Shown here in pieces: positions 1 through 64,000 of a stretch of 64,000 nucleotides of DNA; position 1 is the stretch's first letter; each line of letters begins with the position of its first letter. The position numbers were made by a program, and so were the translations under genes. The notes beneath the pieces are model-generated. The model was not told the origin of the DNA. It was given only the letters and a program-made list of their open reading frames with translations, and made no database searches. Source of the DNA: Octopus vulgaris (Eukaryota); assembly GCA_951406725.2 (NCBI GenBank), contig OX597815.1, positions 7,688,001 to 7,752,000 of the forward strand, in the 5' to 3' direction.

Positions 1-580
1 ACGCGTCTGAAAGGATTGGAGACAAACACTTTCCTCTCTGGTCAATCTCTCATCAACTTCTTCAAGTACCACTTGAAAAGGAAAGTGAGAGTAGAGAGGC
101 AAGTTTTGTCTAGCGAATGTTTTAAAAAAAGATGGGTGAATGTAGCAAGAATGGTACGTATGAATGACGAAGCCACCTTGAGCATAGTCCTATGAACCCA
201 GAAATCGAAAACAGAGAGTTGCTTATTTGCAAAAAAAAAAAAAAAGAAATATAAAATGTGACATCATTGACCGAGGTTACCGTGGTCTTTTCCGTAGGCT
301 TTTCTTTGCACGGGTAAACCTCACCTGTCCTCCCCTTTACACTTCATATTGACATTTCTGTGATAACGATCCCTATTGATCAATTTTTTTTCCTCCCCCC
401 TTTTTTTAAACCCCCCTTTTTTTTTTTGTCCTCTTTCTCTCCTTTTACGATCCCTTTTGATCGAAACTCCCCCTTCCTTTTTTTTTTTTTTTTTTTTTCT
501 TTCTTAAACCTTCAAAAGAAAAGCTCTACCTTGTAATTTGTTCTATCTGTGTGCAGCCCTGTGTGGCTAATAAAGAAACA
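1..580 (+). mobile_element. 3' end of L1/Tx1-like LINE (ORF2 C-terminus 1-195, 3' UTR, AATAAA)
   Basis: Frame 1 is open from 1 to TGA at 193-195: TRLKGLETNTFLSGQSLINFFKYHLKRKVRVERQVLSSECFKKRWVNVARM...; the FxxRW resembles Tx1/L1 ORF2 termini. A pyrimidine-rich UTR ends in AATAAAGAAAC directly against (ATCT)n. Confidence 0.6.
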
Positions 581-1500
<920 letters not shown>

Positions 1501-1676
1501 GTATTTATGGATGTAGGTGTAAGTATGTGTGTGTGTAAAGTATGCATGTATGTAGTATAGCGTTGATAGTGATAAGAACAAAAATTAGAGCACTCACTAT
1601 TATTCATAGTACATATGACAGAAAAATGCGATTTAACTATTCACGGTGTTCTTCCCACCTCGAAGCTATTCTATAG

Positions 1677-1732
1677 CACGGTTCTGATGAAGCAGCTCTG
1701 GTCATCCGCGGCGAACCTGGCAGTGCACCATG
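1677..1732 (+). ncRNA. Degenerate minimal hammerhead ribozyme motif
   Basis: cacggtt-CTGATGA-a-GCAGC..GCGGC-GAAC-CTGGCAG-TG-caccatg; the GAAA and the cleavage triplet are mutated. Confidence 0.4.
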
Positions 1733-2050
1733 AGCATTTAAATTCTATAGACTTTTCTTACATACATACATACATACAAATACATATATATATATGTGTG
1801 GCTATATTTATATCGAAGTGATTTTACTAATACTATTAATTTTCTTTTTACTATAATCATTTCTTAAATATAGCCACGAAACACGTGTCGTTATTCTACC
1901 AAATATATACGTTTTTATTATTATTTTGCAATTTACTTATTCATCGGTATATAATTTGTAATTATATTTTTAATATTTCTAATATATATAATTTTCTAGA
2001 TGGTGTAATTTAATTGTTTATTTTGAATTGATAAAAGGTAGTTTTCTTCA

Positions 2051-2085
<35 letters not shown>

Positions 2086-2117
2086 TATAGATAGATAGAT
2101 AGATAGATAGATATTGT

Positions 2118-2451
2118 GAAGTACATTTGCCACTTAAATGTGGTTAATCCCTAAGGGTGGATGCTACTGTAGCTTGTAGCCCCAGGAGGACACCTCCTCC
2201 AGCTGGCTATTGACATACTTTCTATGCCCTCAACCGGTGATTGTCACACGCTGATAACGGGTCAATACCCAGAAACTCGAGTCCGTATGTATCATAGGTT
2301 GAAGACGGGAAAGATGGCTTTCCTTTGCAAACACTGATAGGAGACAGATTGTGTGTCAATAGCCAGCTGGAGGAGATGTCCTCCCGGAGCCATAAGCTAC
2401 AGTAGCATCCACCCTAAGAGGTTAGCCACATTTAAGTGGCAAATGTACTTC
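2118..2451. mobile_element. Fold-back element (~100 bp inverted arms), probably a Penelope-like inverted pLTR remnant
   Basis: gaagtacatttgccacttaaatgtgg...ccagctggctattgaca (2118-2215) is the reverse complement of tgtcaatagccagctgg...ccacatttaagtggcaaatgtacttc (2354-2451). A hammerhead motif lies in the spacer. Confidence 0.75.
2245..2289 (+). ncRNA. Type I minimal hammerhead ribozyme motif (G8->A core mutation)
   Basis: cacacg-CTGATAA-c-GGGT caat ACCC-a-GAAA-CTCGAG-TC-cgtatg: stems I and II, palindromic stem III, GUC triplet. Confidence 0.65.
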
Positions 2452-2512
2452 GCGATGTGTTGCAGCTACTGTTTATACCTCGCCCAGAGATTTATTATAT
2501 ATAAATATATAA

Positions 2513-2543
<31 letters not shown>

Positions 2544-3113
2544 ATTAATCAAAAAGTGGAGAAGAAAAGACAAGAAAACAACAACATGAGGGCATGGTAC
2601 ATGTGAAGTATTAATAAGACGCTGAGGGAAGGAAAGAAAGGGTGTTTTACGTTTCGAGCATACATGCATACATGGACATACAATGCATTCGAGAAAAATA
2701 ACAACCGAGAAGTAAAGTAGGAAATTAAATTGAATGAAAGAAGGAAAGTGTTAACCTAGAGTTCTTTGGAGGCAGAAAAAATTGCTGGTAAGGTATCTAT
2801 ACAGTATTCTGTGTTAGTCTGAGTTTCATATGGCTGCCTCTAGTTTTGTAGAGGTAGTGGAAGTGGCAATGGTGTTCTCCAGTATGCTAGTAAGTGCTTG
2901 TCGATGTATTTATATTTCCTGAAGGTTTCAGATCTCGTGATTAAGAGAAAAGCTTGTATTACGTGTTAGAAGAACATGTAGTTCCTGTAAACAGTAGCTA
3001 TCATAAGATGTGTAACAGAAATAGCGATAAAGTGAGTTATGATTGCATTAGAATCTCCATTGCTTCTCTAATCAGTATAACGAAATTTCCACTACCAACG
3101 CGCAATACTTCAC

Positions 3114-3332
3114 CTCTGTGATTGTAAAAACTCTAATACCTGTTCTGTCAACGCCACTTAGCTTTCTTAAGAATTAGTTTATAGAGTTAATGTCTCTTTT
3201 ATAAAATAACGGTAAAAAAATGCTATATGGAGCTTACTGAAAATGCCTTTAAATAAAAAGAAAGAATTCTAGCAACATAAAGAACCAGAAAGACGCCTTA
3301 CCACATCACTAACGAAATATATTTGTGGTTTA
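3114..3332 (+). pseudogene. Penelope-like element GIY-YIG endonuclease remnant
   Basis: Frameshifted translation LCDCKNSNTCSVNAT*LS*ELVYRVNV / KCYMELTENAFK* / RLTTSLTKYICGL follows the PLE pattern CxC..CP..G.C...VY...YIG.TE..FK.R...T.L..YIW. Confidence 0.6.
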
Positions 3333-3488
3333 GTTGGCGATTGAAAATATTAATAATTGCAAATGGATTAGTCTAATGTAGATTAAGCTTCCTTATAGAT
3401 TAATTGCTCCAGGAGGTGCAGGCTTTGTTTCTCGTGAAGTAAAATATCGTATTATAGCCTTTTGTAGTTTCCAAGAGAGGATCGGAAA

Positions 3489-3886
3489 TTTTTATATATA
3501 AAAGTGAGGTTGTGTGCTGTCTGTCTCCTACGATTTAGATTCCTAACTACTCCCACATTTTGCGGTGCAGTTTAACCAAAACCGGGTATCTTATAGTCGT
3601 GATTCATATCGAGCCCTTCTCGGTATTAGCGCGCGTCTACGATGAGTCTACGATTAAAAAAAAAAATTACCATCAATTTTTCCCATTTTTAATGCATTTT
3701 TGGCATATATAAAGGAAGCAACTCTCTAAAAATTTATTATTAAATCTCAGAACGTAAAAAGCTACAGTAACCCCCCCACCCTTTGTGGTTAGCCATATTG
3801 AGATGGCTATTATACTTTACATCTCTAAAAATGCTTATATAGTTATTTCCCTTATAAACCCGAGCAACGCCGGGCGATACTGCTAG
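3489..3886 (+). mobile_element. Non-autonomous Helitron, family H1 copy 1
   Basis: Starts t.tatatataaaa, ends with hairpin cccgagcaacgccggg then gatactgCTAG followed by T; homologous to 11386-11898 and 17537-17920. Confidence 0.8.
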
Positions 3887-3979
3887 TAGTTAATAAATGC
3901 ATACACTACTATCGATATTTAATGAAGAATTTCCAAATAAAAACAAGTAAAACTAGCTTCTTCCCTGCGTGTACAGAGT

Positions 3980-4220
3980 GGAGGCGCGTGGCTTATTGGT
4001 TAGGGTGTTGGACTCATGATCGTAAGAATGTGGTTTTGATTCCGGGGCGAGGCGTTGTGTTCTTGAGTAAAACACTTCAGTTTACGTTGCCTCAGTCCAC
4101 TCAGCTGGCAAAAATTAAGTAATCGTGCGACAAACTGGCTTCCAGTCCAAGGCGAGGGGGATAAATACTCCAAGGAAACCGGGAAACCGACCCCATGAGT
4201 CTATATGATACAGGAAGTGC
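3980..4220 (+). mobile_element. tRNA-derived SINE, family C (V-domain-like body)
   Basis: A-box-like gtggcttattgg, B-box-like ggttttgattcc, then ttcttgagtaaaacactt, cagtccactcagctg and gcgacaaactggcttccagtcca. Confidence 0.6.
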
Positions 4221-4561
4221 TGTCCTATTATCCACGTACACGTTGCCAAACCCTGAAAGGAAGTCACATACTGAGGACCGCCTTTTAAAAACGCTCAAAC
4301 TACTTTGCTTTTATGTAATATAAAAATAATAAAATGAAGATATATGAGTTTTGAATATGAAGAGGTCCTGCACTGCATTTGTCAATTATATAAATGAATG
4401 TACGATAAATTATCAGACGTTTTTACGCTAACCAATAAAATCTCGATGGCGAATCATATTTCAAATATGTTTACGAATATTTTTCCTTATATATCATCAC
4501 GCTACTTTCCTTTTTTAATTCGTTCCAATATTCGTCAGCCGGATACAGAAGAAGCTTCAGC

Positions 4562-4650
<89 letters not shown>

Positions 4651-4821
4651 ACACACACACACACACACGCTTTAACGTGTGTGATTCAGTATTATATGTA
4701 AGCTAGACTTAACATTAACTAAAAAACTTATTCAATTAACTTACAAGGAAATGCTTCATAGTTAGTGAGAACTTTCGCCAAGTGTCGAGTTCGTCAACAT
4801 TTATATATATACATACATACA

Positions 4822-4905
<84 letters not shown>

Positions 4906-5005
4906 TGTACATCTATATATATATTTGTATATATATATATGTACATATATGTTTGTATGTATATGTGTGTATACGTATATGCGCGAGTGTATGTGTCTAT
5001 GCAGG

Positions 5006-5036
<31 letters not shown>

Positions 5037-5234
5037 CATATATTTTTCTAAATTGAAAATAAAATATGTATGACACTCTAAAGTTATTGCGTGATTCTCC
5101 AATAAATGTTTAACTATTTTACATACTCTCAACACACACACCACATGTATGTGTATGTGTGTATATATATACATACATATATACATACACATATACACGC
5201 CCACACACACACACACATACACACATACTGAGGC

Positions 5235-5425
<191 letters not shown>

Positions 5426-5924
5426 TGTGTGGTGTTTGTGTACACGAGCAGTAAATTTCTGAAAATGGCTGGTAAAAGTATCTCCAAGCGAATAAAATCT
5501 AAATTCTTTAATGCTATTATCAACATTTTATTTTGTTGTAAACATTTCCAAAATCAATTTTTTTTTCTTCTTTTTTTTTTTTTTTTAGTATTCATTTCCC
5601 CTGTGTCTTGAACTCCCAGTAACCGCTTGCCTTCCATCCTTCTAACTCACTTAACAAGCTTGGCGGAAAGTAAGCAATTCTGCATATAGTATGTCTATAC
5701 CGAATTGCTTCTAGAAAACCTATCAACCATCATCCGACCTCGCCCCCCCACCCCACCCGCTCCACACGCACGTACACACATTTATTCGCATTCACAATAT
5801 AATGCACCACACACAGAGATGAATACGCACACACAACATATTCTTGAAAGCGAATTATTTTGTTATTTTTCACCCTCAAACTGTTGCTCTCTTGAAGGCA
5901 TTCAATTTCACACACACGAACACA

Positions 5925-5963
<39 letters not shown>

Positions 5964-5976
5964 ACATATCTGTCTG

Positions 5977-6026
<50 letters not shown>

Positions 6027-6224
6027 TAGATAGATAGATAGTAGATAGATAAATATGGATATACGTATATTTGATAATACATATATATACATGCATACTT
6101 ATATATGTATGTATATTTATACATACATTCATATGTGTGTGCATAAATATATAACTGCATATATATATATGTGTATATATGTGTGTCTATGTATATGTAT
6201 TTATTTGTGTGAATAATATACAGA

Positions 6225-6722
6225 TACACACATACATACATACGTACATGCATGCATACATACATACATACATACATACATACATACATACATACATACA
6301 TACGTACATGCATGCATACATACATACATACATACATGCATACATACATACATGCATACATGCATACATACATACATACATACATGCATACATACATACA
6401 TACATACATACATGCATACATACATACATACATACATACATACATGCATACATACATACATACATACATACATACACACATACATACATACATACATACA
6501 TACATACATACATACATACATACAAACATGCATACATATATACATACATACATGCATACATACATACATGCATACATACATACATATATACATACATACA
6601 TGCATACATACATACATTCATACATGCATACATACACACATACATACACACATACATACATACATACATACATACATACATACATACATACATACATACA
6701 TACATACATACATACATACATG
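6225..6722. repeat. (TACA)n microsatellite with TGCA variants
   Basis: Direct reading, ~500 bp. Confidence 0.97.
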
Positions 6723-7051
6723 CTCACAGAACAACTTATCCATTCAACCATTTATCTTTTATTTCCCTTCATCTCTTCACAAATTTACATACCAAATTCC
6801 TGTTGCTAGGAGGGAAAACACTCCAGGGAAAGATGTACAGAAAAGGGCAAACCTGACAAAGTATATAAAAAAACATGGCTCAACAAACGAATTACACTCA
6901 ATAAACACTTCGCCATCAACAATAGAATACTGTCGATTCATCATCGCTGATTACTGGAGTGTACACCGCGATCCTTTCCTAGCAGTAGTTATTTCCCCCT
7001 TTTTTTCACGTCGTTTAACCAGAGAAGGTAGGATAGCGCCTATGTCGATTA

Positions 7052-7593
7052 CTCTCTTTACTCTTTTACTTGTTTCAGTCATTTGACTGCGGCCATGCTG
7101 GAGCACCGCCTTTAGTCGAGCAAAACGACCCCGGGACTTATTCTCTTTGTAAGCCCAGTACTTATTCTATCGGTCTTTTTTTGCCGAACCGCTAAGTTAC
7201 GGGGACGTAAACACACCAGCATCGGTTGTCAAGCAATGCTAGGGGGACAAACACAGACACACAAACACACACACACACAAACACACATATATATATATAC
7301 ATATATACGACAGGCTTCTTTCAGTTTCCGTCTACCAAATCCACTCACAAGGCTGTGGTCGGCCCGGGGCTATAGTAGAAGACACTTGCCCAAGACACAC
7401 ACACATATATACAAACATATACATATATACGATGGGCTTCTTTCAGTTTCCGTCTACCAAATCTACTCACAAGGCATTGGTCGGCCCGGGGCTATAGCAG
7501 AAGACACTTGCCCAAGATGCCACGCAGTGGGACTGAACCCGGAACCATGTGGTTGGTTAGCAAGCTACTTACCACACAGCCACTCCTGCGCCT
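7052..7593 (-). mobile_element. tRNA-derived SINE, family A (full length, internal partial duplication)
   Basis: Reverse complement starts ggcgcaggagTGGCTGTGTGGtaag...ccgGGTTCAGTCCcac (A and B boxes), has an internal (TA)/(TG) tract and ends (gagtaaaa)n. About 25 related copies are in the window. Confidence 0.9.
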
Positions 7594-7949
7594 ATTATCT
7601 AATTTTTTAAAATTTTTTCGGGGGTGGGACTTTAGACTAGCAGACGTAAGGGAGACCGGAATTGCTGTAAGGGTAGGCCAACAATATGTGCTTTTCTTTC
7701 CCTGATTTGCGATGTACGCTCCCTCCTCCAAGACTTATGCGCATCTGTTATTGCCCACACAGTCCAAGACTTTGAGGATGAAAGTAGAAGAATGAGGCTC
7801 AAACACAAGGGAGCATTTCCAAGGGATAAATCTTTGGCCCAATGGCTGAATTTACTTCTTTTGATGCCGGCTGTAGTACCTTCCCGAGAATATCTATTTC
7901 CGATGTGTTCCATTCTGGTCAGAATATGTGCAAGCACCACAGCAATATT

Positions 7950-8150
7950 CAAGGCCCCAAATTATGCGGGTGAGAGGAGCACTTTAGTCGGGCTGAACAC
8001 GTGATACGAAAAAGGTTAGGATAGGTTGTCGTTTAGTTTAACCGAACAGATGCTGCTGTATCTTGTGACGAAGCAGCCTTTAAACATGGGATTGAGACCA
8101 GCTGCGCTTAGGACAGCCATTAGGTAGTGATTATTAGCCCTGTTATCGAC
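7950..8150 (-). pseudogene. L1/Tx1-like reverse transcriptase fragment
   Basis: Minus-strand translation DNRANNHYLMAVLSAAGLNPMFKGCFVTRYSSICSVKLNDNLS*PF...LLSP resembles the L1-clade segment FDRV.H.YL..VL...GF...F..WI...YS...S.V..NG.LS.PF...CPLSP. Confidence 0.55.
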
Positions 8151-8189
8151 ACCTGACCGAAACCAAATCTATCTTTGATTCCAGCTGTA

Positions 8190-9170
8190 TCGCATCCAAA
8201 GACAAAACTAAGGATTCTGATTGCGACACTGGATCCAAGCTCTCTTACCAGACAGCATCAAAAACACATGATGAAGCAGAACATATTAAGTAATTGCAGG
8301 ATATGTAAAGGTGGCAAAGAAACAATCAGCGGCATTGTCAATAGCTGCAAGTTTTAATCAAGAGAGGATAGAACTGAAGGAATTGATGTCTTGCAAACAA
8401 CTCGCACATGCAAGTGCTACCAGTCAAAAAACTCCGCATACCGGAAGCCAGCAAGTGTATGGGGTGATCAGGAGAGAATGCGTCATGCTTCGGGGCCTAC
8501 CTCTCGACAGCATCAATGCGCACCGGCCCCCCTCACTGATATGAGGCCCCGCTTGCTAGATCAGCTGGTTATCAAATAAAGCTCAATATCCTTCTAGCCA
8601 TCGCTCATCGTCTGTTTTTAACCAAATCCAGTGGCTAGCCTCATTCCTCGAGGAGGTTTACATAACGGTTAAATGTTAGAGCCCGAGCGGCGTCCGTATT
8701 ATCTTCATGAGGAACCGTTAACTCGACTATATTTACAACTTTCCTTCTTTCACACCACATCAAAATATCTGTTTTTTTCGTAATTGGGATGGGAAAGAAT
8801 CCTTGGCACCCAGAATCAGTGGCATTGTCAATAGCTGCAAGTTTTAATCAAGAGAGAATAGAACCGCAGGAATTGACAGAATTGGAGGCTTTCATACTCT
8901 CGAAATTAAGCCTGGATGATGAAAAGTCAAAACAAAAGGGACTCAGAAAATGATAAAGGGGTTACACTCTAAGATATACCAATCAACATAGACAATGAAA
9001 TAAAAGCTAATAACCCAGATATTGTTATCAAAGTCCACCAGGGAAAAAGGGGAATAACTTCTGCTCGAAGTATGAGTTCCAACAGACGACAATAGTTATC
9101 CAACTAGAAATGTCTGGAAGCAGCGATATTTGCAAGATGTGCATTGAAAACGGGCGCAGTCCCTGGTGCT
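8190..9170 (+). pseudogene. Dong/R4-clade non-LTR retrotransposon remnant (CCHC knuckle plus RLE nuclease), interrupted
   Basis: ILIATLDPSSLTRQHQKHMMKQNILSNCRICKGGKETISGIVNSC, and later DIPINIDNEIKANNPDIVIK (PD motif). About 55 bp is duplicated at ~8330-8385 and ~8820-8875 around an insertion. Confidence 0.7.
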
Positions 9171-9316
9171 TTGTTGATAATATAAACATAGAGAGAAATA
9201 TGTAAAGCACGGAACGAGACGATTTAGTGCAGCTGTTTGGATGCTGCGAATGCGATTTGGCACAACTGACTGGACATTCAGCGTGTTTAGGCGACACTGG
9301 ATTTCGGATTGAAGGC

Positions 9317-9415
<99 letters not shown>

Positions 9416-9524
9416 TGCATGCTCGCGCGCGCAGAAGCATATACATAGAGAGAGAGGAAGCATGAGAGGGAGGAGGAGAGAAAGAATGAGAGAGGAAGAG
9501 AGAGAGGGAGGGGAGAGAAACATT

Positions 9525-10486
9525 TATTTCTTTACTACCCACATGGGGCTAAAAACAGAGAGGACAAACAAAGACAGACAAACGGATTAAGTCGATTACA
9601 TCGACCCCAGTGCGTAACTGGTACTTAATTTATCGACACCGAAAGGATGAAAGGCAAAGTCGACCTCGGCGGAATTTGAACTCAGAACGTAGCGGCAGAC
9701 GAAATACCTATTTCTTTATTACCCACAAGGGGCTAAACACAGAGAGGACAAACAAGGAGAGACAAACGGATTAAGTCGATTAGATCGACCCCAGTGCGTA
9801 ACTGGTGCTTAATTTATCGACCCCGAAAGGATGAAAGGCAAAGTCGACCTCGGCGGAATTTGAACTCAGAACGTAGCGGCAGACGAAATACCTATTTCTT
9901 TATTACCCACAAGGGGCTAAACACAGAGAGGACAAACAAGGAGAGACAAACGGATTAAGTCGATTAGATCGACCCCAGTGCGTAACTGGTACTTAATTTA
10001 TCGACCCCGAAAGGATGAAAGGCAAAGTCGACCTCGGCGGAATTTGAACTCAGAACGTAGCGGCAGACGAAATACCTATTTCTTTATTACCCACAAGGGG
10101 CTAAACACAGAGAGGACAAACAAGGACAGACAAACGGATTAAGTCGATTAGATCGACCCCAGTGCGTAACTGGTACTTAATTTATCGACCCCGAAAGGAT
10201 GAAAGGCAAAGTCGACCTCGGCGGAATTTGAACTCAGAACGTAACGGCAGACGAAATACCTATTTCTTTATTACCCACAAGGGGCTAAACACAGAGGGGA
10301 CAAACAAGGACAGACAAACGGATTAAGTCGATTACATCGACCCCAGTGCGTAACTGGTACTTAATTTATCGACTCCGAAAGGATGAAAGGCAAAGTCGAC
10401 CTCGGCGGAATTTGAACTCAGAACGTAAAAGCGGACGAAATGCCGCTAAGCATTTCGCCCGGCCTGCTAACGTTTCTGCCAGCTCG
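9525..10486 (-). mobile_element. SINE family B tandem array, 5 x 184 bp
   Basis: Unit starts at 9525, 9709, 9893, 10077 and 10261. Reverse complement has B box GAGTTCAAATTC and a MetaSINE-like core gcctttcatcctttcggggtcgataaattaagtacc. Only the 5'-most unit keeps the head. Confidence 0.92.
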
Positions 10487-10613
10487 AGAAACATTAAAAT
10501 TTAATAATTGAACACGATTGTCCAGAACACTTTCCCTCTGTTCAAACCAACAAAAGGAAATACGCTCCCAGACAAACAGAAAGAAATGCCAACACAAGAA
10601 AAATAATAGTAGC

Positions 10614-10721
<108 letters not shown>

Positions 10722-10894
10722 TCGGTTGTCTCTCAGCTTCAATTGTCCGATGCCGAATATCTTTTGAGGTGAATCTAATATGACATATTTCGTTTTTGTT
10801 TGCAAGGTTCTTGATGTGAACTCGACTGCATCCCGGTTGGGTAATTAGGCCAACAATAAATACATGCACTGGTCCTATTTCACTTCAGTTACTG

Positions 10895-10952
<58 letters not shown>

Positions 10953-11247
10953 CATTATTATCATCATCATCATCATTATTATTAGTCAACTAGTTAACCG
11001 TTCTTTTTTTTTACTTCTTTCAGTCATTTAACTGCGGCCATACTGGGGCACCGCCTTGAAGAGTTTTATTTGAACAAATAGACCATATAACTTTTTTAAA
11101 GCCTGTCTCTTATTCTATCAGTCTTCTTTACTGAACCGCTAAGTTACGGTGACGTAAACACACCAACACCGGCTAACAAGCGATGGTGAGGGACAAACAT
11201 GGACACTAAGACACACACACCGCAAACATACACACACACACACATAT

Positions 11248-11985
11248 ATATTAGAAGAAATAAGGTACTCAGAAATCTGGATGGTTTTATATTTACAGAT
11301 ATTTATTAATATGTCACAAGTTTTTATAAATCATATATTAGCACTTGCGTCCATTCTAGTGGAGTCGGACGCAAGCGCTAATATATCTATATATATAAAA
11401 CTCTAGTTGTGTGAGTGTCTGTCCCCTTCGATTTAGATTCCTAACTCCTCCCATATTTTGCGGTGCAGTTTAACCAAATTCGGGTATCTTATAGTCGTGA
11501 TTCATATCGAGCCCGTCTGGGTATTAGCGCGCGTCTACGATGAGTCTACGATTTTAAAAATAATTTAACATCAATTTTTATTCCATTTTAATGCATAATT
11601 TTTCGTGTGTCGATGGCGGCGGAGTTGGCGTCCACGCTCACAGCTGCACCTGTTTGCTTCTCCCCCTTCTTCCCTCCCTCGTGAAGCTGTGGGGAAGGCA
11701 GTGTAAGGAAATCAACGTCGTAAAGCGTTGTCAAGGAGACCAGCGTTCTTTTAGAACAACGACTTCATGGCTTGAAGACACCAAAACAGAAATGGCTAAG
11801 AAAGCCCGAATTGGCATCTATAAGGGAAGTAACTCTTTAAAAATGCTTATATAGTTATTTCCCTTACAAACCCGAGCAACGCCGGGCGATACTGCTAGTG
11901 ATTTATAAAAACATGTGACATATTAATAAATATCTGTAAATGTACAACCATCCAGATTTCTGAGTACCTTATTTCTTCAAATATA
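11248..11985. mobile_element. Fold-back element (~105 bp arms); right arm interrupted by a Helitron
   Basis: gaagaaataaggtactcagaaatctggatgg...tcatatattagcacttgcgtcc pairs with ggacgcaagcgctaatata[Helitron]tgatttataaaa...ccatccagatttctgagtaccttatttcttc. Confidence 0.85.
11386..11898 (+). mobile_element. Non-autonomous Helitron, family H1 copy 2
   Basis: 5' TC, 3' hairpin plus CTAG. The intact mirror arm shows insertion exactly between A and T with no TSD. Confidence 0.92.
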
Positions 11986-12672
11986 TAATACCTGTACATC
12001 ATCTCCAAACCTTCTAATATATATATATATATATATACACGACGGGCTTCTTTCAGTTTCCGTCTATCAAATCCATTCCCAAGGCTCTGGTCAGCCCGAG
12101 GCTATGGTAAAAGACACTTTCCCAAGATACCACGCAGTGAGGCTGAACCAGGTACCTGGTGGTCAGGAAGAAATGCTACTTACCAACACCCACGCCTGCA
12201 CCTTAGCTAATCAACTAATCAAGTCTTTGTTTAATCGTTTGGTTAATCAATCAATCAGGTTCGTCAGGATCCTTTTGTTGCCATTTGTGACCTCATTAAG
12301 GCCAGGCCTCTCGACACCAGGTCCGCTCCTAGTCTGTCTACTGAACCCAGCTTATTGATTTGAATTGATCGAACTATTAATCAAACAAACCATTAGTTAA
12401 TTAATTAAATCGTTAGCTAACTGACAAATTATAATAAAAGAAGTGAAATAGGACTAACGCGTGTATTTATTATTGACATAATGACCCTCCCGAAATACAA
12501 CATAACCTGACATAATTTATTATCTTTGTGTAGCTACACCTCATTGCTCTTTTTAAAAGTCACAACAACTAAGTTTTTGTTTTTAGTTCATTTAGAATGT
12601 TTTGCTTATGTAATTCAGTACCAGGGCCTGTTTTAAGCCAATTAGATAGATTTGTTCAAATTGGGCTCTGCG

Positions 12673-12760
<88 letters not shown>

Positions 12761-13069
12761 GGGAGAGAGAGTCCCGTGCACACGCTCGATCGGAGGACAC
12801 TATGATGAATTTTTAGTATATCATCGTGGCTAATGGTGCAGCCTCACAATCTTAACGCTATTTAACTGGGACAGGCACGAAGCGTAAAATATCGATTTTC
12901 AGCCCTTCCTAGCACCGGCCCTCTTCAGTACATCACCATTTACCCGATTAATCTAAAATCTTGTCCTTGGTCAATTTCAGTAACTATTTTAGTTCACTAT
13001 TTGTAATCTTGTAAATCAGACTGTCACCACAAGATCTAGTCCTTCTTACGGCGTAGTAGCATGTGTTCT

Positions 13070-13430
13070 TCAATAGACCATGAGGCATACGACAGCAGAA
13101 CGCAAGTTCCTGGTAGGATCTCCTATGCTGGATAGGTCAAAAGATAAAGGCCAGACTAATATGCGATAAACTATTCTCAGAGGTGAAAATGGGTTTGCGT
13201 ACGACCAACACCTCTACCTAAAAAAACAAAAACTGTTACAAAAGCATCGATGACAATTCAAAACCAAGACTTGGGAGAAATCGGCTTGCTATCAAGGAAA
13301 CATAGGACCCGGTGCTACAAGGAAGTAGGGGAACTAAATAGAGAGACGCAGAAAAGGCACCCCAGTGAAAAGAACAGTGGAGGAAAGTTGTCGATGGCCT
13401 ATACTTCAGAAGGAGCTTAAAGAAAAAAAA
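13070..13430 (+). mobile_element. Probable RTE-derived non-autonomous retroelement (second copy ~49640-49860)
   Basis: Both copies share tggtag..tctcctatg.tgga....tcaaaagata.aggccagactaa and a 3' gaacagtggag.aaagttg.cgatg segment resembling RTE 3' ends. Confidence 0.45.
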
Positions 13431-13699
13431 ATATTAGATTGGCCAAATTCATTGTAATACAAATCTATGCCCCCTGATCAAAGCTGGTCCAAGAAAATGC
13501 CAGCTTTGATCCATAACTCGGTTTCCGTAATTATTCAACACAAGTAGTTAGGGAAACACTTCCATCACAGCGCCCCCTACAATTTCCTATCCGCACCACT
13601 ACACAACACCCGCAATTTGACCTCCCCACCGCCACCCGTCTGGTATCACTCTTGGCCATTTCCTGTTTTTCCATTCACTGCTACTATCACCAACTCCCC

Positions 13700-13741
13700 C
13701 CTCACCATTACTACTACTACTACTACTACTACTACCCCCCC

Positions 13742-13776
<35 letters not shown>

Positions 13777-14225
13777 CACCACCACTACTACTACTACTAC
13801 TATTACTACAACTGTTGCTGCTGCTACAACTACTACTACAACTGCTGTTGCTGCTGCTACTACTACTACTACTACTACTACTACTGCTGCCACTACTACA
13901 ACTGTTGCTGTTGCTGCTACTACTACTACTACTACTACTTCCAACACCAACAGTAACACGACAACCACCACCCCCACTACTAACACTAAGCCTACAATTA
14001 CCACCACCACCACCACCACAACCACCACCACCACCACTAACACCACTACTACCAACACTACCAAAACAACAACTACTGCTACCACCACAATTCGCACAAA
14101 CACCACAACTACTATGGCCGCAGCTACTATCCCCACCCACCCCATTACTGCCACTTTCATTTACTACCACCCCACCCTCCCACCCTCCCACCCCCACCTC
14201 CACCGCCGCCGCCATCACTACCATC
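13700..14225. repeat. Compound trinucleotide low-complexity tract (ACT/ACC/ACA/GCT)
   Basis: Direct reading; it produces the spurious poly-T/L/S/V ORFs. Confidence 0.9.
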
Positions 14226-14684
14226 CACAAAGCATCAGTGCAGTAACTATGGTAACCAGTGGTAAACTAGTCAATGATTTGTCACACAACACTGATCTGC
14301 TTAATGGTGTGTACAATCGTTACTGTAGCTTATGTGTGTGTATACGTGTGTATATGTGTGCGTATACGTGTGTGTGTATAAGTGCTTATTTGTGTGTGTG
14401 TGTGTGCATGTACATGCAGGTGCGCGCATGTGTTTGTGTGTCGAATTGCGTGCGGTGCCCGAGGATGCGTTTGCCTCGGTGTCTTTGGCTTACGTCTTCA
14501 GCAATCTATGCCACATTTATGCATGCGATGAGTAATACGGGACATACACATGCATGCGTATACGCAGCCACACGTGTGTATATACTTATACATGTGTTTG
14601 TATGTGTGTGTGTGTATGTATGTGTATGCATATCTGTGTGTATATATGTATATGTGTGTATATATATGTGTGTATGTGTATATA

Positions 14685-14735
<51 letters not shown>

Positions 14736-14887
14736 GTATGTATATGTATATGTATATATATGTGTATATATATATGTATATGTATATATATGTACATATG
14801 TATATATATATATGTGTATATATGTATATATATATGTATATATATGTATGTATATATATGTATATATATATATGTATATATATATAA

Positions 14888-14950
<63 letters not shown>

Positions 14951-15376
14951 TATATGTATATATATATGTATATATACATATATACATTCACATGTGTGTA
15001 AGTATATAATACACACACGCACATATATATGTATATATATGTGTGTGTGTGTGTTTGCATACTCATATATCTTATACATACCTTATCGTTCATCTTCTCT
15101 CTTTTACTCGTTTCAATCGCTTGACTGCGGCCATGCTGGGGCATTGTCATGAAGGGTTTTAGTCGAATGAATCGACCCCGGTAATTATTATTTTAAAGCT
15201 TCTATCGGTCTGTCTGTCGAACCGTTAAGTTGCGGAAAACTAAAGAAACCAGCTCCGGCTGTCAAGCGATGGTGGGGTAAACACAAACACAGAGACACAC
15301 ACACACACACCTATATATATGTAACATATACATGTACTATAAATATGTGTGTACGTGTGTTTGTGTATGTGTGTGT

Positions 15377-15426
<50 letters not shown>

Positions 15427-15521
15427 ACTCCCAAAAAGAAGGACAAACACACAAAAAAAACAACGCGAGGACGTGGTGGATGTAAAATATTAGCAGACAC
15501 TCAGGGAAGGAAAGAAAGATG

Positions 15522-15557
15522 GTTTAACATTTCGAGCAAACGCTCTTCTTCGGAAAC
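15522..15557 (-). ncRNA. Ultra-minimal hammerhead ribozyme motif
   Basis: Reverse complement: GTTT-CCGAAGA-a-GAGC gttt GCTC-GAAA-TG-TT-AAAC. A truncated relative at ~2643-2660 reads GCTC-GAAA-CG-TA-AAAC. Confidence 0.55.
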
Positions 15558-15804
15558 AGAGGAATGTCCAATAGAATGGGATATGGAGGAAGAAAATCGC
15601 CAAAGATATATATATAAATCTTTGCCGGGATCTTACTGGTAATTTATTTGCCGATCCTGAAGGAATGAAGGGCATAGTTGACCTCCATACGCATACTTAC
15701 ATGCACACTTACATACTTATACACGCACATATATATATGTATATACATGTCGAAAGAAAGTGAAAGTGGGAAAAAGAGAGATAGAGATACATATGCATAT
15801 TCTT

Positions 15805-16170
15805 ATACTTGTTTCAGTCATTTGACTGCAGTCATGCTGGAGCACCGCATTCAGTCGAACAAATCGATCCAAGGACTTATTCTTTGTAAGTCTAGTACTT
15901 ATTCTATTGGTTTCTATTGCCGAACCGCTAAGTTACGGGAACGTAAACACACCAACATCGGTTGTCAAGTTAAGGTGGCGGTGAGGGACACACACAGACA
16001 CACACACATATACGACGGGCATCTTTCAGTTTCCTTCTACCAAATCCACTAACAAGGCTTTGGTTGGCCCGAAGCAATAGCAGAAGACACTTGCCCAAGG
16101 TGCCACGCAGTAGGACTGAACTCGGAACCATGTGGTTGGGAAGCAAGCTTCTTACCACACAGCCACTCCT
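15805..16170 (-). mobile_element. SINE family A
   Basis: Colinear with the family A consensus. Confidence 0.85.
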
Positions 16171-16452
16171 ATATATACATATGAAAATGCACACATACAG
16201 ATATAAACATATTTTATTCCGTTTTATCAGGAGAAAGTTTCAAAGATGCCACAAAGGTCGTGAGTTTCGTAAATGTCACTAATCAAACACGAAAGTCTGA
16301 GCTCCTGAGTAACTCTTGTAACTTTCTACTGATTACAAATAAAAAAGAAAACTGTACATATACGTAGGTATTGAATTCTATCTCTCCTCCTTGTTCCGTC
16401 ATCTGTCTCTGTTTTTTATATTTTGTATCATTCTGATATATATTCTGTATAC

Positions 16453-16653
16453 CAGTGGTTTTCAACCAGGGTTCCGCCAGTACAGTCCAGGGGTTCCGCA
16501 AGAAGTTACAAAAATGCTAAAATTGGCGGTAATTTTTAATTCTCCTGTGCAGATATGTGTGCATAAGACTATTAAATTATTGCACAGGGGTTCCTCGGGC
16601 CAGTGGAATGTTTCCTTGGGGTTCCGCTCCAGCAAAATGGTTGAAAAGCACTG
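16453..16653. mobile_element. hAT (Charlie-like) MITE
   Basis: TIRs CAGTGGTTTTCAACC / GGTTGAAAAGCACTG with a perfect 8-bp TSD CTGTATAC on both sides. Confidence 0.9.
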
Positions 16654-16656
16654 CTG

Positions 16657-16754
<98 letters not shown>

Positions 16755-16883
16755 TATAACACACACACACACACACACACATCCACACGCGCACACACAC
16801 ACACACACACACACACATATTATAACAGAAAGGTGTTAAATCTTGTTTACTCGTGGTTGTAGATATTTAAGAAAGGAAAATAT

Positions 16884-17063
16884 GTAAAAACGCACAGGAG
16901 GTTTGTATAATAAAATGTATGCTAATATTAATATCGTAATGAAACAGAGAGTCGTATTACATTTATTTATTTTATTATATAATGTTGTAATACAACTCTC
17001 TGTTTCATTATGATATTAATATTAGCAAAAAATTTATTATACAAACCTCCTGTGCGTTTTTAC
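16884..17063. repeat. Fold-back palindrome (~78 bp arms, ~24 bp AT spacer)
   Basis: gtaaaaacgcacaggaggtttgtataataaa...gaaacagagagtcgtattaca vs tgtaatacaactctctgtttc...acaaacctcctgtgcgtttttac. Confidence 0.88.
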
Positions 17064-17406
17064 CGTGCCGCGACGTAAACACACCAACACCGGTTATGAA
17101 GCGGTAGTGGACTGCAAACAGAGACACAAAAATATATATATGGATATATGTGTATGGGGATGGGGTGGGGGTTGTGTGTTTATATATTGTTCTTTTATTC
17201 TTTTACTTGTTTCAGGCATTTGACTGCGGCCATGCTGGAGCACCGCATTTAGTTCAGTTTCCGTCTACCAAATCCACTCACAAGGCTTTGGTCGACCCGA
17301 GGCTATAGTAGAAGACACTTGCCCAACGTGTCACACAGTTGGACAGAACCTAGGACCATGTGGTTGGTAAGCATGTTATTTACCACACAGCCACTCCTGT
17401 CCGTCG

Positions 17407-17536
<130 letters not shown>

Positions 17537-17920
17537 TCTATATATATAAAAGTGAAGTTGTGTGAGTGTCTGTCTCCTACGATTTAGATTCCTAACTACT
17601 CCCACATTTTGCGGTGCAGTTTAACCAAAACCGGGTATCTTATAGTCGTGATTCATATCGAGCCCTTCTGGGTATTAGTGCGCGTCTACGATGAGTCTAC
17701 GATTTTAAAAATAATTTACCATAATTTTTTCCATTTTAAAGCATATTTTTTAAATAAAGGGAAGTAACTCTCTAAAAATGTCTATGATGAGTCAACGATT
17801 TAAAAAAAAAATTACCATAATTTTTTTTCCATTTTTTGCTGTTTTTTGGTTATAACTCTCTAAAAATGCTTTATAGTTATTTCCCTTACAAACCTGAGCA
17901 ACGCCGGGCGATACTACTAG
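17537..17920 (+). mobile_element. Non-autonomous Helitron, family H1 copy 3
   Basis: TC...hairpin...CTAG between A and T, inside a (GATA)n tract. Confidence 0.88.
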
Positions 17921-17961
17921 TATATATATATAAATAGATAGATAGATATAGGTAGATAGAT

Positions 17962-18024
<63 letters not shown>

Positions 18025-19535
18025 CGGTGGGTTTCTTTCAGTTTCCGTCAACCGAATCTACTCACAAGGCTTTGGGGAACCTGAGGCTATAGTGGAAGAC
18101 ACTTGCTCAAGGTATCATGCCGTAGGATTGAACCCGGAATCACGTGGTTGGGAAGCAAACTTCTTACCACGCTGCCACACCTGTACACATTCCGATATTC
18201 TTTTTTACGGTTAAACGATGTGTTTTTGAGGTACACTTAGTCATTATTTCTAACAGGGTTATGTGCTACGTACAGGCTCCCTCATTTACTGGTATAATAC
18301 CCTTGATGTTGGCTAAAGTGGTGCTGGCGGAGTTCTGTTGTAAATTACCCGATCAAAGGCAGCTTCGTTTCCCCTTCATCTACTTCTTACTTTTCTCGTG
18401 GAAATGTTGAAACACCTCAAACTCCCATTAACAGTTGGCCTATAAATAACCAGAAACTTTAGACGGACGTCAGATAATCTCTCTTCTTCTTCCTCCTCCG
18501 TCTTTTCATATAAATGACTTTTAGTGACGGTCAGTAAATAATAAATGGATACTAAATGACCAGCCGCCTTTCACGAATCAGTGGACTTCGAGCGGCTTCA
18601 ATCTCTCTCAAATGTCACCGTTTGCCTTTTATTTTGGTCCCCGACAAAGAGATACTTTATTTTATTTTTACAACCCCTTCAATCTCCCTTATTTCGAATG
18701 CATATCAGAGCACTTCTTTTTCTATTTTTTTTTTCCTTTTCTTAATTCCCTGTCCCCTTCTGCTTCTCCCTTTCCTCTTTCTCCATTTCTTAACTGCCAT
18801 TTTGTTTTTCTTATTTTGTCTGCCATTTTGTTTTTCCTTTTTTTTGGTCTTTAAACATTTTGCGTGTTTATATACTTATTTTAATGTTTGCGTGTTTTGT
18901 TTGGTTAAGTGTGTTTAGTCTGTTTAATGGGTTAGTGTGTAGCAGCCACACCCTTACCCCACCATTGTACCTCCTGTAACAGATGACCTCAATACAGTCA
19001 ATGTGTTATAGGCTGGTTGACGTGTCCAGTGAGCCAAAGCAACCCACTTGAAACTTCAAAGACAATCCATCAGATTTTAGCGAGGTTGTTTAGTCGTAAA
19101 AACGTCAGCTTTTACGCCGGTCACCGGTGTACAGTTTCACCTCGCAGGTCACAGAGGGCTGCACGGTGCCCTTCATTTAGTCACAGTTTGTTTCTGCTCT
19201 GCTCTGTTCTCCCTTTAAACACACACACACACGCACACGCACACACACGCACACGCACACACACACACGCACAAGCACATGCACGCACGCACACTCACAT
19301 ATGCGCACAAACACTCGTGCACGCACTGCGCCCAGCCATCGCTGTTATGGTAGGTTTATTCCCCAGCCACATGGTTCCGGGTTCAGTCATTGCGTAGCCC
19401 CTTGGCAAACATCTTTTACTATCGCCTCCGGCAGACCAAAACCTCGTCAGTAGATCTGGTAGACGGAAACTGAAAGAAGCACATCATATACACACACATT
19501 CATTGTAATGATTTTGGGAGAATGTTTAATAATGT

Positions 19536-19940
19536 AGGCGCAGGAGTGGCTGTGTGGTAAGTAGCTTGCTTACCAACTACATGGTTCCGGGTTCAGTCCC
19601 ACTGCGTGGCATCTTGGGCAAGTGTCTTCTGCTATAGCCCCGGGCCGACCAATGCCTTGTGAGTGGATTTGGTAGACGGAAACTGAAAGAAGCCTGTCGT
19701 ATATATGTATATATATATGTGTGCGTGTATGTTTGTGTGTCTGTGTTTGTCCCCCTAGCATTGCTTGACAACCGATGCTGGTGTGTTTACGTCCCCGTAT
19801 CTTAGCGGTTCGGCAAAAGAGACAGATAGAATAAGTACTGGGCTTACAAAGAATAAGTCCCGGGGTCGATTTGCTCGACTAAAGGCGGTGCTCCAGCATG
19901 GCCGCAGTCAAATGACTGAAACAAGTAAAAGAGTAAAGAG
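19536..19940 (+). mobile_element. SINE family A, full length
   Basis: A/B boxes at the head, (gagtaaaa) tail, possible taataat TSD. Confidence 0.92.
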
Positions 19941-20517
19941 TAATAATAAGATTCTGCGATACGATTCAATTTCGATTCTTGTTTGAAGTTAATTCAAGAA
20001 AAAGGCTTAGTCAATGACCTGTAATTTAGTTTATTTATTTACTTATTTATTTATTTATTTTCAGTGTTGTCGTGGACAAAGCGCCTATGACCCTTGACAA
20101 GAAAAGGAAATAGTCGCCAGCAAACTGGAGACCTAGGTTGAATAGTTGCAACAGAGTAGACTCCACTCAAGGCGCGCTGGCCCAGTTAGTTGCGTTAATC
20201 CAATCGCGAATTAAGTCTAATATCCAGAAAACTATAGAGATTAATTTAATCAAGGTCCTAGTGACACCTCTCCGCAAAACGCTTTCAGATTTTATTTAAA
20301 ACACCTCGCTTAAAGCATTGCTAATATGTTTTGAAAAAGCTTGCGGATTGCAACATCCGACGTAAGCTTCGCTAACAATATTTGTGAGGGATGTTAAAGT
20401 GAATATCCTGAAGGTGACATTAAATTCCAAATAAGCGGTGAAGGATAACTATTGCACAGCATCCACTGCAGAGCACAACTGCTACAAGAATACTCCTTCG
20501 ACATTACCGCCACAGCA

Positions 20518-20891
20518 TCTCTCTATATATAAACGGCAAAATGTCTGTCTGTGTGTGTGTGTATCCTTTATACAAATCCACAATTTTTCAGTTAGAGGGC
20601 TCGCACTTTCTATGGTCATTCAAAACCGTCCAAGGGTGGTCGTGCACATCTTTACATTTCCCCAGTCACTACGCAAAGCCATTAAAAAATCAATAGAAGT
20701 GACTTTTTTTGTGAATTTTCTATCCAAAACCCAATCAAAATGCCCGAAACTTGATACGCCAATTGAATGTCAGCTAGCTGTATGTGATTGGTCGGAGATT
20801 TGGACAGTACTCGCGTGTGTGTGCGCATGCACACAGCTGTATATGCATGCATTAGCACTATGACCCGGCAACGCCGGGTCATAAATACGAG
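20518..20891 (+). mobile_element. Non-autonomous Helitron, family H2
   Basis: A|TCtctctatatataaa start; 3' hairpin tatgacccggc-aac-gccgggtcata followed by aata-CGAG (degenerate CTAG). Confidence 0.7.
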
Positions 20892-21019
20892 GGTTTTTTT
20901 CTACGGGAAGGAGTGCAACTAAAGATTACAACTTCTCCAATGTTAGTATGCCCAGGTCAATGCATTTTGTTAAAATTCCTGTTGGCGTTCGGGCTGAATT
21001 CGACAATTTTAAAATCTTT

Positions 21020-21420
21020 TATCTTTTACTTGTTTCAGTCATTAGACTGTGGCCATGCTGGTGCACCACATTGAAGAATTTTGGGCCTGATGAAGCGACC
21101 CCAATACTTATTTTAATTTTTTTTAAGCCTGTCACTTATTCCATCGTTCTCTTTTGCCAAGCCGCTAAGTTACGGGGGACGTAGAAACACCAACATCAGG
21201 TGTCAAGCGGTGCTAGGGGACAAACACAGACACAATGACACACACACACACACACATATACGACGGGCTTCTTTCAGTTTCCTTCTACCAAATCTATTCA
21301 CAATGCTTTGGTCGGCCCGAGTCTATGCTAGAAGACACTAGCCCAAGGTGCTACGCAGTGAGTGCACCTTGAACCCGGAACCATGTGACAGGGAAGAAAT
21401 CTTAGCACGCAGCCACGCGT
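21020..21420 (-). mobile_element. SINE family A, diverged
   Basis: Colinear with consensus. Confidence 0.8.
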
Positions 21421-21589
21421 GTCTACTTTCTTTAGGAATAACTTGCTGCATTGGGGAACATTCAACGGCCTCGGAGAAGATAAAGATTAAAGTTGCAGTT
21501 GAGAAAAAAGTTTGCTGACATGGGAGACTGGAAACCATTTAACTACTGGAAAAGAATTTATCTGTATCATGATGGTTCTTGCCGGGTTT

Positions 21590-22350
21590 CTAAGTGCCGG
21601 ACAACTGCTGCCTGATGTTCTATGGACTCTATAAAAGCTGTATGATATGTTATGGTCAGCTACAACGGTGATTACAACGGAAAGTGTAACCTCTCGAAAG
21701 AGCTGTTCTTCACTCCTGCTCCAGAGCGTCGGCTGCGGGGTCATTCCGAAAAGCTCTATCTGCGAAGATTTCATCTCAATCGAAGGAGAGGAGCTTTCTC
21801 CGTCCGGGTTGCGGATCCGTGGAATAAGCTGCCAGACGAGATGGTGAAGATGCCGACGACCGCTCGGTTCAAAGTCTCCCTTGACCTCAAGTGGCCTGAA
21901 CTCTTTACATGAACACCACCCTGTATTGCGTGGCATCTTGGGCAAGTGTCTTCTGCTATGGCCCCGGGCCGACCAATGCCTTGTGAGTGGATTTGGTAGA
22001 CGGAAACTGAAAGAAGCCTGTCGTATATATGTATATATATGTGTGTGTGTGTTTGTGTGTCTGTGTTTGTCCCCCTAGTATTGCTTGACAACCGATGCTG
22101 GTGTGTTTACGTCCCCGTAACTTAGCGGTTCGGCAAAAGAGACCGATAGAGTAAGTACTGGGCTTACAAAGAATAAGTCCCGGGGTCGATTTGCTCGACT
22201 AAAGGCGGTGCTCCAGCATGGCCGCAGTCAAATGACTGAAACAAGTAAAAGAGTAAAAGAGAGTAAAGAGAGAGTACTTAACTCCATGTCCCCCTACATG
22301 GCCTTGCTATTTGCTTTTGAGCCAAAAATTAACTAACTAACTAACTAACT
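21590..22350 (+). mobile_element. CR1-clade LINE 3' end, interrupted by SINE A
   Basis: LRGHSEKLYLRRFHLNRRRGAFSVRVADPWNKLPDEMVKMPTTARFKVSLD (stop at 21912) is the CR1 ORF2 C-terminal pattern. The 3' UTR resumes at ~22275 and ends in (AACT)n. Confidence 0.8.
21928..22272 (+). mobile_element. SINE family A, 5'-truncated
   Basis: Starts at gcgtggcatcttgggcaag and ends in the gagtaaaa tail. Confidence 0.88.
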
Positions 22351-22419
22351 GTGGCCAGCTTGGAGTTCTGACTGCGTCCGCACACCGCAGCTAATCCCTA
22401 CATTTATGAATAGGGGCTT

Positions 22420-22790
22420 AGGCTCAATTCAGAAGGCTACGTGAAGCTGTTGGAAGGCCGTGTAGGTAGCAGCAGGAATCGGCTCCTTGCCATACCGCCA
22501 GAAAATGTCAGAAGTGGTTGTCGAAGAATTTCTACGACTTCACCCATCCCCAATTTCTGACTCCCTAATTTCCCCGATTGCAATCCTATGGATTACTGTA
22601 TGCGGGACACGGTTGGGAATGGCACCAGCCGCTCCTGTCCACAACACCAAGACCGAGCAAGTGGCCAAGATCAAGCAAGTGTGCAAAGATCTTTACGGGG
22701 ACACAGTAAGGAACGCATGCGCCAGGTTCCGGAGCTGTGTTAAGACTGTGATGGGAGCTGAGGGCAACTACTTTTAGTAAACTGTTATCT
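22420..22790 (+). pseudogene. Tc1/mariner (maT/DD37D-like) transposase remnant
   Basis: Frameshifted SQKWLSKNFYDFT.PNF*LPNFPDCNPMDY...NTKTEQVAKIKQV...VRNACARFRSCVKTVMGAEGNYF. A matching TIR (tcaaatttaacctgaacatcctg) lies at ~23716-23738. Confidence 0.7.
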
Positions 22791-23276
22791 ACCTATCTTA
22801 ACCTTTCTTCTCTTTTATCTCTTTTACTTGGTTCAGTCATTTGACTGCGGCCAAATATTAGCAAAAGAGTGGCGTCCACTAAAGGCACCTAATATGGTGG
22901 GAACTGAACTCAGAATGCAATCCGGAACAAACCCCACAAAGTAATCGGCCCGACGTACATTCTGTTCCCCCAATCCACCCGTCAAGATCAGTGCATTAAT
23001 TTTTTTTTTGTTAGTCCAAAAGGAAGAAACAAAGTTGACTGCCGCGAGGTTCGAACTTACGGCGCAAAGGATCGGAACAAATACCACGTGGCACTCTAGC
23101 CAACACTCTAACGACAATGCTAATTCGCTTGTCTTATTAGCTCTTCCACTCCGAAGCTCAAACAATCGAAACAAATACCAGAACGTATCCTGATTGTTGG
23201 ACAATTCCGCCAATCTTCCACATTCGACAGCAGCAAGAAAACTAACAAGTACGGACATGTTCAGATCTTATTAGAC

Positions 23277-23641
23277 TTTAGTCGAACAAATCGAACCCAG
23301 GACTTATTCTTTGTAAGCTTAGTACTTATTCTATCGGTCTATTTTGCCGAACCGCTAAGTTACGGGGACGTAAATACACCAGCATTTGTTGTCAAGCGAT
23401 GTTGGGGGGACAAACACAGACACACAAACATACACACACACACACACACATATATATATACATATACATATACATATATATATACGACAGGCTTCTTTCA
23501 GTTTCCGTCTACCAAATCCACTCACAAGGCTTTGGTCGGCTCGAGGCTATAGTAGAAGACACTTGCCTAAGCTGCCACGCAGTGGGACTGAACCCGGAAC
23601 CATGTGGTTGGTAAGCAAGCTACTTACCACACAGTCACTCC
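23277..23641 (-). mobile_element. SINE family A
   Basis: Colinear with consensus. Confidence 0.88.
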
Positions 23642-23770
23642 ATGTTTTTTTATTTTTTAAAATACTTTCATTTTTCAATGGGACATTGTGTTATCTTTTC
23701 CTTTTATGAAAACTGTCAAATTTAACCTGAACATCCTGTTCATATATATGTGTGTGTTTATACTCTGTCG

Positions 23771-24464
23771 CAGTGGCGGCTCGTAGATAAAATTAGTCTG
23801 GGTGCCGTTTCAGAAAAATTTTAGCCGCTGTTTTAATATTTGTAAAAGGAAACAAAGATATAAAAAGAAAATTTATGCATAAACTTGATCGGTTCGTGTT
23901 TTACCCACTGCTGGATGAGTGTGTTTAATTTGTTCACTGAACACCGCCGCAAATTCCCCTTTGTTTTTCAAAAATTCTCTCCTAAACTCACAAAATAGGT
24001 GGTGGGGGATGTACACTATTTGCCAAATCCTGGCAGTAACACTGAAGCTGGAAGCAGGATAATAATCTAATTCTACACTTTATCACATTCAAGAATATAA
24101 ACTCGTTTTTAAGCACAACACACGCAGAGTCAAAAAGAAACATTACTTTCACCGACACTATCGTTCACGTAGTACTCTCCCTCCCTAGTGTGAAGCTTCC
24201 TATCTCGGACATGTGAGCATGCGCGCAACAGCCAAACACCGCCTTGCAGGAATTGTGAAGTGCACAGTTCTATACAAGGATTTTTTGCCTTTTTTTCATA
24301 AACTAGGGGACAGCTACTGACATTAAGCTTAAGGATTATATAATGTACAAGTATAAAGAAAGAATTAAAGAAAAAAGGATTCATTATATTGAATGTTATC
24401 GATAATATCGAGTGGAAGTAGGGGGCGCTTCAGTTCCACAGTTCCTATACACGAGCTGTTTCTG
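23771..24464. mobile_element. Possible old hAT-type non-autonomous element
   Basis: CAGTGGCGGCTCGT ... ACGAGCTGTTTCTG imperfect TIR; flanks ctctgtcg / ccctgtac give only a weak 8-bp TSD. Confidence 0.4.
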
Positions 24465-24950
24465 CCCTGTACACATATACGGTGTGTGTCTGTATATCTC
24501 TATGTGTGTATATCTTTTATTTGGTGTCTTTTACTTGCTTCAGTCATTTGACTGCGGCCATACGGAAGCACTACCTTGAATGATTTTAGATCAGCAAATC
24601 GACCCTAGGGCTTATGTTTTGAACCCTAGTACTTATTCTATCTATCTCTTTTCCTGAACCGCTTTGTTACGGGGACGTAAGCACACTAACAACTGTTATC
24701 AAACGGTGGTGGGGGATAAACACAAAGACGCAAACAGACACACACGCATAGATATATACATACATACATATGTACACACACACACACACACACACATGCA
24801 ATTCTGGATCCTCAATTTACTGTTTTGTTGCGTGGACCCCACCAAATCTTTTATAGGCTTTCAGAGACTATATGGACCCCGGTTGAAAACCACTGATCTA
24901 GTTCATATATTGGAAAAAAAAAATTATACTTCATTATTAGATGGTGTATA

Positions 24951-25170
24951 GGCGGCGAGCTGGCAGAATCGTGCTGAGTGGAAATTCCGCCGAGGTCGAC
25001 TTTGCCTTTCATCCTTTCGGGGTCGATTAAATAAGTACCAGTTACGCACTGGGGTCGATGTAATCGACTTAATCCGTTTGTCTATCCTTGTTTGACCCCT
25101 CTGTGTTTAGCCCCTTGTGGGTAGTAAAGAAATAGGTATTTCGTCTGCCGTTACCTTGTGAGTTCAAATT
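24951..25170 (+). mobile_element. SINE family B (internal deletion, start of a second tandem unit)
   Basis: ggcggcgagctggcagaa head, core, tail, then the gaaata|ggtatttcgtc junction. Confidence 0.85.
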
Positions 25171-25324
25171 ACTAATTTGATATGAACTCGAAAAATTATA
25201 GAAATTTGGCAAAATCACAACACACACAAACACACACACATCTATATAAATGAATGTATATCAATGTTTATATATATGTGTGTGTATGTATGTGTATATA
25301 TGTGTGTATAAACACATACACACA

Positions 25325-25372
<48 letters not shown>

Positions 25373-25629
25373 GACATACATAGACACACACACACATATA
25401 TATATAGACATACATAGACACACACACACACACATATATATGCATATTTAGACATGTAGTATAGCTGACATAATAGGCATTCCAAGCAAGAATTCCAATT
25501 ATCCGATTCCTTCTTGTAATTATTCCTGACTTTTATCGAAGACAAAAGAAAGGATTCTTCGTCTTTTGTCTCTGCTTTGGAGAAAATTACATTTTTTTTC
25601 TCGTATGAAGTATGGGGGTGTAGATGTTA

Positions 25630-25897
25630 TTGTTATGGTTGCTCGTGGTACAGATGGTGTTGGTGGTGGTGGCGGTGGTGGTGGTTGTGGTTGCGGTAGC
25701 GGCTGTGGTGGTAACAGTGGTGAATGTTTGGCAGTGGTGATGGTGGTGGTTGTGGTTGCGGTAGCGGCTGTGGTGGTAACAGTGGTGAATGTTTGGCGGT
25801 GGTGGTTGTGATTATGGTAGTGGCGGCGGTGGCAGTGGTGTTCATCATAGTGGTGGTTGTGATGAAGTTGTTGCTGTTGTTGTTAGTGGAAGTAGTT

Positions 25898-25929
<32 letters not shown>

Positions 25930-26020
25930 GGTGGTCATGATGGTTGTGGTGATGGTTTCGGTGGTAGTAGTGAATGTGGTTATGGTCGTACTGATGCTGA
26001 TGGTTGTTGTTGTTGTTAAG
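25630..26020. repeat. (GGT/GTT)n low-complexity tract with a ~60 bp direct duplication
   Basis: ggtggttgtggttgcggtagcggctgtggtggtaacagtggtgaatgtttggc occurs twice. Confidence 0.85.
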
Positions 26021-26437
26021 CAACAAGACGGGTAAGGGTGGTTAGGTGATGGTCTAGGGCTTAGAGGCGGAAGACCCTAGACCTTGGAAAAAAAACAACT
26101 TTGGTTGTCTTGTTGTAGTCGATGGCTCTTCGTTGACGCCCAACACCACTGGAAGGTGGCTCTCGAAGTCGTTGGAAATGGAGATCTCCAGGTCCAAATT
26201 CTTGGACGGCTTTCGATGGTGATGCGAGTGTTGATGAAGGCGATAATAATCATGATCCCTGAGGTCGACTTTGCCTTTCATCCTTTCGGGGTCGATTAAA
26301 TAAGTACCAGTTACGCACTGGGGTTGATGTAATCAACTTAATCCGTTTGTCTGTCCTTGTTTGTCCCCTCTATGTTTAACCCCTTGTGGGCAATAAAGAA
26401 ATAAATAATAATCATGATGGCGATGAGGTGAAGGTGA

Positions 26438-26658
26438 CTCTCTCTTTACTCTTTTACTCTTTTACTTGTTTCAGTCATTTGACTGCGGCCATGCTGGAGC
26501 ACCGCCTTTTAGTCGATCAAATCGACCCCGGGACTTATTCTTTGTAAGCCCAGTACTTATTCTATCGGTCTCTTTTGCCAAACCGCTAAGTGACGGGGAC
26601 GTAAACACACAAGCGCATTGGTTGTCAAGCAATGCCTGGGGGACAAACACAGACACCC

Positions 26659-26711
<53 letters not shown>

Positions 26712-26883
26712 CATATATACGACAGGCTTCTTTCAGTTTCCGTCTACCAAATCCACTCACAAGGCATTGGTCGGCCCGGGGCTATAGCAGAAGACACTTG
26801 CCCAAGATGCCACGCAGTGGGACTGAACCCGGAACCATGTGGTTGGTAAGCAAGCTACTTACCACACAGCCACTCCTGCGCCT
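26438..26883 (-). mobile_element. SINE family A, full length
   Basis: Colinear with consensus; preceded by a SINE B 3' fragment at ~26261-26403. Confidence 0.92.
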
Positions 26884-27465
26884 GTATATAATATTTGCAG
26901 TGTTGTTGAAGGCCTTAGGGGTGATTTAGTAGTGTTTACTGGTAGAGTCTCAAATATGTAGTTTCTTTGAATTGTAAAATTCAGCTTAATAATGCGTGTA
27001 AGTCACAGAAAAAAATTACATTCGGGTATTTAAAATCTAAAAATAATATGAAAGGGAATATGACTGCAATACTATCTCATAGGAGTGTCTATTGTCTTTA
27101 AAGTCGATTGATGCATGCAATAGACATGTTTCAGTCTACTCAAACCTCTTTAGTGAACCACATTGTACCCAGTTAAAAAAAAAAGAAAACAACTTTGAAT
27201 GTGTCGAGGCTTATTATATTAGCGACGTTCATATATAATTACATGTACGCCAAAAGTGCACCGCCATATATTTGTACGCGTGCACGCGATTGCGAGTGCG
27301 CACGCGAGCGTGTGTGTGATACACAGAGAGAGATAGGGGGAGGGAGGGAGGGAAGAAGAGAGTTAAATGGTGGGCAAAAAAAGCAACATGTCGGCAGATA
27401 CGCATACACACAGCAATACACACGAACACTCCTTTACATATTCACATACAGAGACAGGGAATACA

Positions 27466-27522
<57 letters not shown>

Positions 27523-27544
27523 ATGCATATAAATAAATAAATAA

Positions 27545-27576
<32 letters not shown>

Positions 27577-28115
27577 GCACCAATATACACATTGCAATCG
27601 TTCATGTACGCGCTTGTATATAACAATAAGTATATATGCGTACGTACATACACAAATATATATATATATATGTATTATACATATATACATATATTATTCA
27701 CGTATGTATATAAGCATATTACATAAATATATATGTGCATTTATACACACATACACACACACACACAGACACACATTCACACATACATACACACATATAG
27801 AGTGAGGTGGAGGAGAGAGAGAGATTGAGATAGCTACGCATATATCTGAATATATAATTTTGTTATGTGTGTAACTTTATCGACCTCGGCTTGTTCCAAT
27901 TTGCCAGTCTTAACCTAATTCCTTTGTCCTGCCACTTTATATTTGATCATTGCTGCGCACAGCATATATATTCGATCAACAATTATTATTGAGACACTGT
28001 TTATATATACGCTCGCTCTCGCAAACGCACACACGCACGCACGCACGCACACACATAACACACACACACAGACACATATAAACCCACGCGCAAACACACA
28101 CACATTACATATATG

Positions 28116-28202
<87 letters not shown>

Positions 28203-28596
28203 GCATACACACATTCATATATATACAAACGTGTACATGTATGTATATTTTATACGCATAAATGTATTCGTGCATACGCACATTCACTCTCCCACACGCG
28301 TACACACCAGTGATCAAACTCACGCATGTACACACGTACATACATACATACATACATATACGCAAACATTTATATACATATGTATGTATGTATATATATA
28401 TAAATATATATATATATATTGATCTATATCTATCTGTTTATCTCTCTCTCTCTCTCTCTCTATCTATCTCTAGTCTTCTCTATCTCTTTCGATGCACAAG
28501 CACACATACATACGCACATATTACACACATACATACATACACGTACAGGAACACAAGCTGCACGCACACTTAGATACACTCTCACACAAACACACT

Positions 28597-28636
<40 letters not shown>

Positions 28637-29294
28637 TACACATGCAAGCATTCACACATGTGATCGCAAGTGTATGCTTGTTGCTATTAGAAGAATAGAT
28701 ATTTGAATCAGTTAATTTCTTTTATTGGCCATATACGTATGTAAATGGCGCTTTCTTCAAAGAGAAACCAATGAAATGGGTTTCGTTATCTTGTTATGTC
28801 CCTTTGTTCTGTCTTTGGTTGTTTAGTTTGTTTTAACCATCGCAGATAAGGTCATGCTGGGATACCACCTTCAGAGGGAAATGTATTTTTGTGCCTGTAT
28901 GGATGTGTGTGCGCGCGAGAGTTTTGCCTCTGTGTGTGTCTGAAGGGCCTGTGTTTTTGTCGCGTTTATCAGTTACATAGCATCTTTAGTTGGTGGTTCA
29001 AAGAATCGGTGCAGGCTCTTTTGTTTTGTCTGAATGCAGTCTTTTGCTGATTATTTACACCGAATCTATAAGAGGAATATGTTTAGATATCTTTTAAATA
29101 TCTCAAGAAAAATGTCGTTCTATTTTCGTAGATATTTTGAGAAGAAATTGTATAACCGCGAATATAAATACCCTGAAATTTGTGCGCAGTAGTTAGACCT
29201 ACTTAAAAATGGTTCACTGATATTCTTTTCAAAATTCGGCGGCACACCTGAAATAAAAAATACAACTAAAAGTATAAAGGAAAAAAAAAATATA

Positions 29295-29522
29295 TATTTC
29301 TTTACTACCCACAAGAGGTTAAACATAGAGGGGACAAACAAGGACAGACAAAGGGATTAAATCGATTACATCGACCCCAGTGCGAAACTGGTACTTAATT
29401 TATCGACCCCGAAAGGATGAAAGGCAAAATCGTCCACGGCGGAATTTGAACTTAGAACGTAGCGACAGACGAAATACCGTTAAGCATTTCGCCCGGCGCG
29501 CTAACGTTTCTGCCAGCTCGCC
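29295..29522 (-). mobile_element. SINE family B monomer
   Basis: Head, B box, core and tail all present. Confidence 0.9.
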
Positions 29523-30370
29523 ATATATTCAGGTTGCACAGCGGCACACCTATCATCGTCACGTGGAACACCAATGTGCCGCGACACACCGGTTGCTCTA
29601 GAGTATCGATATCACGGTTAGATATACCATACTAAAGGTTCATAGTACCCACTCAGCGCTAGATTGTTGAGAGTCTGTGAATAGAATTAGAGAAACAAGT
29701 AAATGTAGCTATTAGTTAGGTCCAGATAACCAAAGGTCGTTTAAGAGTTTAAATTGTATCCCTGTCTGGCGAAAGGTAGACCTCATTATAAGGGGTTATC
29801 TTTCTGTAATGTAGGTCAGAATTATTCCGGCGCTGAGTGACATCTCATTATTCTTCTCTCAGTTATACACAATACTAATGTCTTGTTCGATATCGATTTA
29901 TTTTTTGTCTTGCTCTCTTACATTACTTTGGTGATGTGGCGTGGATGCTCAGTGTGACCGTTTGTATATTTTCTTCGCGCCTGACGACATTTTGACGAGC
30001 TAAAGGAGACATCGAAAGGTGTCTGCAGGAGGCATGCCACTTATCACCCACACGCGTTTCTGACAAGGGCTTAACATTTGACCCGAATCTTCAAGAAACC
30101 AGTCATCCAAATGCCCATTTTTTCTTTTTATGTAAACACTTTGTCTGCCTGTGATATAAGATTCCCAGACCAACCAATTAATGATTCTGTCGAAATCAAG
30201 GTATACACAGTCAACCCTTGATCCAGGTAACAGACTTTTGAGGTAGAATCAGTGGATTTTGTTAAGGAAAACATCACTTGTCTCAGTAGTTTATTAATAT
30301 TCTGCGCACAATTCTCACACAATGTTAATGACATGTGACGTGTCTGTACCCTCCTGTCACTTTCATTATG

Positions 30371-30410
<40 letters not shown>

Positions 30411-30417
30411 AAGAGAG

Positions 30418-30460
<43 letters not shown>

Positions 30461-30941
30461 AAAAAAAAAAAAGGCCCTTTTAAGCAGGATACCAACTAGG
30501 GCCATCGCAGTCCGCTCACGTCTGCAGTGGCTCTGCATGGGTGACCTTGATCTTCAATCTGATTGCTGCCCCGCGTTACATCAGTTAGTTTATTGATTTA
30601 CATGTGCAGGAATGCATATTTAGTGTCCGTGATGATTTGTGAGAAGTTGGACGTTGAAGTTTAGGAGGAGCAACAGGCTTATGCGAAAATTCTGTTTCAA
30701 ATTGGGAAGACGTCTGCGTTTTCTAATATTGACTGCGGCCAGGACCTTTTTAAGCCAGTTACTTATTCTATCGATCCCTTGTGCCGAACAACTAGGTTAC
30801 AGGGACGTAACCAGCACCAGTTGCCAAGCGGTGGTGGTAGACAAACACAGACACAAACACACACACACACACACACACACATACATACATACATATACAC
30901 ACACATACATACATACATACATACATACATACATACACACA

Positions 30942-30977
<36 letters not shown>

Positions 30978-31224
30978 TTTACGACGGGCTTCTTTCAGTT
31001 TCCGTCTACCAAATCCCCTCACAGAGTTTTGGTCGGCTCGAGTCTATAGTAGAAGATACCACGCAGTGGGACTGAACCCGGAGCCATGTGGTTAGGAAGT
31101 AAGCTTCTTACCATAGTTACGCCTGCATCTAATCTCAAACATAATTATATTTTCTTGCACAGTATTAACAATTTCTTATACTAATCATTGTTTCTAATAT
31201 AAACACAAGGCCCGGAATTTTGGG

Positions 31225-31801
31225 GGAGGGGTGCAGTCGATTAGATCGTCCTCAGTATGCAACTGGTACTTAATTTATCGACTCCAAAAGGATGAAAAGC
31301 AAAGTCGACCTCGGCGGAATTTGAACTCAGGACGTAGCGGCAGACGAAATACCGCAAAGCATTTTGCCCGGCGTGCTAGCGTTTCTTATTTCTTTATTGC
31401 CCACAAGAGGTTAAACATAAAGGGGGCAAACAAGGACAGACAAAGGGATTAAGTCGATTACATCGACCCCAGTGCGTAACTGGTACTTATTTAATCGACC
31501 CCGAAAGGATGAAAGGCAAAGTCGACCTCGGCGGAATTTGAACTCAGAACGTAACTGCAAACGAAATGCCTATTTCTTTATTATCCTCAAGGGGCTAAAC
31601 ACAGCGGGGACAAACAAGAACAGACAAACGGATTAAGTCGATTATATCGACCCCAGTGCGTAACTGGTACTTATTTAATCGACCCCGAAAAGATGAAAGG
31701 CAAAGTCGACCTCGGCGGAATTTGAACTCAGAACGTAACGGCAGACTAAATACCGTTAAGCATTTCGGCCGGCGTGTTAACGTTTCTGCCAGCTCGCCGC
31801 C
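31225..31801 (-). mobile_element. SINE family B dimer inserted into or next to an older B-like copy
   Basis: Two ~184 bp units at 31387-31801 and a further partial copy at 31225-31386. Confidence 0.88.
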
Positions 31802-32050
31802 TTAGTCCATTAGCACTCTTTCAGGATGATAATGCACCTACCTCAGGGCTTGACAAGTACTTTATTTTATGGACCCTCAAAGAATGAAAGGATGAGTTGG
31901 CTGCAGCAAGATTTGAGCTCAGAGCGTGCAGAGCCAGAAGAAATATTAAGCATTTTGTTCAGCGCACCAAGGCTTTTTGCCAGTTCGATTAAATATGAAA
32001 AAAAGGGAAAAACACATTTTCTAGAATCATCTACTTCTGGCGTGTATAGC

Positions 32051-32118
<68 letters not shown>

Positions 32119-32183
32119 GGTCCCGGGTTGAGTCGGGGTTAACCACAGTAAATAAGGTACTCAATACATAGCAGAGTAAAGTA

Positions 32184-32261
32184 ATTTATTTTATAGAAGG
32201 AGCTTCTACAGGACTAGAACTGTTTCATTAGTCCTGTAGAAGTTCCTTCTATAAAATAAAT
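32184..32261. repeat. 33-bp near-perfect hairpin with 12-nt loop
   Basis: atttattttatagaaggagcttctacaggacta / tagtcctgtagaagttccttctataaaataaat. Confidence 0.9.
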
Positions 32262-32279
32262 ATATATATATATATATAT

Positions 32280-32368
<89 letters not shown>

Positions 32369-32372
32369 CATG

Positions 32373-32440
<68 letters not shown>

Positions 32441-33009
32441 TAGATAGATAGATAGATATAAAGCACGATTTATTCGCGATCAGGGTTGTTCGAAAACCGG
32501 GGTACAACTGTACATGTTTACACGCACACACACACACACTTGTGTGTGTGTGTGTGTGTGCGTGTATGTGCATGTATGCGTATGCATGTGTGGTACAGCC
32601 AAATCTCAATATAAGGTATTTCTGTTTAGATAAATCAGCTATAAATGTACAAATAAGTAAAGATAAAAAATACTTCTCTGTCTCTTTCTCTTCCACTTTC
32701 TTTCTTTCTTTCTTTCTTTATTCCACCCGTTTATGTATATGTATCAGTCAGCCAACCCAAGTCAACCTGACGGTCACATAAAAGATATCATCATATAATG
32801 ATTTACGACCAAAGTGACCGCTCTGTGCCAGACCAAATGCCAATCTGTGTACGCTTGGTTATTAAACTACCTACTTTAAGGGATTCGGCCAACTAGTGGT
32901 CAGCCGACAAGTGAAATGTTTTGCTTTAAACCTGATAAATGATCAAAGAAGGGAGGAGGGTAAAGGAAGGTACAGGGTATGATTGATAGATAGATAGATA
33001 GTCTGGAGC

Positions 33010-33325
33010 GAAAGAGAGAGAGAGAGAGAGAGTAAAAGAGGAAGACAGAGAGAGAGAGTAAAAGAAAAAGAAGAAGAGAGAGAGAGAGTAAAAGAAGAAG
33101 ACAGAGAGAGAGTAAAAGAAGAAGAGAGAGAGAGAGTAAAAGAAGAAGACAGAGAGAGAGTGAGAGAGAGTAAAAGATGAAGACTGAGAGTGAGTGAGAG
33201 AGAGAGTAAAAGAGGAAGACTGAGAGCGAGAGAGAGAGGGAGAGTAAAAGAGGAAGAGAGAGAGAGAGAGTAAAAGAGGAAGACTGAGAGTGAGTGAGAA
33301 GAGAGAGAGAGAGAGAGAGAGAGTG
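33010..33325. repeat. Purine-rich minisatellite (GA)n-GTAAAAGAGGAAGAC
   Basis: About 10 variable units. Confidence 0.85.
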
Positions 33326-33649
33326 AAGGGGATTGATGGTATTGGTTGGTGGGAAAGGTTATGTGTGTTGCTATTGTCGTTTAGCCCCGACCTAGCAACC
33401 GTGAGGATTAAAGTTATTCCAATCGTGACAAAGCCATTTTCCCCCTATGTACAGGAAATCCCAGGCCATATTATCCAATATAATCTTTTCTATAATAGTC
33501 GGGCACGATATGAGAAAGATTTGGCTGGTATTTCTTGTAGATTCAGCGACTCCCGTTGAGGCTCATTCATTTGCCTGGAGTGCTGTGGTCCAACGAAAAA
33601 GATTTATCGATCATGTTAATATTGAACTTAGTGTAAACTTTGGGATCGA

Positions 33650-34393
33650 GAAGCCCTGTAATCAAAAATGTCCCAACCGTGAACATCCCAAACGTTGCAA
33701 AGCATTTAGAGTGGAGTAAAAAAAAAAACTACAAAATTGGTCTCTAGAAGAATGCTATTTTTTGGGACGAGTCATCCATTACCTTATTTCCGACCACCGG
33801 CCGAGTATACGTGTGAAGACAGCCAAAAGAAGTATTTGACCTAGATTGCCTGCTTCCAACTGTTAAACATGGAGCAGGATCTGCGGTGATCTGGTGGTGG
33901 TGGGGGGCTATATCTTGGAAATCCACCAGCCCAATGGTTTCCTTTCATGGCAGAATCAATAGTCAAGACTATTTAAGCATTTTATATGATCAAATTCATA
34001 CTATGGTTGCGGGGGGAAACGCAATCTTTCAGCATGATAATGCACCAATTCACATAGCTAAAGTTGTTACTGAATGGCACGAGGAACATTCTAGTGAAGT
34101 TGAACATCTTATCTGGCCACCACAGTCCCCAGATCTCAATATTATTGAACATTCATGCTGCATTTTAGAAAAACAAGTAAGGAGTCGAAATCCTCCACCA
34201 TCATCATTACAAGAACTGGAGACTGTTTTAGCTGAAGAATGGACAAAAATTTCTTTGGAAACAACTTAAACTTTGTATGAGTCCATACCTCGTAGAATTC
34301 AAGCTGAAATTACTGCCAAAGGTGGTCCTACACTATATTAAAACAAATTTGTTTGAAATTTTAAGGTGTTTCCATTATTTTGTCCAACCCCTG
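33650..34393 (+). pseudogene. Tc1-family transposase remnant (DD36E spacing) with 3' TIR
   Basis: DES...TVKHG...WGAI...FQHDNAPIH...WPPQSPDLNIIEH...KGGPT, with stops and frameshifts; ends ttttgtccaacccCTG|TA. Confidence 0.9.
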
Positions 34394-34607
34394 TATATTC
34401 GATGGGCTGCTCTCAGTTTCTATCTACCAAATCCACTCAGCAAGGCTTTGGTTGGCCCTCGACACGCACTTATAGTGAAAGAGGCTTACTCAAGATGTCA
34501 CGCAATGGGACTGAACCCGGAACCACGTCGTGTGCAAGCAAGCTTCTTACCACACAGCCATGCTTGCTCCACTATGTGTGTGCATGTGTGTATGTCTGTG
34601 TGTGTGT

Positions 34608-34643
<36 letters not shown>

Positions 34644-35441
34644 AAAGAAGAGAGAGATAGAGAGAGAGAGAGAGAGAGGAAAGAAGAGAGAGATAGAGAA
34701 TACTTTCCACGAATCTATCTCCTGTCCTGCCGCCACCTGAAAGCCTGATGGACACTAATCTCCTCCCACCCACCCACGCCAGTCACCTCCTCATGATGTG
34801 TTATAAATTGTGTGATATCATTTATCTTACTTATTCATCAATTTCGCATTTGGCTCGGGTGAGAGTTGGGGAGTGTGGTGGGTGTGACGGACGGACGGAC
34901 GTGACGGGTGGTTGTTCGGGGTGGCTTCTAGCGTTATTTATCTGCGGAAATGGACATCTTCACTCGACCATATTATGTGTATCTATGTTCTGTTATTTAT
35001 ATAGGTATGTGTTTCTAATATCGTTTTTTTTTCTTCCGTATCTTTTATTCGTTTCAGTCACTGGAGGGTGGCCATGCTGGAGCACCACCTTGAAGTGTGT
35101 AGTGGGACAAGTCGGTCCTAGTACTTATTATTTAATGGTACTTATTTTATCTGTCTTTTAGGTGAAACCTTTAGCTTAAAACCAACACTGGTTGTCAAGC
35201 GGTGGAGGAGGGGCAAACACAAACAAAAGCATACACACACAAACCCACACATATACACACGCGCATACATATATGTATGGAAGGCCAGCATGTCTGTCTG
35301 TCTGTCTATCTACCTATCTTTCTTGTTATCTATATTTCTATCAATTTATATAAGTAAGGATAAGATCGATATTTAAATACCGATCTTATCAGGTGGCCAG
35401 CATGGGAATAAAAACCTTCAAAGGTAATAATTATTATTAAA

Positions 35442-35777
35442 ATTATAATTTAGAGTATCTAAGAGATACATCCACGCTTGAAATAAAAACCACATTAAAA
35501 TGTTCATACAGCACCAGGAGAGAAGACAAAAAGGACAAAATAAACTAGCAAAAAAATTATTGGATAATTCCAGATCCCAGATTTCTGGCTCTGCATAAGA
35601 AATGCTCTGCCTTCATCAGTGGAATATACTCAGAAAGCACATAAATACAAATATATATATACAACATACGATATACTTCTCTCCTGGTGCTGTATGAACA
35701 TTTAATGTGGTTTTAGAGCCAAGTTTTGGCTGCTATTTCCAGCGTGGTGGTATCTCTTAGATACCCTAAATTATAAT
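35442..35777. mobile_element. Fold-back element enclosing a hammerhead (Penelope-like pLTR remnant)
   Basis: ttataatttagagtatctaagagatac...tgttcatacagcaccaggagagaag is inverted at cttctctcctggtgctgtatgaaca...gtatctcttagataccctaaattataa. Confidence 0.8.
35567..35625 (-). ncRNA. Type I hammerhead ribozyme motif, intact core
   Basis: Reverse complement: ATTCCA-CTGATGA-a-GGC agaGCATttcttATGCaga GCC-a-GAAA-TCtggGA-TC-TGGAAT (6-bp stem I, AUC triplet). Confidence 0.75.
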
Positions 35778-36073
35778 TATATGTTTATCAATGTATGTAT
35801 ATATATATATTTCTCTTATTCTTTTACTTGTTTCAGCCATTTGACTGTTGCCATGCTACAACGCTGCATTGGGGGGTTTTAGTCGAAGCAATCGATCCTA
35901 GGGCATATTCTTTACAAGCCCGGTACTTATTCTATCGGTCACTTTTGCCGAACCGCTTAGTTAAGGGCACGTAAACACACAAACATCGGTTGTGGAGCGA
36001 TGGCAGGGGAACAAACACAGACACAAAGACACACACACACACACACACATACATACATACATACATACATACA

Positions 36074-37487
<1,414 letters not shown>

Positions 37488-37514
37488 AAAATAAGCAACA
37501 AGAATGGATCCGGT

Positions 37515-37606
37515 AACTTAGTACAATTGTTTCATACTATAACATTTTATTAAAAGCTGTAAATATTACAGCAGATATAATATGTCAAGTAATCTTCAGC
37601 TAATTT
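37515..37606 (-). ncRNA. Hammerhead ribozyme motif with extended stem II
   Basis: Reverse complement: aaattag-CTGAAGA-tTACT...(GCTGTAA tat TTACAGC)...AGTAt-GAAA-CAATTG-TA-ctaagtt. Confidence 0.72.
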
Positions 37607-37703
37607 CATATAGGTTTTCCAATAATATAAAATTCTATATTTTATATATATTATATTATTAAATATAAAATTCTATATTTTATATTATTGGAAAACCTAT
37701 ATG

Positions 37704-37795
37704 AAATTAGCTGAAGATTACTTGACATATTATATCTGCTGTAATATTTACAGCTTTTAATAAAATGTTATAGTATGAAACAATTGTACTTAGTT
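37704..37795 (+). ncRNA. Hammerhead ribozyme motif with extended stem II (mirror copy)
   Basis: aaattag-CTGAAGA-tTACT...AGTAt-GAAA-CAATTG-TA-cttagtt. Confidence 0.7.
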
Positions 37796-37922
37796 ACCGG
37801 ACCCATTTTTGTTGCTTATTTTTGATTATAATCACCCCGCATATTTTTATGGGTAATACCATAAAAAATTCTGGTGCATCTAAATTACGTACCATATTCA
37901 TTTGAATCTAAATTGTTTGCTG

Positions 37923-37995
<73 letters not shown>

Positions 37996-38166
37996 AAATG
38001 AGAAAATGGAGAAATATATCTAAATCAATCATCAACCATCAGATAATACCCAATCAATACTTTATTAAACCTTTACACATTAGCAATGATATTATACATT
38101 AATATAGTACAAATATAAGAAGACATAGAAATAGAAATAGAAATACATTTACATTGTAGCTGACAG

Positions 38167-38219
<53 letters not shown>

Positions 38220-38332
38220 ACAGGCTTGTTTCAGTTTCCGTGTACCAAATCCACTCACAAGGCTTGGTCGGCCTGAGGTTATAACACACACACGCTCCCC
38301 CCCCCACACACACATAAGGACACAAATGAAGT

Positions 38333-38426
38333 TTCAAATTTGCTACATCTGTTTCGGCAACGTTTTATTCATGCGTTCATAAATTACATCATGGCATAAT
38401 TCCACCGTCCTCAGGTAAAATTTGAA
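38333..38426 (-). ncRNA. Hammerhead ribozyme motif with long stem II insert
   Basis: Reverse complement: TTCAAATTTtac-CTGAGGA-cGG...CC-GAAA-CAGATG-TA-gcAAATTTGAA. Confidence 0.55.
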
Positions 38427-38649
38427 GCACGTATAACCATGCAGGGTAAAACTAGATGGCCTGTTCACCAACTAACATGACGAGCAAGCAATCGATGTGT
38501 ATTCTATGAAGTATTGCTTATACCTTTATACGTCTGGGATGTTCAAATTTATGCCACATAACTGTCTAAGCTATTTTTTCTATTTTTGTTCCACACAAAC
38601 ACACATACGACACGACACAACACATAGCTATATAAGGAGAGGCAGGGAG

Positions 38650-38685
<36 letters not shown>

Positions 38686-38765
38686 AATTGCAGCGTGGAA
38701 TGTGTTTATAAGCCATTTAAGAAACACACAAAAACCGTTCGATTCACTTCAACATTTAAATTTTA

Positions 38766-38816
38766 TTTGTCAAAATATTTTCGTCACTTTGAGACCGCGA
38801 CCTGTTCACTGACAAA
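38766..38816 (-). ncRNA. Variant hammerhead motif (G3:C8 core)
   Basis: Reverse complement: TTTGTCA-GTGAACA-g-GTCGC ggtctcaaa GTGAC-GAAA-ATAT-TT-TGACAAA. Confidence 0.62.
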
Positions 38817-38828
38817 ACTTCGTGCTGT

Positions 38829-38879
38829 TTTGTCAGTGAACAGGTCGCAGTTTCAAAGTAACGAAAATATTTTGACAAA
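38829..38879 (+). ncRNA. Variant hammerhead motif (G3:C8 core), mirror copy
   Basis: TTTGTCA-GTGAACA-g-GTCGC agtttcaaa GTAAC-GAAA-ATAT-TT-TGACAAA (one stem II mismatch). Confidence 0.58.
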
Positions 38880-39016
38880 TTAAATTTAAATGTTGAAGTG
38901 AATCGAACGGCTTTTGTGTGTTTCTTAAATGGCTTATAAACACCTTCCAAGCTGCAATTGTTTTCGTTCTAGCACACGATCTCAGATCAGGTCACTCGCT
39001 ATGCAAGTACATCTCC

Positions 39017-39118
<102 letters not shown>

Positions 39119-39633
39119 AGAGATGAACACACATATACAGACGCACAAAAATGCACACGATTTGACGTTTATATATACCCTTTACATAGAATGACATATA
39201 TCTTCTGTTGATTGGTGGAATCTTGTGTAAATATTGACATAAACATATCAACTGGTGTATGTAATTTACACTGTGGGATAGCTACAGATAATTATTTCAC
39301 GAGTAAGCTGACAACTACCCAGTGAGAGGAGTTCTACCCGGATTCTTCTGTATATTCAGTCAATGCATAAAGCTCACTATGCAAGATCATAGGATAACAC
39401 ACATACATACAAACATACACACACAGACATGCGTTCATTTATATATATACACATCGATATATACGTTTGTGTGAATATGTATGTGAGTGTGCATGTACGT
39501 TTACGTATTGTATGCATATTGTATGTGTATATATACATCGTCATATACATATATGCGTGTGTGAGAGTATGGTATGTACGTATACGTATTGTTGTATGCA
39601 TGTATACATGCATGTACGTATTCATGTATGTAA

Positions 39634-39676
<43 letters not shown>

Positions 39677-39795
39677 TACATATATATATATATATAACGG
39701 GAAGCTTTATGAAAATAAACAAAAGACGAAGGCAGGTGGAATACAAACAAACAATTGTATTAGTATGGCGCTCAGGAATATAAATAAAACAAGTA

Positions 39796-39924
<129 letters not shown>

Positions 39925-39933
39925 AATAAATAA

Positions 39934-39986
<53 letters not shown>

Positions 39987-40378
39987 AGGAGCAAAGATAC
40001 TGAAGATTCACTATACAGTACGTAGCAAAATTATGAGTTGAAAATATGTGGAAAAAAATATAAAAAGTGAAAGAGAAATGCCTTCGTTTCATATAGTTTA
40101 ATACCTTTTTTATAAATATATACATATTATATGGATGTTGTGAAAACCAACCGGTTTTCGCTATTTAAATTAGCTTTTCAAGGGACATTGTACAGTAATC
40201 AATTCTCGTGACAGAGGGGTCTAGTCATTTTGGATGCTTGAAAAATAAGAATGAGTCTAGAGAGTGAACCAAGGGGGACAACTGACTCCGAAATCAGAAA
40301 AACAAAAAGACGAAGACAGGAGAGGTGTATGAACAACAAGTAGGTGTATTAGTTTGACGCTCGGGAAAGTGAGAAAGT

Positions 40379-40414
40379 CTTTTACGTTTCGTGCCTACGC
40401 TCTTCAATAGAAAG
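40379..40414 (-). ncRNA. Degenerate ultra-minimal hammerhead motif
   Basis: Reverse complement: CTTT-CTATTGA-a-GAGC gtag GCAC-GAAA-CG-TA-AAAG; core mutated; same repeat family as 15522. Confidence 0.4.
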
Positions 40415-40482
40415 GGATAAGAGAAAATAAACAGAGATAGAATAAAAAAACTTGTGGATTTAGCGATCAAGCATGGCGACTG

Positions 40483-40573
<91 letters not shown>

Positions 40574-40640
40574 ATGTATATATATGTAGTATATTGTTTT
40601 ATTTTTATGCAAATCGTCAAATTTATCCTGAAACACCCTG

Positions 40641-40674
<34 letters not shown>

Positions 40675-40707
40675 TGTATGTATACAGTGTGTTTCAGAAT
40701 ATATATA

Positions 40708-41503
40708 CAGTGTGTTTCAGAATAAATTTGACGGTTTGCATAAAAGAAAATAAAACAATTTTTTTTTTCTATTTGGGTATGATCATATTTTTTGCAAATT
40801 AACCACAATTATCCATCCAAAAATAACGTATTTTAAAAAAATCGAAAAATATCAACTAGATTACGATTGGGAGGTAACAGCTTATTCAAAGTAGCTGTCC
40901 TCAGCTTCCACCACGGCTTCAAGACGGTTCCAGATTTGGCACATGCGTTCCTCATTGCGTCCCTGAGATGACTGACCTTCGAACACCGCTTTCATTTTGG
41001 CCACCACCTCGGCCTCGGTAATGCAGGCAGAACGGTTTTTCTTTACCGCGCCCCACACTTAGTAATCCGTGGAATTACAATTGGGTGAATTAGGAGGTCA
41101 GAAATTGGGCCAGATGAAATGGTAGAAATTCTCCGACAACTACTTCTGACTCTCTCTCCAGAGTCATGACAAGGAACCGAATTTACTTACTGTTGACCAT
41201 CAATCACAGTTTGGAGAACTTGGTTTTCTTGATGTCTGTTTTACGTCTTATAACCTTTACAGCGTTCCGAAAGCATTAGTCTTGCTTTCGGCATTTTGCT
41301 ACCCGGTGCAAATTATCATGTTACAAGTAACTCTTTCCCAATACGCAGATGGCTTCCAGTCCTCCATGTCAGCTAATTTTTTCTTAACTACAGCTTTAAA
41401 CTTTATGTTCTTCAACACCATTGGTTGGTTGTTCACCAATACATCAAACTGTTTCTGAAAAAAAGAAGATATAAACATCGTCAAATTTATCCCGAACATC
41501 CTG
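40708..41503 (-). mobile_element. Internally deleted maT/DD37D-like Tc1/mariner element
   Basis: TA|CAGTGTGTTTCAGAATAAATTTGACG ... CGTCAAATTTATCCCGAACATCCTG|TA; minus translation SQK*LSENFYHFIWPNF*PPNSPNCNSTDY*VWGAV. Confidence 0.8.
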
Positions 41504-41514
41504 TATTTGTCACA

Positions 41515-41594
<80 letters not shown>

Positions 41595-41602
41595 TCTCTA
41601 TA

Positions 41603-42016
41603 TATTTCTTTACTACCCACAAGGGGTTAAACACAGCGGGGACAAACAAGGACAGACAGACGGATTAAATTCGATTATATCGACCCCAGTGCGTAACTGG
41701 TACTTAATTTATCGACCCCGAAAGGATGAAAGGCAAAGTCGACCTCGGCGGAATTTGAACTCAGAACGTAGCGGCAGACGAAATACCTATTTCTTTACTA
41801 CCCACAAGGGGCTAAACAGTGGGGACAAACAAGGACAGACAAACGAATTAAGTCGATTATATCGACCCCAGTGCGTAACTGGTACTTAATTTATCGACCC
41901 CGAAAGGATGAAAGGCAAAGTCGACCTCGGCGGAATTTGAACTCAGAACGTAGCGGCAGACGAAATACGGCTACGCATTTCGCCCGGCGTGCTAACGTTT
42001 CTACCAGCTCGCCGCC
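41603..42016 (-). mobile_element. SINE family B dimer
   Basis: Two units joined by the gaaatac|ctatttc junction. Confidence 0.9.
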
Positions 42017-43267
42017 TATATGTATACATACATATCTCTATATGTATACATGCATACATATATACAAACAAGCAAACAAACACACACATATTAATATAGA
42101 TACAACACATACATATAGGAGCAGACAGAGCTGTTGACAGGCATCCTTACGTAAATACGTACGTTGTTTAGATGCCTCTTATTTATCTGGTTGCTGCTGG
42201 CTGTGTCGCTGCCAATATTCCTACCCCGACTTAAATAAGCAGAGCCGACAGTGCATAAAAGTGTTTTCGTACACACTAATAGGAAAACAGTTTTTAACAA
42301 AATTAGCAAGGACCATGACAATAAATACATGACAAGCGCAAACTTTCGAAAAAAATTGCACTTTATTTATCTAAGTCAGTATTTCCACATGCTCAAGTGA
42401 TTCTAGAATGTTACAGGCAAAGGGTAAAAGCCCCCTCTGAGTTCTAATAAAGGCCTTTACATTCTCTCGAATTCGATTTTTCGTATAGCCATTTGTTTAA
42501 ATAGTGAAATTATGCTCGTTGAATTACTTGGTTTCTGACTTCAGCAGTTTGCGAACAGTTTCAAAGTATGATTGAGAAAGAATTAGTTCTTTGCCGATTC
42601 CCATTTCCATCACCTCCAAAGTACTTTTACAATGATTTGATGCATTTCAGAGCAATTAGGTTCTGTCAATAGACAGTAAAAAAGCAATCTATCGAGTCAC
42701 AAAATCGCACCAATTACAATCATTAACATCCACGAAGACTCCTTTAATTATGTTCCTCTTTTAGACGAGATGCTGAAATAGTTAAATATATACAGTATAT
42801 GTGGAACATAATATTTTCAATAACAATTTCAGTTTCCCCCTAGTAAACATTGTTGCATTCTACAAACAATGGCTGAAGTGGTTTGCAGAAGTAATTTTCC
42901 GATGACCCATTTTCAGTTTCTGATAAAACAATGCTATATTTTCTACTTTACATTTCCATTGTCAACAATATATTTTATCTTCTTTTTTTTTTCCATATAT
43001 GTTTCAGTCATTTGACTGTGGCCATACTGGGGCACCACCTTGAATCTTTTAGTCGAATGAATTGACTCCAGCATTTATTTTTGTTTAAGTTTGGTACTTA
43101 TTCTATCGGTCTCTTTCGCCGAACCGCTAAGTTACGGGGACATAAACACACCAAACCGTTTGTCAAACGGGGGCGACAAACACAGACACTATGACACACA
43201 CACACACATACACATATTATATATATATATATATTCAAAGTAAGCAACAAGAATATCTTCGGTAACT

Positions 43268-43351
43268 TGGTACGATCGTTTCATGCTACATCATTTTATT
43301 AAACATTGTAAGTATTACATCAGTTTTAAAATGTTGAGCAATCTTCAGCCA
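43268..43351 (-). ncRNA. Hammerhead ribozyme motif, extended stem II
   Basis: Reverse complement: tgg-CTGAAGA-tTGCT...AGCAt-GAAA-CGATCG-TA-cca. Confidence 0.72.
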
Positions 43352-43462
43352 TTCATAGAGGTTTTCCATCAATACATATATATAGTTCCATGTTAATTGA
43401 TAACATTATAAAGAGGGTAGACATGAAAATAAGTATATGTATTGATGGAAAACCTCTATGAA

Positions 43463-43546
43463 TGGCTGAAGATTGCTCATCATTTTAAAACTGATGTAAT
43501 ACTTACAATGTTTAATAAAATGATGTCGCATGAAACAATCGTACCA
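43463..43546 (+). ncRNA. Hammerhead ribozyme motif, extended stem II (mirror copy)
   Basis: tgg-CTGAAGA-tTGC...GCAt-GAAA-CAATCG-TA-cca. Confidence 0.68.
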
Positions 43547-43805
43547 AATTACCGAAGATATTCTTGTTGCTTACTTTAATTATAATCATCACCTCATGGA
43601 TTTATATGGATAATACCGTACAAAATTCTTTGTTCAACATGAAGTACAGATTTCCTTATTCTCTTTCCTAACTGCGAAAGCTTTGTTGCAACTAAACAAC
43701 CGAACGATTAGAAAAGGATTTTTGATACTTTTGGAAGACTTTAAGTCCACCGGTTTTTTACAATAACAAACACTCCCGCGCGAACACGCGCATTTGTATT
43801 AACTT

Positions 43806-44398
43806 GGTGCTACTTTGGCGTATGATCTACAACTTAAGGGGCGATTACTTCAGGTTATTTTTTTAGTTAGGGTTATTTTTTAGTTAGCAATTTCTAAAAA
43901 CACTTAACATATTGGCTAAAGAATTTTTTGCAATAGATTCTTTTGTACATATTTAACATTGTAAACGTATTTTTTTCAAAATTCATATTATTTTTAATGA
44001 TAATAAAATTATCTTTCATTTATGTCTAAGTAAGTAATAAGAAGAAACCAACAATAAACAACATAATAACTAAAATAAGCGTGTAGGTCACACAAGTTTG
44101 GCAGCCGCGAGCTTTACAACGTAAAATTGGCAAAATTTCACCGTTTTTTTTTTTTTCCTTTTTCTTGAATCTTCCTTCATTTCTCCACCACAGCGATGAT
44201 AAGACGCAACATTTTCTTCATCAGCAAAAAGGCCATTTCTTCGTAAAAATGCAACTGCCTTCGTCTCGTCGTTCGCTGATCTCATGGTAAAAATCTTTAG
44301 CCAAAATCTTCAGGGATTTTAGAAATTGAAAAGTAAACTAAAAAGTAACCTAAAGTAATTGCCCCCTTAAGGTGTAGATCACACGCCAAAGTAGCACC
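43806..44398 (-). mobile_element. Non-autonomous TIR element, Merlin-like, with 5-bp TSD
   Basis: ~65 bp TIRs GGTGCTACTTTGGCG / CGCCAAAGTAGCACC; AACTT directly on both sides; internal peptide DETKAVAFLRRNGLF...RCGGEM resembles Merlin/IS1595 N-termini. Confidence 0.65.
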
Positions 44399-44470
44399 AA
44401 CTTGTTAACACACACACACACACACACACACGTTCATTATTAGCGGCGACAAAAGCAGTATTAACTCAAA

Positions 44471-44968
44471 TTAGCAATATGTATATCATACTTAAAGCAT
44501 ACTATTGAAAACTCTCTAAGCTGTGGTATTCGTCTCAAAAAAGCATGTCTTATAGAAGTATAATGTTAAAGAAAAAAATTAAAAACAGAAATATACCAGT
44601 AAGAAAGTTCTATCTCTTTCAATTACATCCGTAGCAAGTATCCACAGACACTACATGCTAAGCGAAACTCGGCCTTTGGCTGATTTAGTTGAATAGAGAT
44701 TGAAAGGTCACTGATGTTACATTTAGCCAAACGGGTTGAATAAAAATTCCAGTATTAGCGACGTAAGCAGTATTAGTTCAAATAAGTACTTCAAGCATAT
44801 ATACTGTTGTGGTCTTTCTAAACTGCGATAAATCTGGATTTAGCAATACCAGCGCTGTTACTTTTTAAACACTATACGTGTATTCGAGATGCTTTCTCGA
44901 AACGAATACTGCAGTTTGCAAGGCTTTCAAAAGTATACATGCTTTAAGTATGATATACAGATTGCTAA
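44471..44968. mobile_element. Old fold-back/MITE-like element with diverged long inverted arms
   Basis: ttagcaat.tgtatatcatacttaaagcat vs atgctttaagtatgatataca.attgctaa; a further match gtattcgt..aaagcat vs atgcttt..acgaatac. Confidence 0.65.
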
Positions 44969-45010
44969 TATATAAATGCATATATATATATATATGATGA
45001 GTACGGGACA

Positions 45011-45220
45011 CTTTTATCTGCTGCAATATTTGCAACTTTTAATAAAGCCTGTCTTTGTATGAAACAATTGTACTAAAAACTAATCCATCCTTGTTGATTC
45101 TTTTCTCGTTTATAATCACCCCACACTACTGTATTGGTTAACACCATATAGTTTTCTGGTGCATCTAAGTTAAGTACCATATTCAAGTGAATTCATTAGA
45201 ATTGACTTGAATCTTAATTG

Positions 45221-45225
<5 letters not shown>
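45011..45225 (+). mobile_element. 5'-truncated family P1 copy with the 3' half of the hammerhead
   Basis: GAAACAATTGTA at 45061-45072; downstream tataatcacccc...ttctggtgcatctaa..gtaccatattca matches 37827-37900. Confidence 0.7.
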
Positions 45226-45268
<43 letters not shown>

Positions 45269-45333
45269 AAAGTTTTGCGTAATGAGATAAAAAGCCACGG
45301 CTGTATAGATATTAGAACATTTATAGATAGAAG

Positions 45334-45388
45334 GTCTTACAGCTGTTTCTAGGATATTAATTAATAATAACATCCCTTCATCGGAAAC
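45334..45388 (-). ncRNA. Type I minimal hammerhead motif
   Basis: Reverse complement: gttt-CCGATGA-a-GGGATG...TATCCT-a-GAAA-CAGCTG-TA-agac. Confidence 0.65.
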
Positions 45389-45480
45389 GGTGTGAGAGGA
45401 AACAAATTAAGTCATATATATATATATATATATATACATACATGCAAATACACACATACACACACATATATAAATACACG

Positions 45481-45655
45481 AAATTAATTGATAAAGGAAC
45501 AGGAAATCATGCAATAAACTTCATTAGCTCACAGCTGTTTTTGCTATAAGATGCAATTTACTCAGAGAAGAGCGTTTGTACATCACAGCTTCCTCAGAGC
45601 AGCTTCTTAAATGAAGTACATTGCTTTTCCTGTTCCTTTGTCATTTATTTAATTT
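45481..45655 (-). mobile_element. Short fold-back enclosing a degenerate hammerhead (45527-45600)
   Basis: Arms aaaggaacaggaaa / tttcctgttccttt; reverse complement GCT-CTGAGGA-a-GCTGTGATG...CATCttATAGC-a-AAAA-CAGCTG-TG-AGC. Confidence 0.5.
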
Positions 45656-46435
45656 CAAATTGCGCTCTGTATCCAACTAATGCTTTATCCTAAAGCGTAT
45701 GTATATTGAGTTCTATCACCTGGTTATTAGTATCGCTGTGCCTAAGCGAAATATTAAAATACATACATACATATGCTCAAATACCAATCTTGAGAAATTA
45801 GGCTTCTCAAAACCTAATTTTGAGAAAGGAACAAGCTGATTCGAAGTCTACACATCCAAGCAATCACTGGAACTGTAAAAATCTGTAAAACTTTCCAGAA
45901 GTTTATCATTTACTTATTTATGAGAATGTCTAGATATGCAGCTATATGCATGAGAAGACTTACAGAAAACAAAACATACATACATACATACATACATACA
46001 TACATACATACATACATACATACATAAATTAATAAATAAAACATATGCATATATACATACACATATGTACTACCTACCTCTACATGTATATATACTTGCA
46101 TATATGGGTACAGGACACCAAAAAACGTCGAACACAATGAGAAACGAAAACATAAACACAAAAACAAGGAAATGGACATTTTTCTTAAACAACGAAAAAA
46201 TAGAGTACAGGACAAATAACACAAGGAAAATACCCCTTCTTCAGTCGCCATGGTTTCATCTACTCTGCGTTTCGAAGGTGAAGGCGATACACATCTTCGA
46301 TAGAAATTTTCCTTCCCGCGAAAAGCAAATTAAACAAAATTTGAGATCTTTTTGCGGAGGGGCAAAAATGGTAACAAAAAACAGGACAGTAACGACAGTA
46401 TAAAATATAAACAGTAAAAGACAGGACAAGGAGAC

Positions 46436-46639
46436 CGCCGGGCGAAATGCTTAACAGTATTTCGTCTGCCGCTACGTTCTGAGTTCAAATTCCGCCGAGG
46501 TCGACTTTGCCTTTCATCCTTTTGGGGTCGATTAAATAAATACCAGTTACGCACTGGGGTCGATATATTCGACTTAATCCGTTTGTCTGTCCTTGTTTGC
46601 CCCCTCCGTGTGTAGCCCCTTGTGGTCAGTAAAGAAATA
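46436..46639 (+). mobile_element. SINE family B
   Basis: Colinear with consensus. Confidence 0.88.
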
Positions 46640-46832
46640 AGATACTACGGAAGGACTATGATTGCTAAAACTTTCCCATCTATTTAACAGCGTACCACCA
46701 CCTTGCCAACGCTGCGTCAGCCAAAACCATTTGTCGTGAGCTCCATAAAGCTGAATACTACGGGAGGGCCACAATTGCTAAAACTTTCCTCTCCATTTAA
46801 CAAGGTGTTTCCATTATTGTGTTCAACTCCTG
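46640..46832 (+). mobile_element. Tc1 deletion fragment related to 33650-34393
   Basis: KTICRELHKAEYYGRATIAK HTH-like peptide; end aaggtgtttccattatt.tgt.caac.cctg matches the 3' TIR at 34364-34393. Confidence 0.6.
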
Positions 46833-46848
46833 AATGTCTATATGTGTG

Positions 46849-46881
<33 letters not shown>

Positions 46882-47155
46882 ATGTGTGTGTGTGTGTGTG
46901 TGCCCTTGAGCTCACGCTTGTTTGTGTGATAATGGTAGCAGCGGTGATGTGTGTATGTTTATGTGTTTGCAGATATGTGAGTGTTTGTGTATCTCATACG
47001 GACACGTGACATATTACTATATATTTAATATATTTCCTGCCCTTATTGATCGAACAGCAATATCAGTGAGAGGCGGGTGGTTAGAAGAATAGGTCTAAAG
47101 GCGGACAAAATGTTTTGTGTTAGTATGTGTGTGTCTTTGTACGTGTCTGTAGTAA

Positions 47156-47194
<39 letters not shown>

Positions 47195-47361
47195 TAGTGG
47201 TGGTAATGCTATGTTCTACGGTCCATTAGAATGAGTTGTTTTCCCCAGCAACACCACTACTACAACCGTACCATACTATCATCACCACCACCGCCAACTC
47301 TACCACTACCACCAACATTATCGTTATCCATTATCTCCACACCACCACCACCACCACCACC

Positions 47362-47393
<32 letters not shown>

Positions 47394-48542
47394 CAACAAA
47401 CATGACACTAATAGCACCAAAACCAACTCACCATCACTATCACCATTAGTGTCAACGCCATCACTGCGTATCTCCGTCGCTGACATCACCATCTCCAAGA
47501 ACAACATCCACTACTATCACCATTATCACCACCACCACCACCACCACCACCATCATCACCACCACCGCCACCAACAACAACAACTAGAGTTTCTCAGAAA
47601 AATAAGTATTTCTCAAATGATGCTTGACTGTCACAGTTCAGTGGTGTCCGCCTAACCTGATCAGACATTCCTACTAATTTATTTCCGAATGTAGAGTACA
47701 CACCCGACACACATACTCTCTACTCTCTACTCTCCATCTCACAGAATTGTCACTCCGAATTCTGTTAATACCCACACGACAGTTGCTTGTTGAAACTGGT
47801 GTGCGCTTCAGTTCACTACCCGCTCTACTGTAACCAAGATGCGAGATATACCCTATTTGACATCATAAAAGACGCACGGACATATTCGGCAAAGCTCAAT
47901 TGCAAGAAAACGCATAATCTAGAATGAAAAGATAAATTTTAAGCCCATTAATGCTTATGGGAGGCCCGACTGCATATATAGGGACCCTAGGTGATTATTT
48001 GAGCTTTTTTTTCTTTTTGATTTTGAAAAGAGCTTCATGTATGCCATCAAATACGCTAGTTGTTATCGTTAACACTGTTACGTTACCGAATACTGGCTCT
48101 TAGGATTCATTTCTGACATATTTAATCTGTCATTGAGGGGTTAGCTGTTGGGGTTCAGTGTTTTCTTTTAGACTTGTGTGTTTGATGTGTCTGATGTTCT
48201 ATTTGGTGGTGTGTGGAAAAAAGGTGGAAGTCGAAGCCGGGGGTTGCATTCTGAGGGGAAAAGATTGCGAAATGTTTAGGGCACAGTTTAGGTGTTGAGA
48301 TACCGTAGGGATCTTTTTGGCTGTTCTCTTTAATTGTTTCATTTATTGGACTGCAGCCATACTGGGGTACAGCCCTGAACGGTTTTTAGTCGAACAAATC
48401 GACAGAAGTACATATTTTTGAAGTTTGGCACTTATTTTATCGTTACCTTTTTGCCGAACTGCACTATTACGGGGGATGTAAAGAAACCACCATCGGTTGT
48501 TAAGTAGAGTGTGTGTGTGTGTTTGATACACACACATATATA

Positions 48543-48819
48543 CAGTGTAATCCAAAAGTCGCCATACAGAAGAACAATTTATTTTTTTATAAGAAACAAT
48601 TTTTTTATTCTCTTTTACTTGTTTCAGTCATTTGACTGCGGCCATGCTGGAGCACCACCTTTAATCGAGCAACTCGACTCCGGGACTTATTCTTTGTAAG
48701 CCCAGTACTTATTCTATCGGTCTCTTTTGCCGAACCGCTAGGTAACGGGGACATAAACACACCAGCATCGGTTGTCAAGCAATGCTAGGGGGACAAACAC
48801 AGACACACAAACACACACG

Positions 48820-48875
<56 letters not shown>

Positions 48876-49104
48876 TACGACGGGCTTCTTTCAGTTTCCG
48901 TCTACCAAATCCACTCACAAGGCATTGGTCGTCCCAAGGCTATAGTAGAAGACACTTGCCCAAGTTGCCACGCAGTGGGACTGAACCCGGAACCACGTGG
49001 TTGGTTAGCAAGCTACTTACCACACAACCACTCCTGCGCCTGTATAACTGTTTCTTATAAAAAAATAAATTTTTCCTATGTATGGTGACTTTTGAATCAA
49101 CCTG
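48543..49104. mobile_element. ~120 bp palindromic Tc1/mariner-type MITE split at its centre by SINE A
   Basis: TA|cagtgtaatccaaaagtcgccatac...ttttttataagaaaca vs tgtttcttataaaaaaa...gtatggtgacttttgaatcaacctg. Confidence 0.75.
48603..49041 (-). mobile_element. SINE family A, full length
   Basis: Colinear with consensus. Confidence 0.92.
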
Positions 49105-50756
49105 GAAATAGTCAAGCTTCCATACAGTTTCTATCCACCAAATTAACTCACAAGGCTATGGTAGAAGACACCTGTCTAAAGTGCCGCGCAGTGAGTCTGA
49201 CCCAGAAACTAGATTCTTAACCACACAGACATGCGTGCACATAAAGAAAGGAAAAGAGGTGGATGTGTTAGCTGGACTTTGATGGAACAGGTATGTTGCT
49301 TGATAGTTCGGTGAGACTGAATTCTTTGAAACCTTGAAATATCTACAATAAAGTATCATAACCACACAGATCTCCGATCGAAATAGGCACACGAAACTCA
49401 TTTTATCTAGCTCTGTCTCGACGTCAAGCAAAACCTTTATCAAACTACCCCCACTATCTCTGCACCCGTTAGATCATCCGACCCCTGCCTCATCACAATT
49501 ATCCACCACCTACACGTTATGGGACGAGAATTCAGTTTAATGGTTGAAGCGCTGTCAGTTTAACATAAGCTATCCCCTACCATATACAACACAAAGTCCA
49601 GTTCTCCTTGTGATGTAGTAGTGGGTGTCTCAATGACGCTGAGAGCTACGCGACAGACGTGTAAGCTCCTTGGTAGAGTCTCCTATGTTGGACAACTCAA
49701 AAGATAGAGGCCAGACTAATAAATCTGGAAAGACACTGGAGGCAGGAATATTTTTTTTAAATGTTGGAATCTAAACTGAGAGAAATTGAAAGACAGCTAG
49801 AGTCGAGAACAGTGGAGAAAAAGTTGCCGATGCTTAAACCTTATGCTCCATAAAGAGAAAACGGGCTTCAGCAAATCTCCCCCATTACACACACACACAT
49901 ACACACACACATATATAGGCGCAGACGTGGATGAGTGGTAAGAAGCTTGCTTCCCAGTCACATAGTTCCAGGTTCAGTCCCGCTGTGTGGCACCTTGGGC
50001 AAGTGTCTTCTATTATAGCCTCGTGCTGACCAACGCCTTGTGACTAGATATGGTAGACGGAAACTGAAAGAAGCCCGTCGTATATATATATATGTATATG
50101 TTTGAGTGTCTGTGTTTGCCCCCCCTTCCAACGTCTTTGTGTGTCTGTGTTTGTCCCCCCAACATCGCTTGATAACCGATGCTGGTGTGTTTACGTCCCC
50201 GTAACTTAGCGGTTCGGCAAAAGAGACCGATAGAATAAGTACTAGGCTTACAAAGAAATTAGTCCTGGGGTTGATTTGCTCGACTAAAGGCGGTGCTCCA
50301 GCATGACCGCAGTCAAATGTCTGAAACAAACAAAAGAATAAAAGAATAGAAAATACTATAATAATATTATAATTTCATAGCGTCCCCCAATCCAATGGCC
50401 TTCTCCCAATGCCTCCTTTTTCTCTACCATCCCCTTAGGTACCAGCGCTCACCTGGACCCTCTCAACGCCCACCGGGGGCCGGTAGTGCCCACTTTGAGA
50501 ACCTATGGTCGAAGGGATAATAGTATCCGCTCTTACTATCGGCATCAATTATCTCATGTACTATACCGAATGTGCTATGAAGATGAATATTATTTTCGGA
50601 ATTTCTTTCGTAAGCAACGACTAACACTGGAAGCGGAAACGGCCGTAAGAAATGTTACGTCATGTTTTGTATTAAAAAATAATCAACCGATGTTGGTCAA
50701 TTTGTTTGTTGATAAAAATTTTTTTCCATTTTCTGATTATTTCAATTTATATATGT

Positions 50757-50805
<49 letters not shown>

Positions 50806-50998
50806 TCCCCACCCTCGCCATCGCTTGACAACCGATGTTGATGTGTTTATCTCCCCTTAACCTAGCGGTTTGGAAAACATCCCGATAGAATAAGTACTAG
50901 ACTTACAAAGAATAAGTCTTGCGGTCGATTTCTTCGACTAAAAACCGTGAAGGCGGTGCTCCAGCATGGCCGCACTCAAATGACTGAAACAAATAAAA

Positions 50999-51034
<36 letters not shown>

Positions 51035-51595
51035 CTTTGTTCTTTTAGTTGTTCCAGTCATTTGACTGCGGCCATGCTGGAGCACCGCCTTATTTGAACA
51101 AACTGACCCCAGGACTTATACATCGTAAGCCTAGTACTTACTTTATCGGTCTTTTGCTGAACTGCTAACTTACGAGAACGTAAACTCACCAACATCGGTT
51201 GTCAAGCGATGGTGGGTGATAAATACAGACACACAAATACATACATACATACATACATACATACATACATACATACATACAGACATACATACATACATAA
51301 ATACATACATACATACATACATACATAAATACATACATACATACACACATACATGCATACATACATTCTTCCGTCTACCAAATCCACTCACAAGTGTTTG
51401 ATCGGCGCGATGTTATAGTTGAAGACACTTTCCACGTAGTGAAACCGAACCCGGAACTATGTAGTTGGGAAGCATGCTTCTTACCACACAGCCATTTCTG
51501 CGCATAACCCCCCCTCACACAGGGCACCTCATCATACTGACTAAGGCCATTAAGAAACGGAAGAACAGAACGAGAATAGGTGGTATGGTCGTTTG

Positions 51596-52895
51596 GGGAT
51601 CCGGACAAAAGCCCCTCGGACAAAGCCTTTTAGGTAAAGTGCGAAAGCGGAGAAAACCCCATCGGATATATTTTTTGGTTATTTTTCGTTTTCTTTTTAC
51701 TTGTGCATCATTGGACTGTGACCATTCTGGAGCACTGCTTTGAGGAATTTTTAGTTGAATGTATCGACCCCAGAATATTTTCTTTTTCTTTTTTTTTTTA
51801 CTTGTTTCACTCGTTAGACTGCGGCCATGCTGGGACACCGCCTTGAAGAATTTTTCGTGGCAGAAAAACCAGCATTTTAAAATTTAAATTTGAAATTTAA
51901 ATTTAGAGTCTTTTGTTTTCTCCTCTCTGCACATAGAAATTAATGAGAATGAGCTGATCTTTTGAACTTTCTCCAGCCGTTCAAGGTGTAACAGAATGAT
52001 GGCGCCGAAGTCTAGTTGTTCAAACGTACTTCGGATTGTTTCTATCTTTCTACACATTTCTTGAAGTAAATGCTTTCCCTTTTGTTAGGTTGCTTACCAA
52101 CCACATGGTTCCGGGTTCAGTCCCGCAGCGTGGCACCTTGGGCAAGTATCTTCTACTACAGCCACGGGTCGACTAAAGCCTTGTGAGTGGATTTGGTAGA
52201 TGGAAACTGAAAGAAGCCCGTCGTATATATGTGTATATATATATATGTGTGTGTGTGTGTTTGTGTGTCTGTGTTTGTGTGTCGCTTGACAACCGGTACT
52301 GGTGTGTTTACGCTCCCATAACTTAGCGGTTCGGCGAAAGAAATTCACGATAGAATAAGTACCAGGCTTACAAAGAATAAGTCCTGGGGTCGATTTGTTC
52401 GACTAAAGGCAAGGCGGTGCTCCAGCATGGCTGCAGTCAAATGACTGAAACAAGTAAAAGAATAAAAGAATATCACAGAGGTGATTTTGACCAGGCTTGA
52501 AAACGCATTCTATGTTCCATATATTCGACTAAAAATATTTCAAGGATGTACCCCAGCCGCAAAAACAAGTGAAAACGAAAGTACAAGTAAAAATGGAAAA
52601 AAAAAAAAAAATTCTGGCGTCGATACATTCGAATAAAAATTCTTTAAGGCGGTACCCTAGCATGGCCACAGTCTAATGACTGACACGAGGAAAAGGGAGG
52701 AAAATCGAAAAACATAACCGAAAAATATAACCGAGGGGTTATATGGGGGTTTTGTCCGAGGAACTTTTGTCCCGGGGAGCTTTTGCCGGGGGGGGGGGTG
52801 CTTTTGTCTTGGGGTGCTTTTGTCCCGGGAGGCGTTTGTCCAGGAGGGCTTTTGTCCAGGGGAGCTTTTGTCCTGGGGGATTTTGTCCTACACTC
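51596..52895. mobile_element. Non-autonomous Mutator-like element with ~15-bp subterminal repeats and long TIRs
   Basis: GGACAAAAGCCC repeats at left, GGGCTTTTGTCC repeats at right; 9-bp TSD GGTCGTTTG at 51587-51595 is perfectly preserved at 56312-56320 in the duplicate. Confidence 0.75.
52090..52470 (+). mobile_element. SINE family A nested in the Mutator-like element
   Basis: Colinear with consensus. Confidence 0.88.
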
Positions 52896-53195
52896 GGTCT
52901 TTGTATTGGTTTATTATGTCGACGCTGCACGCCAGAGAGGCTGAAAGGTAAATTATACGAAATAACCTGGGAGTTATTCAAGGGGTTATAAAAGGCAGTG
53001 GTTATGCTGTGGTAATATCAACCTCTTTTTATACAATGCAACATAACTGCTGACTATGCTGGAGTATTTTGTGAAGTTACTCTTAAAAAAAATTCAGGTG
53101 TAAAAGGAAGGACGTCTCACACATCACAAGTGAGGAGTATGGTGCTGTACTTCTATAGACATGTTATATGCGTTTGTCTCTGTGTATGAATATGA

Positions 53196-53260
<65 letters not shown>

Positions 53261-53466
53261 AACATAAACACACACGTACGCTTGGTAGAACAAACTGGAT
53301 AAATAGATCTCAATATATGAGTTTATGGATTTTATTATTTTGAATAGACAGAAAGTTACTCAACGGGCAACAGTTTCGTTCATAGCACTCATCAAAGTGT
53401 GTGTATATGTGTGTGTGTGTGTGTGTATGTGTGTGTGTGTGGTATGTATGTATGTATGTATGTATG

Positions 53467-53697
53467 TATTTCTTTACTACCCACAAGGGGTTAAACACAG
53501 AGAGGACAAAAAAGGACAGACAAACGGATTAAGTCGATTACATCGACCCCAGTGCGTAACTGGTACTTAATTTATCGACCCCGAAAGGATGAAAGGCAAA
53601 GTCGACCTCGGCGGAATTTGAACTCAGGACGTAACGGCAGACGAAATACGTCTACGCATTTCGCCCGGCGTGCTAACGTTTCTGCCAGCTCACCACC
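53467..53697 (-). mobile_element. SINE family B (duplicate at 56910-57143)
   Basis: Inserted in a (TATG)n tract. Confidence 0.9.
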
Positions 53698-53700
53698 TTC

Positions 53701-53731
<31 letters not shown>

Positions 53732-54139
53732 TGTATGTATGTATGTATGTATCTCTTAGCTTCTCAAACGACTCAGCTTCTTGCCATTTCCGGTGGTGTG
53801 TGCCTGGTTGTTGCTATTTCCGCTGGCATAGAACCACTTATAATTTCCACTGTTGTTTTTTTATCATTGATTGATTTTGTTACTGTTGCTATTTTTTTTT
53901 ATTTCGTTGATATCCTTATTGTTGTTATCGTTGTCGTTCAGCCCTGGGTCATTCCCAGTCAAGCAGGCAAAATGATAACATCTATGACCATCTCGTCCTT
54001 TTCTATATGCACATGAGTGCAAATATATTTACGCACACAGCCACAAATACATATATATCTTGAAATATATTATCTAATACGTCCTTATTATAAGATGATC
54101 TGATTACGGCGATGCGCACATATAACTCCCATCACCACA

Positions 54140-54900
54140 GTGAAAGACTATTCACTCCCGGTACATATCTATCGTATCTATGGAACATCAAAATTGCACA
54201 AACAAAACAATGATTTCTCAGATATGCACACCAACAGAGGATATCGTCGAAAGACTGGAAAACCTAATTACACAATACACACCGGAGATATACAGAATAT
54301 GATTATTCAAAGATTTGTTAGAGATCTTAGAAGAAACTATGGAATCAAACAACAGCTCCACCTTTATACGCAGGAAATCTGTTTACCAATGCTTCTGCGG
54401 TAGAACTAATAGAAATCGCATGAAATAACGCATTTAAACATCCAATAATAAAACTACTTGTTAAACCGCAACTAAAATACTACAGGAATTACAAACGTAT
54501 TGTAGAAAACATCATCATCATCATTGTTCGACCGTGGTCGGGACAACGGAATTTACCATGTTACGCCAGACTTCACGGTCCATCATGGCATTACGGAGGT
54601 CCTGTTGCTGGATGCCTGTATCCCTGGAGATTACAGAACTACCATTTCGCTCTGAGAAGCCATGGTTTCTCACTTAGGACCACATTTGCAACGTTCTATG
54701 TGGCGACAATAAAAAATAAGGGGTAATAAGGATATACTTTCTAGAACAGACAGACTGGAGAAGGTAGAGAAATCAAAGCAATCCCTTGAAAACTGCTTTA
54801 CAACAGAATTTTAAATTCCAGGAAACAAACGAATCCTAGCAATGAATGACTTAATTTCTAGATATAACTATTCAGATAGAACAAACCATATATACAGGGT
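54140..54900 (+). pseudogene. Penelope-like reverse transcriptase remnant (duplicate 57648-58410)
   Basis: Frameshifted IYGTSKLHKQN / MISQICTPT...LENLITQY / LYAGNLFTNA...EIA*NNAFKHP / AMVSHLGP-TFATFYV / FLDITI, i.e. the PLE RT motifs YG.PK.HK, SLDV..LFTNVP, MGSPLGP..AN..M and FLD. Confidence 0.75.
54511..54635 (-). mobile_element. RTE-type LINE 3' fragment with (TGA)n tail (duplicate 58019-58143)
   Basis: Reverse complement VISRDTGIQQQDLRNAMMDREVWRNMV...* followed by tgatgatga; the MxDRxxWR motif is typical of RTE. Confidence 0.75.
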
Positions 54901-56602
54901 GAAAGGTTAGTTGAGATCCTTTGAGCTTCGTCTCATCTCCCGCAATGTTTATACCTCCTCTACACCTTCCATCCTCATCCCTATGGCATTCGTTGAATCC
55001 CCAACCAAAGTTACACCCACAGCTGACAGCCACAGCTCAGAGATTTGAGGATAGCTGGTCTACTGTCTTGCTCTTCTTATTGCTAGCGCTCCTACCACCC
55101 ACAACTGCTGAGAGAGGTACATTCGGACAATTGCATAAGATTACATTTATATTGTGTTATCTTTTGATAATGTTCATTTTATATATGTATAAAAACGTAG
55201 GAATGGCTGTGTGGTAAATAGCTTGCTTACGAGCCGCATGGTTCCGGGTTCAGTCCCACTGTGTGGCACCTTGGGCAAGTGTCTTCTACTATAGCATCGG
55301 GCCGACCAAAGCCTTGTGAGTGGATTTGGTAGACGGAAACTGAAAGAAGACCGTCGTGTATATGTATATAAATATGTATGTGTGTGTATATGTTTGCGTG
55401 TCTGTGCTTGTCCCCTCAACATCACTTGACAATCGATGCTGGTGTGTTTACGTCCCTGTAACTTAGCGGTTCGGCAAAAGAGACCGATAGAATAAGTACT
55501 AGGCTTACAAAGAAATTAGTCCTGGGGTTGATTTGCTCGACTAAAGGCGGTGCTCCAGCATGGCCGCAGTCAAATGTCTGAAACAAACAAAAGAATAAAA
55601 GAATAGAAAATACTTTAATAATATAATAATTTCATAGCGTCCCCCAATCCAATGGCCTTCTCCCAATGCCTCCTTTTTCTCTACCATCCCCTTAGGCACC
55701 AGCGCTCACCTGGACCCTCTCAACGCCTACCGTAGGACGGTAGTGCCCACTTTGAGAACCTATGGTCGAAGGGATAATAGTATCCGTTCTTTCTATCGGC
55801 ATCAGTTATCTCATGTACTATACCGAATGTTTTATGAAGATGAATATCATTTTCGGAATTTCTTTCGTAAGCAACGACTACATTGGAAGCGGAAACGGCC
55901 GTAAGAAATGTTATGTCATGTTTTGTATTAAAAAATAATCAACCGATGTTGGTCAATTTGTTTGTTTGTTGATCAAATTTTTTTTCCATTTTCTGATTAT
56001 TTCAATTTATATATATTTGTGTGTGTGTGTGTGTTTGTCCCCACTCTCGCCATCGCTTGACAACCGATGTTGATGTATTTATCTCCCCATAACCTAGCGG
56101 TTTGGAAAACAGACCGATAGAATAAGTACTAGACTTACAACGAATAAGTCTTGCGGTCGATTTCTTCGACTAAAAACCTTGAAGGCGATGCTCCAGTGCT
56201 CCAGCATGGCCGCACTCAAATGACTGAAACAAGTAAAAGAATAAAAGAATATATATATATGGGAGTTTTGTCCGAGGAGGTTTTGTCCTGGGGGGCTTTT
56301 GTCCTACACGCGGTCGTTTGTTATGTCGACGCTGCACGCCAGAGAGGCTGAAAGGTAAATTATATGAAATAACCTGGGAGTTATTCAAGGGGTTATAAAA
56401 GGTAGTGGTTATGCTGTGGTAATATCAACCTCTTTTTATACAATGCAACATAACTGCTGACTATGCTGGAGTATTTTGTGAAGTTACTCTTAAAAAAAAT
56501 TCAGGTGTAAATGGAAGGACGTCCCACACATCACAAGTGAGGAGTATGGTGCTGTACTTCTATAGACATGTTATATGCGTTTGTCTCTGTGTATGAATAT
56601 GA

Positions 56603-56633
<31 letters not shown>

Positions 56634-57146
56634 CGCACACACACACACACACATACACACACACACACACACACATACACACATACACACACACAAACAC
56701 AAACATACACACATACGCTTGGTAGAACAAACTGGATAAATAGATCTCAATATATGAGTATATGCATTTTATTATTTTGAATAGACAGAAAGTTACTCAA
56801 CGGGAAATAGTTTCGTGCATAGCACTCATCAAAGTGTGTGTGTGTGTGTTGTGTGTGTGTATGTGTGTGTATGTGTGTATGTGTGCATTTATGTATGTAT
56901 GTATGTATGTATTTCTTTACTACCCACAAGGAGCTAAACACAGAGAGGGGAGAAACAAGGACAGCCAAACGGATTAAGTCGATTATATCGACCCCAGTGC
57001 GTAACTGGTACTTAATTTATCGATCCCTGAAAGGATGAAAGGCAAAGTCGACCTCGGCGGAATTTGAACTCAGAACGTAACGTCAGACGAAATACGGCTA
57101 CGCATTTCGCCGGGCGTGCTAACGTTTCTGCCAGCTCGCCGCCTTC

Positions 57147-57177
<31 letters not shown>

Positions 57178-58682
57178 TGTATGTATGTATGTATGTATGT
57201 ATGTATGTATGTATGTATGTATGTATGTATGTATATATGTATGTATGTATGTATGTATCTCTTAGCTTCTCAAACGACTCAGCTTCTTGCCATTTCCGGT
57301 GGTGTGTGCCTGGTTGTTGCCATTTCCGCTGGCATAGAACCACTTATAATTTCCACTGTTGTTTTTTTATCATTGATTGATTTTGTTACTGTTGCTATTT
57401 TTTATTATTTCGTTGATATCATTATTGTTGTTATCGTTGTTGTTCAGCCCTGGGTCATTCCCAATCAAGCAGGCAAAATGATAACATCTATGACCATCTC
57501 GTCCCTTTCTATATGCACATGAGTGCAAATATATTTACGCGCACAGCCACAAATAAATATATATATCTTGAAATATATTATCTAATACGTCCTTATTACA
57601 AGATGATCTGATTACGGCGATGCGCACATATAACTCCCATCACCACAGTGAAAGACTATTCACTCCCGGTACATATCTATCGTATCTATGGAACATCAAA
57701 ATTGCACAAACAAAACAATGATTTCTCAGATATGCACACCAACAGAGGATATCGTCGAAAGACTGGAAAACCTAATTACACAATACACACCGGAGATATA
57801 CAGAATATGATTATTCAAAGATTTGTTTGAGATCTTAGAAGAAACTATGGACTCGAGGAACAGCTCCACCTTTATACGCAGGAAATCTGTTTACCAATGC
57901 TTCTGCGGAAGAACTAATAGAAATCGCATGAAATAACGCATTTGAACATCCAATAATAAAACTACTTGTTAAACCGCAACTAAAATACTACAGGAATTAC
58001 AAACGTATTGTAGAAAACATCATCATCATCATTGTTCGACCGTGGTCGGGACAACGGAATTTACCATGTTACGCCAGACTTCACAGTCCATCATGGCATT
58101 ACGGAGGTCCTGTTGCTGGATGCCTGTATCCCTGGAGATTACAGAACTACCATTTCGCTCTGAGAAGCCATGGTTTCTCACTTAGGACCACATTTGCAAC
58201 GTTCTATGTGGCGACAATAAAAAATAAGGGGTAATAAGGATATACTTTCTAGAACAGACAGACTGGAGAAGGTAGAGAAATCAAAGCAATCCCTTGAAAA
58301 CTGCTTTACAACAGAATTTTAAATTCCAGGAAACAAACAAATCCTAGCAATGAATGACTTAATTTCTAGATATAATTATTCAGATAGAATAAACCACACA
58401 TACAGGGTGAAAAATTAGTTGAGATCCTTTGAGCTTCGTCTCATCTCCCTCAATGTTTATACCTCCTCTACACCTTCCCTCCTCATCTCTATGGCATTCG
58501 TTGAATCCCCAACCAAAGTTACACCCACAGATGACAGCCACAGCTCAGAGATTTGAGGATAGCTGGTCTATTGTCTTGCTCTTCTTATTGCTAGCGCTCC
58601 TACCACCCACAGCTGCTGAGAGAGGTACATTCGGGCAATTGCATAAGATTACATTTATATTGTGTTATCTTTTGATAATGTT

Positions 58683-58760
<78 letters not shown>

Positions 58761-60105
58761 CGTAGGAGTGGCTGTGTGGTAAGTAGCTTGCATACGAACC
58801 GTATGGTTCCGGGTTCAGTCCCACTGTGTGGCACCTTGGGCAAGTGTCTTCTACTATAGCCTCAGGCCGACCAAAGCCTTGTGAGTGGATTTGGTAGACG
58901 GAAACTGAAAGAAGCCCGTCGTGTATATGTATATAAATATGTATGTATGTGTATATGTTTGCGTGTCTGTGTTTGTCCCCCAGCATCGCTTGACAACCGA
59001 TGCTGGTGTGTTTACGTCCCCGTAACTTAGCGGTTCGGCAAAAGAGACCGATAGAATAAGTACTAGGCTTACAAAGAATATGTCCTGGGGTCGATTTGCT
59101 CTACTAAAGGCGATGCTCCAGCATGGCCACAGTCACATGACTGAAACATGTAAAAGAGTAAAGAGTAAATCTGAACACTCAATTATTGTACCATACCATA
59201 TACTAACACTAATAATACCAATAATATTATTAGCAAACCACAAGCATATAAATTATTGGTCAAGGTGCTAATGTCCAATGCAATTGGTAAAATTCGATTG
59301 CAAACGTAAAAGTTGTAAACTTCATGACTCCAACTGTTATATAGGTTTTACTAATAGAACATTCTATTATTGGTTTACTTACGACAAGAAGCAAATACAC
59401 TGCATTATGCAACAAATCACAAGCCAAAACTTTATACAAAAAGCATTAGTGGACAATACATCTATACTCTACAATACATCTATACTCTACTGATCTCCTC
59501 ACAAAATAAATGTTCAGTAATGGAAGCAGTGTTCACATCACGGCACAGTGATAAAAGAAACACACAGGCAGTGGGTACCAGTCTTAAAAAGTAATAAACT
59601 AATGGCGTATAGATATTATGGTCAAAAATTCGTACTATCTAGATGAAATCACATTGGCCCTGCCTATTATAAAGCGGTAACAACACACCCCAGCATCACC
59701 TTATTCTGAAGATCAAACTGTGAAAATATAAAAAACGTTGATGATGGATTAAAGAAAATTTTCTGCTTCAACGATATTGCAGAAGAACTCAAAGAAAAAA
59801 TGTTAACATCCACATCTTAAACCAAAAGAAAAAAAAACTTGATAAATATAAAACTCGAACATTGTCGTATTTTCAATACGCCATGCGCTCGCGCACACAC
59901 ACACACGCACACGCACTCACTCACTCACTCACAACACACACACACTTGTGTGTGTGTGTGTGTGTGTGTGAACGTGTGTGCATGTGCGTGTGTTTTGGCG
60001 CTCGGAACAGGCTGAGATAAACAGCTTTCAGCTTGAATCTAGAAGTGCATCACTGAACCACCATTTTATGTAAGGAATCTCTGAATCTGTTTCTCCCCAT
60101 CTCTT

Positions 60106-60205
<100 letters not shown>

Positions 60206-60284
60206 GTGTGTGTTTGCTCGCGCGGTATAACGTTTATTTCTGTATGTAAATATGTATATGTATAAGTGAGTGAATGTTCGTATA

Positions 60285-60438
60285 GGTATGTGTGTATGTA
60301 TGTATGTATGTATGTATGTATGTATGTGTGTGTGTGTATGTATGTATGTATGTATGTATGTATGTATGTATGTATGTATGTATGTATGTATGTATGTATG
60401 TATGTATGTATGTATGTATGTATGCATATGTATGTATG

Positions 60439-60474
<36 letters not shown>

Positions 60475-60640
60475 TGTATGTATGTATGTATGTATGTATG
60501 CATGCATGTATGTATGTATGTATGTATACATGCATGCATGTATGTACGTATGTATGTATGTATGTGTGTGTATGTCTATGTATGTATGTATGTATGTATG
60601 TATGTATGTATGTATGTATGTATGTATGTATGTATGTATG
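60285..60640. repeat. (TATG)n microsatellite
   Basis: Direct reading. Confidence 0.97.
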
Positions 60641-61978
60641 TGGCCAACCTCCCTCGCAAAGTCTTCTCCAGAACAATATTTCGTTATTGTTGAGTGGTTA
60701 TTTCATCAGTTCATCACTTCAACTTCTGAAATTATATTACTGACCAGTTTCTAGATGACTGATGAGCATTGGTCGTTACAGACATCAGCATTGCACCACC
60801 ACCACCACCACCAACACCACCACCAACACTACCACCACCACCACCACCACCACCACCAACACCACCACCACCACCACCACCACCACCACCGTCACTGCCG
60901 CCGCCGCCATTACAACATCACAGAACACCACTGCACCAACACCACAACACACCAAATCTTGAGTGATAACAACAAAAGAAAAAAACAAAAATGAAAGATA
61001 GAGAGAAGATAACACAAGATGAAAAAAAAAGTATGAAAGCAGAATACAAAGAGAACCCCCCCCACCAAAAAAAAAAATCAGAACGTGGCCCCCAAAAAAA
61101 ATTAACAAAAAACGACAAGTAAAAAAAAAAAAAAGAATAAGAAAGAAAAGATAAAGAGAGTAAGAATGCGAAGAAAGGAGAGAGAAAATAATGTTTTCCT
61201 TTCTTCTAATGAGTTTCTTTAATAGTTCCAGATATTTCCGATTGACAACAGACGTTGGTTCCGTCTTCATAATCTTTGTGGCTGTGTTTTTATTTTCTTC
61301 AAAGAAGGAAAATAAAAAAACAAATGTTTCACCACCGTTGCCCCCCCTCTTTTTTTTTGTTTTTCTATTGACTCTTTTTTAAAAAAAACTTTTATTGCCT
61401 AACTTTTTCTTTTTTTGTTATTTTTTCAATTCTTTCTTCTTTTCTTCATTTCTTTCTCATCGCTTTCCAACTTTCCTTTTTTCTCCTTTTATTCTTTCAT
61501 TCTTCCTTTTTATAATATATCATTGTTGACGTTGTTGTTATTATACTCTTTGTACTTGTTTCAGTCATTTGACTGCGGCCATGCTGGAGCACCACCTTTT
61601 TAGTCGAGCAATTCGACCCCGGGACTTATTCTTTGTAAGCCCAATGAGCTGAGTTGACCAGAAATTCAAATGGAACCTGAAAACGAGAGAAATTCGTGAT
61701 CACACATTTGATACGTTTAGTGGAAATATAGGCGCATCAGATGCTGCTTAATCCTGGATCAACTCCGATTGAACACATCTACACCATCTCCTCGACTTAG
61801 GACCGAGTTCCGTTCCGACTGACAGGTCGTAAGTCGATCTGGTCGTATGTTGGATTTATATTTTTCAGCACTATCTTTATTCAACCGCAACTGATGGTTG
61901 AAAGCGACTGAGTAAGACATTGGGTAAGAGATTGTTGTCAGATGGTGTTATTAGTTATTGTACGTGCAGCTGACCAAC

Positions 61979-62162
61979 GCCTTGTATCTTTGTTGGAAAC
62001 TGCCTCCCACCTCAGTGGAAGATTTATAATAATCAAAAAATAGAAGATACATACATACATACATACATATGTATGTATGTATGTATGTATGTATCTTCTA
62101 TTTTTTGATTATTATAAATCTTCCACTGAGGTGGGAGGCAGTTTCCAACAAAGATACAAGGC
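61979..62162. repeat. Spacer-less palindrome centred in (TACA)n|(TGTA)n
   Basis: The unique ~68 bp on each side are exact reverse complements; centre catatg at 62066-62071. Confidence 0.93.
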
Positions 62163-62340
62163 TCCATCTTTGGGATGTAGTTAACACAGACAAATTCATA
62201 TTTGGAACTTGAGAAAAAGCTTGCATATTTTTACTGTTCCACTCACTAATTGTACTTGTAATGTATGAATTAGCCGGTCGATTTCTCTTTCTGTAAACCT
62301 CAGTTTATCCAGATTCTCCTTTAAGCATTTACTAACAAAA
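62094..62340 (-). mobile_element. Dong/R4-clade retrotransposon 3' fragment 1
   Basis: KCLKENLDKLRFTEREIDRLIHTLQVQLVSGTVKICKLFLKFQI*, then a 3' UTR; (TACA)n on both sides. Confidence 0.7.
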
Positions 62341-62607
62341 TGTATGTATGTATGTATGTATGTATGTATGTATGTATGTATGTATGTATGTATGTATGTA
62401 TGTATGTATGTATGTATGCATGCATGCGTGTGTGTATGTATGTATGTATGTATGTATGTATGTATGTATGTATGTATGTATGTATGTATGTATGTATGTA
62501 CGTATGTATACCTGCATGCAAACATATATACATGCATGCATGTGTCTATTATGTATATATGTATATATACATGTATGTTTGCATGTATGTATGCATGTAT
62601 ATAGGTA

Positions 62608-62938
62608 TGATTTTTATTTGAGTTCTTCAGAGAGTTCAAGCCAGTTGCTGCTAAGAAAGATCTGAGTTTAGAGAGTTCCCGGTGTTTGTAATTATACGGC
62701 TGACTTGGTTTGTTGGTTGAATTGTCGATGCATACACCCAAGTGTGTGCGTCTATTCTCATACGAATCTCAGATGAAGAATATTGGGAATGTTTTACACA
62801 TCTTCACTGTGCCACTAATAGATTGGTTTAGGAGAATCCACATCAGCTTCTTTAGTTCTTTATCCGTGAAACCGAGTATTTTTAGATTTTTGTGCAAATT
62901 TGATGGTACGTAACCTAATGCACCCGTGACAATTCCTT
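62608..62938 (-). mobile_element. Dong/R4-clade retrotransposon 3' fragment 2
   Basis: IVTGALGYVPSNLHKNLKILGF...SISGTVKMCKTF*, the RLE-clade C-terminal GALG motif; (TACA)n on both sides. Confidence 0.75.
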
Positions 62939-63481
62939 TGTATGTATGTATGTATGTATGTATGTATGTATGTATGTATGTATGTATGTATGTATGTATG
63001 TATGTATGCATGCATGTACGTATGTGTATGGATGCATGCATATATGTATTCAAGTATATATCGTTACTATTATGTCAAACTCTTCTAAGTCCAAATGCGG
63101 CCAAATGTATTTTCTGCAATATTTATTTTTGCTTGCAATAGCCAGTTCTTTTGGTCAGACTATCGTATCTCCAACTCCTTCAGATGCCAAGACATCAAAA
63201 ACTATCAAAGTGTAGTACAACGGTTTTGCTATGGAATAGTGAAACTATTTTTTCGTTCTCTGAAAAAGCAACGCTTTGGACTTACAAAGCAAGATTATGT
63301 ATGTGCATGTATATACGTTTCTATGTTTCAAGTTATATGAGCCACTGTTTTGCACTTAGACATTTGAAGTTCTGCATAGATGCACATTTTCAAGGATACA
63401 TCCTGCGGCTATGCGACGTTTATAAAACTTTCCACAGACCTGGTCAATACTGCATGTTACTACTTGTATCTATGTAGGTAA

Positions 63482-64000
63482 GGCGGCGAGCTGGCAGAGT
63501 CGTTAGCACGCCGGGCGAAATGCGTAGTCGTATTTCGTCTGCCGTTACGTTCTGAGTTCAAATTCCTCCGAGGTCGACTTTGCCTTTCATCCTTTCGGGG
63601 TCGATAAATCAAGTACCAGTTACGCACTGCGGTCGATGTAGTCGACTTAATCCCTTTGTCTGTCCTTGTTTGTCCCCTCTGTGTTTAGCCCCTTGTGGGT
63701 AGTAAAGAAATAGGTATTTCGTCTGCCGATACGTTCTGAGTTCAAATTCCGCCAAGGTCGACTTTGCCTTTCATCCTTTCGGGCCCGATAAATTAAGTAC
63801 CAGTTACGCACTATAATCGACTTAATCCGTTTGTCTGTCCTTGTTTGTCCCCTCTGTGTTTAGCCCCTTGTGGGTAGTAAAGAAATAGGTATTTCGTCTG
63901 CCGATACGTTCTGAGTTCAAATTCCGCCAAGGTCGACTTTGCCGTTCATCCTTTCAGGCCCGATAAATTAAGTACCAGTTACGCACTATAATCGACTTAA
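63482..64000 (+). mobile_element. SINE family B tandem array (at least 3 units, runs off the window)
   Basis: Head ggcggcgagctggcag followed by units joined at gaaata|ggtatttcgtc. Confidence 0.92.

What the first reader, a model, noticed from the sequence alone, without database searches (positions are those of the whole stretch)
43237..43640. Compensatory changes in all three stems between two P1 copies
Seen, comparing with 37484: stem I ag/ct becomes gg/cc, stem II TACT/AGTA becomes TGCT/AGCA, and the stem III palindrome CAATTG becomes CGATCG (left arm). CTGAAGA, GAAA and GTA are unchanged. Inference: selection on RNA structure in the master elements. Keeping the stem III palindrome fits cleavage as a dimer. 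This is the strongest in-window evidence that these motifs are real ribozymes.
Basis: partly seen in the sequence, partly recalled or inferred. Interest (0 to 1): 0.75.

Follow-up and report, generated by a model that had tools for sequence, protein, structure and literature searches.

The report
Long-armed hammerhead in Penelope-type retrotransposon
The paired changes are real and hold across about 200 copies: this is a hammerhead-shaped RNA motif, predicted to cut itself and likely only as a pair, at the ends of a known kind of animal jumping gene, unusual only in that one of its arms is more than twice as long as in the relatives listed in print.

Summary
Observation confirmed for the left arm; the right arm has two breaking mutations. 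43237-43629 is a dead, 5'-truncated insertion (inverted arm, direct arm, partial tail) of a (TA)n-targeting Hydra-clade Penelope-like element. Relatives carry an RT plus C-terminal GIY-YIG ORF flanked by two direct hammerhead motifs about 4.65 kb apart. The two window copies belong to different subfamilies of one ladder-like master lineage. Across 13 subfamily consensuses the 11 core positions never change while N7 changes three times. Fixed stem changes keep pairing 19 times and break it 3 times, against 32:74 for minor alleles (p=1e-6), often via G-U intermediates. The two-copy palindrome change alone equals double CpG decay and proves little; other families with different palindromes support the dimer reading. 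Cleavage is untested. Hydra-clade hammerheads with the same U-U closure are published (PMC8557442); the difference is a 59-nt domain II against at most about 25 nt. This scan already reported such long-armed hammerheads on other DNA.

The parts
43217..43236 (.). (TA)n tract at the outer end of the inverted arm (insertion target)
   Evidence: 188 of 203 distinct arms in fetched loci meet (TA)4 within 200 nt of the predicted cut site
43237..43420 (-). Inverted pseudo-LTR arm without tail; 27 nt longer at its inner end than the direct arm
   Evidence: 8 mismatches in 157 nt between the arms
43268..43351 (-). Left-arm type I hammerhead motif, subfamily B1, intact: core 43348-43342, 59-nt domain II, GAAA from 43282, palindrome 43279-43272, predicted cut after 43271
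43421..43577 (+). Direct pseudo-LTR arm (3' end of the element)
43463..43546 (+). Right-arm hammerhead motif, damaged at 43527 (stem II) and 43537 (palindrome): core 43466-43472, domain II 43473-43531, GAAA 43532-43535, predicted cut after 43543
43578..43629 (+). Tail present only on the direct arm; cut short here (relatives run about 50 nt further to a (TA)n tract)
37484..37915 (.). Comparison copy, subfamily A1: inverted arm 37484-37653, direct arm 37657-37826, full tail ending at (TA)n near 37925
44995..45195 (+). Third copy, young subfamily E1, truncated inside the core (lacks C3 and the 5' strand of stem I)

Best explanation
This is the dead 3' end of a Hydra-clade Penelope-like retrotransposon, inserted at a (TA)n tract as an inverted pair, and each arm carries a type I hammerhead motif whose stems were kept paired as the active lineage changed; the motif is predicted to cut after GUA, likely only when two copies pair through their 8-nt palindromes. 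Shown: the anatomy, the link to an RT plus GIY-YIG ORF, two direct motifs 4.6-4.7 kb apart in long copies with the upstream one 210 nt before the ATG, the invariant core, and pair-keeping fixed changes. Inferred: a read-through transcript of a partial tandem folds the two motifs into a double hammerhead, both cut, and a unit-length RNA is released. Also inferred: because insertions end about 40 or 120-165 nt beyond the cut site and often exceed one unit, the template is a re-ligated circle or an uncut RNA. The 59-nt domain II is a conserved rod with an apical hairpin, most likely a docking or tertiary-contact module (inferred, untested). In this copy the motifs lie on opposite strands, so a transcript would fold as a long hairpin rather than a ribozyme dimer.
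For: Element: thousands of first-look candidates per subfamily (3095, 2022, 3007). GIY-YIG upstream of B-type arms (Pfam PF01541 E=2.7e-5), weak RT match (PF00078 E=7e-4, below the curated cut-off), Hydra motifs RWK, DKT, CxCX5C, CxxC, CxH. Direct motif upstream of the ORF in 14 of 25 loci; two direct motifs in 6 of 6 long loci chosen for having the upstream one, 2 of 6 with unbroken 953-957 aa ORFs. Structure: 88.5% of cells paired, 12 of 27 pairs with two-sided changes, slid controls 30-50%. Core 0 changes at 11 positions, N7 3 changes, 1.27 changes per other column. Fixed 19 keep:3 break against 32:74. About ten fixed G-U intermediates against one A x C on the sense strand (hand count). Palindrome: 4 keep:0 break against 7:19 (p=0.012); two other families have ACAGCTGT and ACACGTGT. 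Published Hydra hammerheads share the U.U closure (14 of 26 rows) and often a cut after A.
Against: No cleavage data of any kind. In that tree a copy with a broken palindrome (L135, CAATCG) sits at the node of the CGATCG to CAATTG switch, so the master may have passed through a non-palindromic state. Stem I is only 3 bp in subfamilies B and H. The 10.1-11.1 pair wanders among U.U, G-C, A-U and G.U. RNAalifold predicts only the apical hairpin, not stems I or II. Single-arm folding z-scores are -0.4 to -1.75. No Rfam hammerhead match, even at E up to 10. One apical pair is broken (C x A) in the two youngest subfamilies. Published in vitro activity of metazoan PLE hammerheads is low even as dimers.
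Confidence: 0.82

Rival explanations
1. The palindrome is a by-product. The core fixes C15.2 and G16.2, CpG decay then turns CGATCG into CAATTG by default, and the motif cuts as a monomer with a 2-bp stem III, helped by the long domain II or by protein.
For: CpG transitions are about three times as frequent as others. Both half-way states occur in copies: CAATCG 10 and CGATTG 21 of 198. L135 may mark a CAATCG master.
Against: CAATCG is the consensus of none of 18 clusters, while the wobble-compatible CGATTG is the consensus of three. The youngest subfamily gained a CpG (AATT to GATT). Unrelated loops AGCT and ACGT in two other families are also palindromic. Closing the 2-bp stem III costs about 1 kcal/mol in the model, whereas the duplexes give -5.8 to -10 kcal/mol.
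Confidence: 0.15
2. The fold is selected as a binding or initiation platform for the element's RT-endonuclease protein, and cutting is vestigial or negligible in vivo.
For: Insertions include sequence 3' of the predicted cut site, so the template was uncut or re-joined. Non-core stretches downstream are also invariant. Stem I and the 10.1-11.1 pair are weak. Cervera and De la Pena leave other functions open.
Against: All 11 catalytic positions plus N17 and the 2.1-1.1 pair are invariant while N7, the known free core position (established knowledge), changes three times; a mere binding site would not predict that pattern.
Confidence: 0.1
3. The pattern is chance or a DNA-level effect of a foldback (MITE-like) palindrome.
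For: The locus is a 164-bp, 94% inverted repeat; AT-rich sequence pairs easily.
Against: The covarying pairs lie within one arm, not between arms. Most relatives have no inverted arm. The pattern search gave 311 hits against 1 in the reversed control. Intermediates are G-U on the sense strand, not A x C. The element links to an RT ORF.
Confidence: 0.02

Closest known systems
Hammerheads of Hydra-clade Penelope-like elements (Craig et al. 2021, PMC8557442, section 11 and File S2)
   Same: Type I motif near the element's 3' end; short stem I; U.U closure of stem II in 14 of 26 listed rows; 4-bp proximal stem II; self-complementary stem III; cut often after A; (TA)n targets; RWK, DKT, CxCX5C, CxxC and CxH motifs. 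An octopus member (Hydra-1_Obim) is listed, with a different protein and a short-loop hammerhead.
   Different: Domain II is 57-60 nt with internal loops and an apical hairpin; listed Hydra rows have 3-7 bp stems and 3-10 nt loops. Stem III is an even 8-nt palindrome with only 2 bp in the monomer. The unit is about 4.65 kb (listed: mostly under 3 kb), with two Asn-rich inserts in the ORF and a 3' UTR of 0.55-1.5 kb. The tail is about 100-120 nt against the 30-40 bp given for PLEs.
Minimal and palindromic-helix-III hammerheads of metazoan PLE pseudo-LTRs (Cervera and De la Pena 2014, PMC4209133)
   Same: Located in pseudo-LTRs; palindromic positions 15.2-16.2 and loop 3; consensus families with covariation; also found as pairs on opposite strands 100-700 bp apart; proposed dimer cleavage and circular template.
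   Different: No extra nucleotide between A9 and 10.1; G10.1-C11.1 present in only 2 of 13 subfamilies; helix II far longer than their 6-8 bp.
Natural hammerheads with a U10.1-U11.1 mismatch (Perreault et al. 2011, PMC3088659)
   Same: U.U at the base of stem II is a known natural variant, stated there to be the best-tolerated mispair; palindromic loop III in repeat-type hammerheads.
   Different: The passages read do not describe a lineage that cycles through U.U, G-C, G.U and A-U at this pair.
PLE-X1_sMoe and PLE-X1_sTam hammerheads (Craig et al. 2021, File S2)
   Same: Long loop 2 (about 30-35 nt), marked there as deviating from the canonical structure.
   Different: Plant, endonuclease-less, rDNA-targeting elements of another clade.

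Membership tests
Type I hammerhead ribozyme | Core CUGANGA, GAA, A15.1-U16.1, N17 not G | tested here: met
   Invariant in 13 of 13 subfamily consensuses; 53 of 58 copies linked to an endonuclease region have an intact core
Type I hammerhead ribozyme | Three stems around the core, stem I open | tested here: met
   Covariation in stems I and II; stem I only 3 bp in subfamilies B and H; stem III 2 bp as a monomer; RNAalifold does not recover stems I and II
Type I hammerhead ribozyme | G10.1-C11.1 closing pair | tested here: not met
   U.U in both window copies; G-C only in subfamilies G and H. U.U is a published variant, so this does not exclude membership
Type I hammerhead ribozyme | Loop II to stem I tertiary contact | not tested
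   No candidate contact was searched for; loop II lies about 25 nt from the core
Type I hammerhead ribozyme | Match to an Rfam hammerhead model | tested here: not met
   No hit at gathering score or at E up to 10
Type I hammerhead ribozyme | Site-specific self-cleavage | not testable with these tools
   Only assembled contigs were available
Dimer-dependent PLE hammerhead | Palindromic stem/loop III and two direct copies on one transcript | tested here: met
   not met for the window copy itself, whose motifs are on opposite strands
Hydra-clade PLE | Single ORF with RT and C-terminal GIY-YIG | tested here: met
   953-957 aa ORFs in L218 and L221; Pfam matches (RT below the curated cut-off)
Hydra-clade PLE | RWK, DKT, CxCX5C linker, CxxC and CxH motifs | tested here: met
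   All read in P0002 and its alignment against the definition
Hydra-clade PLE | (TA)n insertion, partial tandem and inverted pseudo-LTRs, tail | tested here: met
Hydra-clade PLE | Generally under 3 kb | tested here: not met
   Unit 4.60-4.66 kb; a tendency in the paper, not a strict criterion
Hydra-clade PLE | RT phylogeny places it inside the clade | not tested
   No tree with named Hydra references was built; assignment rests on motifs
Naiad or Neptune PLE | N-terminal endonuclease (Naiad); CX2-5CxxC linker with CCHH (Neptune) | tested here: not met
   Endonuclease is C-terminal and the linker is CxCX5C

The most novel reading that the evidence does not exclude
The 50-nt extension of stem II is a distinct functional module grafted onto a dimer-cleaving hammerhead: a conserved rod with an apical hairpin that docks the element's RT-endonuclease or serves cap-independent translation 210 nt upstream of the ATG in a circular RNA. 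At least three repeat families in this genome carry such arms, which Rfam models and short-loop descriptors miss, and this lineage supplies a natural ordered series of compensatory and wobble mutants of one ribozyme.
Probability: 0.35. Interest if true: 0.55.

Novelty: new variant of a known kind. Interest (0 to 1): 0.3.

Why it matters
Hammerheads in Penelope-like elements are known, but their role in vivo is open. This family gives unusually direct evolutionary evidence that fold and core are under selection: a ladder of 13 subfamilies with wobble intermediates, and dead copies as a built-in neutral control. Young subfamilies offer ready substrates for monomer-versus-dimer assays. The long domain II shows that current descriptors miss a class that is abundant in this genome. 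None of this changes the known model unless the extension proves to have its own function.

Tried and rejected
Rfam: no hammerhead match; the low-score miRNA hits are (TA)n and hairpin artefacts. Whole-protein Pfam and PDB searches with P0002 found nothing; domains matched only when cut out. My first guesses, Naiad and then Neptune, were rejected on domain order and linker motif. The pattern used a gap that misses subfamilies A, B and E, so its 311 hits are no copy number and it biases subfamily C towards an intact core. The first clustering split on tail presence and was redone. The first endonuclease tree held 8 truncated, spurious or duplicate rows, dropped. The 8.5-kb tandem on contig C2 is not a tandem of this element's ORF. 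Sequencing runs: no RNA holder listed and contigs only, so say nothing on expression or cutting. Linking the two other long-armed families to an ORF failed: tblastn hit only 2 of 30 loci, in no consistent position. Lunse et al. 2017 could not be read; I know it only by its title and a review passage.

Full report
1. Observation. The window holds two inverted-arm elements, 37484-37826 and 43230-43584, each 94% complementary between arms, 75% alike to each other, plus a truncated third copy at 44995. Each arm, read towards its outer end, has CTGAAGA, 59 nt, GAAAC, four bases, GTAC. The stated changes are present in the left arm: one pair per stem goes from A-U to G-C. The right arm breaks stem II at 43527 and the palindrome at 43537, and the fourth stem I pair is lost in the 43237 type.

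2. What the element is. The genome is 2.8 Gb; a 68% identical protein fragment labelled Octopus sinensis makes an octopus likely (inference). Each window copy has 2000-3100 first-look candidates, of which 40 were scored. Copies end at (TA)n: of 203 distinct arms, 65 at 30-49 nt and 116 at 120-169 nt after the predicted cut site, 7 elsewhere, 15 with no (TA)4 within 200 nt. Long B- and A-type copies lead upstream into a GIY-YIG domain. A related young subfamily has a 947-aa open frame with RT motifs and 35-39% identity to six aligned homologues. It shows RWK, DKT, CxCX5C, CxxC and CxH, the features that define the Hydra clade (PMC8557442 section 11; alignment rows). Of 25 loci covering the ORF start, 14 have a direct motif upstream (L202 and L203 are one head-to-head locus). 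Six such loci were fetched in full; all six have two direct motifs 4599-4664 nt apart and two have unbroken 953-957 aa ORFs, the ATG 210 nt after the upstream cut site. The window copy is thus a 5'-truncated 3' end with an inverted pseudo-LTR, an arrangement described for PLEs.

3. Covariation. A profile search of the loci then held gave 241 hits; 200 remained after dropping partial and duplicate rows and 198 after two more duplicates. They form 18 clusters; 13 were ordered as a ladder, leaving out five of 1-3 rows. An endonuclease-DNA tree, independent of the motif, gives the same ladder from J to E2; C and K are placed by motif similarity only. Direction (C oldest, E2 youngest) is inferred from divergence, 4.8% down to 0.8% (biased by best-hit sampling), intact ORFs in E2, and rooting on the most distant copies. 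Along the ladder the 11 core positions change 0 times, N7 three times, and 97 other columns 123 times, 41% of them never (empirical chance of 11 invariant columns about 6e-5, treating columns as independent). Fixed changes at 12 pairs: 19 keep, 3 break, 5 restore; minor alleles in clusters of five or more: 32 keep, 74 break (p=1.3e-6; stem I 0.001, stem II 0.023, loop III 0.012). Without C and K, 16:3, p=1e-5. A singleton-only count gave 24:45 for the control. Parsimony on the 58-tip tree is less clear: internal branches 18 keep, 5 break; tips 26, 23 (p=0.068). Tips on a ladder also carry master changes, which dilutes the contrast. Several two-sided changes pass through a fixed wobble: stem II pair 3 goes G-C (B), G.U (H), A-U (G onwards); stem I pair 2 goes A-U, G.U, G-C; an apical pair goes U-A, U.G, C-G. 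On 25 hand-picked copies, 88.5% of cells pair, 12 of 27 pairs have two-sided changes, 0 of 500 shuffles reach the covariation score, and slid controls give 30-50% (shuffles ignore relatedness and the structure was drawn from these sequences). Against: RNAalifold finds only the apical hairpin and single arms do not fold better than shuffles (z -0.4 to -1.75).

4. The palindrome. The two-copy difference is what CpG decay would give, and decay is elevated (5.7% against 2.0%). With C15.2 and G16.2 fixed by the core, losing both CpGs yields CAATTG without selection for symmetry. The wider data favour selection. Consensus loops are GATC, AATT and the wobble-compatible GATT; AATC is never a consensus although 10 of 198 copies carry it. 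E2 gained a CpG. Two other families have AGCT and ACGT loops. One caution: L135, with CAATCG, is basal to the AATT clade.

5. Mechanism. Shown: anatomy, tandem arrangement, conserved core and stems. Inferred from established hammerhead chemistry and PMC4209133: the 2-bp stem III is too weak alone, two motifs pair through the palindrome (duplex -5.8 to -10 kcal/mol), each cuts after GUA, and a unit-length RNA results. Since insertions run past the cut site and often exceed a unit, the template is a re-ligated circle or an uncut RNA. Two discrete ends match the two adjacent initiation sites reported for an anole PLE (PMC11167929), here about 120 nt apart in E2. A role in cap-independent translation is a speculation by analogy to viral type I hammerheads (PMC13725137).

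6. Comparison. File S2 of PMC8557442 lists 26 rows of Hydra-clade hammerheads, 14 with the same U.U closure, all with 3-10 nt loops. U10.1-U11.1 is a known natural variant (PMC3088659). What differs is the 57-60 nt domain II, missed by Rfam. Six full-text searches listed no paper whose title or abstract describes this family or such an arm; subscription papers and repeat databases were not searched. Read: PMC4209133 parts 1-2 of 4; PMC8557442 passages, section 11, supplement part 2 and search rows; PMC11167929 part 1 of 4; bioRxiv 10.64898/2026.07.22.740005 part 1 of 5 (its supplements are closed); passages of PMC3088659, PMC6765202 and PMC13725137. The alignment figures and supplements of PMC4209133 were not seen and may hold longer helix II examples. 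Lunse et al. 2017 was not available.

7. Earlier scan notes, consulted after my reading was formed, report long-armed Hydra-clade hammerheads on other DNA. They are not independent support, but the long arm is not new to this scan.

8. Verdict. Real, selected structure; a long-armed variant of a published hammerhead type in a published PLE clade; catalysis and dimer dependence likely but untested. Interest 0.3.

Noticed in passing
window 38323-38426, minus strand: Degenerate copy of another long-armed hammerhead family (52-nt domain II, extra U then G-C closure, palindrome ACAGCTGT); 172 candidates, copies about 80% alike; no ORF link found.
   Followed up: partly
L073 1500-1600 (G000 C1): Third long-armed family, domain II about 73 nt (hand count), U.U closure, palindrome ACACGTGT, 342 candidates, some with inverted arms.
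   Followed up: partly
L218 ORF; P0002 residues about 470-560 and 640-800: Two Asn-rich inserts of roughly 70 and 160 aa absent from six aligned homologues, yet in frame in young copies.
   Followed up: no
L218 908 and 1029: Two precise 3' ends 121 nt apart in the youngest subfamily, longer than the 30-40 bp tail given for PLEs.
   Followed up: partly
L153 560-855: A contig from a run with a different organism label (X19) matches the youngest subfamily with 3 differences in 296 nt; close relative, mislabel or transfer not resolved.
   Followed up: no
window 38682-38963: 137-nt, 95% inverted repeat starting at a (TA)n tract, not related to this family.
   Followed up: no
window about 43800-43880 and 44330-44405: Two stretches that look like reverse complements about 450 nt apart, possibly terminal inverted repeats; seen by eye.
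   Followed up: no
window 9525-10441, 31387-31751, 41603-41968: Tandem arrays of a 182-184 bp unit; recalled, not tested, as an octopus SINE-like repeat.
   Followed up: no
L032 about 640-900: Another inverted-arm element between (TA)n tracts with a shorter hammerhead-like core.
   Followed up: no
L092 1200-3150: Broken RT and endonuclease fragments of a different, Neptune-like PLE next to a B2 copy.
   Followed up: no
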